Below are positions 1 through 51,932 of a DNA stretch of 51,932 bases, one piece after another. Made by a program: the position numbers and the translations under genes. Source of the stretch: an uncultured Clostridia bacterium (lineage in GTDB: Bacteria; Bacillota; Clostridia; TANB77; CAG-508). The stretch is from assembly GCA_947627105.1 (NCBI GenBank), contig CANQUT010000006.1:1-51932 (forward strand), read 5' to 3'. Below the pieces are notes generated by a model, which had not been told where the DNA came from, did no database searches, and saw nothing but the letters and a program-made list of their open reading frames with translations. Numbering within the stretch: position 1 is the first letter of the stretch; each line of letters starts with the position of its first letter.

Positions 1-9
1 GTTAAACGA

Positions 10-2373
10 ATGAAGGTATTATTTGCAGTAAATAATGAAAACATTTCTGAATCTATAATAAAAAAATATCAACAAGAATATAAGGAAATTATTTCAGCAA
101 AGAATGTATATTATTTTAATGCAATTATTAAAGAATTACAAAGAGATAAAACTTATGATAGAATAATTATAAGTGAAGATCTACAACCATTTTCAAACAA
201 TAATTATGATGCAATAGATAAATTTATTTTTGAGAAAATGGACAATATTAGTGATGAAGCAACTAATCAATCTGGAAATGATATTCCTATTATTCTAATT
301 TGTACAGATAGAAGAGAAAAATCAGATCCTTTATTAGTAAAATTATTTGGAATTGGTGTTTATAATGCATTACTTGGCAAAGATAGAAGCATAACACAAG
401 TTTGCGAACTATTAGAAAGACCACGTACAAAAAAAGAAGCAAAAGTATATTACCGTATTGATCCTGATGATGTTGATTACAAAGTAGAAAATGAAGGAGA
501 TGTTAGCGAAGTTGAAATTCAAAACATCTTAAATCATTATAAAAAAATAAACGGAAATGAAGAAAAATATATAGAAAGTTTTGATCATATTGCTAGTCAA
601 TATACAGATTCTCAATTAAGATTAATAGCTAAGTTTTTACCTTTAAACGTAAAAGCTGTATTAGAGGCAAACAGTGCAAAATATCAAGAAGTAGTTTCAT
701 TTGGTAGTTCTACATCTTCTAGAAATCAAAGTTATAAGCCTTCAAATTTAAATAATAAAAATGCTAAATTAACAAAACAAAAAGAGGATGTTTCTAGCAT
801 AGATTTAGTAGAAAAAAATCTAAACCAAAATAAAATTACAGAGCCAGTTATAATACCATCAGTAGTTAACACAACAAATGTTAGAAAAATGCAAGAAAGT
901 ATGCCAAACGAAGCTAAAAATTCAAATAAAGTATTACCAGAGCAAGTTCAAGAAATTGATGATATTTTAGATAGCCTTCCTATAGGAAATACAGAAAAAA
1001 CTGAACCAGAAGTTATAAATTCTGAAGAAGATGATAATAAATTAGCAGAACCAAAAAGAAGAGGAAGACCTAAAAAAGTAGTTATAGAAGAACCTATATC
1101 TAATGAACAACCAAAAAAAGGTAGAGGAAGACCTAAAAAAATAGTAGATCCAGTAATAGAGCCTACTAAAGAAGTAGAAGAAAATGCAGAAAATGAAAAC
1201 ATTAATAATTCTGCCCCAGTTAATCTTTTTGAACTAGGTGAAGAAGATGTAGAAGCTACTCCTTCTAAAACATCTTCTCAAAATGATATGATTTTACCTG
1301 GACTAGATGATGAAATTCTTGAAGAAAATTTATTTGATGAAAATATAATGCAACAAGAACTAAACGAAAATAATAATATGGAAATTAATGCTCCAATTCT
1401 TCCATCATTAGATGAAGAAAATATACAAGATCCTATTAGTAATAACCAAAATCAAAATACTTCAAATATGGTTGAAAATGTTAACACATATTCAGAATCA
1501 AACTATAATGGTTTATTATCACAAGATAAAAAACTAGTAGCATTTGTAGGAACTTCTAAAAATGGAACATCATTCTTAGTAAATAATATTGCAGAAATAT
1601 TATCTCAAAATGGAATTAACACAGCAATTTTAGATTTAACAAAAAATAAAAATGCATATTATATTTATACAGAAAATGAAGAAAGTTTAAGAAAAATAGC
1701 ATATTCATGCATAGAAAATTTAAAACAAGGAAATGCTAATGGAATTAATGTTCATAAAAATTTAACAGTTTATACAACACTTCCTGGAGAAGAAGAACAA
1801 TTAACTAATTATAATTCTATATTACAAACTTTAATGAACAACTATTCATTGGTTATTTTAGATTGTGACTTTGAAACAGACTATAATTATTTTAGAGAAG
1901 CACAAGAGCTATATTTAGTACAAAGCTTAGATGTTTTAACAATACAACCATTAACAGCATTTCTAAGAGATTTAAAAGCAAAAAATGTGTTAAATCCAGA
2001 AAAAATTAGAGTTGTATTAAATAAATTAGTTAAATTAAGAAGTATTTCAGAAAAAACAATTATTGGAGGAATGGCATATTATAATGATCCTGCAATGTCA
2101 TTTATGACAGAGCTATTTAACAAAGATACTGTTCAATATACAGTAGTTCCATTTGAAGAACAAGCTTATTCTAAATACTTAGAAGGACTTATCAACTGCA
2201 AAATTACTTTAAATGGCTATTCAAAGAACTTTATATATGCACTTAATAACTTAGGAGATATGGTATATCCTTTAATAAATAATAAAAATTCAAAAAATAA
2301 ATATAATAATTATCAAAATGGTTTTTCTAGTAATATGAATGATACTTTAAATAAAATGAAAAATAATTATTAA
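10..2373 (+). CDS. Receiver-like N-terminal domain + acidic linker with two AT-hook motifs + degenerate ParA/MinD/CpaE-like ATPase domain
   Basis: N-terminus MKVLFAV..IIISED..IPIILI resembles a receiver fold; KRRGRPKK and KGRGRPKK motifs; C-terminal LVAFVGTSKNGTS (deviant Walker A), TAILDL, LVILDC. Confidence 0.55.
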   Translation: MKVLFAVNNENISESIIKKYQQEYKEIISAKNVYYFNAIIKELQRDKTYDRIIISEDLQPFSNNNYDAIDKFIFEKMDNISDEATNQSGNDIPIILICTDRREKSDPLLVKLFGIGVYNALLGKDRSITQVCELLERPRTKKEAKVYYRIDPDDVDYKVENEGDVSEVEIQNILNHYKKINGNEEKYIESFDHIASQYTDSQLRLIAKFLPLNVKAVLEANSAKYQEVVSFGSSTSSRNQSYKPSNLNNKNAKLTKQKEDVSSIDLVEKNLNQNKITEPVIIPSVVNTTNVRKMQESMPNEAKNSNKVLPEQVQEIDDILDSLPIGNTEKTEPEVINSEEDDNKLAEPKRRGRPKKVVIEEPISNEQPKKGRGRPKKIVDPVIEPTKEVEENAENENINNSAPVNLFELGEEDVEATPSKTSSQNDMILPGLDDEILEENLFDENIMQQELNENNNMEINAPILPSLDEENIQDPISNNQNQNTSNMVENVNTYSESNYNGLLSQDKKLVAFVGTSKNGTSFLVNNIAEILSQNGINTAILDLTKNKNAYYIYTENEESLRKIAYSCIENLKQGNANGINVHKNLTVYTTLPGEEEQLTNYNSILQTLMNNYSLVILDCDFETDYNYFREAQELYLVQSLDVLTIQPLTAFLRDLKAKNVLNPEKIRVVLNKLVKLRSISEKTIIGGMAYYNDPAMSFMTELFNKDTVQYTVVPFEEQAYSKYLEGLINCKITLNGYSKNFIYALNNLGDMVYPLINNKNSKNKYNNYQNGFSSNMNDTLNKMKNNY

Positions 2374-2399
2374 GCAAAAAATAGCAAAGGGGTGATTTC

Positions 2400-3500
2400 T
2401 TGATACTTATAGTAATTATACTTTTAGTACTTATTATTGCATTTTTAATGATATATAATATGTCAATACACAAAAAAATACAAAATTTTAATAATTTAAG
2501 TCAAAAAATAACAAGCTTAAATGTATTGCAAGATTTCATGAATACAATTAGTGAAGTTACCTCTACTGATGAAAAAATTAAAAAAATTAATGATATTTTA
2601 ATTGAAAGATATCAAATTAAATATTCTACTATAGTTATATATAATGGTGTAGATTACGCTATAAAAGCTTCTAATGTTGATACAAAACATTGGGACACAT
2701 TAAAAAATTTACAAAATGAAGAAATTTTTAAAGACAGTATTAATACTGCAACTCCAAAATACATTACTGTTGAAAAAGAAGACGAAAGACTTCCTTATCA
2801 AAAGATGGAATTTGGTAGAGCAAAATGTGCAATGTTCTTTCCATTATATGTTGAAAATATTTATATAGGCTATTGGATTATAGAAGGAAGTAAACCACAT
2901 GAGTTTGACAAAATAGATACTACTCTTTTAGAAGTAGTAAGAAACAATATAGTTTCTGTATTAAAAACAGTAGAAAATCAACAAGTAATTGAAAACATTG
3001 TTAGAGATGATAAATTTAGTGGATTAAAATCGGCAGAATATTTATTTGGCGAAGGCAAAAAAATAATAGATAATTATACAACATCTACTGTATGCTTATT
3101 TAAAATTACTAATCTAGAAGAAATAAACCAAACTTTTAATAGAGAAACAGGAAATCAAATAATTATAGAAACAAGTAAACTATTAAAAGAAAATTTATCA
3201 GATGAATATATATTTGTAAGATATATGGGACCAAAATTTGCTATTATTTTTTCAGGTATAGAAATTAATGCAGTTGCTAATTTTATGAAAGAAATGAAAC
3301 AAAAACTAGAAGAAATTGAAATAGAAGTAGAATTAAAAACTACTGGAAGAGGCAAAAAGAAAGTTAGTGTTGCAAAGCCAAAAATAAATATGGTAGTATC
3401 TACATATTACAAAAGAACAGCTCTAGAGGGACTTACTAAGAAGTTAGAAGAATACTTAGATGGAGCTCCAAAAGAAGAAAATACAATTAATTATTTATAG
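2400..3500 (+). CDS. Membrane-anchored GAF + degenerate GGDEF domain protein
   Basis: N-terminal TM; AMFFPL..IGYWIIE GAF-like segment; RDDKFSGL..EINQTFNRETGNQII..RYMGPKFAII (GGDEF replaced by MGPKF). Confidence 0.7.
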   Translation: MILIVIILLVLIIAFLMIYNMSIHKKIQNFNNLSQKITSLNVLQDFMNTISEVTSTDEKIKKINDILIERYQIKYSTIVIYNGVDYAIKASNVDTKHWDTLKNLQNEEIFKDSINTATPKYITVEKEDERLPYQKMEFGRAKCAMFFPLYVENIYIGYWIIEGSKPHEFDKIDTTLLEVVRNNIVSVLKTVENQQVIENIVRDDKFSGLKSAEYLFGEGKKIIDNYTTSTVCLFKITNLEEINQTFNRETGNQIIIETSKLLKENLSDEYIFVRYMGPKFAIIFSGIEINAVANFMKEMKQKLEEIEIEVELKTTGRGKKKVSVAKPKINMVVSTYYKRTALEGLTKKLEEYLDGAPKEENTINYL

Positions 3501-3511
3501 GAGGGTAAATA

Positions 3512-3766
3512 ATGATATCAGATGAAACAGTTAGTTTTAAAGTAGAAAAAGACAAAAATGTTAAGACAAGGGAAATTTTAAAAGAGGTATATAGTGCTTT
3601 AGAAGAAAAAGGCTATAACCCAATTAACCAAATAGTAGGTTATATTTTATCAGGTGACCCAACATATATTACAAGCCATAATGATGCAAGAAATTTAATT
3701 AGACAAGTAGAAAGAGATGAACTTTTAGAAAAAATGGTAAAGAACTATATTGGATTGGATGATTAA
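3512..3766 (+). CDS. ireB: IreB family (UPF0297) regulatory phosphoprotein
   Basis: [35 protein letters not shown] signature; conserved order ireB-ruvX-DUF1292. Confidence 0.93.
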
Positions 3767-3767
3767 T

Positions 3768-4193
3768 ATGCGAAAGCTAGGAATTGATTATGGAGATAGT
3801 AGAGTAGGAATTGCCATTACAGATGAACTATGCATTACAGCTCAAGGACTTGAAACTATTCATCACCAAGGAAATGATAAATTAGTTTTAAAAAGATTAG
3901 ATGAAATTTTAAATATGTATAGTGTAGATACTTTTGTAGTTGGAATGCCAATAAATATGAATGGTACTAAAGCAGAAAGAGTAGAAGTTACAGAAAAATT
4001 CATTCATAAATTAAAATGCAAATATCCTAAAATTTTAATAGAAACAATAGATGAAAGACTAACTACTGTTGCTGCCCATAAAACAATGAATTATTTAAAT
4101 ATAAATAAAAGCAAAAAAAAGGAAATTGTAGATACAATTTCAGCAGTGTATATTTTAGAAACGTATTTAAATAAACAAAAAAATAAAGTATAG
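3768..4193 (+). CDS. ruvX: Holliday junction resolvase-like / pre-16S rRNA nuclease RuvX (YqgF)
   Basis: LGIDYGDSRVGIA, VVGMP, DERLTT, VDTISAVYILETYL. Confidence 0.93.
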   Translation: MRKLGIDYGDSRVGIAITDELCITAQGLETIHHQGNDKLVLKRLDEILNMYSVDTFVVGMPINMNGTKAERVEVTEKFIHKLKCKYPKILIETIDERLTTVAAHKTMNYLNINKSKKKEIVDTISAVYILETYLNKQKNKV

Positions 4194-4290
4194 TACAATT
4201 TGCATATATTTAATAAAAATGTAAATACTAATAATAGATATTAGCATTATAGAAATATAATGATTTATATATAAACGAAAGGAGAAAAAA

Positions 4291-4620
4291 ATGAGTAAAG
4301 AAGATGTAAATGAAAATCAAGAAAATTTAAATGAGGGAGAAGAATTAGATAATATACTAGTTCTAAATGATGAAGAAGGAAACGAAGTAGAATTTGAATT
4401 TTTAGACTTAATTGAATATGAAGGAGAAGAATACGTAGTATTATTACCAGTTGAAGAAGAAGAAACAGAAGAACCTGGTGAAGTTGTAATTTTAAAATTA
4501 GAAGATACAGAATCTGATGATGAAGAATCTTATGTTAGTGTAGATGATGAAGAAGTACTTAACAAAGTATTTGAAATATTTAAAGAAAAATTTGAAGATG
4601 AATTCAATTTTGTAGACTAA
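4291..4620 (+). CDS. DUF1292 domain acidic protein
   Basis: LNDEEGNEVEFEFLDLIEYEGEEYVVLLP; follows ruvX. Confidence 0.88.
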   Translation: MSKEDVNENQENLNEGEELDNILVLNDEEGNEVEFEFLDLIEYEGEEYVVLLPVEEEETEEPGEVVILKLEDTESDDEESYVSVDDEEVLNKVFEIFKEKFEDEFNFVD

Positions 4621-4647
4621 TTAGAACTAAAAAAGGGGATAAAGCAA

Positions 4648-5112
4648 ATGAAAAGTTTATCTAGTTGGCTTATTGCCATGCTTGCATTTATGTTTTGGGG
4701 ATTTCGTGTAGTAACAACAGTATTATATTCAATGGGAACAGAATTTGTTGCTGAACCTATGGACATGACAATGGAAATTATATTATTATTTATTACATTT
4801 GTATGTATATGCTTTATTACAAGAAGAAAACTATTGCCAGCAATAATTTATTTAGTAGCACATGCTTTGTATTATGGTGTATATTTATATCAAAATGTAA
4901 TAAATGGAGCAGGAACACTAAATTCATATATGTCATTATTTATAGCTTTAATAGGTATAGCAATACCACTTTTTGCATTTTTTGATGTACTATTAGATAA
5001 AAATAGAACTGCACATCCAATAGATAAACAAACAGATTGGTTTTATAAAAATAAAGAATATGATAGAAAAATGGATGAAAGAGCAGATAGAAACCAATAT
5101 AGAACAATGTAA
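4648..5112 (+). CDS. Hypothetical 4-TM membrane protein
   Basis: Four hydrophobic segments, RBS AAGGGG, terminator downstream. Confidence 0.75.
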   Translation: MKSLSSWLIAMLAFMFWGFRVVTTVLYSMGTEFVAEPMDMTMEIILLFITFVCICFITRRKLLPAIIYLVAHALYYGVYLYQNVINGAGTLNSYMSLFIALIGIAIPLFAFFDVLLDKNRTAHPIDKQTDWFYKNKEYDRKMDERADRNQYRTM

Positions 5113-5122
5113 TATTTATATA

Positions 5123-5160
5123 AAAATAAACGAAGCAATAGCTGTTTCGTTTATTTTTTT
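5123..5160 (+). terminator. Rho-independent terminator
   Basis: AAATAAACGAAGC..GTTTCGTTTATTTTTTT hairpin with U-tract. Confidence 0.7.
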
Positions 5161-5172
5161 GCTTATCATTTA

Positions 5173-5296
5173 ATTAATTGCTTTAATAGTACTATTTTTC
5201 TTGTTTTTCAAATGCCCGTTGCAGAAAGTCAAGCTCAAAGAAGCAGGTCAGAACGGGACCTCTCAAAACTGCGAAAAAATAGTACTATTAAAGCTT
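5173..5296 (+). repeat. Dispersed repeat family A, filled copy 1
   Basis: AATAGTACTATT at 5185-5196 and 5278-5289 flanking an 81-nt core shared with the copies at 24881 and 35102. Confidence 0.9.
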
Positions 5297-5400
5297 ATGA
5301 CATTTTATAGCTTTAAAAATAAACTTTTCAAAATATTATTGACTTTTTTCAATAGTTAGTATAATTTTATAGTATAAAAATAGGAAGGATGAAAAGCAAA

Positions 5401-5745
5401 ATGATAGAAGAATTATATAAAAAAATAAACGGAAACTATGAAGTAGCAATTTCAAGAATGCAAAATGATGAAAGAATATTAAAATACCTAAAGTTTTTTT
5501 TATTGGACGAGTCATATAAAGTCTTAGAAGATGGAATAAATTCTGGAGATTGTGAAGCAGCTTTTAGAGGAGCACATACTCTAAAAGGAGTTTGCCAAAA
5601 TATGGCATTTACTGCACTTTCTACTGTAGTAGAACAAATCACAGAAGAACTAAGAGCCAAAGACTTTGAAAAAGCGAAGCAAACTTTTTCACTAGTAGAA
5701 GAAGAATATAAAAAAGTAATTGATGAAATTAATAAAATCATTTAA
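5401..5745 (+). CDS. Hpt (histidine phosphotransfer) domain protein
   Basis: AFRGAHTLKGVCQNM motif; alternative start at 5389. Confidence 0.9.
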   Translation: MIEELYKKINGNYEVAISRMQNDERILKYLKFFLLDESYKVLEDGINSGDCEAAFRGAHTLKGVCQNMAFTALSTVVEQITEELRAKDFEKAKQTFSLVEEEYKKVIDEINKII

Positions 5746-5758
5746 TAGGGGGAAATTT

Positions 5759-6847
5759 ATGGAAAAGAGAGATACATTATTAATTGTTGATGATGTTATG
5801 ATAAATAGAGAGCTCTTAAAAGATATATTTGAAAATGGAGAATATAAAATATTAGAAGCAGCAGATGGAGAAGAAGCAATTGAAATTTTAAATAAACATA
5901 AAGATGAAATTGCATTAGTCTTTCTTGATTTAGTTATGCCAAAAAAGAATGGATTAGATGTAATGCACCACATGTCTTTAAACAATATGATTAACACAAT
6001 ACCTGTTATTATGATAACAGGAGAAGCAACTGTTGAAACAGATGTAAAAGCATATGAACTTGGAGCAGCAGATATTATATATAAACCTTTTGAACCTGCT
6101 GTTGTAAGGCGTAGAGCAAGAAATATTATAGAATTATTTGAACATAGAATATCTATTGAAAAAGAATTAGAACTTCGTACACAAGAATTAATTGAAAGCA
6201 AAAAGCGTATAGAACAAAGTAATAATTTCTTAATTAATGCATTAAGCTCAGTTGTAGAATTTAGAAGCTTAGAATCTGGAGAGCATATTCAAAGAGTTAA
6301 AAAATTTACAAGAATAATGCTAAGACATTGGAGAGCTTTATATGGAGAAGAACAATTTACAGATGAACAAATTGAATTAATAGTAAATGCATCTGCACTT
6401 CATGATATTGGTAAAATAGCAATACCAGACAACATACTTTTAAAACCAGGAAGATTAACAGATGAAGAATATACAGAAATGAAAAAGCACACTATATATG
6501 GTTGCCAAATGTTAGAAAAATTTAAGCAAGAAGAAAATGAATTTTATCGCTATTGCTATGATATTTGTAGATATCATCATGAAAGATATGATGGTAGAGG
6601 TTACCCAGACGGTTTAAAAGGAGATGATATTCCTATATGGGCACAAGTTGTATCTATTGTAGATGTTTATGATGCACTTGTAAGTAAAAGAGTATATAAA
6701 CCTTCTTTTTCAATAGAAGAAACATTTCGTATGATTCATGATGGTGAATGTGGAATTTTTTCACCTAAATTATTAAAATGTTTTGATGATGCTAAAGAAG
6801 AATTTATTAAAAATACTACAAAAGAACAAATGGGAGAGGAGGCATAA
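5759..6847 (+). CDS. Response regulator with HD-GYP phosphodiesterase domain (RpfG-like)
   Basis: LLIVDD..FLDLVMP..YKPF receiver; LHDIGK, HHERYDGRGYPDGL. Confidence 0.93.
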   Translation: MEKRDTLLIVDDVMINRELLKDIFENGEYKILEAADGEEAIEILNKHKDEIALVFLDLVMPKKNGLDVMHHMSLNNMINTIPVIMITGEATVETDVKAYELGAADIIYKPFEPAVVRRRARNIIELFEHRISIEKELELRTQELIESKKRIEQSNNFLINALSSVVEFRSLESGEHIQRVKKFTRIMLRHWRALYGEEQFTDEQIELIVNASALHDIGKIAIPDNILLKPGRLTDEEYTEMKKHTIYGCQMLEKFKQEENEFYRYCYDICRYHHERYDGRGYPDGLKGDDIPIWAQVVSIVDVYDALVSKRVYKPSFSIEETFRMIHDGECGIFSPKLLKCFDDAKEEFIKNTTKEQMGEEA

Positions 6848-6849
6848 AC

Positions 6850-9462
6850 TTGAATTCAAGTAGGGAAAAAGTAAAAAAAAGAATAGATAAAAATATAATA
6901 GATAAAAAAAATAACATAAAAAAAAGTAACTTAATTATTATTATAGTAACAATTATTATAGTAATTTCTATTTACTATTTATATCACCTATTTTCGGCAA
7001 TTCTTACAGATAGAATAGTTAAAATGTCTCTTCGCAATATGTGGGAAATTTCAAAACATGATGAACAATCAATTATATCTGGTCTAGAGCATAGATGGAT
7101 GCATTTGGAAGGAATAGCTAAAGAGGTAGAACAAAATGGACTTAAAACTACATCAGAAGTTTTAAGAAAGCTAAATATTAAATCAGAATCTATAGAAACT
7201 ACGGAAGTTGTTTTAATAACAGAAGAAGGAAAAGTATTTAGTAGTACGCAATCAATTTATAAAGATACAGCATTACTAGAATTATGCAAGAATTCACCAA
7301 AAGATAAATTTGTTCAAAGAATAGACAAAAATAAAAATTCAGAAGTAAATTCCACATTACTTTTAGGAACAAAAATAGAACCTTTTACGATTGATGAAAA
7401 TCGCTTTATATATGTAGCAGGCTATTATAGAATTGAAAATTTAACAGATGAACTAAAAATTGAAAGTTACAATGGAGAAGGCTATAGTAGTGTTATAGAC
7501 AAAGATGGTTATTATTTAGTATCTGTACACGATAATGATAGTCTTGCAAGAGAAGATTTTTATACAGTAATAAATAAAGAAGGAATAACTAGCGACTTAA
7601 CACTAGAAGAAGTTCGTGAAAAAATTGAAAATAGAGAAAGCTTTTATTTAGAATATTTACTAGATGGGCAAAACCGTATTATGGTCTGCAATCCAATGAC
7701 TGTTTCGGATTGGTATTGCATTATGTCTGTGCCACTTTCTATATATCAAGCACAAAGTGCTGAATTATTACAATTACTAACAATATTAATAATAGCAATA
7801 TTAATTGCAATAACTATTGTTGTTATTTTAATATTTAGAAATAGATCACAAAAAAATTCAATAAAATTTGAAATTAAACATAGAGATGAGCTAGAATCAG
7901 CTCTAACATTAGCAGAGCAAGCAAGTAGAGCAAAAACTACATTTTTAAACAATATGTCACATGATATTCGTACTCCTATGAATGCTATTATTGGATTTAC
8001 AACACTTGCAAAAAATAATATAAATAATAAAGAGCGTGTAGAAGATTATTTAGACAAGATTTCACAATCTTCAAATCATTTACTTTCTTTAATAAATGAT
8101 GTATTAGATATGAGTAGAATAGAATCAGGAAAAGTAAATATAGAAGAAAAAGAAGAAAATCTTGCAGAAATACTTCATGGTATTAGAAATATTGTACAAG
8201 CAGATGTAAATGCAAAACAAATGGAATTTGTTATAGATACAGTAGATATAACAGATGAAAATATTTACTGCGACAAATTAAGACTTAACCAAATACTAAT
8301 AAATTTATTATCAAATGCACTTAAATTTACAGAGCCTGGAGGAACAATATCTGTTCGCATTACTCAAAAACCAATATCTAAAAAAGGCTATGGGATTTAT
8401 GAATTTAGAGTAAAAGATAATGGAATTGGAATTAGTGAAGAATTTATAAAAGAAATTTTTGAACCATTTGCAAGAGAACGTAGTTCAACAGTAAGTGGAA
8501 TTCAAGGTACAGGGCTTGGAATGGCAATAACTAAAAATATTGTAGACATGATGGGTGGAACTATAGAAGTACAAAGCAAAGTTGGAAAAGGAACAGAATT
8601 TATTGTTACATTAGAATTTAAATTACAAGAAGCACATAAGAAAATAGAAGTAATAGATAATTTAAAAGATGTGCATGCACTAGTTGTAGATGATGATATG
8701 AACTCTTGCCAAAGCATTTCTCATATGCTAAGACAACTTGGTTTAAAATCAGACTGGACAATGTATGGAAAAGAAGCAGTAGCTCGTGCAAAAGAAGCAC
8801 ATCAAATGAAAGAGCAATACCAAATTTATTTAATAGACTGGTTAATGCCAGATATGAATGGAATTGAAACAACAAGACGTATTCGTAAAATAGTAGGAAA
8901 AGAACCAGTAATTATTATGCTTTCAGCTTATGACTGGGGAGAAATTGAAAAAGAGGCAAAAGAAGCAGGTGTTACAGAATTTATTAGCAAACCATTATTC
9001 CCATCTGATTTAAGAAAAATACTTTTAAAAGTTTCAGGATTAGATAAGAAGCAAGAAAAAGATGAAGAAAAAATTGATTTTTCAGGCAAAAGAATTCTTC
9101 TTGTAGAAGACAATATGATGAATAGAGAAATTGCTACAGAATATTTACAAGACTTTGGCTTTTTAGTTGAAAGTGCTGAAAATGGAAAAGAAGCTTGTGA
9201 AATTTTAGAAAAATCTGAGCCAGGCTATTTTGATGTAGTATTAATGGATGTTCAAATGCCAATAATGGATGGATATGAAGCAACAAAAACAATTCGTAAA
9301 TTTAAAAATAAGAAAATTGCAAATATTCCTATTTTAGCAATGACAGCAAATGCATTTGATGAAGACAAAAAAGCAGCAAAAGAAGCTGGAATGAATGGAC
9401 ACTTAGCAAAGCCAATTGATATTCCAAAACTAATAGAAGCACTAAGAGAAATTTTAAATTAA
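6850..9462 (+). CDS. Hybrid sensor histidine kinase with two receiver domains
   Basis: Two TMs; FLNNMSHDIRTPMNAI H-box; NLLSNALKFT, DNGIG, GTGLGM; two REC domains. Confidence 0.93.
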   Translation: MNSSREKVKKRIDKNIIDKKNNIKKSNLIIIIVTIIIVISIYYLYHLFSAILTDRIVKMSLRNMWEISKHDEQSIISGLEHRWMHLEGIAKEVEQNGLKTTSEVLRKLNIKSESIETTEVVLITEEGKVFSSTQSIYKDTALLELCKNSPKDKFVQRIDKNKNSEVNSTLLLGTKIEPFTIDENRFIYVAGYYRIENLTDELKIESYNGEGYSSVIDKDGYYLVSVHDNDSLAREDFYTVINKEGITSDLTLEEVREKIENRESFYLEYLLDGQNRIMVCNPMTVSDWYCIMSVPLSIYQAQSAELLQLLTILIIAILIAITIVVILIFRNRSQKNSIKFEIKHRDELESALTLAEQASRAKTTFLNNMSHDIRTPMNAIIGFTTLAKNNINNKERVEDYLDKISQSSNHLLSLINDVLDMSRIESGKVNIEEKEENLAEILHGIRNIVQADVNAKQMEFVIDTVDITDENIYCDKLRLNQILINLLSNALKFTEPGGTISVRITQKPISKKGYGIYEFRVKDNGIGISEEFIKEIFEPFARERSSTVSGIQGTGLGMAITKNIVDMMGGTIEVQSKVGKGTEFIVTLEFKLQEAHKKIEVIDNLKDVHALVVDDDMNSCQSISHMLRQLGLKSDWTMYGKEAVARAKEAHQMKEQYQIYLIDWLMPDMNGIETTRRIRKIVGKEPVIIMLSAYDWGEIEKEAKEAGVTEFISKPLFPSDLRKILLKVSGLDKKQEKDEEKIDFSGKRILLVEDNMMNREIATEYLQDFGFLVESAENGKEACEILEKSEPGYFDVVLMDVQMPIMDGYEATKTIRKFKNKKIANIPILAMTANAFDEDKKAAKEAGMNGHLAKPIDIPKLIEALREILN

Positions 9463-9470
9463 AAAAGGAG

Positions 9471-10343
9471 ATGATGATTATAGATAATAAATTAGAAACA
9501 ATTTCAAATCTTTTTGAAAATAAAGAAATCAGAAGTATATGGGATAGTGAAAAAGAAGAGTATTTTTTTAGTGTTGTAGATGTTATTAGTGCATTGACTG
9601 ATAGCAATATTCCAAAAAGATATTGGACGGATTTGAAAAGAAAATTAGAAAAAGAAGGAAGTCAGTTGTACGAAAATATCGTACAACTGAAAATGAAATC
9701 TCTTAAGGATAAAAAATTTTATAATACAGATACTTTGGATACAAAAGGAATTTTAAGACTTATCGAATCTGTTCCAAGTCCTAAAGCAGAACCTTTTAAA
9801 TTATGGCTTGCAAATTTAGGACGTGAAAGAATTGATGAAGTATTTGACCCAGAAATAGCGGTAAATAGAGCAGTAGCATATTATCGTAATAAAGGTTATA
9901 GCGACGAATGGATAAAGTCAAGACTAAATGGAATAGTTGATAGATTTAAACTTACTGATGTTTGGAAAGAAGGAGGAATTACTAAGCCAATTGAATATGC
10001 ACTTTTAACAAATGAGATATATAAAGGTTGGTCAGGAATGAAGGCTAGTGAATATAAGAAATTAAAAGGACTTAGGAAAGAATCTTTAAGAGATAATATG
10101 ACAGATATAGAAGTAGCTCTTACAAATATAGGAGAGATTGCAACAAGAGATATAGCAAGAGAAGAACACCCACAAGGACTAAAAGAAAATTTAAATGTAG
10201 CAAAGCGTGGCGGAGGAGTTGCAAAAGGAGCAAAAGATTTATATGAAAAAGAAACTAAAAAACCAGCTATATCTAAAAATAATAGCTTAAATTATAAATA
10301 CATAGATGAAATAAAAGAAATAGAAGATAAAAAAGGCAAATAA
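9471..10343 (+). CDS. Bro-N domain / phage antirepressor-like protein
   Basis: IRSIWD..YFFSVVDVISALT, RLIESVPSPKAEPFKLWLA, LRDNMTD. Confidence 0.8.
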   Translation: MMIIDNKLETISNLFENKEIRSIWDSEKEEYFFSVVDVISALTDSNIPKRYWTDLKRKLEKEGSQLYENIVQLKMKSLKDKKFYNTDTLDTKGILRLIESVPSPKAEPFKLWLANLGRERIDEVFDPEIAVNRAVAYYRNKGYSDEWIKSRLNGIVDRFKLTDVWKEGGITKPIEYALLTNEIYKGWSGMKASEYKKLKGLRKESLRDNMTDIEVALTNIGEIATRDIAREEHPQGLKENLNVAKRGGGVAKGAKDLYEKETKKPAISKNNSLNYKYIDEIKEIEDKKGK

Positions 10344-10408
10344 TTTTGCTTTCCAAAATATCAAAATAGATACATTTGAAAGTGAAACTAATAAAAGGAA
10401 GTGAAAAA

Positions 10409-21933: not shown

Positions 21934-22005
21934 TAATAACTTTAAAATAATCACAATTTTAAATATTGTGAATAAAAATAAAATAGCAAATATGGAGGTA
22001 TATGA

Positions 22006-22611
22006 ATGAAAGAACAAAATAGTTTAGTTCCTTATGTTATTGAACAAACTGCAAAAGGAGAAAGATCTTATGATATTTTTTCAAGACTATTAAAAGATAG
22101 AATTATCTTTTTAGGTGAAGATGTTAACCCAACATCTGCTAGCTTAGTTATTGCACAATTACTATTTTTAGAGTCAGAAGACCCAGATAAAGAAATTCAT
22201 TTATATATTAATAGCCCAGGAGGTTCTATTACAGACGGAATGGGAATTGTAGACACAATGAACTACATAAAATGTCCAGTATCTACAATTTGCGTTGGAA
22301 TGGCAGCTAGTATGGGCGCTGTACTTTTAGCAGCAGGCGAAAAAGGAAAAAGATTTGCTACACCAAATGCAGAAATTTTAATTCATCAACCATTAATTGG
22401 TGGAAATGGTATTGCAGGTCAAACAACAGAAATTAAAATTCATGCAGATCATATGGTAAAAACAAGAGAAAAATTAAATAAGTTCTTAAGCGAAAGAACA
22501 GGTCAACCATTAGAAGTAATTAATCATGATACAGAAAGAGATAATTATATGACAGCAGAAGAAGCACTTAAGTATGGTTTGATTGATGGTATTATGGAAA
22601 AAAGAGCCTAA
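22006..22611 (+). CDS. clpP: ATP-dependent Clp protease proteolytic subunit
   Basis: [31 protein letters not shown]. Confidence 0.98.
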
Positions 22612-22737
22612 ATTTGCAAAATAATTGCCCTTTGGCGTTGTCAAACTTCATTTGAAATCAAATTTGATAGTGCAAAAAGCACACCTCATTGATTTCAAAC
22701 TTGTTTTCCTAGCCAAATGACAATTCTTTTACAAATT
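22611..22737. repeat. 127-bp imperfect palindrome (type C) between clpP and clpX
   Basis: Nested arms AATTTGCAAAATAATTG/CAATTCTTTTACAAATT, TTTGGC/GCCAAA, TTTGAAATCAA/TTGATTTCAAA, GTGC/GCAC. Confidence 0.7.
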
Positions 22738-22771
22738 AGAATATAAATAAGTAAATTAAGGAGTATAGTTA

Positions 22772-24088
22772 ATGGCAAATAGTAAGTTAAGGGGCGTAAA
22801 ATGCTCTTTTTGTGGAAAATCTCAAGAAGCAGTTAATAGAATAGTAGCAGGCCCAGGAGTATATATTTGTGATGAATGTATTAAAGTATGCAATAACATT
22901 TTAGAAGATGAACTTTATGAAGATACACAAATTACGTACACAACTAAAACAAAAGAAAAATTGCCTACTCCAGCAGAAATTAAACAAATATTAGACTCGT
23001 ATGTAATAGGTCAAGAAGAGGCTAAAAAGACTCTATCTGTTGCAGTTTATAATCACTATAAAAGAATTAATAATAAAAATGATGATGAAGATGATGTAGA
23101 AATACAAAAAAGTAATGTTTTGCTACTAGGACCAACAGGTTGTGGAAAAACATTGCTTGCACAAACTTTAGCTAGAATTTTACAAGTACCTTTTGCTATA
23201 GCAGATGCTACTACTTTAACAGAAGCAGGCTATGTAGGAGAAGATGTTGAAAACATTTTACTAAAACTAATTCAAGCAGCAGACTACGATGTAGAAAAAG
23301 CAGAAAAAGGAATTATATATATAGATGAAATAGATAAAATATCAAGAAAATCTGAAAATCCATCTATTACAAGAGATGTTAGTGGAGAAGGTGTACAGCA
23401 AGCACTACTTAAAATTATAGAAGGAACAGTAGCTTCTGTACCACCACAAGGTGGTAGAAAACATCCACACCAAGAATTTATACAAATTAACACAGAAAAT
23501 ATTTTGTTTATTTGTGGTGGAGCATTTGAAGGCCTAGAAAAAATTGTAAAAGATAGAATTGGTAAAAAATCAATAGGCTTTGGTGCTGAAATAGAAAGTA
23601 ATAAAGACATTAACAAATATAAAGTATTTGAAGAATTACTACCACAGGATTTATTAAAATTTGGTTTAATACCGGAGTTTGTTGGAAGACTTCCAATTAT
23701 AGCCACATTACAAGAATTAGATAGAAATGCTTTAATAGATATTGTAACAAAGCCAAAAAATGCTTTAGTAAAGCAATATCAAAAGTTATTTAAACTAGAT
23801 AATGTAGAACTAGAATTTGAACAAGAAGCTTTAGAAAAAATTGTAGATAAAGCAATAGAAAGAAAAACAGGAGCAAGAGGTTTACGTTCTATTATAGAAG
23901 ATATTATGAGAGACATTATGTTTGAAATACCTTCTAATCCAAAGATAGAAAAATGTATTATTACAAAAGCAACTGTCCAAAATGGAGAAGCACCTAATAT
24001 TATTATTAACAACAACAGAGAAGTGCCAGCTCAAAAAACAGTAAAAACAAAAAGGCAAACAACAACTAAAAAAAGCGAAACAGCTTAA
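22772..24088 (+). CDS. clpX: Clp protease ATP-binding subunit ClpX
   Basis: CSFCGK zinc finger, [17 protein letters not shown] loop. Confidence 0.98.
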
Positions 24089-24127
24089 AGATATATAATC
24101 AAAAATAACTTAATAAATATATAAAAG

Positions 24128-24164
24128 CAAGAGGGTATCCTAAAAATAGGGACCCTCTTGTTTT
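24128..24164. terminator. Bidirectional terminator
   Basis: CAAGAGGGTATCCTA..TAGGGACCCTCTTG between convergent genes. Confidence 0.75.
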
Positions 24165-24191
24165 GGTCAGAAATTAAATATCTTTTTATTA

Positions 24192-24710
24192 TTAATCCAA
24201 ATCAATACACCATAATTGATTTTCTTTAGAATGATGCTTTTTTAAATTCCACATTCCAAATAATATAAAGTATAAGGAAAAGCCTAATATTGGACTTACA
24301 AAGATAGAAATTACAATATAAACCCATATCGGGTGTACCAGATCTGCTTTTTCATATTTCGCATTTTCAAATTTGCATAATCCTTTAGATATAATAGTGT
24401 TATCTTCAATGCTAAAAGAACGATTTGAAATAGGAATTTTCGCTGTAAGCTTGGCTTTAATTGACTCTACTGTAACAACTAACTCATCTTCATTAAAATA
24501 GAAATCAGCTGTTAATGTTTCATCAGTTAAAGAATTTCTGTCAAGCGTTTTAGCTACTTTCAAAGCTTCTTCTTTTAATAGTTCATAATGTTCTTCTGTA
24601 GGAGGATTATGTCTTGCGATTTGTGCTGCAGGTCCAAACAACGCAGCAAAGAAATAGGAAATACCAAAAAGAACTGCAACAACTATTACGATAGTCCGAT
24701 AAACTTTCAT
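24192..24710 (-). CDS. Orphan membrane protein (N- and C-terminal TM)
   Basis: AAAGGAG RBS; two hydrophobic segments. Confidence 0.7.
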   Translation of the reverse strand: MKVYRTIVIVVAVLFGISYFFAALFGPAAQIARHNPPTEEHYELLKEEALKVAKTLDRNSLTDETLTADFYFNEDELVVTVESIKAKLTAKIPISNRSFSIEDNTIISKGLCKFENAKYEKADLVHPIWVYIVISIFVSPILGFSLYFILFGMWNLKKHHSKENQLWCIDLD

Positions 24711-24880
24711 TTAATTTTACTCCTTTCTCGAATTCGAGTTTGTTCAATTCTTATATAAGTAAGCCTACTCTGACCAAATAGGCATAATAAAGGATTTATA
24801 CAATAAAAATATTGCATATAAATAATAACACAAATTAACATAAAAGTAAAGTTATTTTTAGCATTACAAAAAAAGATAAA

Positions 24881-25036
24881 CTAGTTAATGGTTTTATAGT
24901 TAATTGCTTAAATAGTACTATTTTTCTTGTTTTTCAAATGCCCGTTGCAGCATGTAAATTCAAAGGAGAACGTCAGAACGGGACCTTTCAAAACTGCGAA
25001 AAATAGTACTATTTAAGTTTTAATGTAATTATAACT
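24881..25036 (+). repeat. Repeat family A, filled copy 2
   Basis: Palindromes at 24911-24922 and 25002-25013, 79-nt core, full outer flanks. Confidence 0.9.
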
Positions 25037-25169
25037 ACTATATAGTAAGTTATATGCCTAGTATTATTAAAATTTTATAGATTAAAATTAAATATTATGC
25101 TATACTTATTACATATAAAACTATTAGCCCGTAATTATACAAGCAATAATAAACTAGGAAGTGATAGTA

Positions 25170-25787
25170 ATGAAAGAGAAGCAACCTAAAAAGCAAATTG
25201 TAATGTTTGGTGGAAGTTTTAATCCGCCACTTAATTCACATTTTCTACTAGCACAGCAAATAATAAATGAATATAGTGAGATTGAAAAAATATTATTTAT
25301 GCCAGTTAATAGTAAATATCAAAAGGCAGATCTAATAAGTAATACGCATAGATATGAAATGCTTAAATTAGTGTGCGATAAAAATGAAAAATTTGAAGTA
25401 TCTAAACTAGAAATAGAAAGTAGTAGACCATTATATACTATTGAAACATTAACAAAGCTTCAAAAAGAGTATTTGGAATACGAAATAGCATTTATAATAG
25501 GAAGTGATAATTTAAGACAAATTGATACATGGAAAACTCCAGAAAAACTAGTTCAAAATTTTAAAATATATGTATTACAGCGAGCTGAAGATAGTGTAGA
25601 AGAAATTATACAAAACAATGAGTTTTTAAAAAATCACGAGAAAGCTTTTATTACAGTAAAAAACAAAATTAGAACTAATTTAAGCTCTACATTTGTACGA
25701 GAAAGCATTAAAAATGGTAAAAGTATTAAATACTTAGCACCAGAAGAAGTAATTTCTTATATAGAAAAAAATAAATTATACAAATAA
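25170..25787 (+). CDS. nadD: Nicotinate-nucleotide adenylyltransferase
   Basis: FGGSFNPPLNSH, YTIETL, IIGSDN, LSSTFVR. Confidence 0.92.
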   Translation: MKEKQPKKQIVMFGGSFNPPLNSHFLLAQQIINEYSEIEKILFMPVNSKYQKADLISNTHRYEMLKLVCDKNEKFEVSKLEIESSRPLYTIETLTKLQKEYLEYEIAFIIGSDNLRQIDTWKTPEKLVQNFKIYVLQRAEDSVEEIIQNNEFLKNHEKAFITVKNKIRTNLSSTFVRESIKNGKSIKYLAPEEVISYIEKNKLYK

Positions 25788-25895
25788 TCTATAATAATAT
25801 GATAATTAATAATATAGTAATTTACTTTATTATTAAAAATTTTAATAATTAATATTAAAGTCTAAAAGCAATAATATAAAAAAGGAGAGCCTAAT

Positions 25896-26666
25896 ATGTT
25901 AGAAAAAAATAAATTACAAGAAGAAATGGAAAATGCAATTAAGTGGATAAGAAATTATGTTCAAAATTCAGGAGCAAAAGGAATTGTAATAGGAAATAGT
26001 GGAGGAAAAGATTCAGCTACAGTTCTTGCAATGGCAGTAAAAGCAATTGGAAAAGAAAATGTAATTTCTGTATTTATGCCTTGCCATTCGGTTAACAGTG
26101 ATTTAGAAGATGCAAAAATAGTATCAAGCACTTTTGATGTAAAATTACTAAATATAGATTTAACTAATGCTTATAACCAAATGACAGATGAAATAACCAG
26201 AAAATTAAATACAGAATTATCTAAAGAATCTACTATTAATATGAAGCCTAGATTAAGAATGGTTACTTTATATTCAATAGCGCAAACTTTAAATTATTTA
26301 GTAATTGGAACAGGAAATTTGTGTGAAGCAATGGTTGGCTATACTACAAAGTGGGGAGATAACAGTTCAGATTTTAATCCAATTGGAAATTTTACAGTAG
26401 ATGAAGTATTAGAAATTGGCAAAATGTTAGGCGTTCCAGAAAGAGTTTTAAAAAAAGCTCCAAATGATGGACTGGGTGGACAAACAGATGAAGAAAAAAT
26501 GGGAATAACTTATAAACAAATTTCGGAAGTAATAGAAACAGGAAGCACAGATAATGAAAATGCAAAAAATGAAATAATAAAAAGATTCAAATCATCTAAT
26601 CACAAAAGAAACTTAGTACCTATATATCAATTTGAAAGAAAAAATTATTTAAAAAATAAACAATAA
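25896..26666 (+). CDS. nadE: NH3-dependent NAD+ synthetase
   Basis: GNSGGKDS, NMKPRLRM, GYTTKWGD, QTDEEKMG. Confidence 0.95.
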   Translation: MLEKNKLQEEMENAIKWIRNYVQNSGAKGIVIGNSGGKDSATVLAMAVKAIGKENVISVFMPCHSVNSDLEDAKIVSSTFDVKLLNIDLTNAYNQMTDEITRKLNTELSKESTINMKPRLRMVTLYSIAQTLNYLVIGTGNLCEAMVGYTTKWGDNSSDFNPIGNFTVDEVLEIGKMLGVPERVLKKAPNDGLGGQTDEEKMGITYKQISEVIETGSTDNENAKNEIIKRFKSSNHKRNLVPIYQFERKNYLKNKQ

Positions 26667-26720
26667 TTGTTGACATTTAATGGCCAATAAAAACAAAACA
26701 AAAAAATGTCAAAAATTTGT

Positions 26721-26749
26721 TTGACATTTTTTTGTTTGTATGATATTAT
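26721..26749 (+). promoter_or_regulatory. sigmaA promoter of lexA, overlapped by an inverted repeat
   Basis: TTGACA-17-TATTAT with TG extension; AAAAAATGTCAAA/TTTGACATTTTTT dyad. Confidence 0.7.
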
Positions 26750-26837
26750 ATTATAGGAATTAAAAATGGTTGTATTTTCCATAACAAAAAAAGTAACAAA
26801 AACCATTATAAAAATATAAAATAAGGGGGAATGTATT

Positions 26838-27500
26838 TTGGCTAGAAAAAAAGATCCAATGTCAATTAATAAAAGAGAAAAAGCAATTTTAAAATTCATT
26901 GAAAAACAAGTAGAAGAAAAAGGTTATGCACCATCTGTTAGAGAAATAGGAAAAGCAGTTGGCTTAAAATCAACAGCTACAGTTCATGGTTACTTAGCAA
27001 AACTTTCAGAAAAAGGCTATATTAAAAAGGAAGACCAAAAAGGTAGAACATTACGTTTATTAAAAGGCGGAAATGGTGAACCAATTAATAAAAAACAAGA
27101 AAACAAAAATTATTATACAGGCAAAGAAATGGTAGAAGTTCCTGTTATTGGCAAAATTACAGCAGGAGAACCAATTTTAGCAGTAGAAAACATTACAGAT
27201 ACTTTCCCAATTCCTATAGACTTCGTTGGAAATAGTGAAAGCTTTATGCTTACTGTTCGCGGAGAAAGTATGATAGAAGCAGGTATTTTAAATGGAGACT
27301 ATATTTTAGTTAAAAAACAAAATACAGCTAATAATGGGGAAATTGTTGTAGCATTAATTGGAGAAGAAGCAACAGTTAAAACATTTTATAAAGAAAAAGA
27401 CCACATAAGATTACAACCTCAAAATAGCACAATGGAACCTATTATTGTTCCAACTTGTGAAATACTTGGAAAAGTAGCAGGGGTATTTAGAAAGATATAA
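26838..27500 (+). CDS. lexA: SOS repressor LexA
   Basis: PSVREIG..STATVHGYL HTH; ITAGEP cleavage site; GESM and TVK catalytic residues. Confidence 0.96.
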   Translation: MARKKDPMSINKREKAILKFIEKQVEEKGYAPSVREIGKAVGLKSTATVHGYLAKLSEKGYIKKEDQKGRTLRLLKGGNGEPINKKQENKNYYTGKEMVEVPVIGKITAGEPILAVENITDTFPIPIDFVGNSESFMLTVRGESMIEAGILNGDYILVKKQNTANNGEIVVALIGEEATVKTFYKEKDHIRLQPQNSTMEPIIVPTCEILGKVAGVFRKI

Positions 27501-27522
27501 CTAAAAATAAGGGGGAATATAT

Positions 27523-28041
27523 ATGCCATACATGGATATATGGATGTATAATAGTAGACCTAGAGTCAAAGTATTTTTATGTTATTTCTTAATATTTATT
27601 GCATTTTTTATCTTTTCAGATATAATGATATTTTTATATACAAAATCATCATTTAAGCCAATGGAAAGCTATGAAATACAATCTACAAGTCCAGAAATAA
27701 CAGTATCATTAGCTGAAAGTTCAAAAGCTAGTGGAAATGTAAAGGGTACTATTAAAAACAATACAGAAGAAGAATTAATAAACAAATATATAAAATTCGA
27801 CTTTTATACCCCAAGGGATGTTAATGTTGGAACAAAATATATTAAAGTAGATAAACTAGAAAAAGATGAAGAAAAAAACTATGAGCTAGGCTTTCGCTAT
27901 GCAGATGTATCATCAGTAAAAATAAGCATAGTAAATGAAGACCAAGCTAAAAATGCTACCGCAGAAGAATTAGAAATAAGTCCAGTTATTACAACTGTAG
28001 GCTTAATAGGACAAATTTTAGCATTGTATGTTGTACTTTAA
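27523..28041 (+). CDS. Membrane-anchored protein with FxLYD-like Ig domain
   Basis: TM followed by VKGTIKNNT..IKFDFYT. Confidence 0.55.
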   Translation: MPYMDIWMYNSRPRVKVFLCYFLIFIAFFIFSDIMIFLYTKSSFKPMESYEIQSTSPEITVSLAESSKASGNVKGTIKNNTEEELINKYIKFDFYTPRDVNVGTKYIKVDKLEKDEEKNYELGFRYADVSSVKISIVNEDQAKNATAEELEISPVITTVGLIGQILALYVVL

Positions 28042-28075
28042 TTTTTAAAATAGTATAAATTACATAAAAAATGGT

Positions 28076-28108
28076 AAAAATAGAATAGGAACTACCTATT
28101 CTATTTTT
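28076..28108 (+). terminator. Rho-independent terminator
   Basis: AAAAATAGAATAGG..CCTATTCTATTTTT. Confidence 0.85.
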
Positions 28109-28201
28109 GTGCATAAAAATTCGTCAAATGAAAAGTTAAATGAAATTCTGTAAAGTAAGTGCATAAAAATCGTCAAGTGAAAAGTTAAGTGCATAAAAAT
28201 T
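28109..28201. repeat. Direct repeats of about 30 bp upstream of mreB-like gene
   Basis: GTGCATAAAAAT(T)CGTCAA(A/G)TGAAAAGTTAA twice plus a third GTGCATAAAAAT. Confidence 0.85.
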
Positions 28202-28240
28202 GCAAAAAAATACAAAAATTGATTGCTATTTTATACAACT

Positions 28241-28268
28241 TGTAATATAATTGTAACATAATTGTAAT
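28241..28268 (+). promoter_or_regulatory. WalR-like tandem boxes overlapping the -10 of mreB-like gene
   Basis: TGTAAT-N5-TGTAAC-N5-TGTAAT matches TGTWAH-N5-TGTWAH; TTGCTA-17-TATAAT promoter. Confidence 0.55.
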
Positions 28269-28305
28269 AATATTGAAACAAAATATTTCTGAAAGGAAGA
28301 TGGAA

Positions 28306-29310
28306 ATGTTTAAGTATGGACAAGATATAGGCATTGACTTAGGCACAGCTACTGTTATTGCTTATGTAAAAGGCAAAGGAATTGTATTAAGAGAACCTTC
28401 TGTTGTTGCAGTAGACAATAATACAGGAGAAGTACTTGCAGTAGGAAAAGAAGCAAGAAGAATGCTTGGAAGAACACCTGGAAATATTGTAGCAACAAGA
28501 CCATTAAGAGATGGAGTTATTTCAAGTTATACTGTTACAGAAAAAATGCTTAAATATTTCATTAATAGAGTTTGTGGAAAATTTATATTTGCTCCAAGAA
28601 TTATGATTTGCATTCCATCAAAAGTTACAGAGGTAGAAAAAAAAGCAGTAATAGATGCTGCATCACAAGCAGGAGCAAGAAAAGTATATTTAATAGAAGA
28701 ACCAATTGCAGCAGCAATTGGCGCTGGAATAGATATATCTAGACCATGTGGAAATATGGTAGTAGATATAGGTGGTGGAACTACTGATATTGCAGTTATT
28801 TCATTAGGTGGTTCAGTAGTAAGTTCTTCTTTAAAAGTTGCTGGAGATAAATTTGACGAAGCAATAGTTAAATACATCAAAAAGAAATATAATGTAATAA
28901 TTGGAGAAAGAACAGCTGAAGATTTAAAAATAAATATTGGATGTGTTTATCCAAAAATTCAAGATATGGAAATGGACATTAGAGGAAGAGACTTAGCAAC
29001 AGGGCTTCCAAAAACATTAACAGTTCATTCTAGTGAAATGCTAGAAGCCTTAATAGAGCCTGCTATGATGGTAATAGACGCTGTGCATGGCGTCTTAGAA
29101 AAAACACCACCAGAACTTGCAGCAGATATTAGTGATAGAGGAATTTACATGACAGGTGGAGGATGCTTAATAGATGGTTTAGATAAACTTTTGCAAGAAA
29201 AAACCGGAATTAATGTTATGATAGCACAAGACGCAATTTCATGTGTTGCTCTAGGAACTGGAAAAGCACTAGACAATTTAGATGTTTTAGATGCTAAAAA
29301 AAGAAGATAA
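28306..29310 (+). CDS. mreB: Rod shape-determining protein, MreB/Mbl family
   Basis: IGIDLGTA, EPSVVA, IEEPIAAAIGAG, VDIGGGTT. Confidence 0.92.
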   Translation: MFKYGQDIGIDLGTATVIAYVKGKGIVLREPSVVAVDNNTGEVLAVGKEARRMLGRTPGNIVATRPLRDGVISSYTVTEKMLKYFINRVCGKFIFAPRIMICIPSKVTEVEKKAVIDAASQAGARKVYLIEEPIAAAIGAGIDISRPCGNMVVDIGGGTTDIAVISLGGSVVSSSLKVAGDKFDEAIVKYIKKKYNVIIGERTAEDLKINIGCVYPKIQDMEMDIRGRDLATGLPKTLTVHSSEMLEALIEPAMMVIDAVHGVLEKTPPELAADISDRGIYMTGGGCLIDGLDKLLQEKTGINVMIAQDAISCVALGTGKALDNLDVLDAKKRR

Positions 29311-29320
29311 TTTTAAATTG

Positions 29321-29364
29321 GGGACAGTCCCTTTTTCCCTTTTTGGGGAAAAAGGGACTGTCCC
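29321..29364. repeat. REP-like perfect inverted repeat (family D)
   Basis: GGGACAGTCCCTTTTTCCC-N6-GGGAAAAAGGGACTGTCCC; related copy at 40867. Confidence 0.8.
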
Positions 29365-29459
29365 TATTCGAACGATAAGTCAGATTTAATTTTATTTCTT
29401 GCATAAAATAATATAAAATTATATAATACTATTGTATTTTATAAATAAAGGTGAAATTT

Positions 29460-30029
29460 ATGAATAAAACAAAAAGAAAAATATTTGAGACCTCTATGAA
29501 GTTATTTGCAGAAAAAGGCTATGATGCTACAAGCATTGAAGAAATTACAGCAACGGTAGGTGTAGCAAAAGGAACATTGTATTATCATTTTTCTAGTAAA
29601 GAAGAAATTTTTAATTTTTTAATAGAAGAAGGAGTTAAACTATTAAAAAACAGTATTGCTATAAAAACAGCTAAATTAGACAATTCTTTAGATAAATTAA
29701 GAGCAATTATTTTAATACAAATTAAAATTTTAGTAAAATACGAGAACTTTGTGACAATTATTTTGAGCCAAATTTGGGGAACAGATCCAAGAAGCCAAAT
29801 GTGCAAAAGCTATGTGTTTGATTATATACAAATGATAGAAGAAATAGTAAAAGAAGGAATAAAAAAAGATGAAATTGTAGAAGGAGATTCAAACGTAATT
29901 GCTTCTGGTATTTTTGGTTTTACTTGCTCAAGCTTAATATATAAAATGAGACATCATAATGAAGAAATAGATGTTCCAACATTGTATAGAGAAATTGATA
30001 AAACATTTATAAAAAAATTAAAAAAATAA
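29460..30029 (+). CDS. TetR/AcrR family transcriptional regulator
   Basis: LFAEKGYDATSIEEI..GVAKGTLYYHFSSKEEI. Confidence 0.95.
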   Translation: MNKTKRKIFETSMKLFAEKGYDATSIEEITATVGVAKGTLYYHFSSKEEIFNFLIEEGVKLLKNSIAIKTAKLDNSLDKLRAIILIQIKILVKYENFVTIILSQIWGTDPRSQMCKSYVFDYIQMIEEIVKEGIKKDEIVEGDSNVIASGIFGFTCSSLIYKMRHHNEEIDVPTLYREIDKTFIKKLKK

Positions 30030-30050
30030 AAAAGATGGGAGACTTATGAA

Positions 30051-31925
30051 ATGAGAGGATTAGGAGATTTTAAAGTTCCAAATTTTAAATTTCCAAAATT
30101 TAAAATGAAGGAATTATCACAAATTGATGAGGTAAATGTTAATTATGATTCTATTCAAAAAGCACAAGAAGAAAACAGCAAAAAGGAAACAAAGAATTAT
30201 ACACCTACTTCATACACTACAATGAAAGAGATTTTTGAAAAATCAATAAAAGAATATGCAAATAAAGAGTTTGTACTAGAAAAATTTGATCCAAAAGGAA
30301 AGTATACCCAAATAAGCTATGAGCAATTTGGAAAAGACGTTGTAAGCTTTGGAACTGCTTTAATGAGAAAATTAAACTTAACAGAAAATTCTAGAATTTT
30401 AATAGTAAGTGAAACAACATATCATTGGTATGTTTCATATATGGCACTTCTTTGCGGAAATGGAATTGCTGTTCCAACAGATAAAGAGCTTCCAGATAAT
30501 GAATTAGAAAATGTAATAAATAGATCAAGAGCAGATGTAATAATTTATTCAGAAAAGAAGGAAGATTCTATTAAAAAAGTTTTACCAAATATTAAAAGTG
30601 TAAAATACTTTATAAAAATGTATTCTAAAGATGGATTTGATGGCCAAAATGTTGGAATGCAGTATTTAATAGAAGAAGGAAAGACCTTAGTAGAAAATGG
30701 AGATGACTCTTATATTAGCACAAAAATTATTCCTGATGAATTTAAAGTATTATTATTTACATCTGGAACAACTTCTAGTGCAAAAGGTGTTATGCTATCT
30801 AGCAGAAACTTAGCAGAAAACATAAATGCTGTATCTGCCTATGTTAAACTATATCCAGAAGATAGATTCTTTTCAGTATTGCCACTTCACCATACTTACG
30901 AATCTACTATTGGCTTTTTATTACCAATGGCTTGTGGCTCATCTATAGCCGTTTGCCAAGGGTTAAAGTATATTGTACCAAACTTGCAAGAAACAAAGCC
31001 AAGCTGTATGCTTGCAGTTCCACTTTTAATTGAAAGCTTGTACAAAAAAATAAATGCTAATATTAAGAAAAGCAAAAAAGATGGTTTAGTAAATTCTATG
31101 ATACATGTAACAAATGCATTAAAGGTAGTTGGAGTAGATATTAAACGTAAGGTATTTGCAGAAATTCATGAAAATTTAGGTGGAAACTTAAGAATTATTG
31201 TATCTGCAGCAGCTCCTATAGATGCCAAAATTGGTAAATGGGTAGAAGATATTGGAATACTATTTTTACAAGGTTATGGATTAACAGAAACAGCCCCAAT
31301 AGCTGCTTTAACGCCAGAATTTCAACCAAAAGTAGGATCGGCAGGAAAAGCAGTTTTCACAGCAGAACTTAAAATAGAATCTCCAAATGAAAATGGAGAA
31401 GGAGAAGTACTTATTAAAAGTCCTACTTTAATGCTTGGCTATTATGAAGATGAAAAAGCAACAAATGAAGTAATAGAAAATATAGATGGAGAAAGATGGT
31501 TCCATTCTGGAGACGTTGGCTATTTAGATAAAGATGGATTTTTATACATTACAGGTAGAAGCAAAAATGTAATAGTAACACAAAATGGTAAAAATATTTA
31601 CCCAGAAGAAATAGAACTTTTATTATCTCAAATTACAGAAATTAAAGAATGTATGGTATATGGAAAAGAAGATCCAGATGATAAAAGAAATAAAGAACTA
31701 ATTATTTCTGCAAGAGTAATACCAAATAAAGATGAACTAGCAGAAAAATATGGCGAAAATTTAACAGAAGAGCAAATAAAAGATATTATTTGGGGAAAAA
31801 TTAAAGAAGTAAATAAAAAACTAGAATCATATAAAGCTGTAAAAAATTTGGAAATTAAATATGATGAATTTGAAAAAACTACTACTATGAAGATTAAAAG
31901 ATATGCTGAACTAAACAAAAAATAA
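30051..31925 (+). CDS. Long-chain fatty acid--CoA ligase (AMP-binding)
   Basis: FTSGTTSSAKGVML, QGYGLTET, WFHSGDVG, GRSKNVIV..GKNIYPEEIE. Confidence 0.92.
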   Translation: MRGLGDFKVPNFKFPKFKMKELSQIDEVNVNYDSIQKAQEENSKKETKNYTPTSYTTMKEIFEKSIKEYANKEFVLEKFDPKGKYTQISYEQFGKDVVSFGTALMRKLNLTENSRILIVSETTYHWYVSYMALLCGNGIAVPTDKELPDNELENVINRSRADVIIYSEKKEDSIKKVLPNIKSVKYFIKMYSKDGFDGQNVGMQYLIEEGKTLVENGDDSYISTKIIPDEFKVLLFTSGTTSSAKGVMLSSRNLAENINAVSAYVKLYPEDRFFSVLPLHHTYESTIGFLLPMACGSSIAVCQGLKYIVPNLQETKPSCMLAVPLLIESLYKKINANIKKSKKDGLVNSMIHVTNALKVVGVDIKRKVFAEIHENLGGNLRIIVSAAAPIDAKIGKWVEDIGILFLQGYGLTETAPIAALTPEFQPKVGSAGKAVFTAELKIESPNENGEGEVLIKSPTLMLGYYEDEKATNEVIENIDGERWFHSGDVGYLDKDGFLYITGRSKNVIVTQNGKNIYPEEIELLLSQITEIKECMVYGKEDPDDKRNKELIISARVIPNKDELAEKYGENLTEEQIKDIIWGKIKEVNKKLESYKAVKNLEIKYDEFEKTTTMKIKRYAELNKK

Positions 31926-31970
31926 ATTGTTACAATTTATTACAAAATAATCTTGACTTCGTAAAATTGT

Positions 31971-31998
31971 TGTAATAAAATTGTTACAGAAATGTAAA
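31971..31998 (+). promoter_or_regulatory. WalR-like tandem boxes upstream of hypothetical gene
   Basis: TGTAAT-N5-TGTTAC-N5-TGTAAA. Confidence 0.55.
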
Positions 31999-32101
31999 AT
32001 AAAAAAACAGAAATCCTATTGTGATTTTCAAATATTAGTTGTATAATTATATCGAAAAATAAAGGAAAATGTAACGTAGGATAAAGGAGGGAAGGTTTAC
32101 A

Positions 32102-32938
32102 ATGTCTAAATCTGGCATAGTAAACGTGAGAATGGTTATCACGGAAGAAAAAATTTTATCAAATATTGATAAAGTACAAAAATTAATTAATCCAAATAGT
32201 AAAAAGCAGATTATTCAATTAGAAGAAGATGCTTATTTTAAGGACTTAATAGAATCAATTAAAACATATTTAATTGAATATCCAAAAAAGAAAAATTTTC
32301 CAAAGAGTGTATATAAAGCAGCATATGCATTAGTTGAGTATGCAACAAATCAATTTGAAGAGAATACAAAGAAAATAGAAGAACTAATTCGCCAAAGAGA
32401 AAAAAATATTGCACTAGCAGCAGAATTAAGAGATACATTAGATGTAGTTCAAAACAAAGAAGAAAACTGGAAACAAGTTGTTAAAGATGTTTCAGGAGAA
32501 TTTCCAGAAGATATTATAGATACATTAGGCTTAATAGGAAGAACAAAATCAGATAAATCTCAAAATTATCAAGATGCTGTTAAATTAATTAATGCTAGAA
32601 TTGCAAATTTAGAATCTAACTTACATATTGAAATAGATATGGAAAGAATAGAAGATAGATCAAAAGCATTAAGTTACATAGGAATTGAAGTAGCAGATGC
32701 ATTAAAATTAATTCCAGCTCCACAAGAAGATGAAGAAGAACAATCTGTTCAAACAGAAGAAATAGCAACAGAAGATAAAAAATATTTTGAACAAACAAGA
32801 GTAGAAGTAAAACCATCATTATGGCAAAGAATTAAAAATACAAAAATAGTTAGAGCAATTGTTTATGCTTTCAAAATAAAAGTAGTTTTACAAGTGCCAG
32901 CACTTCCAGAAGGTAGAGGAGAGCAAGGACAAAACTAA
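32102..32938 (+). CDS. Hypothetical helical protein
   Basis: Strong AAAGGAGG RBS, host-like composition, terminator downstream. Confidence 0.75.
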   Translation: MSKSGIVNVRMVITEEKILSNIDKVQKLINPNSKKQIIQLEEDAYFKDLIESIKTYLIEYPKKKNFPKSVYKAAYALVEYATNQFEENTKKIEELIRQREKNIALAAELRDTLDVVQNKEENWKQVVKDVSGEFPEDIIDTLGLIGRTKSDKSQNYQDAVKLINARIANLESNLHIEIDMERIEDRSKALSYIGIEVADALKLIPAPQEDEEEQSVQTEEIATEDKKYFEQTRVEVKPSLWQRIKNTKIVRAIVYAFKIKVVLQVPALPEGRGEQGQN

Positions 32939-32957
32939 GATTATTTAATTAAAGTTA

Positions 32958-32998
32958 AACCGTCGCTTGAATAAATTTTTTAAGTGACGGTTATTTTA
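32958..32998 (+). terminator. Rho-independent terminator
   Basis: AACCGTCGCTT..AAGTGACGGTT followed by ATTTT. Confidence 0.7.
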
Positions 32999-33099
32999 TG
33001 CATAAATGCTAATAATTTATAACATATATATTAAAAAAATTAAGTACAAGTATTGACTTTTTCTATAAAATGTTTTATACTTAAAGTCGCATTGCAAAT

Positions 33100-33176
33100 G
33101 CGCCATTAGCTCAGTTGGTCAGAGCAACCGGCTCATAACCGGTGGGTCCAAGGTTCGAATCCTTGATGGCGCACCA
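33100..33176 (+). tRNA. tRNA with CAT anticodon, most likely tRNA-Ile2 (lysidine)
   Basis: ACCGG-CTCATAA-CCGGT arm; TAGCTCAGTTGG D-arm typical of Firmicutes Ile2; encoded CCA. Confidence 0.88.
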
Positions 33177-33235
33177 TAAATACTTAAGTAAAATAATTAT
33201 ATTTTACTTAAGTATTTAATAATAATTTAATATAT

Positions 33236-33568
33236 GGGTAGGTGGCCGAGTGGCTAAAGGCGGCAGACTGTACGCTTTGATTTTAAAATCAAAAAATCAG
33301 AAATTGCAGCCCATATGAGTAATCATATGGTGAATAACTAGGCTAATTCGGGGAAGTCTTAACAGTATTTAAAAGCTGATGATAATCCCGAGCTAAAAAT
33401 TTTAAAGAACTTAAAATTTTGAGTGTAGAGACTTTATACCTAGTATCTTATTATATAAGATAAAGAGCAAGTCCAGACTACAAACATTTAAAATGGTAGT
33501 GAAAACTATAGTAGTAAGAAATCTGTTCTCATTCGAGTACGATGGTTCGAATCCATCCCTGCCCACCA
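33236..33568 (+). tRNA. tRNA-Tyr(GTA), intron-containing (exons 33236-33271 and 33519-33568)
   Basis: Joined exons give an 86-nt tRNA with GCAGA-CTGTAAA-TCTGT arm, long variable arm, GGTTCGAATCC and CCA. Confidence 0.93.
33272..33518 (+). ncRNA. Group I intron (247 nt, no ORF) in the tRNA-Tyr anticodon
   Basis: 5' exon ends in U and intron ends in G; IGS GCAG pairs with exon CUGU; P AATTCGGGGAA, Q AATCCCGAGC, R GTAGAGACT, S AAGAGCAAGTCC; P3 ACTAGG/CCTAGT; P2 CCATATGA-GTAA-TCATATGG. Confidence 0.9.
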
Positions 33569-33718
33569 AAAGTAAGCAGTAATGCTTGCTTTTAAAATAC
33601 TAAAAATACAACTATATTATTTGCAATATTATGTAAAATATGGTATAATTAAATTGCAATTTAATTTGCAATAAATAATGGCTAGTATTACTGGCCAAAA
33701 AGGAGTTGAAAAAAACAT

Positions 33719-34096
33719 ATGGTGAAGCACTACATGGAAGTTCGGTATGAGAACGAAGTCGGCAAATCCTACTTCTACGAAAAGGAAGTAGAGGTTTGCG
33801 GAATTCATGACAATCCCATTCCGGATGGCTGCAGCGGCGTGAGATTCTTCGATTGCGACGTCATAGTCATTAATGGCCATGATCTGAGGAGCGCCAGATT
33901 CAACGAGACTGGCTGGACCTACATTGGCGAAAAAATGACCATCGACGACGCGAAAGAGAACAAAAAAATCTCACTTGAGCAGTACATAAAGTTTTCATCT
34001 TCTGGCCATCACACTGTTGTGATTACCGAGAAAGGAAAGGCTATTCCTTTGTGGGCGGTCGACAATGTGGTTGAAAGAAGATACACCGCTGCTTAA
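33719..34096 (+). CDS. Orphan hypothetical protein, higher GC
   Basis: AAGGAG RBS, TG-TATAAT promoter, terminator downstream. Confidence 0.7.
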   Translation: MVKHYMEVRYENEVGKSYFYEKEVEVCGIHDNPIPDGCSGVRFFDCDVIVINGHDLRSARFNETGWTYIGEKMTIDDAKENKKISLEQYIKFSSSGHHTVVITEKGKAIPLWAVDNVVERRYTAA

Positions 34097-34102
34097 CTCC
34101 AA

Positions 34103-34145
34103 AAAACAAATCCCAAGATACAAATTGTGTCTTGGGATTTGTTTT
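34103..34145. terminator. Bidirectional terminator
   Basis: AAAACAAATCCCAAGATAC..GTGTCTTGGGATTTGTTTT. Confidence 0.88.
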
Positions 34146-34214
34146 ATTATAACTAATAACACTAAAATTATTTGCCATACTTCAAAAGTTTTATAATTGG
34201 AATATTTTAAAAAA

Positions 34215-34931
34215 TTATTTAAAACTTTTTGGTTGCTGTTTTATAAGTTCATCTGCCTGTTCTTGTGATAAATAGCCATTTTCAACCATTGTTGAGATAA
34301 CCTTTTTTTGCCTATTTAAAGTTAAATCAAAATTAGCAGTAGGAGCGTAAACACTAGGTGCATTTGGAATACCTGCCATCATTGTTGCCTCATGTAGTGT
34401 CATATCACTAGGAGACTTTTCTAAGTAACCCTCGCAGGCTTCTTTAATTCCATAATATCCATCTCCAAAATAAATAGTGTTAACATAGAATTCTAAAATA
34501 TCATCTTTTTCATATGCTTTTTCTAGATCATAAGCCATAAATACTTCTGCAATTTTTCTATATGCTACATTACTATCAGTAGCAATAAAATATAAATTTT
34601 TAGCAACCTGTTGTGTAATTGTGCTTCCGCCTTCTAAAAAATCAGCATGTACTATATTAGTTAAAACAGCTCGCATAATTGCTATTATATCAATAGGGCC
34701 ATGTTCATAAAAACGTCTATCTTCTACTGAAACAACAGCATTTTTATAGTTATTTGGCAGATCTTTTATTTGTACATAACTATCATCTGATTTTATACTT
34801 TCAATTTTATCTTCTAAACTCATAGTTTTTAAAGCATCTTTATATAAACTATAGCCTTTATAAACAACAAATCCACTTGCAATTATTACAATAACTAAAA
34901 GTACTAATAAAATTTTTTTAATTAGTTTCAT
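34215..34931 (-). CDS. Monofunctional peptidoglycan transglycosylase (GT51)
   Basis: EDRRFYEH, GGSTITQQVAKN, RKIAE, KDDILEFYVNTIYFG. Confidence 0.93.
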   Translation of the reverse strand: MKLIKKILLVLLVIVIIASGFVVYKGYSLYKDALKTMSLEDKIESIKSDDSYVQIKDLPNNYKNAVVSVEDRRFYEHGPIDIIAIMRAVLTNIVHADFLEGGSTITQQVAKNLYFIATDSNVAYRKIAEVFMAYDLEKAYEKDDILEFYVNTIYFGDGYYGIKEACEGYLEKSPSDMTLHEATMMAGIPNAPSVYAPTANFDLTLNRQKKVISTMVENGYLSQEQADELIKQQPKSFK

Positions 34932-35101
34932 AAATTTTTTCCTCTCTTATTATTATTTTTTATGTTTAAATTTATTATACATTTTTTTTATTATAAAAGC
35001 TATTAAAATTTTATTAATTTTAACAAAAATAATCTTAATAATTCTTGACATATTAAGCAAGTTATTTGTATAATTTTTGAAGAAATAGTTTACTAGTTAA
35101 T

Positions 35102-35258
35102 AGTTGTAAGCACATTGAAGCTTAAATAGTACTATTTTTCGCAGTTTTGAGAGGTCCCGTTCTGAGTTACTTCTTTGAACTGCCAACTGCAACGGGCAAT
35201 TTGAAAAACAAGAAAACTAGTACTATTTAAGCGGGTTAACTATAAAACCATTAATTAG
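35102..35258 (-). repeat. Repeat family A, filled copy 3 (inverted)
   Basis: Palindromes at 35125-35136 and 35216-35227 (one mismatch); reverse complement matches copy 2. Confidence 0.9.
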
Positions 35259-35292
35259 TCATAAAATAATAATTAATTTTAGGTGAGTCAAA

Positions 35293-36561
35293 TTGGAAGT
35301 TACAAAAGAGGAAAAAAATATACGTTTATATCCCATTTATAAAATGTTATCATGGGATTTATTATTCTATTATTCAATTAATTTTCTTTTTTTAACACAA
35401 GTAAAAAATATTAGCCCAGCTAATGTTTTACTAGCGGAAGCTTTATATCCAATTTTTAAGTCTATACTTTTAGTGCCACTTACAGCTCTAATTACAAAAA
35501 TAGGAAAGAGAAAAAGTATAATTATAGCAAATTTAATAAATGCTTTTTCAATTTTAAGTTATATAGTTGCTCAAAATTTTGCTTATGTTGTAATAGGTCA
35601 ATTTTTGTCTGCAATTGCTTTTGATATAAAAGGATTAGCAGAAACTAATTTATTATATGATAGTCTTCCAAAAGATGAAAAAAGAGGAAGTCAATTTTCT
35701 AAAATAGATGGAAGAGGAACTTCATGGTATTATTATGCAGATGCTATAACTACGCTTGCTTCCGGCTTTTTATTTGTAATAAATGGTTATATACCATTTA
35801 TATTATGTTTTATTTCTTGCATAATTTCTACATTTTTGTCTTTTAAATTTAATGATATTAAAAAAGAAGATGTACAAGAAAATATTAATTATAAAACATA
35901 TATAAAAGATTTAAAACACTCATTTAAATATATGTTACAATCTAACAGATTAAGATATTTAATAATTTTAGGAGGAATTTTCTGGGGCTTTTTATCTACA
36001 TTAATTAGCTTAAGAAGTGGCTTATTAAAACAAATAGGGTTATCAGAAGAATATTTTGGAATTATATTTGCAGCTTTTGGAATTATATCTGGAATTACAG
36101 CTAAAAATCAAAATAGAATACACAATTTATATAGAAACAAAACACTTACATATTTAACTGTTCCAGCATCAATTTCCTGCATTTTAATAGGATTTTTTGT
36201 AATGGGAAACTTTCCTTTTAAAGTAACTTTAGTATTTATTTTAGCAATGTTTTTAATACAGTTTATAGCAAAAGGCCCTTTCTTTACACTAATTAGAAGA
36301 TATTTAAATAACTTTACAACATCTTCTTTAAGAAATAAAATTATATCATCATATAATTTAATAGAAAGCATAATGAGAGCAATAATATCGCTTTTAGCAT
36401 CATTTTTACTAAGAATTACAAATGCTTCTAATACAATACTTGTAATAGGATGTATAGTAACAATTGCTGTTGTATTATTACTTGATAAAATGCGTGGAAA
36501 AGTAGGCTTAAAGCCAGAAGAATATGCTAAAAAAGAAATTGAATTTTTAGAAATAAAATAA
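35293..36561 (+). CDS. MFS transporter
   Basis: About 12 hydrophobic segments; KIGKRK motif-A-like loop. Confidence 0.85.
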   Translation: MEVTKEEKNIRLYPIYKMLSWDLLFYYSINFLFLTQVKNISPANVLLAEALYPIFKSILLVPLTALITKIGKRKSIIIANLINAFSILSYIVAQNFAYVVIGQFLSAIAFDIKGLAETNLLYDSLPKDEKRGSQFSKIDGRGTSWYYYADAITTLASGFLFVINGYIPFILCFISCIISTFLSFKFNDIKKEDVQENINYKTYIKDLKHSFKYMLQSNRLRYLIILGGIFWGFLSTLISLRSGLLKQIGLSEEYFGIIFAAFGIISGITAKNQNRIHNLYRNKTLTYLTVPASISCILIGFFVMGNFPFKVTLVFILAMFLIQFIAKGPFFTLIRRYLNNFTTSSLRNKIISSYNLIESIMRAIISLLASFLLRITNASNTILVIGCIVTIAVVLLLDKMRGKVGLKPEEYAKKEIEFLEIK

Positions 36562-36618
36562 TTCAAAAATTAATTGACAAATTAATTAAGTTAATAGATA
36601 ATAAAGTTGATAATTCAA

Positions 36619-36743
36619 TTCACAGTTAATTATAAATTTTAGAGTAGCCACTAGCTTCACGATATATGTTTTTTCGTGCTTTAGCCCAAGAAAAAACATA
36701 TATCGTACGTTGGGCGCGTGGCGGATAAGTTTAAGTCTGTGAA
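36619..36743 (+). repeat. Repeat family B, copy 3
   Basis: Same conserved blocks with covarying stem ACGAT/ATCGT. Confidence 0.88.
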
Positions 36744-36800
36744 TATTAACAGCTAATAAAGCAAAAGATTATAATAAAATTACCAAGGAGGAAAAATACC

Positions 36801-39365
36801 ATGTATGTATTTAACCATATTACAGTAAATCCACAATTACCAAAAAGAATAGAAAAGCTATCTGAAATTAGCTATAACTTATGGTGGTCATGGAATACAG
36901 AATTTTTAAGACTATTTAAGAAAATAGATATTGATTTATGGGAAAGAATAGATAAAAATCCAGTTAAGTTTTTAAGATTAGTAACTCAAGAAAAAATAGA
37001 ACAGGCTGCACAAGATATGGATTTTTTAAAGGCTTATGATAAAGTTGTAGAAAATTATGAAGACTATATGAAAAGCAAAAATACATGGTTTGCAAAAAAA
37101 TATCCAGAAAATCGTACAGACTTAATTGCATATTTTTCGGCAGAATATGGCTTAGATCAAACTTTGCCAATATATTCTGGAGGCCTTGGAATTTTATCAG
37201 GGGATCACTTAAAATCTGCAAGTGATTTAGGTGTTCCTTTAGTTGCAGTAGGCTTGCTTTATAAAGATGGCTATTTTAACCAAAAAATTAATGGTAGTGG
37301 AATTCAACAAACAGAATATTATGATATAGATGTAGATAATTTGCCACTAAAAAAAGTAAAAGATATAGATGATAAAGATATTATTGTAGGAATTCAATTT
37401 CCTAAGAAAAAGCTATATTTAAAAGCATGGAAAATTAGTGTAGGAAGGGTAGACTTATATTTATTAGATTCAGATATTGAAGAAAATTTACCAGAATACC
37501 GTGATATTACTAAAACACTTTATGGTGGAGACCAAGAAATGAGAATTAGGCAAGAAATTGCACTTGGTCAAGGCGGTGTTGCGTTATTAAAAGCTTTAGG
37601 ACTAAATCCAACAGTTTACCATATGAACGAAGGACATTCATCTTTCTTAATATTAGAATTAATATATACCTTAATGAAAGAAAAGAAAATATCATATAAT
37701 TTAGCAAGAGATATAGTTTCTTCTAAAACTGTATTTACTACACATACGCCAGTTCCAGCAGGAAATGATATTTTCCCACTTAGTTTAGTAGAAAAGTATT
37801 TTAAAGATTTTTGGGACAAACTAGGAATTTCAAAACAAGACTTTTTTGCAATGGGAATGAAGCCTAATGCAACATTAGATAGTGGATTTAACATGGGAAT
37901 TTTAGCATTAAAAGTTGCAGGTAAGAAAAACGGGGTTAGCAAGCTTCATGGAGCTGTTTCAAGAGAATTATTTGGAGAAGTATGGCCAGAAATTGCAGCA
38001 AATGAATCTCCTATTACTTATGTAACAAATGGAATTCATACTTGTTCATGGATTGCACCAACACTTAAAAAGTTATATAATAAATATTTAATTCCATATT
38101 GGCAAGATAGAATTTATGATGATGAAGTATGGAAAAAAATTGCAGACATTCCAAATGATGAATTATGGAAGGCTCACCAAGAGCGCAAAGAAAAAATGTT
38201 ATCTGTTGTAAGCCAAAATACAATAGAGCGTTTAAGAAGAAATGGTTACCCATATAATGAAATTATGCAAATAGTGTCTAAATTAAATCCTAATGCATTA
38301 ACAATAGGATTTTCTAGAAGATTTGCTACTTACAAAAGGGCAACATTAATATTTAAAGATTTAGAAAGAATTACACAAATATTAAACAATCAAAATCGTA
38401 AAGTACAAATTATATTTGCAGGAAAAGCACATCCAGCAGATAAAGAAGGCCAAGATTTAATTAAATACATACATGAAATATCAATGAAACCACAATTTAA
38501 AGGAAAAGTATTTTTACTTGAGAACTATAATATTGCAATGTCAAGATATTTAATTAGTGGTGTAGATATTTGGCTAAATAACCCAAGAAGACCAATGGAA
38601 GCCTCTGGAACTAGTGGGCAAAAGGCGTCTGTTAATGGTGTTATTAACTTTAGTGTATTAGATGGTTGGTGGGCAGAAGGCTACAACAGCAAAAATGGTT
38701 GGACAATAGGAACTAATGCTGAATATTCAGATTATGAGGCTCAAGATATTGCAGATAGTCAAAGTATTTATAATACATTAGAAAACAAAATTATTCCAAT
38801 GTATTATGATAAATGTGAGCAAGGCTATTCTGAAAGATGGCTTGAATATATGAAAGAATCTATTATTTCAACAGGTGGTAAATTTAGTACATCTAGAATG
38901 CTTACAGACTATGTAGATAAATTATATATTCCATTATGTAATTTATATAATACTTATTATACAGATTTAGAAAAAGTTGGCCAGTTTAATAGCTGGAAGG
39001 AAAATTTATATAATAATTGGAATAAAATAGAAATTTCACAAGAAAATAATTTAGATAATATTACAATAGATGCAGGAAACAATATAGAAGTAAAATGCAA
39101 AGTAAAACTTCCAAATATTGAAGAAAAGCATATTGAAGCACAAGTATATTATGGAAAAATAGACAAAAATGGTGTTGTAGATGATATTACTATTATACCA
39201 ATGGAATTAGAAGGAACAGATGAAGAAAATAGAACATATACTTATAAAGCAAAAGTTAATTTAGTAAATGGAGGAAATTATGGCTATACTTTTAGAGTAA
39301 TGCCAAAACATGAAATGATAATTGACTCTGAAAACTTAAATTTAGTAAAATGGATTACAAAATAA
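36801..39365 (+). CDS. glgP: Alpha-glucan (glycogen) phosphorylase
   Basis: YSGGLG, MNEGH, RRFATYKR, EASGTSGQK PLP motif. Confidence 0.96.
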   Translation: MYVFNHITVNPQLPKRIEKLSEISYNLWWSWNTEFLRLFKKIDIDLWERIDKNPVKFLRLVTQEKIEQAAQDMDFLKAYDKVVENYEDYMKSKNTWFAKKYPENRTDLIAYFSAEYGLDQTLPIYSGGLGILSGDHLKSASDLGVPLVAVGLLYKDGYFNQKINGSGIQQTEYYDIDVDNLPLKKVKDIDDKDIIVGIQFPKKKLYLKAWKISVGRVDLYLLDSDIEENLPEYRDITKTLYGGDQEMRIRQEIALGQGGVALLKALGLNPTVYHMNEGHSSFLILELIYTLMKEKKISYNLARDIVSSKTVFTTHTPVPAGNDIFPLSLVEKYFKDFWDKLGISKQDFFAMGMKPNATLDSGFNMGILALKVAGKKNGVSKLHGAVSRELFGEVWPEIAANESPITYVTNGIHTCSWIAPTLKKLYNKYLIPYWQDRIYDDEVWKKIADIPNDELWKAHQERKEKMLSVVSQNTIERLRRNGYPYNEIMQIVSKLNPNALTIGFSRRFATYKRATLIFKDLERITQILNNQNRKVQIIFAGKAHPADKEGQDLIKYIHEISMKPQFKGKVFLLENYNIAMSRYLISGVDIWLNNPRRPMEASGTSGQKASVNGVINFSVLDGWWAEGYNSKNGWTIGTNAEYSDYEAQDIADSQSIYNTLENKIIPMYYDKCEQGYSERWLEYMKESIISTGGKFSTSRMLTDYVDKLYIPLCNLYNTYYTDLEKVGQFNSWKENLYNNWNKIEISQENNLDNITIDAGNNIEVKCKVKLPNIEEKHIEAQVYYGKIDKNGVVDDITIIPMELEGTDEENRTYTYKAKVNLVNGGNYGYTFRVMPKHEMIIDSENLNLVKWITK

Positions 39366-39430
39366 TTAAACAGGGCGGAAAGCATCCGCCCTTACTTAAG
39401 TTTAAAAGCTAGAAAGGATGGTTTTTAAAA

Positions 39431-40864
39431 ATGAAAAAAACAAAAATAATTTGTACATTAGGCCCAGCAGTAGATGATCAAAAGGTTTTAGAAAGATTAA
39501 TTTTAGCAGGAATGGATGTTGCTAGAATAAATTTTTCACATGGAAATTATCAAGATCAAGAAAGCAGAATTGAAACCTTAAAAAGAGCAAGAGAAACAGT
39601 AGGAAAATCTGTAGCGTTATTATTAGATACTAAAGGTCCTGAAATTAGAATTGGAAAATTTGAAAATGATGGAATAGACTTAAACCCAGGAGACATTTTT
39701 ACTTTAGTAAATGAAGATATTTTAGGAAACAAAGAAAAAGTATCTATTACTTATAAAAACTTATGCAATGAAGTAAACATTGGAACTAATATTTTAATTA
39801 ATGATGGTATTATTAAAATAGAAGTAATAGAAATTAAAGGAACAGATATTGTGTGCAGGGTTATTGATGGTGGACACCTAACAAATACAAAAAGTATTAA
39901 TATACCAGGAATGGCAATTAATTTACCAAGTCCAACAGAAAAAGATGTAGAAGATATTATGTTTGGTATTAAAGCAGGCTTTGACTACATTGCAGCATCT
40001 TTTGTACGTAGTAAGCAAGATGTTTTAAACATTAGAAAAGTGCTAGAAAAAAATGGTGGAGAACATATTAAAATAATATCTAAAATTGAAAATAGACAGG
40101 GTATAGATAATTTTGATAGTATTTTAGAAGTATCAGATGGAATTATGGTAGCAAGAGGAGATTTGGGCGTAGAAATTCCTATGGAGGAAGTTCCAATATA
40201 TCAAAAACAATTTATTAGTAAATGTAATAAAGCAGGAAAGCCAGTTGTAATAGCAACACAAATGCTAGAATCTATGATTCATAATCCAAGACCAACAAGA
40301 GCAGAAGTAAGTGATGTTGCAAACGCTGTATATGATATGGCAAGCTGTATAATGCTTTCAGGCGAGTCTGCAATGGGAGAATACCCAGTAGAATGTGTAG
40401 AAACAATGGTTAGAATTAGCAAAGCTATAGAAGGTTCTATTAAATATTGGAAAAGATTTAAAACAAAAGAACATAACTGCGAAAACACAGACTATGAATA
40501 TAACTTAAATTATTCAACTTGTTTAACAGCAATGGACTTGTGTGCAAAAGCAATATTTTGCTACACAGATACAGGTAGAACTGCAAAAATGATAGCAGGC
40601 TTCATGCCGGAATGTCCAATTTATGTAATAACTGCAAATAAAGAAGTTGAAAAACAATTATCTTTAGTATGGAACACATACACGATTTTAGTAGAGCAAA
40701 AAGAGAGCATAGATGACATGATAGATAATGGAATAAAACTTGCTAAAGAAAGAAGCTACATTAATGATGGAGATATTGTTGTAATTGCAGGAGGAGCCTC
40801 AATTTTAGCAGGGCATAAGCACGCAAAACTAAACAAAACTATCGGCGGAGTGCTAAAGGTGTAA
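39431..40864 (+). CDS. pyk: Pyruvate kinase
   Basis: TKIICTLGP, DTKGPEIR, MVARGDLG, ATQMLESM..PTRAE. Confidence 0.98.
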   Translation: MKKTKIICTLGPAVDDQKVLERLILAGMDVARINFSHGNYQDQESRIETLKRARETVGKSVALLLDTKGPEIRIGKFENDGIDLNPGDIFTLVNEDILGNKEKVSITYKNLCNEVNIGTNILINDGIIKIEVIEIKGTDIVCRVIDGGHLTNTKSINIPGMAINLPSPTEKDVEDIMFGIKAGFDYIAASFVRSKQDVLNIRKVLEKNGGEHIKIISKIENRQGIDNFDSILEVSDGIMVARGDLGVEIPMEEVPIYQKQFISKCNKAGKPVVIATQMLESMIHNPRPTRAEVSDVANAVYDMASCIMLSGESAMGEYPVECVETMVRISKAIEGSIKYWKRFKTKEHNCENTDYEYNLNYSTCLTAMDLCAKAIFCYTDTGRTAKMIAGFMPECPIYVITANKEVEKQLSLVWNTYTILVEQKESIDDMIDNGIKLAKERSYINDGDIVVIAGGASILAGHKHAKLNKTIGGVLKV

Positions 40865-40866
40865 AA

Positions 40867-40920
40867 GGGGACAGTCCCTTTTTCCTCTTTTGAGTAAAAA
40901 GGGACAGGTCAGCTATAAAA
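40867..40920 (+). repeat. Family D REP-like copy plus 17-bp direct repeat (left)
   Basis: GGGGACAGTCCCTTTTT..AAAAAGGGACAG; ACAGGTCAGCTATAAAA at 40904-40920. Confidence 0.75.
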
Positions 40921-40948
40921 TGTTCAAAAATAGGAGCTATTTTAATAA

Positions 40949-42022
40949 ATGAAAGAAGAAAAACAAAGCAAATATAAATTAAGTAGAGTATTAATTTTTG
41001 TAATATTATTTATATTAATATTATTTTTAATAGTAAATGGAATATTATATGCAATGGGAAAGGCTAATATATACTCATATATATTAGAAAAGATTGGAAT
41101 AAGTAAAGAATATGAAGAATCAAAAACAGATTCCAAACAAGTAGTAGAAAAAAATGGAGTTAAAGTTACATTAATGAATATGGCATATGATACTAACTTT
41201 TTAATAATGGGTTATATGTTTGAGACAGAAGATTTATGCCAAAAGTCGTATGATTTAGGTTACTATCAAATTGACCAAGATGTTCAAGACAAAAATAAGG
41301 TAATTGTAGACATGCTACAAACTAATGCAACAATAGAATTTCAAGCTAAAATATCTGATGGACAAAATGAAACATATATAGGAAACTATACAGATTCAAA
41401 TAGTGGTTTTAAATTAGAAAGTGGTGACATTTATTATTTAGATAAAATTCAAACTTTTGCAAAGGTAATTTCAAAAAACGAACTTTTATTATATGTTGTA
41501 GCAGATATTTCAAAATATAGATTTAATGACACAGCAAATATAGAAATAATTATAAACAAATTAGGTTTGAATATGATTGAAGCAACGCCACCAATATTTG
41601 AAGGAGAATGGAATTTCACAGTAAATAACTTAAATAAAGGAATAGCAGAAATAAAAAATTATTTAAGTGTAGAATTTGGAATTAGCCAAGATGATTTTCT
41701 AGAAATAGAAACAGATAGAGAAAAAACACAAGAAATTGCGAATAAATTTGTAGAAGCTTTAAATGCAAAAGATATAAAAACAATGGAAGAATATAGTAAT
41801 TCAGATGTTGTTTCTAAGGTACAAAAATATAATATGTCAAATATGGAATCTCCAAAATTTTCACACTATATAGAAGAAAGCAATTCATATTATTATTTTG
41901 CACCATATGAGTTTGAATATAATGGAATAACAGATCCTCAAGAAATAAGTTTAGCTTTTTTCCTTGTTTTGGAACAAAGAAATGGTAAATTCTTAGTAAC
42001 CTCAGTTGGAGCAACAGGGTAA
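40949..42022 (+). CDS. Membrane-anchored extracellular protein (DUF4179-like)
   Basis: N-terminal TM; QVVEKNGVKVTLMNMAYD..EGEWNFTV. Confidence 0.55.
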   Translation: MKEEKQSKYKLSRVLIFVILFILILFLIVNGILYAMGKANIYSYILEKIGISKEYEESKTDSKQVVEKNGVKVTLMNMAYDTNFLIMGYMFETEDLCQKSYDLGYYQIDQDVQDKNKVIVDMLQTNATIEFQAKISDGQNETYIGNYTDSNSGFKLESGDIYYLDKIQTFAKVISKNELLLYVVADISKYRFNDTANIEIIINKLGLNMIEATPPIFEGEWNFTVNNLNKGIAEIKNYLSVEFGISQDDFLEIETDREKTQEIANKFVEALNAKDIKTMEEYSNSDVVSKVQKYNMSNMESPKFSHYIEESNSYYYFAPYEFEYNGITDPQEISLAFFLVLEQRNGKFLVTSVGATG

Positions 42023-42026
42023 CTTT

Positions 42027-51932: not shown

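Follow-up and report, generated by a model that had tools for sequence, protein, structure and literature searches.

Introns that split bacterial tRNA genes have been surveyed across 80413 bacterial genomes, in which 5292 such genes were sorted into 21 types, four of them classical and 17 new (Williams, 2020, bioRxiv 10.1101/2020.01.27.920355). That survey places the classical types all in subgroup IC3, namely Leu.3Ug (in tRNA-Leu(UAA) of cyanobacteria and plastids), fMet.2Ug, Ile2.5Ug (Azoarcus) and Arg.5Ug (Agrobacterium). It also notes that none of the 12 group I seed sequences in Rfam is bacterial. According to the accessible portions of the papers describing two tRNA resources, the detection of group I introns lies outside the design of tRNAscan-SE 2.0, and the only such introns reported by tRNADB-CE are those of Burkholderia Leu(TAA) genes.

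The split gene described here lies in a 51,932-nucleotide stretch of DNA from an uncultured Clostridia bacterium (hereafter the window) and encodes tRNA-Tyr(GUA). Like the classical bacterial tRNA introns, its insert resides in the anticodon loop, falls within the range of about 200 to 250 nucleotides, carries no ORF, follows a U at position -1 and ends with a G, and, as with Leu.3Ug, the insertion is within the anticodon itself. In contrast to the classical examples, the host is tRNA-Tyr(GUA), the insertion site is 35/36, P1 is extended by an additional hairpin, and the Tyr introns form a group of their own in a phylogenetic tree. The locus also resembles the types defined in the 2020 survey, both in having an Intron_gpI match of at least 18 to 20 bits inside a split tRNA called by ARAGORN and in following the rule of U at -1 and a terminal G. 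From the evidence presented below, we consider it highly likely (a probability of roughly 0.9) that the window encodes a working, ORF-less group I intron that is removed from tRNA-Tyr(GUA) by the standard two-step guanosine pathway.

Reading of the sequence between positions 32900 and 33900 reveals a type II tRNA interrupted by 247 nucleotides between its two halves (Table 1). Exon 1 shares 95-100% identity with the 5′ part of the intronless tRNA-Tyr genes of relatives, and exon 2 shares 94-98% identity with their 3′ part. The initial annotation had assigned the coordinates of this gene, the 247-nucleotide length of the insert, the U at the 5′ splice site and the terminal G correctly, as evident both from our reading and from a whole-genome ARAGORN search with introns allowed, a check it had proposed, which reports tRNA-Tyr(gta) i(37,247) with the same ends, 33236-33568. 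Joining the two exons by script generates an 86-nucleotide tRNA that is likewise called tRNA-Tyr(gta). It had also been anticipated that standard tRNA finders may miss this gene, and they do: ARAGORN in its default mode reports only a tRNA-Glu and a tRNA-Met in the window, and Rfam at its gathering thresholds recovers the same two tRNAs, calling neither tRNA-Tyr nor the intron.

In the window sequence alone, the splice junction is ambiguous by one base because A is present both at the start of the intron (A33272) and at the start of exon 2 (A33519). The introns of 10 of 34 orthologues begin with G, and therefore A36 of the anticodon must derive from exon 2 and the insertion must lie between positions 35 and 36. 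This settles the site within the anticodon that had been claimed for the insertion. The alternative junction would leave an A at position -1 and an A as the last intron base, neither of which fits a group I intron.

Table 1. Features of the split tRNA-Tyr locus and its flanks, in window coordinates
Feature	Position	Strand	Description and basis
Sigma-70-like promoter (candidate)	33053..33081	+	TTGACT, 17-nt spacer, TATACT; 10/12 consensus positions; upstream of tRNA-Met
tRNA-Met(CAT)	33100..33176	+	Default ARAGORN and Rfam; conserved neighbour upstream of tRNA-Tyr
tRNA-Tyr(GTA) gene	33236..33568	+	Sequence reading; first base G33236, encoded CCA ending at 33568
tRNA-Tyr exon 1	33236..33271	+	Acceptor 5′ strand, D arm, anticodon-stem 5′ strand, loop positions 32-35 (C32 U33 G34 U35); last base T33271
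Group I intron	33272..33518	+	247 nt, 29.6% G+C, no ORF; tRNA anticodon-loop placement at 35/36
P1	33268..33309	+	Exon C32-U35 and first two intron bases (33268-33273) pair with internal guide 33304-33309; wobble U33271·G33306
P1 extension hairpin	33276-33284 with 33293-33301	+	16 rows show a two-sided change at pair 45/63
P2	33311..33330	+	8 bp, GNRA tetraloop; two-sided changes in 6/8 pairs, pairing in 100% of cells
P3 5′ strand	33338..33342	+	Partner 33439-33443; 3/5 pairs change on both sides
P4-P6 domain	33347..33420	+	RNAalifold, scoring of aligned pairs, single-sequence fold
P4	33347-33353/33386-33392	+	Part of P4-P6 domain
P5	33357-33358/33381-33382	+	1 pair changes on both sides
P5a	33363-33365/33376-33378	+	1 pair changes on both sides
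P6	33396-33405/33411-33420	+	3 pairs change on both sides
P7 5′ strand	33428..33433	+	Bulged A33429; partner 33470-33474; presumed guanosine-binding helix
P3 3′ strand	33439..33443	+	Scoring of aligned pairs
P8 hairpin	33444..33462	+	3/6 pairs change on both sides
P7 3′ strand	33470..33474	+	Scoring of aligned pairs
P9 three-way element	33477..33515	+	Outer stem 33477-33481/33511-33515
P9a	33485-33488/33492-33495	+	2 pairs change on both sides
P9b	33496-33500/33505-33509	+	GAAA tetraloop; 2 pairs change on both sides
Omega G (terminal G of intron)	33518..33518	+	G in 34/34 orthologues
tRNA-Tyr exon 2	33519..33568	+	A36, loop positions 37-38 (A37 A38), anticodon-stem 3′ strand, long variable arm, T arm, acceptor 3′ strand, encoded CCA; first base A33519
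Short hairpin followed by four T (possible terminator)	33572..33593	+	Found by eye; not called by the scan that gave the promoter

A search with the RF00028 model had been suggested as a check on the group I assignment. In permissive Rfam mode, with 501 nucleotides searched, the full model aligns to positions 33288-33476 with a score of 27.8 bits and an E-value of 3.6e-5 (2.3e-5 when the search is genome-wide), but this score is lower than the Rfam gathering score of 50. Other weak Rfam matches between positions 33150 and 33650, which involve models for a plastid UTR, miRNAs and snoRNAs, have E-values of at least 0.013 and were dismissed as chance.

The secondary structure was evaluated by aligning 34 split tRNA-Tyr orthologues (33 distinct rows), 14 from a set of 41 genomes and 20 from a scan of contigs for the core pattern of the intron. 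When applied to this alignment, RNAalifold yields the tRNA helices, P1 and its extension, P2, P3, P4, P5, P5a, P6, P8 and the three-way P9 element, to which the P7 pseudoknot was added by hand. Pairing holds in 98.9% of cells over the 89 pairs scored (24 in tRNA helices and 65 in the intron), compared with 93.0% in shuffled alignments and 35-45% when the partners are slid. Changes on both sides occur in 35 of the 89, tRNA and intron pairs taken together, versus 17.4 after shuffling, and none of 500 shuffles matches the observed values. Covariation thus supports the core from P3 to P9, including the P3/P7 pseudoknot and the P4-P6 domain, whereas P4 (no pair changing on both sides, six of seven invariant) and P7 (all five invariant) provide no covariation evidence of their own and are simply compatible with the model.

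All 33 distinct rows keep the U·G wobble at the splice site, and all 34 orthologues have a U at -1 and a G as the last intron base. Folding of the window intron as a single sequence recovers P1 through P6, P8 and P9 (z = -3.66), and none of 200 shuffled sequences is as stable. The original identification of a group I intron, made from an internal guide sequence and a conserved core, is therefore sustained by the wobble pair, the terminal G, the covarying helices and the RF00028 match. One local departure is the second intron base of the window, a C that breaks a P1 pair kept by 30 of 33 rows.

Peripheral GNRA tetraloops on P2 and P9 are hallmarks of IC3 introns. All 34 aligned orthologues carry a GNRA loop on P2 and a GAAA loop on P9b, for which docking sites can be predicted. 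In a separate alignment, the P7 strands, J8/7 and the GAAA-capped P9 hairpin are common to the window intron, one cyanobacterial Leu(UAA) intron and one gammaproteobacterial Arg(CCU) intron. The Tyr intron belongs to the bacterial tRNA anticodon-loop type and resembles the IC3 subgroup.

The arrangement of these elements suggests how splicing would proceed. The internal guide would pair with C32 through U35 of the anticodon loop to form P1, which places the U·G wobble at the splice site, and a free guanosine bound by P7 would then attack after U35. To form P10, the first two or three A nucleotides of exon 2 would displace the first intron bases from the same two or three U nucleotides of the guide. 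Entry of G33518 into the guanosine site would permit exon ligation and release of the 86-nucleotide tRNA-Tyr. The chemistry, P10, activity in vivo and the placing of the guanosine site in P7 are inferred and follow the textbook group I pathway. Given a G+C content of 29.6%, the intron may require assistance from a protein in cells.

The insert might instead be an element of another kind that resembles a group I intron, such as a group II intron, an archaeal-type bulge-helix-bulge intron, a small mobile element or an assembly chimera. An Rfam score under the curated cut-off is what such an element could produce, but the RF00028 alignment spans the whole model, helices P1 to P9 with the P3/P7 pseudoknot can be drawn and covary, and the U at -1 and the terminal G do not vary. 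Moreover, the same insert occupies the same site in at least 74 independently assembled genomes, and we regard this explanation as exceedingly improbable.

It is also very unlikely, if somewhat less so, that the intron is a dead relic and the split gene a pseudogene, with tyrosine codons being read by another tRNA-Tyr gene that was not assembled. The assembly is indeed a draft (63 contigs, 95.7% complete) in which several tRNA species are missing, as evident by the 30 intronless tRNAs that ARAGORN reports, none of which is for Ala, Ile or Pro. Nevertheless, compensatory changes maintain the intron helices across 34 species, and the exons are still 94-100% identical to intronless genes. Whole-genome ARAGORN with introns allowed finds no other tRNA-Tyr gene in this assembly, and a BLAST search of the genome with the entire gene returns nothing beyond this gene and the core of another intron. 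When the intronless tRNA-Tyr of a relative is used as the query, only the two exons are matched in each of five intron-bearing genomes, namely this one and four others that are 98-100% complete. Similarly, none of the 14 intron-bearing genomes in the 41-genome set has an additional intronless match. A hidden second gene is therefore unlikely, since the pattern across genomes argues against it even though this draft lacks some tRNA species. With no other tRNA-Tyr gene detectable, splicing must work in vivo, and the earlier proposal that splicing would be essential if this were the sole tRNA-Tyr gene holds as far as the assemblies of these five genomes can show.

Public RNA data yielded no direct evidence of splicing, a point that would favor the pseudogene explanation. 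A search of RNA runs with the window locus recovers small shares (0.04-0.08) of the sampled words. Four metatranscriptome runs were assembled onto the locus at 85% likeness, yielding contigs for which DNA carry-over is possible. A 412-nucleotide contig from run X6 contains the tRNA-Met and the entire unspliced split tRNA-Tyr of a relative, with 30 differing letters, and contigs from runs X3 and X7 cover the intron and exon 2. The only joints that skip the intron (33272 to 33538), in runs X1, X6 and X7, were considered as candidate spliced products and rejected, because they include 18 foreign letters and derive from the tRNA-Tyr genes of other organisms.

The survey of relatives that had been recommended confirms that the split gene is widespread. 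In the set of 41 genomes (this one and 40 relatives), 14 have a split tRNA-Tyr, 17 have an intronless gene and 10 give no match. For the 12 intronless loci that were fetched, the gene occupies the same Met-Tyr position, and the Met-Tyr order is common to 26 loci of relatives. We also searched an even sample of 401 genomes from the same order, with matches ranked by E-value and a weak remainder of 606 unlisted. At least 74 of these genomes have a full-length match, and two more have a partial one. Among the matches listed, the split gene spans four of the five families of the order and is present in 13 of 22 genomes of the window's genus. This recurrence, together with helix covariation, indicates that the split gene is not a product of chance. 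Hosts recovered by the core-pattern scan are gut MAGs of animal and human origin, named ‘Clostridia bacterium’ or ‘uncultured Clostridium sp.’. In viral contigs, at least 122 loci match the core pattern, and no split tRNA-Tyr is found among the matches listed.

The core pattern also matches tRNA-Leu(UAA) genes split at 34/35 (12 loci) and a tRNA-Arg(CCU) gene split at 36/37 (one locus). In addition, tRNA-Asn(GTT) is split at 35/36 by a related intron in ten loci from gut Clostridia MAGs. A second split tRNA gene resides in the same genome outside the window, where a tRNA-Thr(TGT) gene (contig C20, 18227-18537) has a 235-nucleotide group I intron after anticodon position 36. This intron matches RF00028 with 36.9 bits (E = 5.8e-8), and over the core it shares 76% identity with the Tyr intron. 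Such Thr(TGT) introns are present in 17 of the loci examined. A further RF00028 match on this contig (16704-16781, 21.5 bits) lies in AT-rich, coding-like DNA with no adjoining tRNA and was treated as chance.

A tree was constructed from 92 introns after one of 93 extracted rows was dropped because it contained an N. All 34 Tyr introns form one group with support of 100/99. Their nearest neighbours are the introns of Asn(GUU), at a node with support of 85/78 that is flagged as a meeting of long branches, followed by those of Thr(UGU) and then by Bacillus Arg(UCU). A branch with support of 98/93 parts the Tyr side from 11 of the 12 Leu(UAA) 34/35 introns and from the Leu(CAA) and Arg(CCU) introns; the twelfth Leu(UAA) intron has a long branch and groups with the Asn introns. 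The Tyr and Asn introns share the exon bases C32 U33 G34 U35, the four-base guide and the 35/36 site, which, together with their adjacency in the tree at modest support (85/78), fits retargeting by guide-directed reverse splicing. We tentatively entertain, as a speculative and rather doubtful scenario, that the introns of Tyr(GUA), Asn(GUU) and Thr(UGU) in gut Bacillota might represent a single recent radiation, in which one ribozyme lineage would have moved between tRNA genes by such retargeting. Spread within species would then fall to a free-standing endonuclease similar to I-Ssp6803I and located outside the intron, a mode termed ‘collaborative homing’ in work on cyanophage psbA introns, and the window would hold a fixed copy that lost the endonuclease.

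I-Ssp6803I is a PD-(D/E)XK homing endonuclease (PF11645, PDB 2OST) encoded within the tRNA-fMet group I intron of Synechocystis. Among the 34 split tRNA-Tyr loci, 16 have a PF11645 gene of this PD-(D/E)XK kind, 126-141 amino acids in length, 20-330 nucleotides downstream (six of the 14 loci in the 41-genome set and 10 of the 20 from the contig scan). These genes match PF11645 with E-values from 2.7e-16 to 3.5e-19, and their best relative of solved structure is a weak match to PDB 2OST (E = 6.5e-4). The gene of the relatives belongs to the same family as I-Ssp6803I, but it is free-standing and outside the intron. None of the 10 intronless loci with at least 698 nucleotides of flank has a PF11645 gene beside it. 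The gene in relatives probably spreads the intron and is a candidate homing endonuclease that would act from outside it.

No homing endonuclease gene lies inside or beside the intron of the window, and neither the window nor the whole assembly has a PF11645-like gene (best tblastn E-value 0.056). The absence of an endonuclease ORF from the intron had been claimed at the outset, and the longest stop-free stretch in any frame is indeed 35 codons. The window copy is probably inherited vertically.

The flanks of the tRNA pair include candidate expression signals. The sigma-70-like sequence upstream of tRNA-Met, judged from its match to consensus, is the probable start of a Met-Tyr transcript, and the hairpin downstream of tRNA-Tyr is a possible, weak candidate for the terminator of this unit. 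The spacer between the two tRNA genes is filled by an AT-rich inverted repeat (33178-33217) of 18 perfectly matched base pairs and a 4-nucleotide loop, which may serve as a processing or pause hairpin. Contigs from relatives have other sequence in place of this spacer, with the joints at 33177. Upstream of the tRNA pair, an ORF of 278 amino acids (32102-32938, forward strand) belongs to no Pfam family, and its PHROGs and NCBIfam matches are marginal (E of at least 0.0046).

A segment found only in this genome, about 600 bp long (roughly 33610-34210), separates tRNA-Tyr from a conserved transglycosylase gene and has a G+C content of 43-45%, versus 20-30% in the surrounding DNA. Relatives have either the endonuclease gene or nothing at this place, and the segment resembles cargo that was acquired recently at a hot spot flanking the tRNA. 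Within it, an orphan ORF of 125 amino acids (33719-34096, forward strand) has no relative in Pfam, PHROGs, NCBIfam or the Atlas. This ORF was considered as an endonuclease candidate and set aside, as it matches no recognisable family.

The initial annotation implied that a tRNA-Tyr insertion would be novel, which is not tenable given how frequent the arrangement is in public genomes of the order. Under the naming scheme of the 2020 survey, the intron would be called Tyr.4Ug. In the main text of that survey, ‘Tyr’ has no occurrences, the types being named in Table 1 and Fig. 3 rather than in the running text (Williams, 2020, bioRxiv 10.1101/2020.01.27.920355). Searches of readable literature found no text describing a bacterial tRNA-Tyr group I intron and no use of ‘Tyr.4Ug’, with the type table of the survey lying outside the searchable text, and no bench test of any Tyr-group intron was found in these searches. 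The Tyr type was probably catalogued in 2020 already, and the feature in the window adds one more example to a kind that is already known and common.

The implications of this locus accordingly reach beyond the window, and none is specific to it. Standard annotation pipelines give this genome no tRNA-Tyr, and the same applies to at least 74 of the 401 sampled genomes of the order. Split tRNA-Tyr genes that are missed in this manner can skew statistics on tRNA complement and completeness for gut MAGs. For the organisms themselves, an essential tRNA is reliant on ribozyme splicing across a clade of gut bacteria with reduced genomes. Natural alleles with and without the intron, and with and without the endonuclease, exist in this clade and offer a handy system for the study of intron gain, loss and homing.
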